From Escherichia coli (GTDB taxonomy: Bacteria; Pseudomonadota; Gammaproteobacteria; Enterobacterales; Enterobacteriaceae), in assembly GCF_041886205.1 (NCBI RefSeq), contig NZ_CP169029.1: 64,000 bases of DNA; one strand, given 5' to 3'. Both the position numbers and the translations under genes were made by a program. Below are positions 1 through 64,000 of the stretch, in pieces. How positions within the stretch are numbered: the stretch's first letter is position 1; the number at the start of each line of letters is the position of its first letter. The notes beneath the pieces are model-generated. The model did no database searches and was not told where the DNA came from. It worked only from the letters and a program-made list of their open reading frames with translations.

Positions 1-880
1 GTCCTCCGTTCAGATAAATGATAGAAATAGGCAACAGGTTGGCAGGTAACAACAAAACGATTGACGCTAACAGCGCCGCCCAGCATTTTTGCAAACTATG
101 ACGGCGACGCAGGCGTAGCGGGATATGGCAACGCGGGCAGCGACCACGCTGATCAGGATAGCCGGTAAAATGGCACCCAAGACAGACACGGAGTTTCTCG
201 TCCCTACGCGTAGCGGGGCGCTGCGGATAAAATCGCTCCCACAGCTCCTCGACATTAAGATGTGACAACGTCACCGTCGTTAAAATCACCAACGCCACAA
301 AAGAGAACAAGCCCACACCCGCCTGGATATGGGCATAATCCTGTACCTTTATAGAAGCAACGCCAATGCCGACCAGGTAGATATCCAGCATTACCCACTC
401 TTTAAGTCGCTCAAGCATCAGCAGTACCGGGCGTAGATTCATTCCCAGTCGGTTACCAAACCATAAATAAGCTATGGAGGTCACCAGAATGAGGGGGGCA
501 CCGATAACGCAGAAAAAGACCATCGACCCCGTTATCGCATCGCCCTGTTTGGTCATTTGCCAGATGCCTTGCATAACGTTGGCGTCAATACGAATGCCTA
601 ACAGCCAGATATGCAACAGCGGTTCGCCCCAGGCAAACGGCATCAGCAACAGCATGGTGAAAGCCATTGCCGCCAGGCGCGTTAGCGACCAGTCGCGCCC
701 GTCGCGAATTTTTGCCTGACAGCGCGGACAATAGGCACTCTGATGAGAATTTATCTCGGGCAGGCTAAACAGCATGTCACATTGCGGGCAACGTTGGTAA
801 TCACCACGCGGCAGTTCCTCGCCGATTGACATCACTGTTATCTTTTTTGTCGGCGTAATCTGTGGTGTGTTAAGAGCCAT
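1..880 (-). CDS. letA: LetA/YebS PqiA-family inner-membrane protein, N-terminal part only; gene runs off the window start
   Basis: Minus-strand frame open from the window edge up to an ATG near 880 (own translation [16 protein letters not shown]...[14 protein letters not shown]...); absent from ORF track because no stop lies inside the window; divergent from msrC as in K-12. Confidence 0.55.
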
Positions 881-1009
881 GACGTGCCAAATGTAATAAG
901 AATTAACATTAATATTAACCCATGATTGGAATGATCTTGAGCATTAACGCATTTAATGCTTATTTTAATAGGCTGGCAGTTCCAGGTAAGACAACCAAGT
1001 GATTATATA

Positions 1010-1507
1010 ATGAACAAAACAGAATTTTACGCGGATTTAAATCGCGACTTTAACGCGCTGATGGCGGGAGAAACCAGTTTTCTGGCAACGCTTGCGAACA
1101 CCAGTGCGTTGTTATACGAGCGTCTCACTGACGTAAACTGGGCAGGTTTTTATTTGCTTGAGGACGATACACTGGTACTCGGACCATTTCAGGGCAAAAT
1201 TGCCTGTGTCCGGATACCCGTCGGGCGCGGGGTGTGCGGCACTGCGGTTGCCCGCAATCAAGTGCAGCGTATCGAGGATGTTCACGCGTTTGACGGGCAT
1301 ATTGCCTGTGATGCGGCGAGTAATTCTGAAATTGTTCTGCCGCTGGTGGTGAAAAATCAGATTATTGGTGTTCTTGACATCGATAGTACCGTCTTCGGTC
1401 GCTTTACAGACGAGGACGAGCAAGGCTTACGTCAGCTTGTGGCACAGCTTGAAAAAGTGCTTGCAACGACGGATTACAAAAAATTCTTTGCGAGCGTCGC
1501 AGGATAA
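1010..1507 (+). CDS. msrC: free methionine-(R)-sulfoxide reductase, GAF-domain protein
   Basis: ORF track 956..1507; product recognised as MsrC/YebR; start moved to internal ATG (MNKTEFYADL) giving 165 aa. Confidence 0.85.
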   Translation: MNKTEFYADLNRDFNALMAGETSFLATLANTSALLYERLTDVNWAGFYLLEDDTLVLGPFQGKIACVRIPVGRGVCGTAVARNQVQRIEDVHAFDGHIACDAASNSEIVLPLVVKNQIIGVLDIDSTVFGRFTDEDEQGLRQLVAQLEKVLATTDYKKFFASVAG

Positions 1508-1603
1508 TCAACGGATAACGTAGCATTTACTGGTAGCGTCATTATAATGACGCCTGTTCATGCCTGCGCTTGTTGGCTACGTCCGTTGTAATCAGGAAAT
1601 TTC

Positions 1604-2302
1604 ATGGAAAATCAACCTAAGTTGAATAGCAGTAAAGAAGTAATCGCGTTTCTGGCCGAACGTTTTCCCCACTGTTTCAGTGCGGAAGGTGAAGCGCGTC
1701 CGCTGAAAATCGGTATTTTTCAGGATTTGGTCGATCGTGTTGCCGGGGAAATGAACCTGAGCAAAACGCAATTACGATCCGCTTTACGTCTCTACACTTC
1801 GAGCTGGCGTTATCTTTACGGTGTTAAACCCGGCGCAACGCGTGTCGATCTTGACGGCAACCCATGCGGTGAGCTGGACGAGCAACATGTAGAGCATGCT
1901 CGCAAGCAGCTTGAAGAAGCGAAAGCGCGTGTTCAGGCACAGCGTGCTGAACAGCAAGCGAAAAAACGCGAAGCTGCCGCAGCTGCTGGTGAGAAAGAAG
2001 ACGCACCGCGCCGCGAACGCAAGCCACGTCCGACCACGCCACGCCGCAAAGAAGGCGCTGAACGTAAACCTCGTGCGCAAAAGCCGGTAGAGAAAGCGCC
2101 AAAAACAGTAAAAGCACCTCGCGAAGAACAGCACACCCCGGTTTCTGACATTTCAGCTCTGACTGTCGGACAAGCCCTGAAGGTGAAAGCGGGTCAAAAC
2201 GCGATGGATGCCACCGTATTAGAAATCACCAAAGACGGCGTCCGCGTCCAGCTGAATTCGGGTATGTCTTTGATTGTGCGCGCAGAACACCTGGTGTTCT
2301 GA
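1604..2302 (+). CDS. proQ: RNA chaperone ProQ
   Basis: ORF track 232 aa, [25 protein letters not shown]..., Lys/Arg-rich linker, immediately upstream of prc. Confidence 0.9.
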
Positions 2303-2321
2303 AACGGAGGCCGGGCCAGGC

Positions 2322-4370
2322 ATGAACATGTTTTTTAGGCTTACCGCGTTAGCTGGCCTGCTTGCAATAGCAGGCCAGACCTTCGCTGTAGAAGATATCA
2401 CGCGTGCTGATCAAATTCCGGTATTAAAGGAAGAGACGCAGCATGCGACGGTAAGTGAGCGCGTAACGTCGCGCTTCACCCGTTCTCATTATCGCCAGTT
2501 CGACCTCGATCAGGCATTTTCGGCCAAAATCTTTGACCGCTACCTGAATCTGCTCGATTACAGCCACAATGTGCTGCTGGCAAGCGATGTTGAACAGTTC
2601 GCGAAAAAGAAAACCGAGTTAGGCGATGAATTGCGTTCAGGCAAACTCGACGTTTTCTACGATCTCTACAATCTGGCGCAAAAGCGCCGTTTTGAACGTT
2701 ACCAGTACGCTTTGTCGGTACTGGAAAAGCCGATGGATTTCACCGGCAACGACACTTATAACCTTGACCGCAGCAAAGCGCCCTGGCCGAAAAACGAGGC
2801 TGAGTTGAACGCGCTGTGGGACAGTAAAGTCAAATTCGACGAGTTAAGCCTGAAGCTGGCAGGAAAAACGGATAAAGAAATTCGTGAAACCCTGACACGC
2901 CGCTACAAATTTGCCATTCGTCGTCTGGCGCAAACCAACAGCGAAGATGTTTTCTCGCTGGCAATGACGGCGTTTGCGCGTGAAATCGACCCGCATACCA
3001 ACTATCTTTCCCCGCGTAATACCGAACAGTTCAACACTGAAATGAGTTTGTCGCTGGAAGGTATTGGCGCAGTGCTGCAAATGGATGATGACTACACCGT
3101 TATCAATTCGATGGTGGCAGGTGGTCCGGCAGCGAAGAGTAAAGCTATCAGCGTTGGTGACAAAATTGTCGGTGTTGGTCAAACAGGCAAGCCGATGGTT
3201 GACGTGATTGGCTGGCGTCTTGATGATGTGGTTGCCTTAATTAAAGGGCCGAAGGGCAGTAAAGTTCGTCTGGAAATTTTACCTGCTGGTAAAGGGACCA
3301 AGACCCGCACTGTAACATTGACCCGTGAACGTATTCGTCTCGAAGACCGCGCGGTTAAAATGTCGGTGAAGACCGTCGGTAAAGAGAAAGTCGGCGTGCT
3401 GGATATTCCGGGCTTCTATGTGGGTTTGACAGACGATGTCAAAGTTCAACTGCAGAAACTGGAAAAACAGAATGTCAGCAGTGTGATCATCGACCTGCGT
3501 AGCAATGGCGGTGGGGCGTTGACCGAAGCGGTATCGCTCTCCGGTCTGTTTATTCCTGCGGGTCCCATTGTTCAGGTCCGCGATAACAACGGCAAGGTTC
3601 GTGAAGACAGCGATACCGACGGGCAGGTGTTCTTTAAAGGCCCGCTGGTGGTACTGGTTGACCGTTTCAGTGCTTCGGCTTCAGAAATCTTTGCCGCGGC
3701 AATGCAGGATTACGGTCGTGCGCTGGTTGTTGGTGAACCGACGTTTGGTAAAGGCACCGTTCAGCAATACCGTTCATTGAACCGTATTTACGATCAGATG
3801 TTACGTCCTGAATGGCCAGCGCTGGGTTCTGTGCAGTACACGATCCAGAAATTCTATCGCGTTAACGGCGGCAGTACGCAACGTAAAGGCGTAACGCCAG
3901 ACATCATCATGCCGACGGGTAATGAAGAAACGGAAACGGGTGAGAAATTCGAAGATAACGCGCTGCCGTGGGATAGCATTGATGCCGCGACTTATGTGAA
4001 ATCAGGCGATTTAACGGCCTTTGGGCCGGAGCTGCTGAAGGAACATAATGCGCGTATCGCGAAAGATCCTGAGTTCCAGAACATCATGAAGGATATCGCG
4101 CGCTTCAACGCTATGAAGGACAAGCGCAATATCGTTTCTCTGAACTACGCTGTGCGTGAGAAAGAGAATAATGAAGATGATGCGACGCGTCTGGCGCGTT
4201 TGAACGAACGCTTTAAACGCGAAGGTAAACCGGAGTTGAAGAAGCTGGATGATCTACCGAAAGATTACCAGGAGCCGGATCCTTATCTGGATGAGACGGT
4301 GAATATCGCACTCGATCTGGCGAAGCTTGAAAAAGCCAGACCCGCGGAACAACCCGCTCCCGTCAAGTAA
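2322..4370 (+). CDS. prc: tail-specific periplasmic protease Prc (Tsp)
   Basis: ORF track 2274..4370; signal peptide MNMFFRLTALAGLLAIAGQTFA begins at internal ATG about 2322; PDZ and S41 peptidase regions recognised. Confidence 0.9.
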   Translation: MNMFFRLTALAGLLAIAGQTFAVEDITRADQIPVLKEETQHATVSERVTSRFTRSHYRQFDLDQAFSAKIFDRYLNLLDYSHNVLLASDVEQFAKKKTELGDELRSGKLDVFYDLYNLAQKRRFERYQYALSVLEKPMDFTGNDTYNLDRSKAPWPKNEAELNALWDSKVKFDELSLKLAGKTDKEIRETLTRRYKFAIRRLAQTNSEDVFSLAMTAFAREIDPHTNYLSPRNTEQFNTEMSLSLEGIGAVLQMDDDYTVINSMVAGGPAAKSKAISVGDKIVGVGQTGKPMVDVIGWRLDDVVALIKGPKGSKVRLEILPAGKGTKTRTVTLTRERIRLEDRAVKMSVKTVGKEKVGVLDIPGFYVGLTDDVKVQLQKLEKQNVSSVIIDLRSNGGGALTEAVSLSGLFIPAGPIVQVRDNNGKVREDSDTDGQVFFKGPLVVLVDRFSASASEIFAAAMQDYGRALVVGEPTFGKGTVQQYRSLNRIYDQMLRPEWPALGSVQYTIQKFYRVNGGSTQRKGVTPDIIMPTGNEETETGEKFEDNALPWDSIDAATYVKSGDLTAFGPELLKEHNARIAKDPEFQNIMKDIARFNAMKDKRNIVSLNYAVREKENNEDDATRLARLNERFKREGKPELKKLDDLPKDYQEPDPYLDETVNIALDLAKLEKARPAEQPAPVK

Positions 4371-4372
4371 TA

Positions 4373-4406
4373 TCAATCAGGCACAAGAAATTGTGCCTGA
4401 TTTTTT
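4373..4406 (+). terminator. intrinsic terminator after prc
   Basis: GC hairpin (caggcacaa/ttgtgcctg) followed by T-run directly after prc stop. Confidence 0.5.
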
Positions 4407-4475
4407 AACAGCGGCAAGATGCCGTAAATCAGATGCTACAAAATGTAAAGTTGTGTCTTTCTGGTGACTTACGCA

Positions 4476-4515
4476 CTATCCAGACTTGAAAATAGTCGCG
4501 TAACCCATACGATGT
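4476..4515 (+). promoter_or_regulatory. candidate sigma32-type heat-shock promoter of htpX
   Basis: cTTGAAA then about 12-13 nt then CCCATAc, roughly 50-80 nt upstream of htpX ATG; htpX is a known heat-shock gene. Confidence 0.4.
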
Positions 4516-4561
4516 GGGTATCGCATATTGCGTTTTGTTAAACTGAGGTAAAAAGAAAATT

Positions 4562-5443
4562 ATGATGCGAATCGCGCTCTTCCTGCTAACGAACCTGGCC
4601 GTAATGGTCGTTTTCGGGCTGGTACTGAGCCTGACAGGGATACAGTCGAGCAGCGTTCAGGGGCTGATGATCATGGCCTTGCTGTTCGGTTTTGGTGGTT
4701 CCTTCGTTTCGCTTCTGATGTCCAAATGGATGGCATTACGATCTGTTGGCGGGGAAGTGATCGAGCAACCGCGTAACGAAAGGGAACGTTGGCTGGTCAA
4801 TACTGTAGCAACCCAGGCTCGTCAGGCAGGGATCGCTATGCCGCAAGTGGCTATCTACCATGCGCCGGACATCAACGCTTTTGCAACCGGTGCGCGCCGT
4901 GATGCCTCTCTGGTTGCTGTCAGCACCGGTTTGCTGCAGAACATGAGCCCGGATGAAGCCGAGGCGGTAATTGCTCACGAAATCAGCCACATCGCCAATG
5001 GTGATATGGTTACCATGACGCTGATTCAGGGCGTGGTGAACACCTTCGTTATCTTTATTTCCCGTATTCTGGCGCAGCTTGCCGCGGGTTTTATGGGCGG
5101 AAATCGTGATGAAGGTGAAGAGAGCAACGGCAACCCGCTGATCTACTTTGCGGTTGCAACGGTTCTGGAACTGGTGTTTGGTATTCTGGCGAGCATTATC
5201 ACCATGTGGTTCTCGCGTCATCGTGAATTCCATGCTGATGCCGGTTCGGCAAAACTGGTTGGTCGCGAGAAAATGATTGCCGCGCTGCAGCGCCTGAAAA
5301 CCAGCTATGAACCGCAAGAAGCAACCAGCATGATGGCTTTCTGCATTAACGGTAAGTCGAAATCGCTCAGTGAGTTGTTCATGACTCACCCGCCGCTGGA
5401 TAAACGAATTGAAGCTCTGCGTACGGGTGAATACCTGAAGTAA
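4562..5443 (+). CDS. htpX: membrane-bound zinc metalloprotease HtpX
   Basis: ORF track 293 aa; HEISH zinc-binding motif; N-terminal TM segments. Confidence 0.9.
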
Positions 5444-5458
5444 TATGAAGTAAATACT

Positions 5459-5490
5459 AAAAAGCGCGTCCTGATCGACGCGCTTTTTTT
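5459..5490. terminator. bidirectional terminator between convergent htpX and yebQ
   Basis: aaaaagcgcgtc-ctgatc-gacgcgcttttttt: hairpin flanked by A-run and T-run. Confidence 0.55.
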
Positions 5491-6862
5491 ATGCCCTGGA
5501 TCGTGGCTGAGTGATACGTAAACCACTGACACAGGCAGCAATCACTGCCAGAATAGCCGCAGCCATCAGCGAAACGTGCGTACCATTATCACCGAACTGA
5601 TTTAGCATCAGCGCCACCAGTGCCGCGCCGCTACTCTGACCCAGTAGACGAGCCGTTCCTAACATGCCACTGGCTCCACCGCTACGTTCGCGAGGAGCGG
5701 AGGTAATAATGGTGTGGTTATTGGGTGACTGGAACAAGCCAAATCCAGCGCCACATAAGATCATCGGCCAGATAATATTGATATCCGCAGGTGACGCGGG
5801 CAGCAGAACCAGGGAAAAAAGCCCCGCAGCCATGATGAACAACCCTAGAGCACCCAGCAATCCTGCATGTACGCGTTCAATCAAATAGCCTGCCAACGGA
5901 GCCATCACCATCGTTGCTAACGGCCACGGTGTCAGAAGTAAACCTGTTTCGACTTCACTACGCCCGAGCAAGGTTTGCAGGTAAAAGGGCAGGGAAACCA
6001 TTGCCAGCATTTGTGCGCAGAAAGAGCAAACAGATGTGCAAATAGAAAGTGAAAACAGCGGGATACGCAGTAAATCCACCGGTAGCAGCGGTACGGGAAG
6101 AGAAAGCTGGCGGCGAATAAAGAAAATACCAACAACAACCATTACCACCAGTTCCGCAGCAATTAACGTCAGCGATTGCCCCTGAGCGAAACCACTCAAC
6201 GCAGTGATAAGCAGGCCGAAGGTTAACGCGTTCATCACGGCGCTGGGCAGGTCGAAACGGGGTTTACTGGCGCGAGAACCATTGGGTGGCAGAAAACGCA
6301 TCGCCAGAAGCAGGGCGATAATACCTAACGGTACGTTGATTAAAAATAACCATTTCCAGGATGCGATGGAGAGGATTGCTGCAGCAATTGTCGGCCCGGC
6401 AGCAGAAGAGACGGCAACAATAAACGAGTTTATGCCCATCCCTCTCCCCAGAAAACGTTGTGGATAGATCAGGCGGATAAGTGCGGTATTAACGCTCATC
6501 AACGCTGCACCGCCGAAACCTTGTATGACACGCGCAAGGGTGAGCATTTGCAGCGAATCAGAAAGGGCGCAGAACAGTGAAGACAACAGAAAAACGACCA
6601 GACCGCATTTATAAATACGTCGATAGCCAAACATATCGCCCAGAAACGAAAACGAGAGCAGGGAGATGACAATGGCGATTTGATAGGCGTTCACTACCCA
6701 GATGGAACTGGCTGGCGTGGCATGAAGGTCCGTGGCGATTGTTGGCAGGGCGACGTTGGCGATTGCGCCGTCAAGGACAGCCATCGAAATACCAATCACA
6801 ATGGTTAATATCGCACCGTATCGCTGGGGCAATGGCAGGCCGTCGGCCTGAACTTTTGGCAT
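5489..6862 (-). CDS. yebQ: MFS-family efflux transporter YebQ
   Basis: ORF track 5489..6973; start moved to internal ATG (MPKVQADGLPLPQRYGAIL) giving 457 aa; polytopic hydrophobic profile. Confidence 0.85.
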   Translation of the reverse strand: MPKVQADGLPLPQRYGAILTIVIGISMAVLDGAIANVALPTIATDLHATPASSIWVVNAYQIAIVISLLSFSFLGDMFGYRRIYKCGLVVFLLSSLFCALSDSLQMLTLARVIQGFGGAALMSVNTALIRLIYPQRFLGRGMGINSFIVAVSSAAGPTIAAAILSIASWKWLFLINVPLGIIALLLAMRFLPPNGSRASKPRFDLPSAVMNALTFGLLITALSGFAQGQSLTLIAAELVVMVVVGIFFIRRQLSLPVPLLPVDLLRIPLFSLSICTSVCSFCAQMLAMVSLPFYLQTLLGRSEVETGLLLTPWPLATMVMAPLAGYLIERVHAGLLGALGLFIMAAGLFSLVLLPASPADINIIWPMILCGAGFGLFQSPNNHTIITSAPRERSGGASGMLGTARLLGQSSGAALVALMLNQFGDNGTHVSLMAAAILAVIAACVSGLRITQPRSRA

Positions 6863-7038
6863 AGGAATTTTATATCTTTGGTGAATAATCAACAGGGGTA
6901 TGATTCTAGCACTGATATTCACGGTGGATGTCGCAGAATTGTAACTAACCGGCAAAAGATGGATTGCGACCACCCTGGTGCGAAATTATAATAAAAAACA
7001 GTTCTGATTTTTATAAAACACTCGCAATGAGGTGATAA

Positions 7039-7830
7039 ATGGCTAACGCAGATCTGGATAAACAGCCTGATTCTGTATCTTCCGTGCTAAAAGTTTTTGG
7101 CATTTTGCAGGCGCTGGGTGAAGAGCGCGAAATAGGGATAACCGAGCTGTCGCAGCGCGTCATGATGTCAAAAAGCACCGTTTATCGCTTTTTACAGACC
7201 ATGAAAACCTTAGGTTATGTGGCGCAGGAAGGGGAGTCGGAGAAATATTCCCTGACCCTGAAATTGTTTGAACTGGGCGCTCGCGCGTTACAAAACGTCG
7301 ATTTAATTCGTAGCGCAGATATCCAGATGCGTGAGATCTCCCGCCTGACCAAAGAAACTATCCACCTCGGCGCACTGGACGAAGACAGTATTGTTTACAT
7401 TCACAAAATTGACTCTATGTACAATTTGCGCATGTATTCACGGATTGGGCGTCGTAATCCGCTGTACAGCACCGCGATTGGTAAGGTACTGCTGGCATGG
7501 CGCGATCGCGATGAAGTGAAGCAAATTCTTGAGGGCGTGGAGTATAAACGCAGTACCGAGCGGACCATCACCAGTACAGAAGCGTTATTACCCGTTCTGG
7601 ACCAGGTGCGCGAGCAGGGGTATGGCGAAGATAACGAAGAGCAGGAAGAAGGGCTGCGATGCATTGCGGTACCGGTATTTGATCGCTTTGGCGTGGTCAT
7701 TGCCGGTTTGAGCATCTCCTTCCCGACGTTGCGTTTCTCTGAAGAGCGTTTACAGGAATATGTCGCAATGTTGCATACCGCAGCGCGCAAAATTTCTGCC
7801 CAAATGGGTTATCACGACTATCCGTTCTGA
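7039..7830 (+). CDS. kdgR: IclR-family transcriptional repressor KdgR
   Basis: ORF track 263 aa; N-terminal HTH and IclR effector domain recognised. Confidence 0.9.
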   Translation: MANADLDKQPDSVSSVLKVFGILQALGEEREIGITELSQRVMMSKSTVYRFLQTMKTLGYVAQEGESEKYSLTLKLFELGARALQNVDLIRSADIQMREISRLTKETIHLGALDEDSIVYIHKIDSMYNLRMYSRIGRRNPLYSTAIGKVLLAWRDRDEVKQILEGVEYKRSTERTITSTEALLPVLDQVREQGYGEDNEEQEEGLRCIAVPVFDRFGVVIAGLSISFPTLRFSEERLQEYVAMLHTAARKISAQMGYHDYPF

Positions 7831-7837
7831 TGAGAGT

Positions 7838-7876
7838 AAGAACCTGTCGGAATATCAAACAGACAGGTTCTTTATT
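7838..7876. terminator. terminator between kdgR and yobH
   Basis: gaacctgtc...gacaggttc hairpin followed by tttattt. Confidence 0.5.
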
Positions 7877-7972
7877 TAGCATGAGAAAAATAAAGTTGAA
7901 GGTGCGTTATATTAAACGCGCTTGCTATAAGAATATTTTACTCATGAGTGAGAATCTGGTTATTTATTACCC

Positions 7973-8212
7973 TTAACCATTATCGACCACGATATTGCTT
8001 TTACGTAACAGTGGGCAATCTGTTATCCCCAAGAAACCACTTTTAGTGTGCAAGTATTGTACCGTGCTGGTGCCTCTGGCAGTCAGATAGGTACATTGCA
8101 AACCTAATCCTGCGGCATTCTCTTTGCTTCCAATCAAAACGCCATATCCGCTGAGTAATAATCCTATCCATACCAGTGCTATCAGCATAACTGTGCGAAT
8201 GATGAATCGCAT
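7973..8212 (-). CDS. yobH: small secreted/membrane protein YobH
   Basis: ORF track 79 aa with hydrophobic N-terminus; position between kdgR and mgrB as in K-12. Confidence 0.7.
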   Translation of the reverse strand: MRFIIRTVMLIALVWIGLLLSGYGVLIGSKENAAGLGLQCTYLTARGTSTVQYLHTKSGFLGITDCPLLRKSNIVVDNG

Positions 8213-8370
8213 TACAACCTCTTCTCTTTTTATGTTCGCTTAATCGTAGCGGCAATATGCGCTGAAGCAAGCTACTCATTCCGAAAAAGCACGAATATCG
8301 ACATAGTTAGGCGCTGTTTAACTAACGCATGCTAGTTTAATGACATAAGGTAGGTGAAGCGGAGATTGGA

Positions 8371-8514
8371 GTGAAAAAGTTTCGATGGGTCGTTCTGGTT
8401 GTCGTGGTGTTGGCTTGCTTGCTGCTTTGGGCGCAGGTATTCAACATGATGTGCGATCAGGATGTACAATTTTTCAGCGGAATTTGTGCCATTAACCAGT
8501 TTATCCCGTGGTGA
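8371..8514 (+). CDS. mgrB: PhoQ-inhibiting small membrane protein MgrB (47 aa)
   Basis: Hand-translated GTG-start [50 protein letters not shown]; below ORF-track size cutoff; coordinates approximate. Confidence 0.75.
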
Positions 8515-8588
8515 TATCATTTTTTCAGCACTAGATTTTCTTCCTCTCCAGCAGTGGTAGAATAGCGCCTCTACTCAGAGGTGGTGAA

Positions 8589-8876
8589 ATGAACGAAGTT
8601 GTAAATTCAGGCGTGATGAACATTGCGTCTTTGGTTGTATCGGTGGTGGTTCTTCTTATCGGGCTCATCTTGTGGTTTTTTATCAATCGTGCCAGTTCTC
8701 GGACTAACGAACAGATTGAACTGCTTGAGGCGTTGCTGGATCAGCAAAAACGTCAAAATGCACTGTTACGTCGTTTGTGCGAAGCAAACGAACCTGAGAA
8801 AGCAGATAAAAAGACCGTTGAGAGTCAAAAATCGGTTGAAGACGAAGATATTATTCGTCTGGTCGCCGAACGATAA
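8589..8876 (+). CDS. yebO: small membrane protein YebO
   Basis: ORF track 95 aa with single N-terminal TM helix; conserved position. Confidence 0.75.
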   Translation: MNEVVNSGVMNIASLVVSVVVLLIGLILWFFINRASSRTNEQIELLEALLDQQKRQNALLRRLCEANEPEKADKKTVESQKSVEDEDIIRLVAER

Positions 8877-8888
8877 TCCTTCCTCAAT

Positions 8889-8925
8889 CTTGAGTAACCC
8901 CGTCGTTGAAGGGTTACTCAATTCA
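8889..8925 (+). terminator. intrinsic terminator after yebO
   Basis: gagtaaccc-cgtcgttgaa-gggttactc hairpin just after yebO stop. Confidence 0.5.
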
Positions 8926-9544
8926 TCCTGATTATACGCACTGCCATGGTGCAACTGCTTCAAATTAAAACTCTGGTCTGACTTCAAATAATTATCATAT
9001 TATTTATTTGCGTAACGGGATATCAGAAAAAGATATTTTCCTCATTAATTTATTAGGATGTTTACATCGGATTTGTGATTAAGCGTGGTATTATTTATTA
9101 GCGAAACGTTTCTCTCTTGATTTTTTGCTCATTCATCAATTTTTCTTATTTTAAATTTTCAATCCCTTTGGGGATTGACTTCTCTTTAGGGTAATTGATA
9201 GCCGTTAACTGACTGTTTTATGAGAAAAAGTGATATAACTTTTTATTCATTGCATAGCAAAAAATGTGATATTGCACGCACTATGTAATAACTTCTCCCA
9301 CTGGCCTGGAACAACTGAACTTATTGAACTATGTTAGAAACTACGCCAGTTTAAGTATCTGCCTGAACTGGCAAGGTTAAGCACAATGATATATCGGCGC
9401 GTATTCCGTTGCATAAGTGTGCAAAAAAAGTGGAAGACGTATCGAGATTTGTGCGTCTGATCGAGACATGTTTAAAAATGGCTTGCCATAATTAACGTTG
9501 TATGTGATAACAGATTTCGGGTTAAACGAGGTACAGTTCTGTTT

Positions 9545-9688
9545 ATGTGTGGCATTTTCAGTAAAGAAGTCCTGAGTAAACACGTTGACGTTGAATACCG
9601 CTTCTCTGCCGAGCCTTATATTGGTGCCTCATGCAGTAATGTGTCAGTTTTATCTATGTTATGCCTGCGGGCGAAGAAAACAATCTAA
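9545..9688 (+). CDS. yobF: small protein YobF (47 aa), co-transcribed with cspC
   Basis: Hand-translated [47 protein letters not shown]; immediately upstream of cspC; coordinates approximate. Confidence 0.7.
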
Positions 9689-9700
9689 GGAATTTTTCAA

Positions 9701-9910
9701 ATGGCAAAGATTAAAGGTCAGGTTAAGTGGTTCAATGAGTCTAAAGGTTTTGGCTTCATTACTCCGGCTGATGGCAGCAAAGACGTGTTCGTACACTTCT
9801 CCGCTATCCAGGGTAATGGCTTCAAAACTCTGGCTGAAGGTCAGAACGTTGAGTTCGAAATTCAGGACGGCCAGAAAGGTCCGGCAGCTGTTAACGTAAC
9901 AGCTATCTGA
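9701..9910 (+). CDS. cspC: cold-shock-like protein CspC
   Basis: ORF track 69 aa; CSD with RNP motifs KGFGFI and VFVHF. Confidence 0.95.
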
Positions 9911-9955
9911 TCGAATCCACTGATCTGAAGTGTGAATACGCTTCAATCTCGCTAT

Positions 9956-9982
9956 AAAGCCTCGTCGAATGCGAGGCTTTTT
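9956..9982 (+). terminator. intrinsic terminator after cspC
   Basis: aagcctcg-tcgaatg-cgaggcttttt hairpin plus T-run. Confidence 0.55.
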
Positions 9983-10075
9983 ACTATGCTTTATCTTCGC
10001 TCCTGGCGTTCGGATATTTGCCCGCCGCGTGATTCGCGTTACACTTGCGGCCTTTAGTATCCTGCCGGAGTTGTC

Positions 10076-10885
10076 ATGTCTTTTTCCTGTCCACTTTGCC
10101 ATCAGCCTCTTTCGCGTGAAAAAAACAGCTATATCTGTCCCCAGCGACATCAGTTTGATATGGCGAAAGAAGGGTATGTCAATCTGCTGCCCGTTCAGCA
10201 TAAACGGTCTCGTGATCCGGGCGACAGCGCGGAAATGATGCAAGCACGCCGCGCATTCTTAGATGCCGGACATTATCAGCCGCTGCGTGATGCAATTGTC
10301 GCCCAACTGAGGGAACGGCTTGATGATAAGGCCACGGCGGTGCTAGATATTGGCTGTGGTGAAGGGTATTACACACACGCATTTGCCGATGCGTTGCCCG
10401 AAATCACCACGTTTGGTCTGGATGTTTCGAAGGTAGCGATAAAAGCGGCGGCGAAACGCTATCCGCAGGTCACTTTTTGTGTCGCTTCCAGCCACCGTTT
10501 GCCGTTTTCCGATACCAGTATGGACGCCATAATACGTATTTACGCGCCGTGTAAAGCAGAAGAATTAGCACGAGTAGTGAAGCCCGGCGGCTGGGTCATT
10601 ACTGCCACGCCGGGACCGCGACATTTGATGGAGCTGAAGGGGCTGATTTACAATGAAGTACATCTTCATGCACCTCATGCAGAACAACTGGAAGGTTTTA
10701 CATTACAGCAGAGTGCGGAGTTGTGTTATCCGATGCGTCTTCGCGGTGATGAAGCCGTCGCATTATTGCAGATGACGCCGTTTGCCTGGCGTGCGAAGCC
10801 AGAAGTCTGGCAAACACTGGCAGCAAAAGAAGTGTTCGACTGCCAGACGGACTTTAATATTCACCTCTGGCAGCGTTCTTATTAA
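10076..10885 (+). CDS. rlmA: 23S rRNA m1G745 methyltransferase RlmA
   Basis: ORF track 269 aa; N-terminal Cys4 zinc-finger (CPLC...CPQRH) and SAM-binding motif LDIGCGEG. Confidence 0.9.
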
Positions 10886-11448
10886 CCGTGGAAGTGCGTC
10901 CAGAGGATCTGGACGCCGATGCCGATCAGTACCAGCCCGCCGAGAATTTCCGCTTTTTTCCCAATAATTGAGCCGATAAAGCGACCAACCATCATCCCTA
11001 ATGTTGACATAATCAAGGTTGCACAACCAATGGCCAATGCGGTCGCGATAATGTTGACCTGCAGGAAAGCAAGACCAACACCCACAGCCATGGCATCCAG
11101 GCTGGTGGCAATCGCGGTGGTTACCAGTAGCCAGAAACCGTGTCGACGGCGCGGCTCTTCATCTTCATCATCTGCGCCACGAAAACCCTCAATAATCATT
11201 CGCCCGCCGAGGAATATCAGCAGCACAAACGCAATCCAGTGGTTCCATTCAAGGACAAACCGGCTGGCTAACATGCCCATTCCCCAGCCGATCAGCGGCG
11301 TCAGGGTTTCGACGGCACCAAAAATAAGGCCGGTTCGCAATGCTTCAGAAAATTTCGGTTTATGGAGGGTGGCACCTTTACCGATTGATGCAGCAAATGC
11401 ATCCATCGACATACCAAACGCAAGAAGAACAGTAGCAGTGATATTCAT
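10882..11448 (-). CDS. mntP: manganese efflux pump MntP
   Basis: ORF track 10882..11502; start moved to ATG giving 188 aa ([21 protein letters not shown]...); hydrophobic, duplicated DUF204-like halves. Confidence 0.85.
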
Positions 11449-11454
11449 GACAAT

Positions 11455-11685
11455 GTCCTGACCGGGGTATCCATAAAACACATCATCGCCCCCAGCAAAC
11501 ATGCATACATGAACAACAAGCCGCGATGGTTTTCGCGTTCATGCAGGCATAGCGATTGATGTGCATATGGTCTCGCCTGACTGAAAGTATTCAGTCCGTA
11601 CGTGCCACGTTTTGCAACGAGTATGTTGACACGTACATTTCCGGAATCTGGAAATCGGCTACTCCCCAAATGAGGGCGCAACCTT
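11455..11685 (-). promoter_or_regulatory. yybP-ykoY-type Mn(II) riboswitch in the mntP 5' leader
   Basis: Minus-strand leader contains GGGGAGUAGCCGAUUUCC near its 5' end, matching the conserved yybP-ykoY core; long structured leader before mntP ATG; boundaries approximate. Confidence 0.55.
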
Positions 11686-11810
11686 AACATATTTTGAGAA
11701 TATAAAACAACTGTTGGAATATATTATTTCATTGCTTTATTGATAACGATTTTCATTTGGATTTATATATCAATGAAACGTTAAAATAAATAACAAATAA
11801 GGGAAGAGGT

Positions 11811-11870
11811 AATATAGCCTAAGCTATGTCTGATTATTAAAAATACACTAAACATAGCTTTGGCTAAATT
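11811..11870. promoter_or_regulatory. two MntR-box-like palindromic half-site pairs upstream of the mntP promoter
   Basis: aaTATAGCctaaGCTATGTct and AAACATAGCtttgGCTAaat resemble the MntR operator remembered as AAACATAGC-N4-GCTATGTTT; not verified. Confidence 0.3.
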
Positions 11871-11876
11871 CATAAC

Positions 11877-12335
11877 TTATTGAGTTGAAACGAGAAGCTT
11901 ATAAATTTTTTCCAGATCGTCGATATTTCGAACGCGGATTAACAGCCGACGCTGTTCTAATTGCATCACCAACACGCCATCTTCCGACAAGTTCATCGCT
12001 TTGATTCGGCTATATTCAATCCAGACATTGGCGAAGAAAAAACCTTTTTGTTTAAAGATGATCTTCGGAACGCGGATCCAGAATATATAAAAACCCATCA
12101 GAGCCAGTGCGCTTAATAACCATGTCGTTATTAACGCACCATGATTCGTGACGTTGTTATAGATAAGAATGACAATCAATCCGACGAAGATAACGCTATC
12201 GATGCGACCACGCCGGAGCAAAGGAATTGCCAGCAGGGTGGGGCCGTTACGGCGGGGCATGATGAACTGATCGTAGATCGCGAAGGCCAGGAGTGCGGCG
12301 ATGAAAAGAATCAGTATCAGGTCCGTGATTGTCAT
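11877..12335 (-). CDS. yobD: DUF986 inner-membrane protein YobD
   Basis: ORF track 152 aa, hydrophobic; conserved position downstream of manZ. Confidence 0.8.
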
Positions 12336-12345
12336 TAATCCTCCA

Positions 12346-12376
12346 GATAAAAAAACGGGGCCAAAAGGCCCCGGTA
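12346..12376 (-). terminator. intrinsic terminator after manZ
   Basis: Minus strand cggggcc-tttt-ggccccg followed by ttttttt between manZ stop and yobD start. Confidence 0.5.
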
Positions 12377-12389
12377 GTGTACAACAGTC

Positions 12390-13250
12390 TTACAGTCCCA
12401 GCAGGCCGCAAGCGTAACCAGCGATACCGATGACGAAGAAACCAACGATGATCCACAGCGGGTTAACTTTTTTGCGCAGCAGCCACATACAAGCAAAGGT
12501 CAGCAGCAGTGGTACCAGGCCTGGCATTAACTGGTCCAGAATAGTCTGGACAGTGGTAACGTGTTCTTTGCCCGTCTGGTCAGTAATGCGAGAGACAACC
12601 AGCGGGATGTTGACATGCGTCCACTTGTTAACCAATGCCCCCATGACAAACAGGCCGAGGATAGACGCCCCTTCCGTCAGTTTTTGTAGGAAGCCACCAC
12701 CCATATCTTTAACGATATCGATACCTTTGGAGTAACCATACGCTACGCCGTAGTAACGGGTTGCCAGACGCACCAGGTTAAACAGGATGAAGAACAGCAG
12801 CGGACCTAACAGGCTGCCGCTCATCGCGATACCAGCACCCAGCGCTGCAAATACAGGACGTACGGTTCCCCAGAAGATCGGGTCGCCTACACCAGCCAGC
12901 GGCCCCATCAAACCGACTTTGATACCGTTGATAGCACCGTCATCGATCTCTGCGCCATTAGCACGCTGTTCTTCCAGCGCCAGGGTTACGCCGAGAATCG
13001 GTGCAGCCACGAACGGCTGGGTGTTAAAGAACTCCAGGTGACGGCGAATAGCTTGTTTACGAGCTTCGTTGTTCTCAGGGTAGAGGCGACGAATTGCCGG
13101 TACCATAGAGAAGCAGAAACCCAGTGCCTGCATACGTTCGAAGTTCCATGAACCCTGGAAGAGGTTAGAACGCAGGAATACGCCACGAATATCACTTTGA
13201 GTGAGTTTTTTCTCGGTGGTAGTTTGAGTTGTATCAACCATTTCGCTCAC
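12390..13250 (-). CDS. manZ: PTS mannose transporter subunit IID
   Basis: ORF track 286 aa; recognised ManZ sequence. Confidence 0.9.
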   Translation of the reverse strand: MSEMVDTTQTTTEKKLTQSDIRGVFLRSNLFQGSWNFERMQALGFCFSMVPAIRRLYPENNEARKQAIRRHLEFFNTQPFVAAPILGVTLALEEQRANGAEIDDGAINGIKVGLMGPLAGVGDPIFWGTVRPVFAALGAGIAMSGSLLGPLLFFILFNLVRLATRYYGVAYGYSKGIDIVKDMGGGFLQKLTEGASILGLFVMGALVNKWTHVNIPLVVSRITDQTGKEHVTTVQTILDQLMPGLVPLLLTFACMWLLRKKVNPLWIIVGFFVIGIAGYACGLLGL

Positions 13251-13253
13251 CTG

Positions 13254-14054
13254 TTAGTCCAGTTCGTTATCGAGATCGTTGTTACCAGCTGCCTGAGCAG
13301 GCGCACCGGCTACGCGGTTGTATTTCGGGCTAAGTTGGAGGTAGAGCACTGCCATAACAGTACCAATCACACCCAGAGCAACCAGGTTAAAGTTGGTGAA
13401 TGCTGCGGTTACGAAGCCGAGGTAGAAGAACGGCATCAGGTAGCCAGCACGCATCATGTTGATAACCATCGCATAACCAACCACCACGATCATGCCACCG
13501 GCGATATTCAGACCATTGGTCACCACTTCCGGAATCGCATTCAGCATGTTCTGTACTTCGCTGGTACCAACAGACAGCGCAACGATGACGGCCGGAATAG
13601 CCACACGCATTGCTTGCAGGAACAGAGAAGAAACGTGGATCCAGGAAATCGCTGTCAGGTTGCCGTTATCAGCAGCCTTATCCGCAGCGTGCTGGAAAGC
13701 AACGGTAATAGTACGAACGATGATGGTCAGTACCTGGCCCGCAGCGGCCAGAGGGATTGCCAGTGCGATACCTGCACCAATGCTCTGATGACCTGCGATA
13801 ACCAGAATGGTAGAAATGATAGAAGCCAGAGCGGCGTCAGGCGCAACTGCAGCACCGATGTTCATCCAGCCCAGCGCGATCATTTCCAGCGTACCACCGA
13901 TAATAATACCGGTTTTCATATCCCCAAGAACGATACCCACCAGGGTACACGCGATTAGCGGACGGTGAAACTGAAATTCATCGAGGATTGATCCCATACC
14001 TGCGATACAGGCTACGATAAATACCAGCACAATTTGAAGAGTGGTAATCTCCAT
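13254..14054 (-). CDS. manY: PTS mannose transporter subunit IIC
   Basis: ORF track 266 aa; polytopic; 3-nt gap to manZ. Confidence 0.9.
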   Translation of the reverse strand: MEITTLQIVLVFIVACIAGMGSILDEFQFHRPLIACTLVGIVLGDMKTGIIIGGTLEMIALGWMNIGAAVAPDAALASIISTILVIAGHQSIGAGIALAIPLAAAGQVLTIIVRTITVAFQHAADKAADNGNLTAISWIHVSSLFLQAMRVAIPAVIVALSVGTSEVQNMLNAIPEVVTNGLNIAGGMIVVVGYAMVINMMRAGYLMPFFYLGFVTAAFTNFNLVALGVIGTVMAVLYLQLSPKYNRVAGAPAQAAGNNDLDNELD

Positions 14055-14116
14055 TGTACTTCTCCTGTTTACGTAAGACTTAAGTGTGAAAACTGAGTGA
14101 TAATCAACACAATACG

Positions 14117-15088
14117 TTACTTATCGATTTTGCTGATCAGATCCATCATTTTCAGTTTCGGATCGGTGGAAACCTTACGGACTTCCAGCTCAATACCGCG
14201 TGCATTCAGTTTTTTGAACGCCTCGATATCTTTTTCATCAACCGAAACCGCGTTATTCACCTGGGTTTTACCCTGACGGAATGCCATACCACCGACGTTA
14301 ACAGAGGTGATTTTCACGCCGCCTTCAACGAGACGCTCTACATCTGTTGGGTTGGTAAATAACAGCATTACACGTTCGCCAGCATATTTCGGGTTGTTGT
14401 AGACGCGAATCATTTTGGCAACATCAACTACGTGTGCTGTTACGCCTGGAGGTGCAACCTGGGTGAGCAGTGTCTTACGAACGGTATCCGCAGCCACTTC
14501 ATCACTAACAACAATAATACGGGAGACATTGGTTTCTTTGGTCCAGCGGGTGGCGACCTGACCGTGAATCAGACGGTCGTCGATACGCGCAAGGCCAATA
14601 ACCATGTAGTCGTTTGGTCCCATTGGTTTTGCCGGAGTTGGAGCCGCTTTTGGTGCTGCGGCAGCGGGTGCTGGCGCGGCTTTTTCAACCGGTTTGGCTT
14701 TCAGAGCTTTCACGCCTTCACGGCCTGTTTCTACTGCCAGCGCAACCAGTTCATCAAAGCTTGGGTCATCATCACGGGCCATTAACGTTTCCACGAGCAT
14801 TGGAATGTTAACGCCTGCAATGACTTCATAATGCTCTTTGTCGACGACAATGCGGCTGGCAGCATTGAACGGGCTGCCTCCCCATGTATCAACGAGAAAC
14901 AGCACGCCTTTAGTGGTGTCGAGTTTTGCCAACTGAGCGTTGTACTTTTCAATCAGCGTTTCGGCATTTTCACCTGGAACGAAATCGATCCAGCCGACGT
15001 TTTCCTGCTCGCCTAACAGCATTTCTGCCGTTTTAAGCAACTGCTCTGCAGCCCAACCATGTGTGCCTATAACAATAGCAATGGTCAC
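14117..15088 (-). CDS. manX: PTS mannose transporter subunit IIAB
   Basis: ORF track 323 aa; Ala/Pro-rich linker between IIA and IIB domains. Confidence 0.9.
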   Translation of the reverse strand: MTIAIVIGTHGWAAEQLLKTAEMLLGEQENVGWIDFVPGENAETLIEKYNAQLAKLDTTKGVLFLVDTWGGSPFNAASRIVVDKEHYEVIAGVNIPMLVETLMARDDDPSFDELVALAVETGREGVKALKAKPVEKAAPAPAAAAPKAAPTPAKPMGPNDYMVIGLARIDDRLIHGQVATRWTKETNVSRIIVVSDEVAADTVRKTLLTQVAPPGVTAHVVDVAKMIRVYNNPKYAGERVMLLFTNPTDVERLVEGGVKITSVNVGGMAFRQGKTQVNNAVSVDEKDIEAFKKLNARGIELEVRKVSTDPKLKMMDLISKIDK

Positions 15089-15550
15089 TTGCTACCTCCT
15101 TTATTATCGTTAACACCTCAACGTGCCAGATGTATTTTTGAATCGTCGTCCACAATCGAATCGATTCAGATAAGGGCTACAACCAAAAACCCCTGCGTTT
15201 CGCGATTTATTTTAGATATCGAAAAAATTATTTTATGTGATGAAGATCCGTAATTTAACTTTCGATTAGCAGAAATTTCGAAAGGTAAAATATCCTTATC
15301 ACATTCGTTTGCAAAGGAAGGTAAATCTTTGCCAAATCAGAGGCGTCTCTGATATGTTTAACTCCCGTTTAACAACCATGGAGTATAGGGCAGTAGCCCG
15401 CAGTATGGATCGTCACCGACGTCATTTCAGCATCAGGCCTTTTAACGCCTGCCTTTCTGGCATTCTATGCCGCACCTTTCGTTTGCATTTTGTCGTTACG
15501 CCTGCATTATTTTTGGCGTCGAATAGCTATTCCTTAAGCAGGAGCTTGTC

Positions 15551-17107
15551 ATGGAATTCTTAATGGACCCCTCAATTTGGGCGGGGCTACTCACGCTTGT
15601 TGTTCTCGAAATTGTGCTGGGTATCGATAACCTGGTCTTCATCGCCATTCTTGCTGACAAACTGCCGCCAAAACAACGCGATAAAGCGCGTTTGCTGGGA
15701 TTATCACTGGCGCTGATTATGCGTCTGGGGCTGCTGTCGCTGATTTCATGGATGGTCACGCTGACCAAACCGCTATTTACCGTTATGGATTTCTCCTTCT
15801 CCGGACGCGACCTGATTATGTTGTTCGGGGGGATATTCTTGCTGTTCAAAGCAACAACCGAACTGCATGAACGGCTGGAAAACCGCGATCATGATTCCGG
15901 CCACGGTAAAGGCTACGCCAGTTTCTGGGTGGTCGTCACACAGATTGTCATCCTTGACGCCGTCTTCTCATTGGATGCGGTAATTACTGCAGTAGGGATG
16001 GTTAACCATCTGCCGGTGATGATGGCGGCGGTAGTGATTGCGATGGCGGTTATGCTGCTAGCATCGAAACCGCTGACGCGATTCGTTAACCAGCACCCCA
16101 CGGTGGTGGTGCTCTGTCTGAGCTTCCTGTTAATGATTGGTCTGAGTCTGGTGGCAGAAGGTTTCGGTTTCCACATTCCGAAAGGTTACCTGTATGCCGC
16201 GATTGGCTTTTCGATCATCATCGAAGTGTTTAACCAGATTGCGCGTCGCAACTTTATTCGTCATCAGTCGACTTTGCCGCTGCGAGCGCGTACTGCCGAT
16301 GCCATCCTGCGTTTGATGGGCGGGAAACGTCAGGCCAATGTCCAGCACGATGCCGATAACCCGATGCCGATGCCGATCCCGGAAGGTGCATTTGCCGAAG
16401 AAGAACGTTACATGATAAACGGCGTACTGACGCTGGCGTCGCGTTCTCTGCGCGGGATCATGACGCCGCGCGGTGAAATAAGCTGGGTTGACGCTAATCT
16501 CGGGGTCGATGAAATCCGCGAGCAACTGCTCTCTTCACCGCACAGTCTGTTCCCGGTATGTCGCGGTGAACTGGATGAAATCATCGGTATCGTACGTGCT
16601 AAAGAACTGCTGGTGGCGCTGGAGGAGGGCGTTGATGTGGCGGCGATTGCTTCGGCGTCTCCGGCGATTATCGTCCCGGAAACCCTCGATCCGATCAACC
16701 TGCTGGGCGTGCTGCGTCGTGCTCGCGGGAGCTTTGTTATCGTGACCAACGAGTTTGGTGTGGTACAAGGTCTGGTCACACCGCTGGATGTGCTGGAAGC
16801 GATAGCTGGTGAGTTCCCGGATGCTGACGAAACGCCAGAAATCATTACCGACGGTGACGGCTGGCTGGTAAAAGGCGGTACAGATTTGCATGCCTTGCAG
16901 CAGGCGCTTGATGTTGAGCACCTTGCCGATGACGATGATATCGCGACGGTCGCGGGCCTCGTGATCTCGGCAAATGGTCACATTCCCCGTGTGGGCGATG
17001 TGATTGATGTAGGGCCACTGCATATCACCATCATTGAAGCCAATGATTATCGTGTTGATCTGGTTCGCATTGTTAAAGAGCAACCGGCGCACGATGAAGA
17101 TGAGTAA
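15551..17107 (+). CDS. yoaE: TerC-family membrane protein with CBS and CorC domains, YoaE
   Basis: ORF track 518 aa; N-terminal TerC-like membrane domain, C-terminal CBS pair and CorC/HlyC region. Confidence 0.9.
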
Positions 17108-17110
17108 GCG

Positions 17111-18709
17111 TTAACGTAACGGCATAATGGGTGTGATATGTCCATTATGCCGGGCGGGCGGCGGTTGGCTGCCCGCCAGCCATTTAGGAAAATCACGTAG
17201 TGGCATCGGCTGTGCGTACAAATACCCTTGCAAAATATGGACGCCATGACGGCGCAAATATTTCGCCTGTTCTTGCGTTTCCACACCCTCCGCCACCAGT
17301 TCAATATTCAGTCTTTGCCCCAGTGCGATGATGATATCGGTCACCGTCGAGTTAACCGCGTCAGAACCTATAGCTGCGGTAAATGACTTATCAATTTTCA
17401 GCACGTCAGGACGTAATGTTTCAAGCCAGGAAAATGAACTGTTGCCGGTGCCGAAGTCATCAATCGCCAGTTTGACGTTTTTACGATGCAGCTCGCGGGC
17501 AATACGATAATCAACATCCAGTAAGGCATCGCGTTCGGTGATTTCGAGGATCAGTTGCTGAATCGGGTGAGCGCTAAACCAGTACTGATTGAGATCTTTT
17601 ATCAGCACACCACGGCGAAAATGGCTGGGTGCGACGTTAATGCCAACATGAAACTGACTACTCATTGGGAAAACATGGCGCTGACGAATGGTTTCTGCCA
17701 TCACATAGCGGGTCAGTGGCACAATTAAATGATGTTCTTCCGCGATAGGAATAAACACATCCGGTGAAATCCAGCCCTGACGCGGATTGTTCCAGCGCAG
17801 CAAAATCTCTACACCAATACATTGCTGGCTGCGCGCATTAAGCAAAGGCTGACAGAACAATTCGAACTCATGTTGCGCCAGGCCCAGATTGATTTCGCGG
17901 GAAAAGCTCATCCGGTAAGCGGTCGCCAGCCAGGCGATGTAGCCCACCAGTAAACTTAGCAGCACCGCCAGCGGTAATTGTGTTGGAAGATAGTGCCATG
18001 CCAGCGCCGTAGCCCCCGGACCATTAACGTTAATGGTAAAAGGAAAGCGTTGCGAAGAAACCTGATAGTTTTCATTGTCTTCAGGTTGCGGAAGGGAATC
18101 TACCAGCCCATTACCATAGAGCAAATGCCGTTTGTCCACCGTCAGGCTGGCGCTACTGATTTGCGGCAGTTGTGGCTCAAGGAGCATTGCCGTCAGTAAG
18201 TCGATGTTAATCATCTCCATGACCCCAGCATTGCTACTGCCCGCTGCAGGCGTCCATTGAATCAAAACCGGACTGCATTTAATCAGGGCACGGTCGATCG
18301 TCAGGCGTAAAAGTGGTTGCGGTGCAGGAAGTTCAGCCAGAATGTCCACGACGGGCACATTGCGATAACCAAAAATGCTGGAGCAATAAAGTGTGCCGTC
18401 TTGCACCAGGCCAATGGATCGCACAGTTTGGAGTTTTGCCGCCTGTTTACGTAATGGCAAATGGGCGACAGAGCAGGGCAGACCAATCAGCGGAAGCAAG
18501 ACTTCGCTACCTGCCTGTAGGGGAAGCAGTACTTTATCTAATTCCTCTACAGCGTGATTGGCGAATTGTACTACCCGTTGTTGATTTAAGTTACGCTGTG
18601 AAATAAATCGCACGCTCAGGGTCGAAGCGAGCGTAACGAGTGCGCAAATCGTACAAACAATCATTCGATTACGACGATAGGTTTTAATGATCCGTTGTGC
18701 TTTTTGCAT
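17111..18709 (-). CDS. pdeD: c-di-GMP phosphodiesterase PdeD (YoaD), CSS-EAL domain protein
   Basis: ORF track 17111..18739 (TTG); conserved start at MQKAQRIIKTY about 30 nt internal; EAL-family motif region GVEILLRW. Confidence 0.85.
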   Translation of the reverse strand: MQKAQRIIKTYRRNRMIVCTICALVTLASTLSVRFISQRNLNQQRVVQFANHAVEELDKVLLPLQAGSEVLLPLIGLPCSVAHLPLRKQAAKLQTVRSIGLVQDGTLYCSSIFGYRNVPVVDILAELPAPQPLLRLTIDRALIKCSPVLIQWTPAAGSSNAGVMEMINIDLLTAMLLEPQLPQISSASLTVDKRHLLYGNGLVDSLPQPEDNENYQVSSQRFPFTINVNGPGATALAWHYLPTQLPLAVLLSLLVGYIAWLATAYRMSFSREINLGLAQHEFELFCQPLLNARSQQCIGVEILLRWNNPRQGWISPDVFIPIAEEHHLIVPLTRYVMAETIRQRHVFPMSSQFHVGINVAPSHFRRGVLIKDLNQYWFSAHPIQQLILEITERDALLDVDYRIARELHRKNVKLAIDDFGTGNSSFSWLETLRPDVLKIDKSFTAAIGSDAVNSTVTDIIIALGQRLNIELVAEGVETQEQAKYLRRHGVHILQGYLYAQPMPLRDFPKWLAGSQPPPARHNGHITPIMPLR

Positions 18710-18805
18710 GCGGGCCACCCTGTAAGCGTATGGCGACAAACGCCTGACGCAACAGTGGAAGTGTAGTGGGGAATATTACAGCAGACGAGAAAGCGGGTAT
18801 AAATT

Positions 18806-18832
18806 CGCCCATCCGTTGCAGATGGGCGAGTA
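18806..18832 (-). terminator. intrinsic terminator after sdaA
   Basis: ctcgcccatc-tgcaacg-gatgggcga hairpin just downstream of sdaA stop on minus strand. Confidence 0.45.
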
Positions 18833-18839
18833 AGAAGTA

Positions 18840-20204
18840 TTAGTCACACTGGACTTTGATTGCCAGACCACCGCGTGAGGTTTCGCGGTATTTGGCGTTC
18901 ATGTCCTTACCGGTTTCGTACATCGTTTCGATGACCTTATCCAGCGAGACGCGCGGTGCACTGGTGCGGCGCAGAGCCATCCGCGCGGCGTTAATCGCCT
19001 TCACAGAGGCAATGGCATTACGCTCAATGCACGGCACCTGAACCTGCCCTGCAACCGGGTCGCAGGTTAAACCAAGGTTGTGTTCCATGCCAATTTCCGC
19101 CGCCACGCAAACCTGTTCCGGGCTACCGCCCAGCAGTTCTGCAAGACCCGCAGCAGCCATTGAACAGGCAACACCCACTTCGCCCTGGCAACCAACTTCC
19201 GCACCGGAAATAGAGGCGTTCATTTTATACAATGCACCAATCGCGCCCGCTGCCATAAAGTAACGGGTATAGATGTCCGGGCTGACCGATTCAATAAAGT
19301 GGTCATAGTAAGCCAGCACTGCCGGAACGATACCGCAGGCACCGTTGGTTGGCGCAGTTACCACACGACCACCGGCGGCGTTTTCTTCGTTAACTGCCAG
19401 CGCAAACATGTTTACCCAGTCAATGACATTCATCGGATCGTTAGACAGTTTATCGCTGGAAACTAACATCCGGCGCAGGGCAGACGCACGACGTGGCACG
19501 CGCAGCGGGCCTGGCAGTACACCTTCGGTGTTCATCCCGCGATCGATACATGCCTGCATGGTTTGCCAGACATGCGCGAAATACTCGTCGATCTCTTTCT
19601 TGCTGTGCAGCGCCAGTTCGTTCTGCATAGCGAGACCAGACAGCGAATAGCCGGTTTCATTACAGTACGCGAGCAGTTCGGTGGCAGATTTGAACGGATA
19701 CGGCACGCTCACTTCGTTGGCAGCATCCTGACCAAAGTGTTCTTCATCGACGATAAAACCGCCGCCGATGGAATAATAAGTTTTGCTGTAGACGACTTCA
19801 TCGCCGTTATAGGCGTGGATTTGCATACCGTTTTCATGCAGCGGCAGGTTGCCGTTATGAAAACGCATCCCGTTGTCGCGCGGGAAATCCACTTCATGCC
19901 ATCCCTGTGCCAGCAGCAGACGTTCGCGCTCTTCTACGTCGCGAATAAAACCGGGAATACTGTCGATATCCACGGTGGCAGGTTCGTTACCTGCAAGACC
20001 CATAATAATGGCGATATCGGTGTGGTGGCCTTTACCCGTCAGCGACAGTGAACCATAAACGTCCACGGCAACGCGAGTAACGCTATCCAGTAAGCCTTTT
20101 TCGACCAGATCATCGACGAACTGTTTACCCGCCTTCATAGGCCCTACGGTATGGGAAGATGAGGGACCAATCCCCACCTTAAACATGTCGAATAGACTAA
20201 TCAC
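18840..20204 (-). CDS. sdaA: L-serine dehydratase 1
   Basis: ORF track 454 aa; Fe-S L-serine dehydratase alpha/beta fused architecture recognised. Confidence 0.95.
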
Positions 20205-20387
20205 GATAATACTCCTGATAAGGTGACTGGACTTCCAGTAACGAACTAATAACAGCGCATAGTGTAAGAGGGAACGCGGCGACTGGCTTAACTATTCACA
20301 TGAATTAAACTAATCAAAAACCGCGATTTAACTAATATTGCGATGATTGTCTCAAGTAGTGTTTTGTAGATGTAAAGATAAGTATAG

Positions 20388-20966
20388 TCAGGGTTTCACA
20401 CCAATTTGCAGCGCCAGCTCACGAATTATGCCTGCGGTCATTCCCCATACAAAATACTGTTCGTACCAGGACAGCCATACCCGATGTGAATCGCCACGGC
20501 GGTAGATATCTAAAGGGTGATAACGACCCAGATGTAATGCCTGGGCGAGCGGCATTTCAAACACCGCCGAGACTTCATCTTCACTGGCGCGATACGGCAG
20601 ATCGGGCGGGATAATGCCGACCACCGGGGTTACCTGGTAGCCAGTTACGCTATCGACGGGCGGCAGCACGCCGATAACTTCAACGGCGGAAGGCGGTATA
20701 GCGACCTCTTCTTCAGCTTCGCGCAGCGCGGCGGCGATAACTGATGCGTCCGTGTCATCGACTGCACCTCCAGGGAATGCCACTTGTCCAGCGTGTTTAC
20801 GCAGATGAATTGAACGCTGAGTCAGCAACAACCCCGGTTGCGGTCGACGGACGATGGGGATTAACACGGCAGCCTGACGATGATTTAGGGTTTCCCGGTT
20901 AATTTGCGGGCGCAAAAGTTGAAAGCGCGATAAAAAATCATCAAGCGTCAGGCTACGGTATTCCAC
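20388..20966 (-). CDS. nudL: Nudix CoA pyrophosphatase NudL
   Basis: ORF track 192 aa; Nudix box [23 protein letters not shown]. Confidence 0.85.
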
Positions 20967-20969
20967 GTC

Positions 20970-30619: not shown

Positions 30620-30964
30620 TTACACCGCAGCTACAATCTTAATTTCAACTTTATACTTCGGGTTCATCAAACCCGCTTGTACCGTGCAGCGCACTGGCGC
30701 ATGACCCGCGACAACCCAGGCATCCCACGCTTTATTCATCGCCGCGAAGTCGTTTTTATCGGCCAGGAAAATGGTGGCATCCAGAATGCTCGATTTATTG
30801 CTGCCCTGTTTTTCCAGCACAGCGTCAATCTGCGCCAGCGTGTTGGCGGTTTGCTCAAAGGCATCGGCGTCGAGGTTTTCCGGTACACCAGTGTAGTAGA
30901 GCGTGTTGTTGTGGATTACCACATCAGACCAGCGGGCTTCAGCATCGATACGAACGATAGTCAT
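30620..30964 (-). CDS. yoaB: RidA/YjgF-family protein YoaB
   Basis: ORF track 30620..31012; start moved to MTIVRIDAEARW giving 114 aa. Confidence 0.85.
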   Translation of the reverse strand: MTIVRIDAEARWSDVVIHNNTLYYTGVPENLDADAFEQTANTLAQIDAVLEKQGSNKSSILDATIFLADKNDFAAMNKAWDAWVVAGHAPVRCTVQAGLMNPKYKVEIKIVAAV

Positions 30965-31095
30965 CATTTTGTCCTCATTATACTTCCATTTTCGTGCTGC
31001 AAAGACTGCCACAATGTGAGGTCGCCGTCACCACTTCAACTGGCGAAAGCGCCCTCATCCTGACATAATCCCTGTTCGAATCAACAGGGGGTAGT

Positions 31096-33006
31096 GTGAC
31101 GGATGATTTTGCACCAGATGGTCAGCTGGCAAAAGCGATACCAGGCTTTAAGCCGCGAGAACCACAGCGACAGATGGCGGTAGCCGTCACCCAGGCGATA
31201 GAAAAAGGCCAGCCGCTGGTGGTGGAAGCAGGAACCGGTACGGGCAAAACCTACGCTTACCTGGCTCCTGCACTGCGGGCGAAAAAGAAAGTCATTATAT
31301 CGACCGGCTCAAAAGCGTTGCAGGATCAGCTCTACAGCCGCGATTTGCCAACAGTCTCAAAGGCATTGAAATATACGGGCAACGTGGCGCTGCTGAAAGG
31401 GCGCTCAAACTACCTCTGCCTCGAACGTCTCGAACAGCAGGCGCTGGCGGGGGGCGATCTGCCGGTACAAATATTAAGCGATGTGATCCTGCTGCGCTCC
31501 TGGTCTAATCAAACAGTCGATGGTGATATCAGCACCTGCGTCAGCGTGGCGGAAGATTCACAGGCGTGGCCGCTGGTCACCAGCACCAACGACAACTGTC
31601 TTGGCAGCGACTGCCCGATGTATAAAGATTGCTTTGTGGTCAAAGCACGCAAAAAAGCGATGGACGCCGATGTGGTGGTGGTGAACCATCATCTGTTTCT
31701 GGCGGATATGGTGGTGAAAGAGAGCGGTTTTGGCGAACTGATCCCGGAAGCGGAAGTCATGATCTTCGACGAAGCCCACCAGCTGCCCGACATTGCCAGC
31801 CAGTATTTCGGTCAGTCACTCTCCAGTCGACAACTGCTCGACCTGGCAAAAGACATCACCATCGCCTACCGCACCGAATTAAAAGACACCCAGCAGTTAC
31901 AAAAGTGCGCTGATCGTCTTGCCCAGAGTGCGCAGGATTTTCGTCTGCAACTCGGTGAGCCAGGTTATCGCGGTAACCTGCGTGAGCTGTTAGCTAATCC
32001 GCAAATTCAGCGGGCATTTTTACTGCTCGATGACACCCTGGAACTTTGTTATGACGTGGCGAAACTGTCACTGGGGCGTTCCGCCTTGCTGGATGCGGCA
32101 TTTGAGCGCGCTACGTTGTATCGCACACGGCTGAAGCGGCTAAAAGAGATCAATCAGCCGGGCTACAGCTACTGGTACGAATGCACTTCGCGCCATTTTA
32201 CTCTGGCTCTCACGCCGCTCAGCGTGGCGGATAAATTCAAAGAGTTAATGGCGCAAAAACCCGGTAGCTGGATCTTCACCTCAGCAACGCTGTCGGTGAA
32301 CGACGATCTGCATCATTTCACCTCGCGGCTTGGCATCGAACAGGCCGAGTCGTTGCTGTTGCCCAGCCCATTTGATTACAGCCGCCAGGCGTTACTCTGT
32401 GTGCCGCGCAATCTGCCGCAAACCAACCAGCCAGGTTCTGCTCGCCAGTTAGCGGCAATGCTGCGACCGATCATCGAAGCTAACAACGGTCGTTGTTTTA
32501 TGCTTTGTACCTCGCACGCCATGATGCGCGATCTGGCCGAGCAGTTCCGCGCTACCATGACGCTTCCTGTATTGTTGCAGGGGGAAACCAGCAAAGGGCA
32601 ACTGTTGCAGCAATTTGTCAGCGCCGGTAATGCGCTTCTTGTGGCAACCAGCAGTTTCTGGGAAGGGGTGGACGTGCGTGGCGATACATTGTCATTGGTA
32701 ATTATCGACAAATTGCCGTTTACCTCGCCGGATGATCCACTGTTAAAAGCGCGCATGGAAGATTGTCGTTTGCGCGGTGGCGACCCGTTCGATGAAGTGC
32801 AACTACCAGATGCCGTCATTACTCTCAAGCAGGGGGTAGGGCGACTGATTCGCGACGCCGACGATCGTGGCGTGTTAGTGATTTGCGACAATCGGCTGGT
32901 AATGCGCCCTTACGGCGCGACGTTTCTCGCCAGTCTGCCGCCCGCGCCACGCACCCGTGACATTGCCCGTGCGGTTCGTTTCCTTGCGATACCATCCTCC
33001 AGGTAA
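31096..33006 (+). CDS. yoaA: DinG-family ATP-dependent DNA helicase YoaA
   Basis: ORF track 636 aa; Walker A AGTGTGKT, DEAH box (DEAH at IFDEAHQL), Fe-S Cys cluster. Confidence 0.9.
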   Translation: MTDDFAPDGQLAKAIPGFKPREPQRQMAVAVTQAIEKGQPLVVEAGTGTGKTYAYLAPALRAKKKVIISTGSKALQDQLYSRDLPTVSKALKYTGNVALLKGRSNYLCLERLEQQALAGGDLPVQILSDVILLRSWSNQTVDGDISTCVSVAEDSQAWPLVTSTNDNCLGSDCPMYKDCFVVKARKKAMDADVVVVNHHLFLADMVVKESGFGELIPEAEVMIFDEAHQLPDIASQYFGQSLSSRQLLDLAKDITIAYRTELKDTQQLQKCADRLAQSAQDFRLQLGEPGYRGNLRELLANPQIQRAFLLLDDTLELCYDVAKLSLGRSALLDAAFERATLYRTRLKRLKEINQPGYSYWYECTSRHFTLALTPLSVADKFKELMAQKPGSWIFTSATLSVNDDLHHFTSRLGIEQAESLLLPSPFDYSRQALLCVPRNLPQTNQPGSARQLAAMLRPIIEANNGRCFMLCTSHAMMRDLAEQFRATMTLPVLLQGETSKGQLLQQFVSAGNALLVATSSFWEGVDVRGDTLSLVIIDKLPFTSPDDPLLKARMEDCRLRGGDPFDEVQLPDAVITLKQGVGRLIRDADDRGVLVICDNRLVMRPYGATFLASLPPAPRTRDIARAVRFLAIPSSR

Positions 33007-33063
33007 TTTGTTACGGAGTATGGTATGATGCGCGCCTTTTTATTGATCTAAGCACGAAGACCC

Positions 33064-33759
33064 ATGCGAATTCTGGCTATCGATACCGCGACAGAGGCCT
33101 GCTCTGTCGCCCTGTGGAACGACGGTACTGTCAACGCTCATTTTGAGCTTTGCCCTCGTGAACATACTCAACGAATCTTACCGATGGTGCAGAATATCCT
33201 GACCACCAGCGGAACTTCCCTGACTGACATAAACGCTCTGGCTTACGGGCGCGGCCCCGGTAGCTTTACTGGCGTGCGCATTGGTATTGGCATCGCGCAA
33301 GGGCTGGCGCTTGGCGCGGAATTACCGATGATTGGCATCTCCACGCTAATGACGATGGCGCAAGGGGCGTGGCGCAAAAACGGCGCAACACGCGTACTGT
33401 CAGCCATTGACGCGCGAATGGGCGAAGTTTACTGGGCCGAATATCAGCGTGATGAAAACGGTATCTGGCACGGTGAAGAAACCGAAGCCGTACTCAAACC
33501 CGAACTCGTTCATGAACGAATGCAACAGCTTTCCGGCGAATGGGTGACGGTAGGGACGGGCTGGCAAGCCTGGCCGGATCTCGGTAAAGAGAGCGAGCTG
33601 GTTTTGCGCGATGGCGAAGTGTTACTCCCCGCTGCAGAAGATATGCTGCCGATTGCTTGTCAGATGTTTGCCGAGGGTAAAACGGTGGCGGTGGAACATG
33701 CCGAACCGGTTTATTTACGTAACAACGTCGCATGGAAGAAACTTCCGGGCAAAGAATGA
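33064..33759 (+). CDS. tsaB: tRNA t6A37 threonylcarbamoyladenosine biosynthesis protein TsaB (YeaZ)
   Basis: ORF track 231 aa; [18 protein letters not shown]-terminus typical of TsaB. Confidence 0.9.
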
Positions 33760-33798
33760 ATCTTAAGAGTATGCCCTGAGAAAAAAAGGAGTCGCATC

Positions 33799-34380
33799 AT
33801 GGCGGTTCAAGAGAATGTTATCAAAGGCATACTGGCAGGTACGTTTGCGCTAATGCTGAGCGGTTGTGTCACTGTGCCGGACGCCATTAAAGGCAGCAGT
33901 CCCACGCCGCAACAAGATTTAGTTCGGGTGATGAGTGCGCCGCAGCTGTACGTTGGTCAGGAGGCACGCTTTGGTGGCAAAGTGGTTGCGGTACAAAACC
34001 AGCAAGGGAAAACCCGCCTGGAAATTGCTACCGTACCGCTGGACAGCGGAGCCAGACCGACGCTGGGAGAACCTTCTCGCGGTCGCATTTATGCCGATGT
34101 GAACGGTTTTCTGGACCCGGTGGATTTCCGTGGACAACTGGTTACGGTAGTCGGGCCAATCACTGGTGCGGTTGACGGCAAAATCGGCAATACGCCCTAT
34201 AAATTTATGGTGATGCAGGCAACAGGTTACAAACGTTGGCATTTAACCCAGCAGGTGATTATGCCGCCTCAGCCGATTGATCCATGGTTTTATGGCGGTC
34301 GTGGCTGGCCCTATGGCTACGGCGGATGGGGCTGGTATAATCCCGGCCCCGCGAGAGTACAAACAGTTGTAACTGAATAA
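33799..34380 (+). CDS. yeaY: Slp-family outer-membrane lipoprotein YeaY
   Basis: ORF track 193 aa; lipobox LSGC; Gly/Trp-rich C-terminus. Confidence 0.85.
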
Positions 34381-34401
34381 TTGCTTGTTTTTAAAGAAAA
34401 A

Positions 34402-34427
34402 GAAACAGCGGCTGGTCCGCTGTTTCT
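34402..34427 (+). terminator. terminator after yeaY
   Basis: gaaacagcgg-ctggtc-cgctgtttc hairpin. Confidence 0.45.
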
Positions 34428-34584
34428 GCATTCTTACGGTAAAGATAAAAATAAATAGTGACGCGCTTCGCAACCTTTTCGTTGGGTAATTATCAAGCTG
34501 GTATGATGAGTTAATATTATGTTAACGGCATGTATATCATTTGGGGTTGCGATGACGACGAACACGCATTTTAGAGGTGAAGAA

Positions 34585-36270
34585 TTGAAGAAGGTTTGGC
34601 TTAACCGTTATCCCGCGGACGTTCCGACGGAGATCAACCCTGACCGTTATCAATCTCTGGTAGATATGTTTGAGCAGTCGGTCGCGCGCTACGCCGATCA
34701 GCCTGCGTTTGTGAATATGGGGGAGGTGATGACCTTCCGCAAGCTGGAAGAACGCAGTCGCGCGTTTGCCGCTTATTTGCAACAAGGGTTGGGGCTGAAG
34801 AAAGGCGATCGCGTTGCGTTGATGATGCCTAATTTATTGCAATATCCGGTGGCGCTGTTTGGCATTTTGCGTGCCGGGATGATCGTCGTAAACGTTAACC
34901 CGTTGTATACCCCGCGTGAGCTTGAGCATCAGCTTAACGATAGCGGCGCATCGGCGATTGTTATCGTGTCTAACTTTGCTCACACACTGGAAAAAGTGGT
35001 TGATAAAACCGCCGTTCAGCACGTAATTCTGACCCGTATGGGCGATCAGCTATCTACGGCAAAAGGCACGGTAGTCAATTTCGTAGTTAAATACATCAAG
35101 CGTCTGGTGCCGAAATACCATCTGCCAGATGCCATTTCATTTCGTAGCGCCCTGCATAACGGCTACCGGATGCAGTACGTCAAACCCGAACTGGTGCCGG
35201 AAGATTTAGCTTTCCTGCAATACACCGGCGGCACCACTGGTGTGGCGAAAGGCGCGATGCTGACTCACCGCAATATGCTGGCGAACCTGGAACAGGTTAA
35301 CGCGACTTATGGTCCGCTGTTGCATCCGGGCAAAGAGCTGGTGGTGACGGCGCTGCCGCTGTATCACATTTTTGCCCTGACCATTAACTGCCTGCTGTTT
35401 ATCGAACTGGGTGGGCAGAACCTGCTTATCACTAACCCGCGCGATATTCCAGGGTTGGTAAAAGAGTTAGCGAAATATCCGTTTACCGCTATCACTGGCG
35501 TTAACACCTTGTTCAATGCGTTGCTGAACAATAAAGAGTTCCAGCAGCTGGATTTCTCCAGTCTGCATCTTTCCGCAGGCGGTGGGATGCCAGTGCAGCA
35601 AGTGGTGGCAGAGCGTTGGGTGAAACTGACAGGACAGTATCTGCTGGAAGGTTATGGCCTGACCGAGTGTGCGCCGCTGGTTAGCGTTAACCCGTATGAT
35701 ATTGATTATCATAGTGGTAGCATCGGTTTGCCGGTGCCGTCGACGGAAGCCAAACTGGTGGATGACGACGATAATGAAGTACCACCGGGTCAACCGGGTG
35801 AGCTTTGTGTCAAAGGACCGCAGGTGATGCTGGGTTACTGGCAGCGTCCGGATGCTACCGATGAGATCATCAAAAATGGCTGGTTACACACCGGCGACAT
35901 CGCGGTGATGGATGAAGAAGGGTTCCTGCGCATTGTCGATCGTAAAAAAGACATGATTCTGGTTTCCGGTTTTAACGTCTATCCCAACGAGATTGAAGAT
36001 GTCGTCATGCAGCATCCTGGCGTACAGGAAGTCGCGGCTGTTGGCGTACCTTCCGGCTCCAGTGGTGAAGCGGTAAAAATCTTTGTAGTGAAAAAAGATC
36101 CATCGCTTACCGAAGAGTCACTGGTGACTTTTTGCCGCCGTCAGCTCACGGGCTACAAAGTACCGAAGCTGGTGGAGTTTCGTGATGAGTTACCGAAATC
36201 TAACGTCGGAAAAATTTTGCGACGAGAATTACGTGACGAAGCGCGCGGCAAAGTGGACAATAAAGCCTGA
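34585..36270 (+). CDS. fadD: long-chain fatty acid-CoA ligase FadD
   Basis: ORF track 34519..36270; conserved N-terminus (M)[13 protein letters not shown] begins at an in-frame TTG preceded by GAGGTGA SD; AMP-binding motif [12 protein letters not shown]. Confidence 0.9.
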
Positions 36271-36288
36271 GCGTTAAGTCAGTCGTCA

Positions 36289-36315
36289 GACGCCGGTTAA
36301 TCCGGCGTTTTTTTT
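36289..36315 (+). terminator. fadD terminator / hairpin preceding the rnd start
   Basis: gccggttaatccggc hairpin followed by tttttttt, about 25 nt upstream of rnd start codon. Confidence 0.5.
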
Positions 36316-36339
36316 GACGCCCACTAAAGAGAATATAAT

Positions 36340-37467
36340 TTGAATTACCAAATGATTACCACGGACGATGCGCTGGTTTCTTTGTGTGAAGCCGTCCGTG
36401 CCTTTCCGGCGATAGCCCTGGATACTGAATTTGTTCGTACGCGCACTTATTACCCGCAGCTGGGGTTGATTCAACTTTTCGATGGCGAGCATCTGGCGCT
36501 AATCGATCCACTCGGGATCACCGACTGGTCACCGCTGAAAGCGATCCTGCGCGATCCGTCCATCACAAAATTTCTCCATGCAGGCAGTGAAGATCTGGAA
36601 GTGTTCCTCAATGTCTTTGGCGAATTACCACAACCCCTGATTGACACGCAAATCCTTGCTGCCTTCTGCGGACGCCCGATGTCATGGGGTTTCGCTTCCA
36701 TGGTGGAAGAGTATTCCGGCGTTACGCTGGACAAGAGTGAATCGCGCACCGACTGGCTGGCCAGACCGCTGACCGAACGTCAGTGTGAATATGCAGCGGC
36801 GGATGTCTGGTATCTGTTACCGATCACCGCAAAGCTTATGGTAGAAACGGAGGCCTCCGGCTGGCTACCTGCGGCGCTGGATGAATGTCGCCTGATGCAA
36901 ATGCGTCGTCAGGAAGTCGTTGCGCCGGAAGATGCCTGGCGTGATATCATCAATGCCTGGCAATTACGTACACGCCAACTGGCCTGTCTGCAACTGTTAG
37001 CCGACTGGCGACTGCGCAAGGCTCGGGAGCGCGATCTGGCAGTGAACTTTGTCGTGCGTGAAGAGCATTTGTGGTCTGTAGCGCGTTATATGCCGGGAAG
37101 TTTAGGCGAACTGGACAGCCTGGGCTTATCCGGTAGCGAAATTCGCTTCCACGGTAAAACTCTGCTGGCGCTGGTGGAAAAAGCGCAGGCATTGCCGGAA
37201 GAGGCCTTACCGCAGCCGATGCTTAACCTGATGGACATGCCGGGTTATCGTAAAGCGTTTAAAGCGATTAAGTCGCTGATTACTGACGTGAGCGAAACGC
37301 ATAAGATCAGCACCGAATTGCTGGCATCGCGTCGGCAAATCAACCAACTGCTGAACTGGCACTGGAAACTGAAACCGCAGAACAATTTGCCGGAGCTGAT
37401 TTCCGGCTGGCGTGGTGAGCTGATGGCGGAAGCATTACACAATTTATTGCAGGAATATCCGCAGTAA
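36340..37467 (+). CDS. rnd: ribonuclease D
   Basis: ORF track 375 aa; TTG start; DEDDy 3'-5' exonuclease and HRDC domains. Confidence 0.9.
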   Translation: MNYQMITTDDALVSLCEAVRAFPAIALDTEFVRTRTYYPQLGLIQLFDGEHLALIDPLGITDWSPLKAILRDPSITKFLHAGSEDLEVFLNVFGELPQPLIDTQILAAFCGRPMSWGFASMVEEYSGVTLDKSESRTDWLARPLTERQCEYAAADVWYLLPITAKLMVETEASGWLPAALDECRLMQMRRQEVVAPEDAWRDIINAWQLRTRQLACLQLLADWRLRKARERDLAVNFVVREEHLWSVARYMPGSLGELDSLGLSGSEIRFHGKTLLALVEKAQALPEEALPQPMLNLMDMPGYRKAFKAIKSLITDVSETHKISTELLASRRQINQLLNWHWKLKPQNNLPELISGWRGELMAEALHNLLQEYPQ

Positions 37468-37474
37468 AATCTTC

Positions 37475-37517
37475 CGAAGCCGGACTGGGCGCGCTCAGCG
37501 CCACATCCGGCTTCGGC
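37475..37517. terminator. bidirectional terminator between convergent rnd and yeaX
   Basis: ccgaagccgga...tccggcttcgg extended inverted repeat. Confidence 0.45.
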
Positions 37518-37520
37518 AAA

Positions 37521-38486
37521 CTACAAATCCAACACCAGGCGTTTACCCTTCGCACGCGAACAACAGATCAACATACTTTGCTGGCTGGCACGCTCTTCAT
37601 CGCTAAAATATTGATCCCGATGGTCAGCTTCACCTTCCAGTATTGCTGTTTCGCAGGTTCCGCATACCCCTTCACGACATAAACATTCCACTTTCGCGGC
37701 TTTATTATTTTCAATAACCTGCAAAATAGTCATCTCTTCCGGCACCACAAACTCTTTTCCGGAACGGGCAAGCACCAGGGTAAATGCATCGCCGGTTTTG
37801 TCTTCGATAGCAAATTGCTCAAAGTGCAGCGTATCGGCGGCGATGTCCAGACGCGCAGCTTCACTTCTTACCGCTTCAATTAGCGCCTCGGGGCCACAGG
37901 TATAAACGTGTGTGCCAGGTTCGATATCCGCCAATAATCGCGCTAATTCCAGTCGTGTTCCGGTTGATGAATGATGCAAATGGACTTTCTCAGCCTGCGG
38001 ATGCTGGACTAGCTCATCACGAAATGCGCAACTTTCTGGATTTCGCGAGCAGTAATGTAGCTGCCAGTCGACGTCGCTGTGTTGCAGCTCTGCCATGTGC
38101 GACAGGAAAGGGGTGATACCAATACCGCCCGCGATAAACAGATGCTTTCTGGCTGAGGGAATTAGCGCAAACAGGTTATTAGGCGTTGAAATCGTTAACC
38201 GATCGCCCACTTTTACCTGCTGATGCAAAAAGCGGGAACCGCCGCGCGAGTTTTCCTCCAGCCGAACGGCAATCTGATAACAAGAGGTGTCATGCGGCGA
38301 ACTCAGTAGTGAATACGCATTGCTGTACTGGTTATCACCATCGCTCATCTGCACAATGATGTGACTTCCTCCGGTGAACGCAGGCAGCGGTTTGCCATCG
38401 GTTGCCACCAGCGTGAAGCGTTTCACCTGTTCGGTAAGCGGTTCCACCTGACTCACCTGTACTTCAAACATTTGATAGTCTGACAT
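37521..38486 (-). CDS. yeaX: carnitine monooxygenase reductase subunit (ferredoxin-NAD(P) reductase with 2Fe-2S)
   Basis: ORF track 321 aa; FMN/NAD-binding reductase with C-terminal plant-type ferredoxin Cys motif (CREGVCGTCE). Confidence 0.85.
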   Translation of the reverse strand: MSDYQMFEVQVSQVEPLTEQVKRFTLVATDGKPLPAFTGGSHIIVQMSDGDNQYSNAYSLLSSPHDTSCYQIAVRLEENSRGGSRFLHQQVKVGDRLTISTPNNLFALIPSARKHLFIAGGIGITPFLSHMAELQHSDVDWQLHYCSRNPESCAFRDELVQHPQAEKVHLHHSSTGTRLELARLLADIEPGTHVYTCGPEALIEAVRSEAARLDIAADTLHFEQFAIEDKTGDAFTLVLARSGKEFVVPEEMTILQVIENNKAAKVECLCREGVCGTCETAILEGEADHRDQYFSDEERASQQSMLICCSRAKGKRLVLDL

Positions 38487-38541
38487 TGCTGTACTCCATC
38501 AAAAATCAGCCCAGCGGCGGAAAATACCGCCGCCGATGTCA

Positions 38542-39666
38542 TTAGTCCTTAAACACCTGCGCCAGCAGATTATGGAAATGGGCGATACCATGTTCGGAAA
38601 TGACACTACCGCTACTGTCGGCCATGATGCGCCCCTGACCACGATAGCCACGCGATTTCAGCCCTTTCTGTACGCTTTCAACCAGACGTAAATCTTCCGG
38701 ACGGAACACATCGCGATACCACTCAATCAGCGATTTTTGCTCGTCGGTTAACTCTTCATTGGTGAAGTAAATATCGTAGTTTTGCAGGGTAGTTTCAGAA
38801 TCCACCGGGAATTCATAAATGACCGTCATCATCCCTTTGATCGGGGTGACGTTCAGCATCGTGCACGGCCACAGCCAGAAACCGTGGAATGCCGCATCCG
38901 TACCCTCTTCAAATTTAAACGACTGTTCGGACGGTTTGGCGAAACCGTATTGCAGCGTCCAGTTACCGTGCATGGTGTGCCAGTAACGATCAACCTGTAC
39001 GGAGTCGGAGAAACCTGGATGCGCCGGACCACAGTGATAGCACTCGAGATAGTTATCGACAATGTTCTTCCAGTTGGCAGGCGTGCGGGTGGTAAAGCGG
39101 GCCGCCAGTTTCAGATCGTGGACTTCCGGGCAGGCTTCCAGCACTTTCGCGCCCAGACCGGGTAACTGATCTTCTACGCTGGTGGCGTTGGGGTCCATGT
39201 TGATGAAGACGAATCCGGCATATTCTTCCAGACGCACCGGAACCAGTTGCGCTTTGTCGCTATCGAAATTGGCGACGTTTTCGCAGTTACGTGCATGGGC
39301 CAGGTTGCCATCGAGTTTGAATGCCCATGCGTGATACGGGCAGGTAATCACATTTTTTGCTTTTCCTTCACCGCTCAACAACTGATGACCACGGTGCGGA
39401 CACACGTTATAGAACGCGCGCAAAACCTTATCACGACCGCGTACCAGCACGATGCTTTCGCCAATGATCTCACGCGTCACATAATCATTGGCATTCGCCA
39501 GTTCGCTGCTGTGAGCGACGCAAATCCAGCTTTTGGCGAAGACGTTCTCTTTTTCGTGTTCAAACGTGTTCTGATCGGTATAAAAACGGGCAGGAATGGT
39601 CCACGCCTCTTGCGGGTTAGCGCAAAAATTTTCGGGTAGTACAAAGTCAGGGCTCAGATTGCTCAT
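38542..39666 (-). CDS. yeaW: carnitine monooxygenase oxygenase subunit, Rieske non-heme iron protein
   Basis: ORF track 38542..39786; start moved to MSNLSPDFVLPENF giving 374 aa; Rieske motif CVAH...CPYHAW region (CPHRGHQL / CPYHAWAF). Confidence 0.85.
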   Translation of the reverse strand: MSNLSPDFVLPENFCANPQEAWTIPARFYTDQNTFEHEKENVFAKSWICVAHSSELANANDYVTREIIGESIVLVRGRDKVLRAFYNVCPHRGHQLLSGEGKAKNVITCPYHAWAFKLDGNLAHARNCENVANFDSDKAQLVPVRLEEYAGFVFINMDPNATSVEDQLPGLGAKVLEACPEVHDLKLAARFTTRTPANWKNIVDNYLECYHCGPAHPGFSDSVQVDRYWHTMHGNWTLQYGFAKPSEQSFKFEEGTDAAFHGFWLWPCTMLNVTPIKGMMTVIYEFPVDSETTLQNYDIYFTNEELTDEQKSLIEWYRDVFRPEDLRLVESVQKGLKSRGYRGQGRIMADSSGSVISEHGIAHFHNLLAQVFKD

Positions 39667-39697
39667 AGGGATACCTTTATCGTTAGGATGATGGCGC

Positions 39698-41143
39698 TCA
39701 GTTGTCGCCTTTGAATACGGTTCCCGCAGGGAGCACTGGCGTTTTTTCCAGGGCTTCAACCGGTGTCTGCGGGAGATAATGTTCAACTTGATGAGCCGGA
39801 ATGTCGGCGTAATCCTGTTTCAGCCAGCGAATAAATCCGCCGACTTTCACCAGTAAAATGACGAGGAAGGGAAGGGCTGTGAGCACGACGGTGGTTTTCA
39901 TCGTTTCCAGCGAAGCACCGGTAAACAAGATGGAAAGCGGGATCAGAGTGATCACCACGCACCAGAAAAGACGCAGCCCACGGTCAGGATCGTCACCTTC
40001 CTGGAGATTACGCGTACTGGTCGCAGCCATGGTGTAGGCCACCGCATCCATATGCGAGGCAAGGAAAATAATCATCACGCCCAGGTATGCGGCGAAGAAC
40101 AATTTACCGGCTGGCAACGACATCAGAACTTGCTGCACAGCTGTTTCGCCGCCCAGTGTTTCCAGCACCTGTGGGACGTTGATTACGCCATTGATAAACT
40201 GATGAATGGCATAGCTTTCCATTACGCCAAAGAAGAACCAGCAACCGACGGTGCTGCCGAGGATCAGTCCCCAGATAACTTCTTTAATCTTACGACCGCG
40301 GGAAACGCGGGTGACAAACATTGCTACGCCAGGGGTGTATGAGATCCACCACAGCCAGTAGAAAACGGTCCAGTTGCGGGTAAATGAACCATCGCCAAGC
40401 GGATCGGTGAATAAGCTCATTTGCAGGAAGTTTTGCGTGGTCAGGCCGATGGCATTGATGATGCTGTTGGTAATAAATTCGGTTGGGCCGACAATCAGCA
40501 CCAGTAATGGCAGCAGGAACGCGCCCCAGCCAACCATTTTGCTCAGACGTTGCAAACCGTTGTTGATACCAATCCACGAGCTTAGGCAAAAAATGCCGCC
40601 GGAAAGCAGGATCACAAATGCCTGCACGGTGAAGTTATCGGGTAAACCGGTCAGCGCGGAAAGTCCACGAGTAAAGGTTGCTGCGGTAACAACAAGGGAA
40701 ATGGTCAGTGCGCCGACAGTGGCGATCAGGAACATCAAATCGACCAGTTTTCCCCATGGGCCTTGCGGGCGAACGCCGGTAATAGCAGCAATAATGCCGG
40801 AAAGGCTCAGACCTTTGTTTTTCCGCACATGAAAGTGATAAGCCATGATTAATGAGGCCAGCGTATAAGTTGCCCAGGCGCTGATGCCCCAGTGGAAGAA
40901 AGAGTAGGGAACGCTAAATTCGAGTGCCTGTTGTGAACGCGGTGCGATATTTAATCCAGGCGTTTGATAATAATAGGCCCATTCAGCAACCCCCCAATAA
41001 AGCGTAGAAGAACCTAAACCGGCACAAATAAACATAAACAGCCAGGAGAGCGTGCTGTATTCCGGTTTTCCTTCGCCAAGACGAATATTGCCGTATTTAC
41101 TGGTGGCTAAATAAATCACCAGTCCCATTGCCAGCAAAACCAA
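39698..41143 (-). CDS. yeaV: BCCT-family transporter YeaV
   Basis: ORF track 481 aa, TTG start; polytopic, Trp-rich BCCT signature region. Confidence 0.85.
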
Positions 41144-41283
41144 TACCTGTACGGCGGAACCTAACGTACGCGTAACAAAATTTGCATGTTACATAAATTA
41201 AACAATTAAGAATACGGAAAGCCATAAAACACGAAACGGAAACAATAAAAGGTGAAATGACGCAGGTTATTTACTGCAAAGAA

Positions 41284-41312
41284 CGAATAAAAAAACCGCG
41301 TCAGTGACGCGG
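41284..41312 (-). terminator. intrinsic terminator after dmlA
   Basis: Minus strand aaccgcgtcactgacgcggttttttt. Confidence 0.5.
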
Positions 41313-41333
41313 TTCAAATAAACTGGTTTGACC

Positions 41334-42419
41334 TTAACGCAAAATAATTTTGCAAATCGCGTCGGCAACCTGTGGCGTGGTGGCATTGCCTTTCATATCA
41401 GGTGTTTTCGGCCCGTGAGCAATCACTTCTTCAATTGCTGCCAGAATACCGTTATGCGCTTGCTGGAAACGCTCATCGCCATTGCCGAGAAAATCGAGCA
41501 TCATTGCCCCGGCCCAAATCGTGGCGATAGGGTTAGCAATATTTTTCCCGTAGATATCCGGCGCGGAACCGTGGACAGGCTCGAAGAGCGACGGGAAAGT
41601 GCGTTCCGGATTCAGGTTGGCGGATGGGGCAATGCCAATGGTGCCGGTGCAGGCCGGGCCAAGATCGGAAAGGATATCGCCAAACAAATTGGACGCCACC
41701 ACCACATCGAAGCGTTCCGGCTGCATCACAAAACGCGCGCAGAGAATATCAATATGCTGCTTGTCCCAGCGGATCTCCGGGTAATTCTCGGCCATTGCTT
41801 CCACTCGCTCATCCCAGTACGGCATGCTGATGGCTAAACCGTTCGATTTAGTGGCAGAAGTTAGCGTCTTACGTGGGCGGCTTTGCGCAAGTTCGAAGGC
41901 ATAACGCAAAATGCGATCGACACCACGACGCGTAAATACCGATTCCTGAATGACGACTTCATGCTCTGTACCTTCATTCACTCTACCGCCGAGCGAGGAA
42001 TATTCGCCTTCGGTGTTTTCCCTGACCACGTAAAAATCGATGTCGCCAGGCTGTTTTCCCGCCAGCGGGCAGGGAACGCCAGGAAAGAGACGAACCGGGC
42101 GCAGGTTGACGTACTGGTCGAATTCACGACGAAATTTCAGCAGCGAACCCCACAACGAAATATGGTCCGGAACGGTATCCGGCCAGCCGACGGCACCAAA
42201 ATAGATGGCGTCGAAACGGCTAAGTTGCTCATGCCAGTCGTCCGGCATCATTTTACCGTGATGGCTGTAATACTCGCAGCTCGCCCACTCCATTTGCTCA
42301 AAACTCAAGGCGAAGCCCCAGCGCTCAGCGGCAGCCTGTAACACGCGAATCCCTTCAGGAAGGACTTCTTTGCCAATCCCGTCTCCCGGGATCGCAGCAA
42401 TACGCATCGTTTTCATCAT
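41334..42419 (-). CDS. dmlA: D-malate / 3-isopropylmalate dehydrogenase (decarboxylating)
   Basis: ORF track 361 aa; isocitrate/isopropylmalate dehydrogenase family. Confidence 0.9.
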   Translation of the reverse strand: MMKTMRIAAIPGDGIGKEVLPEGIRVLQAAAERWGFALSFEQMEWASCEYYSHHGKMMPDDWHEQLSRFDAIYFGAVGWPDTVPDHISLWGSLLKFRREFDQYVNLRPVRLFPGVPCPLAGKQPGDIDFYVVRENTEGEYSSLGGRVNEGTEHEVVIQESVFTRRGVDRILRYAFELAQSRPRKTLTSATKSNGLAISMPYWDERVEAMAENYPEIRWDKQHIDILCARFVMQPERFDVVVASNLFGDILSDLGPACTGTIGIAPSANLNPERTFPSLFEPVHGSAPDIYGKNIANPIATIWAGAMMLDFLGNGDERFQQAHNGILAAIEEVIAHGPKTPDMKGNATTPQVADAICKIILR

Positions 42420-42521
42420 TGGGTTCTCACTTCCTGACCATCAAAATTGACAACATCACCATCCTATAATTGACTGAAAAGGAATTAATCCCCGTAACTG
42501 GTGAAACATAAAACACGAATC

Positions 42522-43445
42522 ATGAATAATTTACCGCTGCTGAATGATTTGCGCGTCTTTATGCTGGTGGCTCGCCGGGCTGGTTTTGCCGCCGTGGCGG
42601 AAGAACTGGGCGTTTCACCGGCGTTCGTCAGCAAGCGCATCGCCTTGCTGGAGCAAACGCTAAACGTGGTGTTGTTACACCGCACCACCCGCCGCGTCAC
42701 CATTACCGAAGAAGGAGAGCGGATTTATGAATGGGCGCAGCGGATTTTGCAGGATGTCGGTCAGATGATGGACGAACTTTCTGACGTGCGTCAGGTGCCG
42801 CAGGGGATGCTGCGTATTATCAGCAGCTTTGGTTTTGGACGACAGGTGGTGGCTCCGGCGTTATCAGCGCTGGCGAAGGCGTATCCGCAACTGGAATTAC
42901 GTTTTGATGTGGAAGACCGACTGGTCGATTTGGTCAATGAAGGTGTCGATCTCGATATTCGCATTGGCGATGACATCGCCCCTAATTTAATCGCCCGCAA
43001 ACTGGCGACCAATTACCGTATTCTCTGCGCGTCGCCGGAATTTATTGCGCAACATGGCGCGCCGAAACATTTAACCGATCTTTCTGCATTGCCGTGCCTG
43101 GTCATTAAAGAGCGCGATCATCCTTTTGGTGTCTGGCAATTACGCAATAAAGAAGGCCCCCATGCGATTAAAGTCACCGGCCCACTGTCGTCTAATCATG
43201 GAGAAATTGTCCATCAGTGGTGTCTCGATGGGCAGGGGATTGCTCTGCGTTCCTGGTGGGATGTTAGCGAAAACATTGCCAGTGGTCATTTAGTGCAAGT
43301 GCTACCGGAATATTACCAGCCAGCGAACGTCTGGGCCGTTTATGTTTCAAGGCTGGCGACGTCAGCGAAAGTGCGGATAACGGTAGAATTTTTACGCCAG
43401 TATTTTGCCGAGCACTACCCGAATTTTTCACTGGAGCATGCCTGA
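42522..43445 (+). CDS. dmlR: LysR-family regulator DmlR
   Basis: ORF track 42501..43445; start moved to MNNLPLLNDLRVF; LysR HTH; divergent from dmlA. Confidence 0.85.
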   Translation: MNNLPLLNDLRVFMLVARRAGFAAVAEELGVSPAFVSKRIALLEQTLNVVLLHRTTRRVTITEEGERIYEWAQRILQDVGQMMDELSDVRQVPQGMLRIISSFGFGRQVVAPALSALAKAYPQLELRFDVEDRLVDLVNEGVDLDIRIGDDIAPNLIARKLATNYRILCASPEFIAQHGAPKHLTDLSALPCLVIKERDHPFGVWQLRNKEGPHAIKVTGPLSSNHGEIVHQWCLDGQGIALRSWWDVSENIASGHLVQVLPEYYQPANVWAVYVSRLATSAKVRITVEFLRQYFAEHYPNFSLEHA

Positions 43446-43502
43446 TTAATGATTCAATTATCGGGTTGATATCAGGTTAAAACCTGATTTTCTCCTTTCT
43501 AA

Positions 43503-44210
<708 letters not shown>

Positions 44211-44382
44211 TGCTTTCAGCCCGCGTTGTCGCGGGCTTCCCATCTATAATCCTCCCTGATTCTTCTCTGATATGGTGCTAAAAAGTAACCAATAAATGGT
44301 ATTTAAAATGCAAATTATCAGGCGTACCCTGAAACGGCTGGAATAAACCGTTTTCAGCGCATTCACCGAAGGAGGGAAAAGG

Positions 44383-44742
44383 ATGCTGCAAATCCCACAG
44401 AATTATATTCATACGCGCTCAACGCCTTTCTGGAATAAACAAACTGCGACTGCCGGCATATTCGAACGTCATCTTGATAAAGGAACGCGCCCGGGGGTTT
44501 ACCCACGCCTTTCCGTTATGCATGGGGCGGTCAAATATCTCGGCTACGCTGATGAACACAGTGCAGAGCCTGATCAGGTGATCCTTATCGAAGCGGGGCA
44601 GTTTGCGGTGTTCCCTCCAGAAAAGTGGCACAACATTGAAGCCATGACTGACGATACTTATTTCAACATTGACTTCTTCGTGGCTCCTGAAGTCCTGATG
44701 GAAGGTGCGCAACAACGGAAAGTCATTCATAACGGGAAATGA
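44383..44742 (+). CDS. yeaR: DUF1971 protein YeaR
   Basis: ORF track 119 aa; first gene of yeaR-yoaG pair. Confidence 0.85.
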   Translation: MLQIPQNYIHTRSTPFWNKQTATAGIFERHLDKGTRPGVYPRLSVMHGAVKYLGYADEHSAEPDQVILIEAGQFAVFPPEKWHNIEAMTDDTYFNIDFFVAPEVLMEGAQQRKVIHNGK

Positions 44743-44745
44743 ATC

Positions 44746-44928
44746 ATGGGCAAAGCAACGTATACCGTGACCGTCACCAATAACAGTAATGGCGTTTCTG
44801 TCGATTATGAAACAGAGACGCCGATGACTTTGCTGGTGCCAGAAGTGGCGGCTGAAGTGATAAAAGATCTGGTGAATACCGTGCGTTCTTATGACACGGA
44901 AAACGAACATGATGTTTGTGGTTGGTAA
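44746..44928 (+). CDS. yoaG: DUF1869 small protein YoaG
   Basis: ORF track 60 aa; 3 nt after yeaR stop. Confidence 0.75.
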   Translation: MGKATYTVTVTNNSNGVSVDYETETPMTLLVPEVAAEVIKDLVNTVRSYDTENEHDVCGW

Positions 44929-45075
44929 TTATCACTGATCGTTGATGGCGCAATTTCTGCGCCATCGCAAAAAAATCCTCCGTGATGCTCGTCACAAATC
45001 TTGCCCTCCCGATGTTGTGCTATGCTTTTTATCAGCGACTAACCCGCTAATGCAAAACAGATAAGTGAGGAAACA

Positions 45076-45324
45076 ATGGGCATTCTGTCATGGATTATTT
45101 TTGGGCTTATTGCCGGTATTCTGGCGAAGTGGATCATGCCAGGTAAAGATGGTGGTGGATTCTTTATGACTATCCTGCTGGGGATAGTCGGTGCTGTAGT
45201 CGGCGGATGGATCAGCACGCTGTTTGGCTTTGGTAAAGTCGATGGCTTCAATTTTGGCAGCTTCGTGGTTGCCGTTATTGGTGCGATTGTCGTGCTATTT
45301 ATCTACAGGAAGATTAAAAGTTAA
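45076..45324 (+). CDS. yeaQ: GlsB/YeaQ/YmgE-family small membrane protein
   Basis: ORF track 82 aa; two TM, Gly-rich. Confidence 0.85.
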   Translation: MGILSWIIFGLIAGILAKWIMPGKDGGGFFMTILLGIVGAVVGGWISTLFGFGKVDGFNFGSFVVAVIGAIVVLFIYRKIKS

Positions 45325-45339
45325 CGCGTAAATTGCACA

Positions 45340-45370
45340 AAGGCTGCACACAGGCAGCCTTTGCTATTTT
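45340..45370 (+). terminator. intrinsic terminator after yeaQ
   Basis: caaaggctgc-acacag-gcagcctttg hairpin followed by ctatttttt. Confidence 0.5.
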
Positions 45371-45382
45371 TTAGAGGTGACG

Positions 45383-45457
45383 TTACCACCATCCCAGCTC
45401 AGTGCCGAGTACGACAATAATCGCCACACCCATCATAATAATCGTTGTTTTTTTCAT
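45383..45457 (-). CDS. yoaJ: small membrane protein YoaJ (24 aa)
   Basis: Hand-translated MKKTTIIMMGVAIIVVLGTELGWW; below ORF-track cutoff; coordinates approximate. Confidence 0.55.
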   Translation of the reverse strand: MKKTTIIMMGVAIIVVLGTELGWW

Positions 45458-45459
45458 CT

Positions 45460-45558
45460 TTATGCTCCCGGGGCAGCATAGCCGCCAATAAAAAACCATG
45501 CTAAAAATACGACCGCTGTAATGAAGATTACAACCGGAAAAATAATACCGATTCGCAT
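45460..45558 (-). CDS. yoaK: small membrane protein YoaK (32 aa)
   Basis: Hand-translated MRIGIIFPVVIFITAVVFLAWFFIGGYAAPGA; adjacent to yoaJ; coordinates approximate. Confidence 0.55.
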   Translation of the reverse strand: MRIGIIFPVVIFITAVVFLAWFFIGGYAAPGA

Positions 45559-45590
45559 GTTATCACCAATCAAAAGGATGTGAATACGCC

Positions 45591-46616
45591 TCAGGAATGT
45601 AGCGCTGGATGCGCGACAAAAGGTGTTTTCTGTTTGTGTTTTTTCTCCTGATACATCGCAATATCGACAGCATGCAGGGCACTGTCTGCATCGGTTGTTT
45701 CAGGATCGACTTCTACTATGCCAAGACTGGCACCGGGATAATACAAATCAACATCACCTAAGTGATATTCTCCACGTATTTGCTGTTGAATACGTTCTCG
45801 CAGCGACGAAATATCCGCATTCTCGTTGTTTAGTGAAACAACCAAAAACTCATCACCACCGAGACGACCAATAACTTCGCCATTTTGCTGGAGCGTATTA
45901 AGGCGCTCGCCAACCTGAATGAGAAACAGATCGCCACTATTATGACCAAAACGATCATTGATTAATTTGAAGTTATCCAGATCGATAAACGCGATCATTA
46001 TCTTATGGTTAAGATGCCGGGCGAGGGAAAACAGCGTCGTCAGATTTTCAAAAATCGCCCGCCGATTCGGTAGCCCGGTTAACGAGTCGGTATACGATTG
46101 CGCAATCAGCGCAGCATTGGCTTCGCGCAGCTGTTCAACCAGTGCCTCTTTTTGAATATATTGTGCAATCAGTCCGGCGAATAACTGTAAAACCTGTTCC
46201 GCGCGTTCACTCCACTGGCGCTTCTCACTGCTGGCGGCGCAAAGCGTGCCATAGAATGATCCATCCGGTAAGTGAATTGGCGTGCTCAGAAATGTGGTGA
46301 TGCCAAGATTGCGTGCCGCAATACAGTCGCCCCAACGGTCAGGGACTTCATCGCTGAAAAAGCAGTTTTCATCAATGGCGCGTTTGCATAACGAGTAATC
46401 CCACGAGACGGTAAAATTCTCCGGGATGTGCATTTTCTGGCTGTTACGGGCAAACATAATATGCTGCAGGCGCGCTTCGACATCCACTTTGGTCAGGTAG
46501 GTTGATTCCATATCAGTGACCATTTCCAGCATCTCCAGAAGCTGTCGGACCAGACTTTCCAGTGACTGTTCTTTGGCAAGGGATTGCGAGACGCGGGCGA
46601 TAATCTGATCTGACAC
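45591..46616 (-). CDS. dgcP: diguanylate cyclase DgcP (YeaP), GAF-GGDEF
   Basis: ORF track 45591..46745; GTG start at (M)SDQIIARV giving 341 aa; GGDEF motif RLGGDEFLVV. Confidence 0.85.
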   Translation of the reverse strand: MSDQIIARVSQSLAKEQSLESLVRQLLEMLEMVTDMESTYLTKVDVEARLQHIMFARNSQKMHIPENFTVSWDYSLCKRAIDENCFFSDEVPDRWGDCIAARNLGITTFLSTPIHLPDGSFYGTLCAASSEKRQWSERAEQVLQLFAGLIAQYIQKEALVEQLREANAALIAQSYTDSLTGLPNRRAIFENLTTLFSLARHLNHKIMIAFIDLDNFKLINDRFGHNSGDLFLIQVGERLNTLQQNGEVIGRLGGDEFLVVSLNNENADISSLRERIQQQIRGEYHLGDVDLYYPGASLGIVEVDPETTDADSALHAVDIAMYQEKKHKQKTPFVAHPALHS

Positions 46617-46798
46617 GGAACAACTCCAGGATACGGCGGGTAAGTGCTGATTATTTAATCTTTGCAGGCATGATAAAACATCATCAACAAAGATGAAACA
46701 AGACGTAATATGTTTTGAGTGAATGTAATAAAAATAGTGCTGCAAAACAAAACGATACCGCGATACTCTAAGCTTGGATAAATATGTGAGATCAATAA

Positions 46799-47053
46799 AT
46801 GAAAATTATCAGTTTTGTTCTGCCTTGCTTGCTGGTCCTGGCTGGTTGTTCAACCCCTTCTCAGCCAGAAGCACCTAAACCGCCGCAGATTGGTATGGCA
46901 AATCCGGCGTCGGTCTATTGCCAGCAGAAGGGCGGGACGCTCATTCCAGTGTCGACAGCGCAAGGGGTCAGCAACAATTGCAAATTACCGGGCGGTGAAA
47001 CGATTGATGAATGGGCATTGTGGCGACGGGACCATCCGGCTGGTGAAAAATAA
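46799..47053 (+). CDS. yoaF: DUF333 lipoprotein YoaF
   Basis: ORF track 84 aa; lipobox LAGC. Confidence 0.8.
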   Translation: MKIISFVLPCLLVLAGCSTPSQPEAPKPPQIGMANPASVYCQQKGGTLIPVSTAQGVSNNCKLPGGETIDEWALWRRDHPAGEK

Positions 47054-47074
47054 CCGCCGGATGCTGTACTAAAA

Positions 47075-47422
47075 TCACAAGCTACGTAGCCAGTCGGCCA
47101 GCACCAGCGCATGGTTCTGCGTGGTGTTTTTTGCTGCGTAGAGCAGGGTCAGCGGCTGTTTTTTGGCGATGTCCGCCAGCCGCTTTCCTTCTTGCTCGTG
47201 TTGCGCCAGTTCTGCAAGATATTGCTCGCGAAAGGTTGCAAAATCGACGACTTCGCCGTGAAAGGCTTTGCGCAGTTCCGTTGACGGCGTGATTTCTTTA
47301 TCCCACTCATCAAGGGCTAAATCGGTTTTTTTGATACCGCGCGGCCAGAGGCGGTCGACCAGTACGCGATAACCATCGCTCTGTTCAGCCGGATCATAAA
47401 CGCGTTTGCACTGAATATTCAT
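47075..47422 (-). CDS. yeaO: DUF488 protein YeaO
   Basis: ORF track 47075..47443; start moved to MNIQCKRVYDPA giving 115 aa. Confidence 0.8.
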   Translation of the reverse strand: MNIQCKRVYDPAEQSDGYRVLVDRLWPRGIKKTDLALDEWDKEITPSTELRKAFHGEVVDFATFREQYLAELAQHEQEGKRLADIAKKQPLTLLYAAKNTTQNHALVLADWLRSL

Positions 47423-47476
47423 CGTGTTTGTTCTCCCTTTCACGCATGATTTGTCACGTCACTATAGCACCGGATA

Positions 47477-48658
47477 TTAGCGAATTTCTTTGTCTCTCCC
47501 GGCGCAAAGTCCGAAAATCGCCATCAGTAGTGAAAGTATTGCAACACCCATCAGTGGTACGGACCAGTTACCGTTAGCATCGTGTATTTTACCCATTAGC
47601 GGCGGCCCACAGGCTGCCAGCAAATACCCGACGGATTGTGCCATCCCCGAGAGTGCCGCCGCCTGATGCGCAGAACTTGCCCGAAGACCAATGAACGTCA
47701 ACCCCAGTATCATTGTTGCGCCGGAACCAAAACCGAAAAGCAGAGTCCAGGTGATCGCGTGCGCTGGCATAAAGCAGAGCCCAACAGCGCCCACTGCGCA
47801 CATCAAGGCAACGAACGCTGCAATACCACGCTGATCTTTCACATGATGTAAGAAAAGTGGGATCAGCAAACCGGGTGCTGCTGTGGCTAGTTGCAGCAAA
47901 CCATGCAGTGAACCCGCCTGTGCTTCGCTATAGCCGTGACTGATGAGGATCGCCGGAAGCCAGCCAATAATCACGTAATAGACCAGTGAGTTGATCCCAA
48001 GAAACAATGTGACCTGCCAGGCAAGCGGCGAACGCCAGATACCCCGAGTATGTAAGGCGCGCGAGGTACTCAAATTTGCATGTTGTTGACTTCGCCACTG
48101 TGGCAGCCATAAAAAAAGAGCCAGCAGAGGAAAACACATCAGCATGAGCAACGCGCCTTGCCAGCCAAAACCGTTCAAAGCCAGCGGCACGACCATAGCC
48201 GATCCCAGTGCCGCTGCAGCTCCCATTGTCAGGGAATATGCGCCGGTAAGTCTGGCGACGGAATGAGGGAAATCGCGTTTAATTAATCCTGGCAGTAAGA
48301 CATTGCCTAATGCAATCCCACCGCCAATGACCGCTGTACCGCCAAATAATAAGTAAGGCGAAGGGAGAGAGCGAATTGCGATACCTGCACAGATCAAAAG
48401 TAACGCGGCAAACAGGCTACGTTCCATACCAAAACGTCGCGCCACCGGGGCAGCCAAAGGTGAGATTAGCGCAAAGGCCAATAATGGCAGGGTGGTCAAT
48501 AAGCCGGTTTGCGCTGTCGTCAGCGAGTAAGCGGAACGAATCGTATCCAGTAACGGCGCTGCGCCGGTAAAGGTGACGCGTAATGTTGTGGCAATCATCA
48601 GAATGCCAGCGATAAGGACAATCCTGTTTTTGCCGCTTAATGAAGTTGAACAGGTCAT
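47477..48658 (-). CDS. yeaN: MFS transporter YeaN (cyanate-transporter-like)
   Basis: ORF track 393 aa; 12-TM MFS profile. Confidence 0.85.
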   Translation of the reverse strand: MTCSTSLSGKNRIVLIAGILMIATTLRVTFTGAAPLLDTIRSAYSLTTAQTGLLTTLPLLAFALISPLAAPVARRFGMERSLFAALLLICAGIAIRSLPSPYLLFGGTAVIGGGIALGNVLLPGLIKRDFPHSVARLTGAYSLTMGAAAALGSAMVVPLALNGFGWQGALLMLMCFPLLALFLWLPQWRSQQHANLSTSRALHTRGIWRSPLAWQVTLFLGINSLVYYVIIGWLPAILISHGYSEAQAGSLHGLLQLATAAPGLLIPLFLHHVKDQRGIAAFVALMCAVGAVGLCFMPAHAITWTLLFGFGSGATMILGLTFIGLRASSAHQAAALSGMAQSVGYLLAACGPPLMGKIHDANGNWSVPLMGVAILSLLMAIFGLCAGRDKEIR

Positions 48659-48754
48659 ATGCTTCTCATTGTTACAAACGAGGCTGTACCTTACCGTTTT
48701 TATAGTTATGTTGAATCAAGCTAAAATGACAAATTATCGCTAAATTCGGACAAA

Positions 48755-49576
48755 ATGATGCACAGGTTGAATCTCAATGGCTATGAACCCGACCGACACC
48801 ATGAAGCCGCGGTCGCATTTTGTATTCACGCCGGAACGGATGAGTTAACCAGTCCTGTAGATCAGCACCGCAAAGGACAGCTGATACTGGCATTACATGG
48901 TGCAATTACCTGTACGGTGGAAAATGCTTTGTGGATGGTGCCGCCACAATATGCGGTTTGGATACCGGGCGGGGTGGAACATAGCAATCAAGTGACAGCT
49001 AACGCTGAACTCTGTTTTCTGTTTATCGAACCCAGCGCAGTGACAATGCCGACAACCTGTTGCACATTGAAAATATCGCCCTTATGCCGGGAATTAATTT
49101 TAACTCTGGCAAACAGGACGACGACTCAGCGTGCTGAGCCGATGACCCGCAGATTAATTCATGTCCTGTTTGATGAACTCCCTCAGCAGCCACAACAACA
49201 GCTGCACCTACCCGTTTCTTCTCATCCTAAAATCCGCGCGATGGTGGAGATGATGGCGAAAGAGCCCGTCGAGTGGGGGTCATTGGGGCAATGGGCTGGC
49301 TTTTTTGCGATGAGTGAACGCAATCTTGCCCGACTGATAGTAAAAGAGACGGGGTTGAGTTTTCGCCAGTGGCGACAGCAGTTACAGCTGATTATGGCGC
49401 TTCAGGGATTAGTGAAAGGCGATACTGTACAGAAAGTTGCTCATACGCTGGGGTATGATTCAACAACGGCCTTTATTACTATGTTTAAGAAAGGCCTGGG
49501 GCAAACGCCAGGCCGATATATTGCGGGATTAACTACTGTTTCCCCACAATCAGCGAAACCAGACCCGCGGCAATAA
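48755..49576 (+). CDS. yeaM: AraC-family transcriptional regulator YeaM
   Basis: ORF track 273 aa; cupin-like N-domain and C-terminal AraC HTH. Confidence 0.85.
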
Positions 49577-49979
49577 GCGGGCCAACCGGTACGCCGCGAA
49601 ACAGCGCTACGCCTAAAACAGTGCCCACCAGCAGCCCAGCAACCAGTTGCGGCTGGCTGCCCATTAACGTCACGCCGCGCCCACCCAGCCAGGAGACAAT
49701 AACGCCTACTGCAATTGCCACCAGCGATTTCCAGTTCAGAAACGAGTGAATCAAGGTTGAGGGCGGTAGCGTCCCGCTGGCGATGGGGGCCATAACGCCA
49801 ATCGTCAGAATGATTATCCCGATACTTAGCCCCTGTTTTTCAATCCACGGGAAAAAGGTGCTTAACGGTGTGACGCGGACAATGATCAACACCAGAATTG
49901 AAACGGCGACAGTGGTGTTATGACTGATAAAGCCCAGCGCAGCTAACCCGAGCAGGATCAGCAAAGTGACATCAAACAT
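49533..49979 (-). CDS. yeaL: UPF0756 membrane protein YeaL
   Basis: ORF track 148 aa; hydrophobic; 3' end overlaps yeaM 3' end by about 44 nt (convergent). Confidence 0.8.
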
Positions 49980-50148
49980 CGTGGTTTCCTTGCCAAAAAA
50001 TAATAAGCCTGCTTACTTTACGCTTGCTGCAGGAAGGAAGTAGAAAATCTTTACGTTTTTTGCATAAAAAATCAGGCGAACTGTCATCAAACTGCCATTT
50101 GTGCACGCTAACAATAACGTGAAAACAGCTATCTCCCGGGGGCATGCT

Positions 50149-50253
50149 ATGAACGATCAAATGTTCGTCGAGACACTGATTATCACGTCATCGTTTTTTG
50201 CCATTGCTGTTGTGCTGGTTTTGTCCGTTCTGCTTATTGAACGGACAGGCTAG
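50149..50253 (+). CDS. yoaI: small membrane protein YoaI (34 aa)
   Basis: Hand-translated [34 protein letters not shown]; below ORF-track cutoff; coordinates approximate. Confidence 0.55.
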
Positions 50254-50757
50254 TTACGCAGTGCGGCGGAAATTGACCAGTTCTGGTTGCGCAATGCGCA
50301 AATAATCCGCGGTTTTCAAAATAACGGATTTATCCAGCATACCTGCATTGAAGGCGATTTCATCAAATCGTTCGAAGAGTAGAGGGTCGGCAACCAGTTT
50401 GAGTTTTGGATGGAAGCTGAAAGGGGGGATCGCGCCGAAGACACAGCCTGTGAGTTCATCGACTTCCGCCGGGCTGGCCAACGAAGCGCGTAATCCGCCT
50501 ATATGGCTGGCGAGTTGGCTCAGATCGGCCTGTTGATCGGCTGCGAGGATCGCCAGAACATGTTGATTTACGCCATTGCCTTTGACTTTACATACCAGTG
50601 CCTTAGCTCCCTGGCCTAAAGCGGTGCCACGAATTTCTGACACCGCTTCACATTTACCTACCGCTTCATGGGTAACGACGCGGAAGTTAGCACCTTCTTG
50701 TGATAATAAAGCGATTAACCGCTGATGCGTCACGCTTCCTTTAGCCATTTCAGTCAT
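50254..50757 (-). CDS. yeaK: YbaK/ProX-family aminoacyl-tRNA deacylase YeaK
   Basis: ORF track 167 aa. Confidence 0.85.
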   Translation of the reverse strand: MTEMAKGSVTHQRLIALLSQEGANFRVVTHEAVGKCEAVSEIRGTALGQGAKALVCKVKGNGVNQHVLAILAADQQADLSQLASHIGGLRASLASPAEVDELTGCVFGAIPPFSFHPKLKLVADPLLFERFDEIAFNAGMLDKSVILKTADYLRIAQPELVNFRRTA

Positions 50758-50799
50758 TTCACGCTCCTGAGATTACAAGCAAACAACCACAGAAGGTTA

Positions 50800-52290
50800 T
50801 CATGAACGGCTGTTTTTGTTCTGCTTATTGACATATAAACGCTCATCGGAAGCTTTATACGCATCATGTAACGTATCGTTTTCTTTCATCGCGTAAATAC
50901 CGGAAGAGAAGCCAATCTCTTTCTGCGGCGCGATATGTTGCAGACGTTTTTCGATACGTTCAGGCAGTTGTGCTGCAATTTGCGGCGTCGAATCGACAAG
51001 AATGATGCAGAATTCATCGCCACCGAGTCGGATGGCATAATCACTTTTACGAATCGATTGTTTAATCGCCTGAGCTAATAACGTAATCGCTAAATCCCCC
51101 TCCTGATGACCGAGGGTGTCATTTATTTGCTTTAACTTGTCCATGTCAATTGCAATAAACATCACCGAAGAACCGGCTTGCACCAGTTTCTGCAACCGCT
51201 GCTCCAGTTCAGGGGTTAAAATTTTGCGATTATACAGTCCAGTCATCGCATCACTAATATTTTCTCGCGACACATTTTGGTATAAACGGAAGTGCATCCG
51301 CACCATATTCAGCAAAATTAACGCCGTCAAAATCCAGAACAGAACGCTTTTCCACGAAGACGTGATAAAGTAAAGAATATCAATGGATAACGAGACACGA
51401 ATGCCGCCCGGTAAGTCATGGACGTAACTGACATACTGGAACAGATTATCTTCGCTCTGGTTGATGATAATGTCGCGCCCCGAATCGGTATCGGTTAGCG
51501 TGACATTGAGAAAACGCCAGAGGAGAGGGCGGTCATGAGTGTAAAAGATATTCCGCAAATTGTTTTTGTTAATATCCAGCAGCACAATCCCTTTTAGCTG
51601 CCCTGCGACATATACCGGCGTCAGCAAACTCATCACGTTCTGTTTAGTACGCTGATCCTGGTAAATGCTCGACAATACGGTACGCCCGGTAAATACCTTT
51701 TCAATATCTTTGCGATCGATGCCAATACTTCCTGACTGCAGGAAGGACCAGTTATTCATCGCAAAGTATTCAACATTAACCGGCTCATAAAAATAGACAT
51801 AGCGGTCATTGAGATCGAGATAATAGTGAAATTTCTCTTCGGCCATCCCAAGACCTGAACCGTAATCATCCTGGTGGCGGTTGCCTTCCACTGCCTGATC
51901 AAAAGCGGGTAATAGTGCTGCAGCTTCCACAATTGTGTCGCAGTCAGTGGATGCGGTTTGTAGTGTGCCGCGTAAGCCCGGGTATTTATGGGCAGTCAGG
52001 TTTAAGCCATGGGTATTATTGGCAGACTCAAAAGCCTCGCAGATGGCGCGCCGCTGTTCTGGCGACACTTCCGACTGCTCAGCAGCGAGAGCGCGCATCA
52101 CATGCGCGGCAATACTCTGATTCTGATACTTATCATAAAGAAAGGAGGAGTCTGCTTTCTGCACGATATAGCGCAGATAGGCACTCATTGCTCTGTCGCT
52201 GGCGACAAGTTCAAAAATAAGGAAGGAAGATGTCAGCACAATGACACTTGCGGCGATAAAATGCCGGAGCATTCTATGGTGCAATTTCAT
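50800..52290 (-). CDS. dgcJ: diguanylate cyclase DgcJ (YeaJ), membrane sensor-GGDEF
   Basis: ORF track 50800..52470; start moved to MKLHHRMLRHF giving 496 aa; GGDEF motif RLGGDEFCII. Confidence 0.85.
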   Translation of the reverse strand: MKLHHRMLRHFIAASVIVLTSSFLIFELVASDRAMSAYLRYIVQKADSSFLYDKYQNQSIAAHVMRALAAEQSEVSPEQRRAICEAFESANNTHGLNLTAHKYPGLRGTLQTASTDCDTIVEAAALLPAFDQAVEGNRHQDDYGSGLGMAEEKFHYYLDLNDRYVYFYEPVNVEYFAMNNWSFLQSGSIGIDRKDIEKVFTGRTVLSSIYQDQRTKQNVMSLLTPVYVAGQLKGIVLLDINKNNLRNIFYTHDRPLLWRFLNVTLTDTDSGRDIIINQSEDNLFQYVSYVHDLPGGIRVSLSIDILYFITSSWKSVLFWILTALILLNMVRMHFRLYQNVSRENISDAMTGLYNRKILTPELEQRLQKLVQAGSSVMFIAIDMDKLKQINDTLGHQEGDLAITLLAQAIKQSIRKSDYAIRLGGDEFCIILVDSTPQIAAQLPERIEKRLQHIAPQKEIGFSSGIYAMKENDTLHDAYKASDERLYVNKQNKNSRS

Positions 52291-52470
52291 GATAAATGGC
52301 ACTCCTTCGGTTAGTGAAACGAGAAAACCAGATAAAGTTCGATTGCGGCCTGGCACAGGGGCGCTAATTATACTCATCTCTGCGCCGCTGGGGAGGGGAA
52401 ATTTAGGGGTAATAGTAATAAATTGTATGCAAAAGCCACGCAAAAAGCATGGCTCTGAATATTTTTGCAC

Positions 52471-53946
52471 TTAAATATGATGAATAATCACTTTGTTGCC
52501 CCCCTCGCTTTTCGCTTCGCGTAAGGCTTTATCTGCTTCCGTCATGACAAGCGAGATATTACGCGTGTCACCCGTTGAAAAAACCGTGCCAATACTGATG
52601 GTCATTTGTTCAGGAACATCATATCTGTTACTAAAGCCGGTCAGGAGTTCGACATTTTTACGCATACGTTCCGCAATGATTTTTGCCTGGGCACTATTGA
52701 GTTCGGTAAATAGCAAGCCAAACACCTCACCCTCCAGTCGCGCTAAAATATCATCGGGGCGGATGCTTTGCTGGATAATATCGACAATTGAAACCAGCAC
52801 TTTATCACCCACACGATGTCCCCATTGGGCATTGATGCGTTTGAACTGATTAATATCAACCAGCATGACACAGAAGTCCTTAACAACAGGTCGCGACAAT
52901 AATGACTCTACGCTGTTGAAAAAGTAGCGCCGATTATAAATATTGGTCAGCACATCATGAACTGCCAGTTTGCTGGAGAGTTGCAGTTCCTGAAAAATGT
53001 TATAAATCAGAAAAGACACAACAAACAGTTTACTGGAGACTTCAATCCCGCGACTGATGTACCAGATGGTGTAATTATACTCATCCAGAGTCAGTAGAAG
53101 TAAGTTGCAGCATAGCGATGCCAGACATAATAATGCTATTAATGGCCATAGTTCGCTGGCTAATCGTGTACGCATGATAATAAAGAACAGTAAAAATGCC
53201 CACAGACAAACCAATATTTTTGTATAGTTGATTCCCCAGGTCGCAGTATGGTTGTCAGGACAGTAGTCGACGACATACAAAGAATAGTCAGCGTTATAAC
53301 TGCTCAGATTGTGTGCCAGAAGGGGAAAAACTAAAAAAGGAATCAGCGCCAGCAACAGGATTCCCGTTTTTTTCTTATTGTTGTCAAGGATGTTGTCTTT
53401 TCCATAACAAAAGAGTGCCAGCGAGGTTAAACAAATAAAACTGAGTTGGCGGAAAATATAGAAAATAGAAACATCATTCGACTTTGTCTGGATCAGTGTA
53501 CTGCCGTTAATTGGTTTATGGATAATTACAATGGTTTCAACTAAATAGATAAGGCCACTTAAAAATGCAAGGCTTAAAATGAGTGTTGGTAAAATTTGTT
53601 TGTTAGTGAAATATTTCATTAACATGAAAAGAAAAATGACGGCGTTAAGGAAAAACAAAGCCACAACAACTATCAGGTAATTCATCTGTGGGATGAGTTT
53701 TACATTTGTGTTTTCGTTATATAAGGTAGTAATGCAAAATAAAATTAACGTCAGCAATAAACTGAAAATAAAAAAGCTTTGAGCTTTTAATTTTTGTGTA
53801 CCCATAGAAACCATAAAAAGGAGAGCAATGTGAGTGCTGGATTTTATTGATGGCAGAGATATATAGTTTTGACCAAGATCAATTTTCGTTAACGATAAAA
53901 AATATTTAAAGAATAACCCCATGGAAATACGTGTTGACTGAATCAT
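52471..53946 (-). CDS. cdgI: CdgI (YeaI), membrane protein with degenerate GGDEF domain
   Basis: ORF track 491 aa; multi-TM N-domain; GGDEF position reads RLEGEVFGLL (degenerate); strongly AT-rich gene. Confidence 0.85.
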   Translation of the reverse strand: MIQSTRISMGLFFKYFLSLTKIDLGQNYISLPSIKSSTHIALLFMVSMGTQKLKAQSFFIFSLLLTLILFCITTLYNENTNVKLIPQMNYLIVVVALFFLNAVIFLFMLMKYFTNKQILPTLILSLAFLSGLIYLVETIVIIHKPINGSTLIQTKSNDVSIFYIFRQLSFICLTSLALFCYGKDNILDNNKKKTGILLLALIPFLVFPLLAHNLSSYNADYSLYVVDYCPDNHTATWGINYTKILVCLWAFLLFFIIMRTRLASELWPLIALLCLASLCCNLLLLTLDEYNYTIWYISRGIEVSSKLFVVSFLIYNIFQELQLSSKLAVHDVLTNIYNRRYFFNSVESLLSRPVVKDFCVMLVDINQFKRINAQWGHRVGDKVLVSIVDIIQQSIRPDDILARLEGEVFGLLFTELNSAQAKIIAERMRKNVELLTGFSNRYDVPEQMTISIGTVFSTGDTRNISLVMTEADKALREAKSEGGNKVIIHHI

Positions 53947-54059
53947 TTTTCCGAATGATTGTTTTCTGGAACTAAATTATGTAAAGGTTATGCTGTCATA
54001 TTTAAAGCGATTGTAAGCTAATGTATGTAATAAATGAGATAATTTACAGTAAGCTAAAA

Positions 54060-54088
54060 ATCAGCCAGGCGATAATGACCTGGCTGAT
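54060..54088 (-). terminator. intrinsic terminator after yeaH
   Basis: atcagccagg-tcattatcg-cctggctgat hairpin followed by T-run on minus strand. Confidence 0.45.
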
Positions 54089-54092
54089 AGTT

Positions 54093-55388
<1,296 letters not shown>

Positions 55389-55440
55389 CTACATTTGCCA
55401 ACTGTATGCTACGCCTGTGTTGCCGCTTCTCAGGCCCACG

Positions 55441-55475
55441 GTTCGCTGTCGTTGTAGGCCCGGTAACATGTGTAC
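55441..55475 (-). terminator. hairpin (possible attenuator) between yeaG and yeaH
   Basis: ggcccggtacacatgttaccgggcc palindrome in the 112 bp yeaG-yeaH spacer. Confidence 0.45.
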
Positions 55476-55488
55476 CGGGCCAGGGTTG

Positions 55489-57423
55489 TTAAGACGATTT
55501 ACGTACGCGCAAATACCATTCGCACAGTAAACGCACCTGTTTACGGGTGTAGCCTTTTTCCATCATACGGTCGACAAAGTCGTCGTGTTTCTTCTGCTCG
55601 TCGGTTGACGTTTTGGCGTTAAACGAGATAACCGGCAACAGCTCCTCGGTATTGGAGAACATTTTCTTCTCGATGACCGTGCGCAGTTTTTCATAGCTGG
55701 TCCAGTTCGGATTGCGTCCGCTGTTATTCGCTCTGGCGCGCAGTACGAAGTTAACAATCTCGTTGCGGAAATCTTTTGGATTACTGATCCCCGCCGGTTT
55801 CTCGATTTTCTCCAGCTCGGCGTTAAGAGACTCGCGGTCAAACAGCTGCCCGGTATCCGGATCGCGATACTCCTGATCCTGAATCCAGAAATCCGCGTAG
55901 GTAACATAACGGTCGAAAATGTTTTGCCCATATTCGGAATAGGATTCAAGGTAGGCCGTCTGGATCTCTTTGCCGATAAACTCGGCATATTTCGGGATCA
56001 GATAACCTTTCAGGAACTCCAGATAGCGTTCTGCCTGCTCTTGTGGGAACTGCTCGCGCTCAATCTGCTGTTCCAGGACGTAGAACAGATGGACCGGGTT
56101 TGCTGCCACTTCTACATGATCGAAGTTGAACACGCGGGAGAGGATCTTAAACGCAAAACGCGTCGACAGACCGTTCATCCCTTCATCGACACCGGCGTAG
56201 TCACGATATTCCTGATACGACTTGGCTTTGGGATCGGTGTCTTTCAGACTTTCGCCATCATAAACCCGCATCTTTGAATAAATGCTGGAGTTTTCTGGCT
56301 CTTTCAGGCGCGAAAGAATGGAAAAACGTGACAGTGTTTCGAGCGTGCCAGGGGCGCATGGGGCGTGAGTCAATTCACTGTGATTAAGCAATTTCTCGTA
56401 GATTTTGATCTCTTCGGAAATGCGCAAGCAATACGGCACCTTCACGATGTAAACACGATCGAGGAAGGCTTCGTTGTTTTTGTTATTACGGAAAGTGACC
56501 CATTCGGACTCGTTCGAGTGTGCGAGAATAATCCCGTTGAACGGCAGGGCGGAGATACCTTCCGTCCCGTTGTAGTTACCTTCCTGAGTGGCGGTTAACA
56601 AGGGATGCAGCACTTTAATCGGTGCTTTAAACATCTCAACGAATTCCATGATCCCCTGATTGGCGCGGCACAGCGCACCGGAATAGCCGTAGGCGTCCGG
56701 GTCATTCTGCGCGTAGTGTTCGAGTTTACGAATATCGACTTTCCCAACCAGCGCGGAGATGTCCTGGTTGTTCTCATCGCCGGGTTCCGTTTTGGCGATA
56801 GCAATTTGTTGCAGAATTGACGGCCAGACCTTCACTACCCGGAACTTAGTGATATCGCCACCAAATTCATGCAGGCGTTTTGCCGCCCACGGCGACATGA
56901 TGGTGCCGAGATAACGGCGAGGAATGCCATACTCTTTTTCCAGAATCTGCGCATCTTCCTGCGGATTGAAAAGACAGAACGGATGATCGTTGACCGGGCT
57001 ACGCTCACCGTTCGCGCTCAATACATAAATCGGTACGAGCTGCATTAATGATTTCAGTCGCTCAGCAAGCGATGATTTACCCCCACCCACAGGCCCCAGC
57101 AGATACAGGATTTGTTTCTTCTCTTCCAGCCCCTGAGCCGCGTGTTTCAGATAAGAGACAATCTGTTCAATCGCGTCTTCCATGCCGTAAAACTCTTCAA
57201 ACGCCGGATAACGTGCAATGACCCGGTTAGAAAAGAGTCGAGAAAGTCTGGGTTCCTGGGCTGTATCGACCATGACAGGCTCACCGATAGCCATCAATAG
57301 CCGCTCAGCCGCGTTGGCATAAGCACTGCGATCTTGCCGACAAGTGGTAAGAAACTCCTGCAGTGTGAACTCTTCGTCCTTGGCAGCTTCATATCGCTGG
57401 CGATAGTGATCGAATATATTCAT
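55489..57423 (-). CDS. yeaG: PrkA-family serine protein kinase YeaG
   Basis: ORF track 644 aa; P-loop LLGPVGGGKSSLAERL; PrkA architecture. Confidence 0.9.
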   Translation of the reverse strand: MNIFDHYRQRYEAAKDEEFTLQEFLTTCRQDRSAYANAAERLLMAIGEPVMVDTAQEPRLSRLFSNRVIARYPAFEEFYGMEDAIEQIVSYLKHAAQGLEEKKQILYLLGPVGGGKSSLAERLKSLMQLVPIYVLSANGERSPVNDHPFCLFNPQEDAQILEKEYGIPRRYLGTIMSPWAAKRLHEFGGDITKFRVVKVWPSILQQIAIAKTEPGDENNQDISALVGKVDIRKLEHYAQNDPDAYGYSGALCRANQGIMEFVEMFKAPIKVLHPLLTATQEGNYNGTEGISALPFNGIILAHSNESEWVTFRNNKNNEAFLDRVYIVKVPYCLRISEEIKIYEKLLNHSELTHAPCAPGTLETLSRFSILSRLKEPENSSIYSKMRVYDGESLKDTDPKAKSYQEYRDYAGVDEGMNGLSTRFAFKILSRVFNFDHVEVAANPVHLFYVLEQQIEREQFPQEQAERYLEFLKGYLIPKYAEFIGKEIQTAYLESYSEYGQNIFDRYVTYADFWIQDQEYRDPDTGQLFDRESLNAELEKIEKPAGISNPKDFRNEIVNFVLRARANNSGRNPNWTSYEKLRTVIEKKMFSNTEELLPVISFNAKTSTDEQKKHDDFVDRMMEKGYTRKQVRLLCEWYLRVRKSS

Positions 57424-57858
57424 GGTATGCCGTCCTTTCGTTTTTTAGCACAGGTTAAGAGCCGTTCATATGAATAGTAGAGGCTCCCGGAAGAGGTAAA
57501 CTGAACGACGTCTCTTGCTAAAACACAGCAACTCTCATGCCATTTTATCGACGATGAGAACAACGTGCCCGGTGATACACCTTCAAAATTAAGCGTAGAT
57601 GGCAAATGGAAAACTTGCCTGCACGGCTTTCTTAATTTCAATGGCATATCAACAACTCATCCATAAATTTTGCATAATTAATGTAAAGACCAGGCTCGCC
57701 AGTAACGCTAAATTCATTTGGCTGTAAGCGCGGTGTCATCCGCGTCAGGAAAATTAAACAGTTACTTTAAAAAATGAAAACGTAAAAAGGTTGGGTTTCG
57801 ATGTATTGACGGGTAAACTTTGTCGCCCGCTAAACATTTGTTTAAGGAATGATTAATT

Positions 57859-58605
57859 GTGACCAAACTCAAACTTCTGGCACTTGGAGTGCTTATCGCA
57901 ACGTCTGCAGGCGTAGCGCACGCTGAAGGTAAATTTTCCCTGGGCGCAGGCGTAGGTGTCGTTGAACACCCATATAAAGATTACGATACCGATGTTTACC
58001 CAGTACCGGTAATCAACTATGAAGGCGATAACTTCTGGTTCCGTGGCTTAGGTGGTGGTTACTACCTGTGGAATGACGCAACGGATAAACTTTCAATTAC
58101 CGCTTACTGGTCGCCGCTTTACTTTAAAGCGAAAGACAGTGGCGATCACCAAATGCGTCACCTGGATGACCGTAAGAGCACCATGATGGCTGGTCTGTCT
58201 TATGCTCACTTTACCCAGTACGGTTACCTGCGTACCACCCTGGCTGGCGATACCCTGGATAACAGCAACGGCATCGTCTGGGATATGGCCTGGTTGTATC
58301 GTTACACCAACGGTGGCCTGACCGTGACTCCGGGTATTGGTGTGCAGTGGAACAGCGAAAACCAGAACGAATACTATTATGGCGTATCGCGCAAAGAGTC
58401 CGCTCGCAGCGGTCTGCGTGGCTATAACCCGAACGACAGCTGGAGCCCTTACCTGGAGCTGAGCGCCAGCTACAACTTCCTCGGCGACTGGAGTGTTTAC
58501 GGTACCGCACGCTACACCCGTCTGTCTGATGAAGTTACTGACAGCCCGATGGTGGATAAATCCTGGACTGGCCTGATTTCTACCGGGATCACCTACAAAT
58601 TCTGA
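57859..58605 (+). CDS. mipA: MltA-interacting outer-membrane protein MipA
   Basis: ORF track 248 aa; signal peptide; beta-barrel-like C-terminal ...GITYKF. Confidence 0.9.
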   Translation: MTKLKLLALGVLIATSAGVAHAEGKFSLGAGVGVVEHPYKDYDTDVYPVPVINYEGDNFWFRGLGGGYYLWNDATDKLSITAYWSPLYFKAKDSGDHQMRHLDDRKSTMMAGLSYAHFTQYGYLRTTLAGDTLDNSNGIVWDMAWLYRYTNGGLTVTPGIGVQWNSENQNEYYYGVSRKESARSGLRGYNPNDSWSPYLELSASYNFLGDWSVYGTARYTRLSDEVTDSPMVDKSWTGLISTGITYKF

Positions 58606-58638
58606 TAATGCATCTTTCCAGGGCATTTTGTGCATAAA

Positions 58639-58662
58639 AACAGGGCGTCACGCCCTGTTTTG
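58639..58662 (+). terminator. intrinsic terminator after mipA
   Basis: aaaacagggcgtcacgccctgtttt. Confidence 0.5.
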
Positions 58663-58694
58663 CATTACGGTGGTGCAATACCTGGGAGGAAACA

Positions 58695-59549
58695 ATGCAA
58701 CAAAAAATGATTCAATTTAGTGGCGATGTCTCACTGCCAGCCGTAGGGCAGGGAACATGGTATATGGGCGAAGATGCCAGTCAGCGCAAAACAGAAGTTG
58801 CTGCACTACGCGCGGGCATTGAACTCGGTTTAACCCTCATTGATACCGCCGAAATGTATGCCGATGGCGGTGCCGAAAAGGTGGTTGGGGAAGCATTAAC
58901 CGGTCTGCGAGAGAAGGTCTTTCTCGTCTCTAAAGTCTATCCGTGGAATGCTGGCGGGCAAAAAGCGATAAATGCATGCGAAGCCAGTTTACGCCGTCTC
59001 AATACTGATTATCTCGATCTTTACTTATTACACTGGTCTGGCAGTTTCGCTTTTGAAGAGACTGTCGCAGCGATGGAAAAATTGATCGCCCAGGGAAAAA
59101 TCCGCCGCTGGGGCGTTTCTAACCTTGATTATGCTGATATGCAGGAACTCTGGCAGCTGCCGGGGGGAAATCAGTGTGCCACTAATCAGGTGCTTTACCA
59201 TCTCGGTTCACGAGGAATTGAGTACGATCTACTCCCCTGGTGCCAGCAACAGCAGATGCCGGTGATGGCTTACAGTCCGTTAGCCCAGGCCGGGCGGTTG
59301 CGCAATGGACTGTTAAAAAACGCGGTAGTCAACGAAATTGCACATGCTCACAATATCAGCGCGGCACAAGTATTGTTGGCGTGGGTGATCAGTCATCAGG
59401 GTGTGATGGCGATTCCAAAAGCGGCCACGATTGCCCATGTCCAACAAAATGCGGCTGTGCTTGAGGTCGAACTTTCTTCAGCGGAATTAGCTATGCTGGA
59501 TAAGGCATATCCGGCACCAAAAGGAAAAACTGCGCTGGATATGGTGTGA
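58695..59549 (+). CDS. yeaE: aldo-keto reductase YeaE
   Basis: ORF track 284 aa; AKR family. Confidence 0.9.
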   Translation: MQQKMIQFSGDVSLPAVGQGTWYMGEDASQRKTEVAALRAGIELGLTLIDTAEMYADGGAEKVVGEALTGLREKVFLVSKVYPWNAGGQKAINACEASLRRLNTDYLDLYLLHWSGSFAFEETVAAMEKLIAQGKIRRWGVSNLDYADMQELWQLPGGNQCATNQVLYHLGSRGIEYDLLPWCQQQQMPVMAYSPLAQAGRLRNGLLKNAVVNEIAHAHNISAAQVLLAWVISHQGVMAIPKAATIAHVQQNAAVLEVELSSAELAMLDKAYPAPKGKTALDMV

Positions 59550-59552
59550 TGT

Positions 59553-59587
59553 TGTGTGCCGGATGCATCGCACCCGGCACACAACAT
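59553..59587. terminator. stem-loop between convergent yeaE and yeaD (REP-like)
   Basis: gttgtgtgccgg-atgcatcgcac-ccggcacacaac, perfect 12 bp inverted repeat. Confidence 0.45.
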
Positions 59588-59596
59588 TAACGTAAA

Positions 59597-60481
59597 TTAA
59601 CGTTTCGCAACGCGAATGGATTGCGCCAGATGTGCAGGTTTCTCTTTGGTCACTTTTTGCGTTTCTGAAGCGTAAGCCGTTTCTACACAAACAAATGTTT
59701 TGTAGCCATCATCCGGCATATCGCCCATGCTAATTGAAAGCGCCGGTCCCGGGTTCCAGCCGACAACGTTCAGATGATGCTGGTGGCCTACGGCGATAAT
59801 ACGATTCAGCGCTTCATCATTAATCACGCTGCAATCTTGTGGATTCAGATACACGCGATCGGTACGGTCAGGGAAGGTCTGAATACCATCGGTCAGTACA
59901 TCTTCTTTCGCGTCATTCACTTTATCAATGAAGCGATCGCCCAGCCCACTGACGCTTACCTTAGCGATATCACCCACGTTAAAGTAGGTATGCAGGGCAG
60001 AGGTGGTTTCAAATTCGCCATGTGATTCAAGATCGATTTCACAAGTTTTACCCACGCGGAAATGCGCTAACAGCGTAAAGTCGTGCGGCCAGAATTTTTT
60101 CGTCTCTTCGCTTTGCGTCAATTCAAAAGTCAGCGCTACGCCATCAGCATCTTCATGATGTGATTTCAGCGTCCACGGCAGGTTGCGGGCAAAACCGTGC
60201 GCAGGCAGACCTTGTTGTGCCGCCGGACCAAACCACGGCCAGCAAACCGGTACGCCACCGCGAATAGCGACGCCATTTTTGAACGGTGTGTTGTTGCTCA
60301 ACCACAGAACTTCTTCTTCACCCGCAGGTTTCCACGAGAGAAGGTGTGCGCCCTGTAATGCAAAAGAGGCTTTTACCTGGGGATGATCGACCACAATGAG
60401 GTCCAGTTCATCCAGTTTACGACGGGAGAGGACAGGGGAGATTTGTTCGATGACCGGAAGGGCAAAAATTTTCTTAATCAT
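59597..60481 (-). CDS. yeaD: glucose-6-phosphate 1-epimerase YeaD
   Basis: ORF track 59597..60502; start moved to MIKKIFALPVIEQ giving 294 aa; aldose-1-epimerase-like. Confidence 0.85.
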   Translation of the reverse strand: MIKKIFALPVIEQISPVLSRRKLDELDLIVVDHPQVKASFALQGAHLLSWKPAGEEEVLWLSNNTPFKNGVAIRGGVPVCWPWFGPAAQQGLPAHGFARNLPWTLKSHHEDADGVALTFELTQSEETKKFWPHDFTLLAHFRVGKTCEIDLESHGEFETTSALHTYFNVGDIAKVSVSGLGDRFIDKVNDAKEDVLTDGIQTFPDRTDRVYLNPQDCSVINDEALNRIIAVGHQHHLNVVGWNPGPALSISMGDMPDDGYKTFVCVETAYASETQKVTKEKPAHLAQSIRVAKR

Positions 60482-60525
60482 GACGCAGTCCTTTAACTTC
60501 ATTTTATCAGGTAAAAAAAAGAGCG

Positions 60526-60552
60526 ACCGAAGTCGCTCTTTTTAGATCACAG
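60526..60552 (-). terminator. intrinsic terminator after gapA
   Basis: aaaaagagcgac-cgaa-gtcgctcttttt hairpin flanked by A/T runs. Confidence 0.5.
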
Positions 60553-60564
60553 TGTCATCTCAAC

Positions 60565-61572
<1,008 letters not shown>

Positions 61573-61901
61573 CTATTTGTTAGTGAATAAAAGGTTGCCT
61601 GTAAAATTACAAAAACCTTACGCAGCGTCAAGCGGAATCGTGTCAATCATTGCGACAAATCAATCCTGTGCCTAAGCATTACGCGACTGACTCGCCTCAC
61701 TCTTCCTTTGGGCTTGAGACCACATGGGGTCGGCGCCCCGAATTTTAAAGGGCAATTACGATAAAAATGTGATTTTCATCACGATTTAGGTGCAGCCATT
61801 TCGTCGAGATCAAGTTTAGGACAAAATTTTGCCAGTTGGTGTTAATGTTTTGTTAGAATCAGTCACGTAATGTGAGCACGATTAAAGTGAGATGTGAGCA
61901 A

Positions 61902-62315
61902 ATGGCTAATAAACCTTCGGCAGAAGAACTGAAAAAAAATTTGTCCGAGATGCAGTTTTACGTGACGCAGAATCATGGGACAGAGCCGCCATTTACGGGT
62001 CGTTTACTGCATAACAAGCGTGACGGCGTATATCACTGTTTGATCTGCGATGCCCCGCTGTTTCATTCCCAAACCAAGTATGATTCCGGCTGTGGCTGGC
62101 CCAGTTTCTACGAACCGGTGAGTGAAGAATCCATTCGTTATATCAAAGACTTGTCACATGGAATGCAGCGCATAGAAATTCGTTGCGGTAACTGTGATGC
62201 CCATCTGGGGCATGTCTTCCCCGACGGGCCGCAGCCAACGGGTGAACGTTATTGTGTTAACTCTGCTTCTTTACGCTTCACTGATGGCGAAAACGGCGAA
62301 GAAATCAACGGTTGA
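61902..62315 (+). CDS. msrB: peptide methionine-(R)-sulfoxide reductase MsrB
   Basis: ORF track 61872..62315; start moved to [12 protein letters not shown] giving 137 aa; CxxC zinc motifs and catalytic RYCVNSA. Confidence 0.9.
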
Positions 62316-62356
62316 AAAAACGATTCAGCAACTTATTCCACAGGAGCGGAAAAATT

Positions 62357-62629
62357 ATGAATCTTGATGACATTATCAACAGCATGACGCCTGAGGTATA
62401 CCAGCGTTTGTCGACCGCCGTTGAACTGGGGAAATGGCCTGATGGCGTTGCGTTGACCGAGGAACAAAAAGAGAACTGCCTGCAACTGGTGATGCTGTGG
62501 CAAGCCCGCCATAATACCGAAGCACAGCATATGACAATTGACACAAATGGTCAGATGGTCATGAAGAGCAAACAGCAGTTAAAAGAAGATTTTGGTATCT
62601 CAGCAAAGCCTATTGCCATGTTTAAGTGA
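62357..62629 (+). CDS. yeaC: DUF1315 protein YeaC
   Basis: ORF track 62312..62629; start moved to MNLDDIINSMTPEV giving 90 aa. Confidence 0.8.
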   Translation: MNLDDIINSMTPEVYQRLSTAVELGKWPDGVALTEEQKENCLQLVMLWQARHNTEAQHMTIDTNGQMVMKSKQQLKEDFGISAKPIAMFK

Positions 62630-62735
62630 ATGAGTTATCTAGTATTTAAGCCTGTTATTAAGGGAGGGCAAATATACTTGTTCGGACGTCGTGTTTTAGC
62701 TGCAAGTAGGTTAAATGCAACACTGACAAGTATTA

Positions 62736-62772
62736 TCTGGCCTACAATGTCATTGAGGAAATGTAGGCCAGA
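62736..62772. repeat. 11 bp perfect inverted repeat with 15 nt loop between yeaC and pncA (REP-like, GGCCTAC)
   Basis: tctggcctaca-atgtcattgaggaa-tgtaggccaga. Confidence 0.4.
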
Positions 62773-62789
62773 GATGAATTCAACTAAAA

Positions 62790-63431
62790 TTACCCCTGCG
62801 TCTCTTCCCAGTCTGCCAGCGTATATAGCGTTGCCCCAGCTGCTGACATCTCCATAAACGCGTGCGCACTGTCCTGGGGCTGGATATTCACGCCACGACA
62901 ACCATCGGTAATCACGTTTACCTTATAACCTAACTGTAACGCGTCCAGCACGGTAAACTTCACGCAATAGTCAGTAGCCAGGCCCATAACGATCAATTCA
63001 TCGATTTCATGATCGCGTAACCAGTCATCGAGAGAGGTTTTCTGCCGACGGCCGTTATCAAAAAAGGCACTGTAACTGTCAACTAAAGGATTTTCGCCTT
63101 TATGGAACACCGCTGCGATCGCTTTTTGGTTCAGTAACGGATGTAATTGTGCGCCTTCACTGTTCTGCACACAGTGATCTGGCCAGAAGGTTTGTGGCAA
63201 ACCGTCGAGTTGGCCTGGCGTATAAGGCTCTACACCGTGCTGACTGGCAAAACTGCCGTGATTCGCCGGATGCCAGTCCTGGCTGGCGATAACCGCTTCT
63301 CCGCGCGACTGGCACCAGTCAATAAGGCGGTTAGCGACATCCACCGTACTGTCACCTTCCGGCACGGCGAGCGCGCCACCAGCACAGAAATCATTTTGTA
63401 AATCGACCAGTAACAGGGCGCGAGGGGGCAT
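62790..63431 (-). CDS. pncA: nicotinamidase/pyrazinamidase PncA
   Basis: ORF track 62790..63449; start moved to MPPRALLLVDLQNDF giving 213 aa; isochorismatase-like fold. Confidence 0.9.
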   Translation of the reverse strand: MPPRALLLVDLQNDFCAGGALAVPEGDSTVDVANRLIDWCQSRGEAVIASQDWHPANHGSFASQHGVEPYTPGQLDGLPQTFWPDHCVQNSEGAQLHPLLNQKAIAAVFHKGENPLVDSYSAFFDNGRRQKTSLDDWLRDHEIDELIVMGLATDYCVKFTVLDALQLGYKVNVITDGCRGVNIQPQDSAHAFMEMSAAGATLYTLADWEETQG

Positions 63432-63441
63432 TGCAGTCTCC

Positions 63442-64000
63442 TTAATCATCCGGCGTCAGTTCGCCGCGCAGGTTTTGGCTCATGGCCTTGCGAATGTTTT
63501 CAGTATCCAGTTCCTGGCTAAGCAGGTAATGCAGTTTGGTTAACGTGGCTTCTACAGTCATATCTGCACCGCCAATAACGCCAGCATGGGCGAGGGCGTT
63601 ACCGGTGGCATAACCACCCATGTTCACTTTACCGGACATACATTGTGTCAGGTTAACCACCACAATACCGCGATCGCTGGCTTCTTGTAATTCCTGCAGG
63701 AAGGCTTTGTTTTGTGGCGCATTACCCACGCCATATGAGCGCAGAATCAATGCTTTCACCGGTTGGCGCAGAAAATTGCGCACGACGTCAGCAGAAATCC
63801 CTGGATAAATCGTCACTACGCCAATTGGTTGTGGCGTGATTGGATGAACGATTAATTCCCCTTCACCGTGCGGGGCGGGTGGCGTATTCAAACGACGAAT
63901 ATGGATACCAGCTTCCAGTAACGGAGGAAGGTTTGGAGAGGCAAACGCATCAAAACCATCGGCATGGGCTTTGGTAGTGCGGTTGCCGCGATACAATCGG
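63442..64000 (-). CDS. ansA: cytoplasmic L-asparaginase 1, C-terminal part only; gene continues beyond window end
   Basis: Minus-strand frame open to window edge; ORF track shows fragment from an internal TTG; ...VVNLTQCMSGKVNMGGYATGNALAHAGVIGGADMT... recognised. Confidence 0.9.
   Translation of the reverse strand, partial: RLYRGNRTTKAHADGFDAFASPNLPPLLEAGIHIRRLNTPPAPHGEGELIVHPITPQPIGVVTIYPGISADVVRNFLRQPVKALILRSYGVGNAPQNKAFLQELQEASDRGIVVVNLTQCMSGKVNMGGYATGNALAHAGVIGGADMTVEATLTKLHYLLSQELDTENIRKAMSQNLRGELTPDD

Follow-up and report, generated by a model that had tools for sequence, protein, structure and literature searches.

Locus and annotation of cdgI

The window is a stretch of 64,000 nt from an Escherichia coli contig, and its minus strand carries, at 52471..53946, an open reading frame encoding 491 aa that corresponds to cdgI (yeaI) in the RefSeq annotation of identical DNA. 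All features described below lie on this strand. The region 50500–55500 is 100% identical to that of E. coli B-type strains, such as BLR(DE3) and ATCC 8739, in which RefSeq places cdgI between yeaH and dgcJ in the order yeaG, yeaH, cdgI, dgcJ, yeaK, with all genes on one strand. CdgI/YeaI of E. coli K-12 (b1785) is the same gene: its neighbours and motif are alike and 489 of 491 residues are identical, the sole differences being P24L and M92I, the former within an N-terminal stretch that is probably untranslated (see below). Of 5426 complete E. coli genomes, 5424 contain a match and 5408 have cdgI at a coverage of at least 80%; cdgI is a core gene of Escherichia.

The protein has two domains. 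Residues 88–319 (52990..53685) match the integral-membrane sensor domain MASE4 (Pfam PF17158, E 1.6e-48; 165.6 bits against a cut-off of 28.4), an assignment that agrees with the seven or eight hydrophobic, predicted helices found there. Residues 328–485 (52492..52965) form a GGDEF domain (PF00990, E 9e-45; 152.7 bits against a cut-off of 23.8) that covers the profile from position 1 to 161 of 161 and is modelled by AlphaFold2 with a pLDDT of ~85–94. Among NCBIfam models, the generic GGDEF domain model alone passes its cut-off (TIGR00254, 123 bits against 37.4) and no protein-specific model does so; the PGAP product name is 'sensor domain-containing diguanylate cyclase'. CdgI has been grouped with DgcT and DgcX in a family of MASE4-GGDEF proteins that underwent a recent radiation in E. 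coli and has members in related genera too (PMC10459773). DgcT (YcdT) and DgcX, which share this architecture, are the closest full-length E. coli relatives (PMC5635695, PMC10459773), and relatives of their kind were found in the protein search at ~38–46% identity. An Rfam search of 49000–58000, with E values up to 0.1, gave no match.

The annotated start is probably not the conserved one. Codons 1–47 (53806..53946) evolve like non-coding DNA, and are probably a 5′ leader rather than protein, the conserved start being the ATG of Met48 (53803..53805). When six Escherichia sequences were aligned, codons 1–44 lacked any periodicity (10, 10 and 12 variable sites at positions 1, 2 and 3) and gave dN/dS values of 0.5–1.7; in the codons downstream, position 3 holds 63–72% of the variable sites. 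The first ATG is replaced by TTG in E. whittamii and by ACC in one lineage, and single-base indels bring stop codons into the frame of the annotated N-terminus in two Escherichia lineages. One indel falls between ATG45 and ATG48, which leaves ATG48 as the sole start codon that all six sequences share in the correct frame. The Citrobacter orthologues begin at the corresponding position, and RefSeq lists proteins of 447 aa for E. albertii and other lineages. In the window, 287 nt separate the yeaH stop codon from ATG48, which is close to the 278–296 nt of the corresponding spacers in Citrobacter-type loci. AlphaFold assigns a pLDDT of 24–32 to residues 1–52 and of ~90 to the GGDEF domain, from an alignment of 18 sequences of which few cover residues 1–47, so that the low N-terminal value counts as weak evidence.

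The yeaH–cdgI spacer (53947..54092) contains a terminator-like hairpin of yeaH (54060–54088) and, by consensus scan, a promoter-like site, TTTACA-16-AACAAT (53958–53985), that is conserved across Escherichia and ends ~12 nt before ATG1. A transcript starting from this site would leave ATG1 almost no leader. Against a start at Met48, a Shine-Dalgarno sequence could not be recognised at either ATG45 or ATG48, whereas a weak GGA precedes ATG1 by four bases, and in E. coli proper translation may for this reason still begin at the annotated codon. A start placed 47 codons too far upstream, as is probable here, has consequences for how expression constructs and reporter fusions are designed.

Base composition, H-NS binding and the origin of the low GC

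The original prediction described the gene as visibly more AT-rich than its neighbours. This is correct for the gene as a whole (38.3% GC, against 49.8% for the window, 49.1% for yeaH and 45.9% for dgcJ), but takes the form of a gradient rather than a uniform property. The GC content of cdgI is the lowest of the 49 ORFs of at least 150 aa in the window (mean 0.512, sd 0.035; ~3.7 sd below the mean), and 1.1% of 1476-nt windows are at or below it, the minimum being at 52831 and overlapping the gene. GC3, at 0.425, is also the lowest of the 49 (mean 0.552, sd 0.069; ~1.8 sd below the mean), so cdgI shows the low GC, synonymous sites included, that is looked for in H-NS-silenced acquired genes. 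From the 5′ end, GC rises from 30.7% (codons 1–100) through 34% (101–200) and 39.4% (201–320) to 44.6% in the GGDEF part. A trough of ~30% GC spans ~53450–54050 and extends into the upstream spacer (31.5% GC), and most of the AT-richness is carried by the 5′ third of the gene together with its upstream region. Codon positions 1 and 2 (GC 0.417 and 0.307) show the greatest deficit, which is thus partly a matter of amino-acid content.

The trough approximately coincides with a published feature. Panyukov and Ozoline (2013; PMC3661553) described a 304-bp AT-rich 'promoter island' inside yeaI (entry 1868534_304), which was placed on the window by taking 1868534 as a coordinate of an older MG1655 sequence, offset by ~1976 bp from NC_000913.3, where cdgI is at 1870385. 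By this approximate mapping the island occupies 53517..53821 (GC ~0.30), or about +125 to +429 of the annotated CDS, at the GC minimum. It was bound by H-NS in all of the ChIP studies considered by those authors (PMC3661553, Table 1). The possible H-NS silencing that had been suggested for the gene is therefore backed by published occupancy, while the literature search found no report of de-repression of yeaI itself in an hns mutant. Scanning for the high-affinity H-NS motif TCGATAAATT with up to two mismatches gave an enrichment across the window as a whole (101 against 70), but a single match in the cdgI 5′ region. A crude sigma-70 consensus scan of 50500–56000 found 7 sites against 10.2 expected, and did not reproduce the published 'promoter island'; in neither scan was the gene itself enriched. 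Other regulators have also been reported at the gene. Its A/T-rich region binds Dps well in vitro (PMC4433220, from the same laboratory as PMC3661553), SrsR binds upstream of cdgI and activates it in stationary phase (PMC9181523), and RstA binds the yeaI promoter in O157, which the paper concerned reads as repression (PMC6824119).

An old horizontal acquisition, also proposed from the sequence, is favoured by the low GC, by the variable position of the gene and by published predictions, although transfer is deduced rather than demonstrated. The yeaI island was classed as foreign by GIST (as a genomic island) and by the methods of Nakamura et al. and of Lawrence and Ochman (PMC3661553). The slot after yeaH differs between genera: C. 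freundii has a methyltransferase gene in the opposite orientation before yeaJ, in Intestinirhabdus yeaK directly follows yeaH, and two other enteric contigs have unrelated genes at this position. The distribution of cdgI is accordingly patchy, the gene being found in Escherichia and some Citrobacter. Orthologues in Citrobacter have a GC content of 0.37–0.38 and a GC3 of 0.42–0.45, against a GC3 of 0.57–0.63 for their own yeaG and yeaH. Since they are as AT-rich as cdgI, the low GC must be older than the genus Escherichia. Elsewhere in E. coli, a DgcX-like paralogue of 29% GC adjoins phage tail-fibre genes, and a MASE4-GGDEF paralogue of another enteric species has 47% GC and a GC3 of 0.58, so MASE4 alone does not force a low GC. 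The data are compatible with an AT-rich gene family having entered a variable site long ago, or having been exchanged there repeatedly, but are no proof of transfer.

The low GC might instead have no foreign source, and arise from the amino-acid content of the membrane domain, from an AT-rich leader wrongly annotated as coding, and from selection for an H-NS-bound regulatory region. Such an account would explain why codon positions 1 and 2 are the most depleted in GC while GC3 is merely ~1.8 sd under the window mean, why codons 1–47 resemble non-coding DNA and match the spacer in GC, and how the low GC has been held since the Escherichia–Citrobacter split without drifting towards that of the genome, in a gene that is core in E. 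coli. We nevertheless consider it doubtful, because GC3 is still the lowest of the 49 ORFs, a paralogue of the same architecture exists in another enteric at 47% GC, the yeaH–yeaJ slot varies (the methyltransferase gene of C. freundii and the yeaH–yeaK junction of Intestinirhabdus), the closely related dgcX-like gene has phage tail-fibre genes next to it, and yeaI was called foreign by three independent methods.

A degenerate A-site with an intact I-site

The sequence RLEGEVFGLL, which the original prediction had singled out at the presumed active site, is found at residues 403–412 (52711–52740), with E405-G-E-V-F409 (52720..52734) at the place where GG(D/E)EF is expected. Active diguanylate cyclases have an intact GG(D/E)EF A-site, which CdgI lacks, and the degeneracy extends to substrate- and phosphate-binding residues outside this motif (DxD..FKxxND and YxAK..GRN). 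Where solved active cyclases read GGEEF, DID..FKxIND and LYEAK..GRN, the aligned residues of CdgI are EGEVF, DIN..FKRINA and LREAK..GGN, the changes being G405E, E408V, D366N, D373A, Y476R and R483G. In PleD structures, R446, an arginine four residues past the conserved lysine, contacts the GTP phosphates, and residue 483 of CdgI is presumably its equivalent. Gly483 (52498..52500) takes the place of the arginine of the GRN motif seen in solved cyclases and in the Citrobacter orthologues. It is present in every sequence of the degenerate group, all of which read GGN except that of E. albertii (P0010, SGN). The residues D364, K369, N372, H377, D381, R403 and K479 are kept in CdgI. Some binding of nucleotide may thus be possible, given that these include the Mg-binding D364, K479, and the two residues that contact the base, N372 and D381.

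The I-site is intact. The RxxD motif that marks c-di-GMP receptors reads R396-P-D-D399 (52750..52761) and has canonical spacing, with five residues separating it from E405; R396 and D399 are nearly invariant in the alignment (18 homologues). Because the A-site is lost and the I-site kept, CdgI most likely makes no c-di-GMP. PopA of Caulobacter is a comparable I-site receptor, in which a degenerate A-site and a conserved RxxD serve signalling by c-di-GMP rather than its synthesis. CdgI recalls it in these respects but differs in being a MASE4 membrane protein, whereas PopA is soluble, belongs to the response regulators and controls proteolysis.

The proposal of an inactive c-di-GMP-binding effector, rather than a cyclase, is in agreement with published work. 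Sarenko et al. (2017; PMC5635695) classed CdgI among degenerate GGDEF proteins and noted its intact I-site, and its purified His-tagged GGDEF domain binds c-di-GMP (their Fig. S4). The EGEVF sequence and the D-to-A change were tabulated by Spurbeck et al. (2012; PMC3484386), and Cimdins-Ahne et al. (2023; PMC10459773) called YeaI/CdgI 'catalytically non-functional'. A full-text literature search for 'EGEVF' returned nothing relevant among the matches listed. The points that the original prediction made on cdgI are, accordingly, correct on present knowledge, already published and ordinary for a well-studied gene.

Other statements in the literature point towards a weak or conditional diguanylate cyclase, whose phenotypes would stem from c-di-GMP synthesis. 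Spurbeck et al. (PMC3484386) count YeaI among proteins with 'verified diguanylate cyclase activity', and the RstA paper (PMC6824119) credits Sanchez-Torres et al. (2011) with the finding that yeaI raises c-di-GMP, both being secondary citations. Among the literature open to the search, none was found to contain an in vitro cyclase assay of CdgI. Supplying the cyclase WspR complements a yeaI deletion in no-salt LB and fails to do so in glycerol medium (PMC3484386). The retained D364, N372, D381 and K479, and the PGAP product name, could likewise be taken to favour activity, but the name has a generic domain model as its sole basis, and the retained residues have to be set against the loss of both the arginine of GRN and the tyrosine before AK. 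Furthermore, glutamate occupies the position of the first motif glycine in every Escherichia lineage while the positions that follow drift (E/D/N/K, then V/E/R), and specialists term the protein degenerate or non-functional (PMC5635695, PMC10459773). Residual synthesis of this kind is improbable, and the catalytic inactivity of CdgI can be strongly inferred from its residues. The diguanylate cyclase label carried by most RefSeq E. coli genomes overstates the function of the protein.

Evolution and possible role of CdgI

Close relatives of CdgI were found by protein search in all Escherichia lineages, and Citrobacter relatives at 57–62% identity. A scan of species-representative genomes with CdgI peptide words detected five Escherichia loci, exact words being able to reach close relatives only. 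In the ortholog alignment, the A-site reads EGEVF, EGDVF, EGEEF or EGNVF in Escherichia lineages, EGEVF and EGKRF in two metagenomic relatives (77% and 64% identity, respectively), and GGEEF in the Citrobacter proteins, which also retain DID..ND and LYEAK..GRN. Positions 405 (E versus G), 476 (R/S/Q versus Y) and 483 (G versus R) cleanly separate the degenerate group from Citrobacter. Motif positions 3 and 4 vary among the degenerate sequences, the pattern to be expected of a site that selection no longer maintains. The Citrobacter genes occupy the identical position, yeaG-yeaH-X-yeaJ-yeaK, as does the 77%-identical relative, and are therefore positional orthologues. Three of them (P0020, P0024 and P0025) resemble CdgI in slot, identity and GC content and start at the position of Met48, but differ in the intact GGEEF, DID..ND and GRN from which they are predicted to be active cyclases. 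DgcT and DgcX are likewise unlike CdgI in being active cyclases, with GGEEF and the tyrosine and arginine of YxAK..GRN, where CdgI has EGEVF, R476 and G483.

Both domains of CdgI are under strong purifying selection: dN/dS is 0.05–0.11 for the MASE4 part (codons 48–320) and the GGDEF part (codons 321–491) when the window sequence is compared with five other Escherichia lineages. This, together with the near-universal presence of the gene, indicates that CdgI is kept by selection, and a pseudogene reading is ruled out on the same two grounds. That cdgI might be a decaying relic without function, as could be supposed from its undetected expression in laboratory culture (PMC5635695), from truncated forms that are common in protein databases and from IS insertions, is very improbable in view of these dN/dS values across Escherichia species, the intact full-length copy in 5408 of 5426 genomes, and the motility and biofilm phenotypes of deletions and transposon insertions, including the increased motility of yeaI insertion mutants of ST131 (PMC5425062). 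The best reading of CdgI is that of a cyclase that has been converted to a non-catalytic signalling protein.

The explanation that best accounts for the whole, with a probability of about 0.8, is that CdgI is a MASE4-GGDEF membrane protein that most likely does not synthesize c-di-GMP but binds it at the I-site and serves as a receptor or regulator, encoded by an AT-rich, H-NS-bound gene that descends from an active cyclase. The more specific proposition, that Escherichia converted an active MASE4 cyclase to a c-di-GMP receptor by G405E, the loss of Y476 and R483G, and that codons 1–47 are moreover an H-NS-bound leader preceding a protein of ~444 aa, has a little over an even chance of being right in both its parts. 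The ancestor would have been an active MASE4 cyclase of the kind still intact in the yeaH–yeaJ slot of some Citrobacter. In E. coli, cdgI and an upstream leader of ~290 nt are AT-rich and bound by H-NS, and the gene is essentially silent in laboratory conditions, with repression by CsrA in addition; it is activated by SrsR, and RstA binds its promoter. The low expression is in line with the report that CdgI is undetectable in cells and toxic on overexpression, in which repression by CsrA is also cited (PMC5635695).

CdgI is a protein of the inner membrane, with its MASE4 sensor N-terminal and its GGDEF domain C-terminal. Having lost the A-site (EGEVF, D366N, D373A, Y476R, R483G) and kept the I-site (R396xxD399), it would produce no c-di-GMP, and binding of c-di-GMP at the I-site would suit a receptor or regulator. 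It is suggested to act through heteromeric contacts between its GGDEF domain and the GGDEF domains of other cyclases and of phosphodiesterases, and a signal sensed by MASE4 could possibly gate such contacts. Strong two-hybrid contacts of the CdgI GGDEF domain with several other GGDEF domains have been reported (PMC5635695). The two-hybrid experiments behind the downstream targets of CdgI used overexpressed domains.

The pairing of active Citrobacter and degenerate Escherichia orthologues offers a clean natural system for reversion experiments. Few members of the E. coli c-di-GMP network are understood as poorly as CdgI, whose importance lies in its possible action as a receptor tuning other cyclases.

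Start codon and naming of cdgI

The first 47 codons annotated for cdgI (53806-53946, minus strand) evolve across Escherichia as non-coding DNA would, with no codon periodicity and a dN/dS of 0.5-1.7 in the six aligned sequences, and the reading frame of this stretch is broken in two Escherichia lineages. Since Met48 is the only in-frame start that is conserved in every sequence of the comparison, the CdgI protein is probably about 444 aa in length, and not the 491 aa of the annotation. RefSeq records also disagree on how the gene (52471-53946) should be annotated, and the name diguanylate cyclase rests solely on a match of its product to a generic GGDEF model.

Transcription signals and the dgcJ junction

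A terminator-like hairpin (54060-54088, minus strand) lies 3' of the yeaH stop codon, suggesting that cdgI is transcribed on its own. It is followed by a promoter-like site, TTTACA-16-AACAAT (53958-53985, minus strand), which is conserved across Escherichia and whose 3' end is separated from the annotated cdgI start codon (ATG) by about 12 nt. At the other end of the gene, no terminator-like site was detected in the 180-nt spacer between cdgI and dgcJ. This spacer is an open frame, because the mechanically called ORF containing dgcJ (50800-52470, minus strand) continues 5' of the annotated dgcJ start (52290) for 60 codons and reaches the cdgI stop codon.

Base composition and H-NS motifs

Three further stretches of the window (approximately 8751-9500, 11601-12200 and 29851-30550) have a 500-nt GC content below 0.35, similar to the 5' region of cdgI. 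The high-affinity H-NS motif TCGATAAATT, allowing up to two mismatches, occurs 101 times in the whole window versus 70 expected from shuffled sequences, an excess that is spread across the window and not focused at cdgI.

Variation and loss

The position 3' of yeaH differs among enteric bacteria: in Citrobacter freundii it holds a methyltransferase gene in the opposite orientation (L011 6329-7099), while in Intestinirhabdus both cdgI and dgcJ are absent (L014 6288-6428). Elsewhere in E. coli, a DgcX-like MASE4-GGDEF paralogue (L017 4001-5332; 29% GC, 40% identity to CdgI) directly adjoins phage tail-fibre and tail-assembly genes and, unlike CdgI, has an intact GGEEF motif.

Among E. coli strains, an IS1 element lies within cdgI in ET474, dgcJ is interrupted by IS1 in at least one strain (match H1), and in two others (H3 and H4) IS elements are present in the interval but dgcJ retains its annotation. 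Shortened forms of CdgI, 281-345 aa long (protein clusters P0013, P0019 and P0023), represent hundreds of database members. As these truncations and insertions show, some lineages undergo local loss, against a background of general conservation.

Follow-up and report, generated by a model that had tools for sequence, protein, structure and literature searches.

The window analysed here is a stretch of 64 kb of Escherichia coli DNA in which two convergent genes, yeaC (62357-62629, + strand) and pncA (62790-63431, - strand), the latter coding for a nicotinamidase/pyrazinamidase, are separated by a spacer of 160 nt. The gene names were taken from an annotated record of 100% identity, that of E. 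coli MB53 (NZ_CP073939.1). The spacer holds a palindrome that had been described preliminarily as a perfect 11-bp inverted repeat between the two convergent genes, and this description proved exact. An inverted-repeat finder returned a left arm TCTGGCCTACA (62736-62746) and a right arm TGTAGGCCAGA (62762-62772), each of 11 nt and 100% complementary to the other, on both sides of a 15-nt loop atgtcattgaggaaa (62747-62761), with no strand assigned to arms or loop. The stop codon of yeaC lies 106 nt before the resulting hairpin and that of pncA 17 nt upstream of it in the mRNA sense.

Ten distinct sites of the window carry a perfect inverted repeat of at least 11 bp with a loop of 3-20 nt, compared to a mean of 0.3 when the whole 64-kb window is randomised by a first-order Markov procedure preserving dinucleotide frequencies. 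A chance origin of the palindrome in one 160-nt spacer is therefore very unlikely. The isolated hairpin has a predicted folding energy of -18.1 kcal/mol on the - strand and of -18.5 kcal/mol on the + strand, and z-scores of -4.2 and -3.4 were obtained against shuffled sequences when it was considered in its flanking context. The hairpin had no match in an Rfam scan of positions 61500-64000 with E-values up to 10, whose sole match was a chance twister-P1 (61690-61750, E=4.7), and it is absent from the annotation of the RefSeq records examined.

The palindrome resembles a well-known kind of E. coli element. REPs are imperfect palindromes of 30-40 nt with a GTAG tetranucleotide 5' of their foot, and two inverted REPs joined by a linker are referred to as a BIME (Ton-Hoang et al. 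2012, PMC3333891). BIMEs located elsewhere in K-12 (yaaX-yaaA, lspA-fkpB, caiB-caiA and araD-araA) read ...CTTATC[C/A/T]GGCCTAC, then the linker, then GTAGGCC[G/T]GATAAG.... The palindrome, written TTATCTGGCCTAC-A(15 nt)T-GTAGGCCAGA, follows the same plan (...TTATCNGGCCTAC-linker-GTAGGCCNGATAAG...). Its left arm corresponds to the tail (ATCTGGC-CTAC-A) of a decayed full-length REP on the - strand (62710-62745, GTAG-GCCAGAT...ATTTAAC) and its right arm to the head (GTAG + GCCAGA) of a second, inverted REP. The loop corresponds to the BIME linker, with 17 nt between CTAC and GTAG here versus 11-16 nt in three K-12 BIMEs. In the pncA-sense orientation, the stop codon is followed by ...CTGGCCTAC (the remnant of the proximal REP), the linker and the distal REP, GTAG-GCCAGAT...ATCTGGC. 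The GGCCTAC motif, noted beforehand as typical of REPs, is indeed a REP tail: the 14-mer TTATCTGGCCTACA (62733-62746) recurs letter for letter as the tail of one genuine REP of the K-12 araD-araA BIME.

A REP profile was built from 11 K-12 REPs from other loci and run against six sequences, in all six of which the element flanking pncA was the top match. In the window, the match covers 62715-62746 with 11.7 bits (E=0.026) and is the best of the 64 kb; 1 of 100 randomised 64-kb windows reached 11.7 bits anywhere. This score supports a likeness to the y/z consensus and is, for the window copy alone, marginal. The profile matched over its full length in Escherichia sp. E1V33 (L007; 27 bits, E=4e-7) and in K-12 (E=0.023), partially in SCU-482 (E=0.0025) and S88 (E=0.025), and with E=4.2 in L009.

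The features that define REPs and BIMEs are unequally preserved. The GTAG is found at the foot of the palindrome, CTAC at 62742-62745 (GTAG on the - strand) abutting ATCTGGC, and a second GTAG (62763-62766) abuts GCCAGA. The window copy at 62710-62745 does not form the self-folding imperfect palindrome of 30-40 nt expected of a REP, which the SCU-482 and L007 alleles do form. The stem of the distal REP is intact in these two alleles (-14.8 and -13.2 kcal/mol, respectively, canonical REPs ranging from -14 to -20), weakened in K-12 (-8.6 kcal/mol) and destroyed in the window (-3.8 kcal/mol, with a foot GCCAGAT/ATTTAAC). Of the second REP, the profile matches positions 27-37 only; what is left is the head GTAGGCCAGA (62763-62772), and no REP similarity was seen by eye past the right arm. 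The orientation of the two REPs and the linker fit a BIME, but the pncA-proximal REP is cut to ~10 nt.

Judged from its sequence, the palindrome is thus the head-to-head CTAC-linker-GTAG junction of two REPs, that is the core of a decayed BIME, and a degenerate remnant rather than an intact member of the family, because the palindrome of the distal REP itself is lost and the second REP is truncated. It shares with the GTAG-tagged E. coli REPs (y/z1/z2) and BIMEs an extragenic position at the 3' end of a gene, the GTAG/CTAC tags and the tail TTATCTGGCCTACA, and with BIME-2 the head-to-head layout and a similar linker length. It differs from them in the state of its two REPs and in that this variant is single-copy. 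It also differs from E. coli REPs in that the stable hairpin spans the linker between two REP ends instead of lying inside one REP. As such, there is nothing unusual about the palindrome, whose kind is well known. The copy of the K-12 annotation used here (NC_000913.3) contains zero REP features, even at the known REP pair 5565-5669, and its lack of a REP near pncA is therefore uninformative.

Further repeats were observed in the window. An 8-bp inverted repeat ATACTTGT/ACAAGTAT, with arms 44 nt apart, forms a long imperfect hairpin at 62674-62733, which directly precedes the palindrome when read in the yeaC sense; this hairpin overlaps the body of the decayed REP and may be due to chance. The short spacer of the convergent genes yeaE and yeaD holds a 14-bp perfect inverted repeat TGTTGTGTGCCGG...CCGGCACACAACA (59549-59587) whose core, GCCGGATG, is REP-like, and another piece resembling a REP is found at ~59495-59515. 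A palindrome GCCGGATGTGGCGCTGAGCGCGCCCAGTCCGGC at 37474-37516 fits a loose REP stem pattern and has no CTAC tag.

The pncA 3' flanks of other Enterobacteriaceae were collected in one contig scan that gave 78 flanks. An intact REP or BIME lies right after the pncA stop in Pseudocitrobacter, Lelliottia, Kluyvera, Enterobacter and Pseudescherichia-like genomes. A canonical REP directly follows the stop codon in six flanks (L010, L012, L013, L016, L031 and L038), a complete BIME with a CTAC-linker-GTAG core is present in four (L014, L018, L037 and L053), and a long palindrome GCCTACAG...CTGTAGGC in L034. GCCTAC or GTAGGC occurs within 100 nt in 13/78 flanks, among which the E. albertii one is probably a chance match. 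The intact elements at orthologous flanks support a REP/BIME ancestry of the palindrome. The remnant of a REP that had been proposed preliminarily is thereby upheld, both by these orthologous elements and by the profile match at 62715-62746, the best of the window. On this reading, a BIME, two inverted REPs, inserted just 3' of pncA, and both REPs have decayed. The facing REP ends, ...CTGGCCTAC and GTAGGCCAG..., pair into an 11-bp hairpin of ~-18 kcal/mol, unlike a canonical REP hairpin.

A bidirectional terminator had been suggested as the alternative to a REP remnant. In the intrinsic sense of the term, this suggestion finds no support: an intrinsic (Rho-independent) terminator consists of a G+C-rich stem-loop directly followed by a U-tract, and here the stem exists but the tails that follow it, AUAAUACUUG on the - strand and GAUGAAUUCA on the + strand, have no U-tract. 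Whichever strand is read, U-rich sequence precedes the stem and A-rich sequence follows, the reverse of the polarity of a terminator. A scan of 62200-63500 with promoter/terminator consensus sequences found no terminator-like site.

Transcript ends were nevertheless mapped at the K-12 counterpart of the hairpin. SMRT-Cappable-seq recorded a "novelTTS" at position 1852572 (+ strand) of K-12, at which an ansA-pncA transcript (start 1850834) and a pncA-only transcript (start 1851663) end (Yan et al. 2018, PMC6131387, Suppl. Data 1). In M9, 27 reads stop at this position, 19 continue past it and another 2 stop within the next 50 bp, the median read-through being 137 nt. The rich-medium counts are 66 reads stopping there, 3 continuing and 18 within 50 bp (PMC6131387). 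The paired bases of the K-12 hairpin span 1852537-1852569, and the transcripts end 3 nt past the stem. The preliminary description had tied its reading to REP similarity and to nearby transcript ends, both of which are present, the latter at K-12 1852572. By homology to this position, the 3' end of the ansA-pncA mRNA is predicted at 62735 of the window (- strand). Adams et al. (2021), whose curated list of Term-seq ends covers three conditions, have no 3' end at 18524xx-18526xx, perhaps because of low expression, and the TERMITe supplements have no entry near the hairpin.

Termination was located further downstream. A bicyclomycin-sensitive Rho region peaks at K-12 position 1852976 (+ strand), antisense to ydjE, with a score of 4.05 and p=1.5e-5 at the low resolution of 800-nt windows (Adams et al. 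2021, PMC7815308, Suppl. file 2). This region lies ~400 nt beyond the 3' end at the hairpin. Past the hairpin, C outnumbers G in either direction, and the GC skew changes sign at the hairpin.

A similar arrangement is known from other E. coli transcripts. Rho-terminated mRNAs end just past stable stem-loops devoid of U-tract, with evidence that these stem-loops block PNPase and RNase II; REPs made up 24% of the structures (Dar and Sorek 2018, PMC6061677). The K-12 orthologue has two hallmarks of this class, a U-less stem-loop with the 3' end immediately after it, in M9 and in rich medium, and bicyclomycin-sensitive termination downstream (1852976). The hairpin has a stable U-less stem-loop in common with REPs that stabilise mRNA (e.g. 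malE-malF) and with the protective stem-loops described by Peters et al. and by Dar and Sorek (2018). With the latter class it further shares, in K-12, a steady-state 3' end right after the stem and Rho-dependent termination further on. It differs from both in being the core of a BIME and not a REP hairpin, and a role against exonucleases is attributed to it by analogy. By the same analogy, it would work like a REP stabiliser or a Dar-Sorek stem-loop; by descent it is a REP/BIME derivative.

The interpretation retained with fair confidence is that of a degenerate BIME core whose inter-REP hairpin fixes the 3' end of ansA-pncA, most likely by exonuclease trimming after Rho termination downstream. 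The RNA polymerase coming from pncA would read past the hairpin, Rho would terminate transcription in the antisense region beyond, which is richer in C than in G, and 3'-to-5' exonucleases would then trim the RNA back to the stem, following the model of Peters and of Dar and Sorek. This sequence of read-through, Rho termination and trimming is favored because of the absence of a U-tract and because Rho termination takes place ~400 nt downstream in K-12. The most likely role of the hairpin is therefore that of a determinant of the ansA-pncA mRNA 3' end, and it probably acts by blocking exonucleases. The transcript data behind this role come from K-12 only, in which the gene on the far side of the hairpin is ydjE instead of yeaC. 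The same 3' end is expected in the present strain, which lacks the ydj genes, and would be made there by trimming and not by termination at the hairpin. The yeaC-sense RNA may use the hairpin too.

The most serious competitor, although an unlikely one, is that the hairpin itself acts as a U-less terminator, possibly in both directions, polymerases converging from pncA and from yeaC or ydjE colliding and being released there. In its favor, the hairpin lies between convergent genes and is a perfect palindrome of near-equal stability on both strands, and the proportion of reads ending in rich medium (66 versus 3 passing) is efficient for a pure processing site. A nascent-RNA stem-loop was reported to position such collisions (Wang et al. 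2022, bioRxiv 10.1101/2022.10.23.513370). The bidirectional terminators that Ju et al. (2019) and Wang et al. (2022) described for convergent genes have in common with the present hairpin a symmetric structure shared by both genes; the present one, however, is not flanked by A-tract and U-tract and its documented 3' end is pncA-sense only. The published tables examined record no 3' end on the opposite strand. The lack of U-tract on both strands, the reverse polarity of the flanks, the passage of 19/48 reads in M9 and the Rho-dependent termination downstream all argue against termination at the hairpin.

The hairpin is found throughout the species. With the K-12 spacer as query, at least 5,319 of the 5,426 complete E. 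coli genomes showed a homologous hairpin 3' of pncA, at one place per genome. The exact hairpin is thus not a dispersed repeat, a possibility that can be ruled out. In genomes bearing ydjE (e.g. K-12 and S88), the homologous hairpin is ~80% identical and lies in a 92-nt ydjE-pncA spacer (1852529-1852620 in K-12). The hairpin is therefore fixed and single-copy at the 3' flank of pncA, whichever gene adjoins.

Fourteen alleles were aligned, comprising four window-type and eight K-12-type alleles together with those of L007 and L009, which represent two other Escherichia lineages. The core of the stem, TGGCCTAC/GTAGGCCA (8+8 nt), varies at 0/16 columns. Variable columns amount to 7/15 in the loop, where differences in length are also found, to 17/26 in the REP body and to 8/17 in the spacer between the stop codon and the arm, which in addition contains an 11-nt indel. 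A Fisher test comparing the core (0/16) to the adjacent non-coding columns (32/58 variable) gives p=2.8e-5, a value that ignores phylogenetic relatedness and overstates the evidence because the aligned sequences are related. No compensatory change in the stem pairs was found among the 14 alleles: the core is invariant and the outer pairs merely break, for instance into C·A in K-12. Since the core stem never varies, the covariation test is uninformative. The conservation pattern is suggestive of a constraint on the hairpin core but falls short of proving an RNA structure. Between the window type and the K-12 type, the divergence was observed to jump from ~3% in the last 33 nt of pncA (62790-62822) to 35-65% just past the stop codon, which implies that the spacer haplotypes are much older, or evolve faster, than the flanking pncA.

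REP remnants are common in E. coli spacers. The palindrome could accordingly be a neutral REP/BIME fossil without function, conserved through recent ancestry or mutational chance, and the clear decay of both parent REPs as well as the lack of compensatory stem changes would agree with this. Such neutrality is nonetheless highly improbable: the core arms are invariant while the adjacent REP body differs at ~35% between haplotypes, this invariance extends to two other Escherichia lineages, and the K-12 mRNA 3' ends map exactly to the foot of the hairpin under two conditions.

The pncA flank is also the site of a gene-content polymorphism. The gene yeaC adjoins pncA in 1,089 of the 5,426 complete E. 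coli genomes (~20%), which are devoid of the ydj genes. In the other genomes, the window sequence matches at two separate places, and ydjE-ydjL are found between yeaC and pncA in K-12 and S88. The polymorphic part of the window is an 80-nt spacer segment (62630-62709, no strand assigned) present in ydj-less genomes only. At the corresponding position, K-12 carries an unrelated segment of ~9.1 kb (NC_000913.3, ~1852598-1861701) consisting of ydjE-ydjL and flanking spacers. The two haplotypes cease to be homologous at two exact points, the yeaC stop codon and, at the opposite border, the outer end of the decayed REP. Neither spacer haplotype is confined to one species-level lineage, L009 (E. coli SCPM-O-B-8794) being ydj-less and yeaC-adjacent and L007 having ydjE next to pncA. 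Among other genera, yeaC is adjacent to pncA in L021, L031 and L053, and a ydjE-like end, judged by eye, in L027, L032 and L036. Another difference in gene content was noticed just past the right end of the window, where E. coli MB53 (L003, 6291-7001) carries a SIMPL-domain gene between ansA and sppA; this gene is missing at the ansA-sppA position in K-12 and S88.

That the palindrome should be a REP/BIME active at the DNA level, as a substrate of TnpA(REP) or a site bound by gyrase or IHF, is extremely improbable. In vitro, TnpA(REP) cleaves strongly in the context GGCC|TACA and recognises the tetranucleotide GTAG (PMC3333891), and the outer end of the REP coincides with the ydjE-ydjL breakpoint, but TnpA(REP) requires a complete REP with a bulged stem (PMC3333891), which argues against its activity on a window copy whose own stem is destroyed (-3.8 kcal/mol), the element is single-copy and no match to the IHF consensus was seen by eye in the loop.

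A broader scenario, put forward tentatively and more doubtful than probable by a wide measure, combines the two aspects of the locus. The core hairpin would have been exapted and selected genus-wide as the ansA-pncA 3'-end determinant while the REPs decayed, and the outer end of the REP would be the exact breakpoint of ydjE-ydjL. If true, a breakpoint at the end of a REP would suggest that a metabolic gene cluster of ~9 kb was inserted or deleted in an event associated with a REP or with TnpA(REP).

Three aspects of the locus are mildly new. The functional hairpin that survives would be the core of a BIME rather than a REP hairpin, it would account for the published and so far unexplained "novel TTS" of ansA-pncA in K-12, and the ydjE-ydjL polymorphism, a common one in gene content, has its precise boundary at the REP's outer end. 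The finding has little import beyond annotation and offers a checkable case in which a decaying REP/BIME may have left behind the hairpin of an mRNA 3' end.
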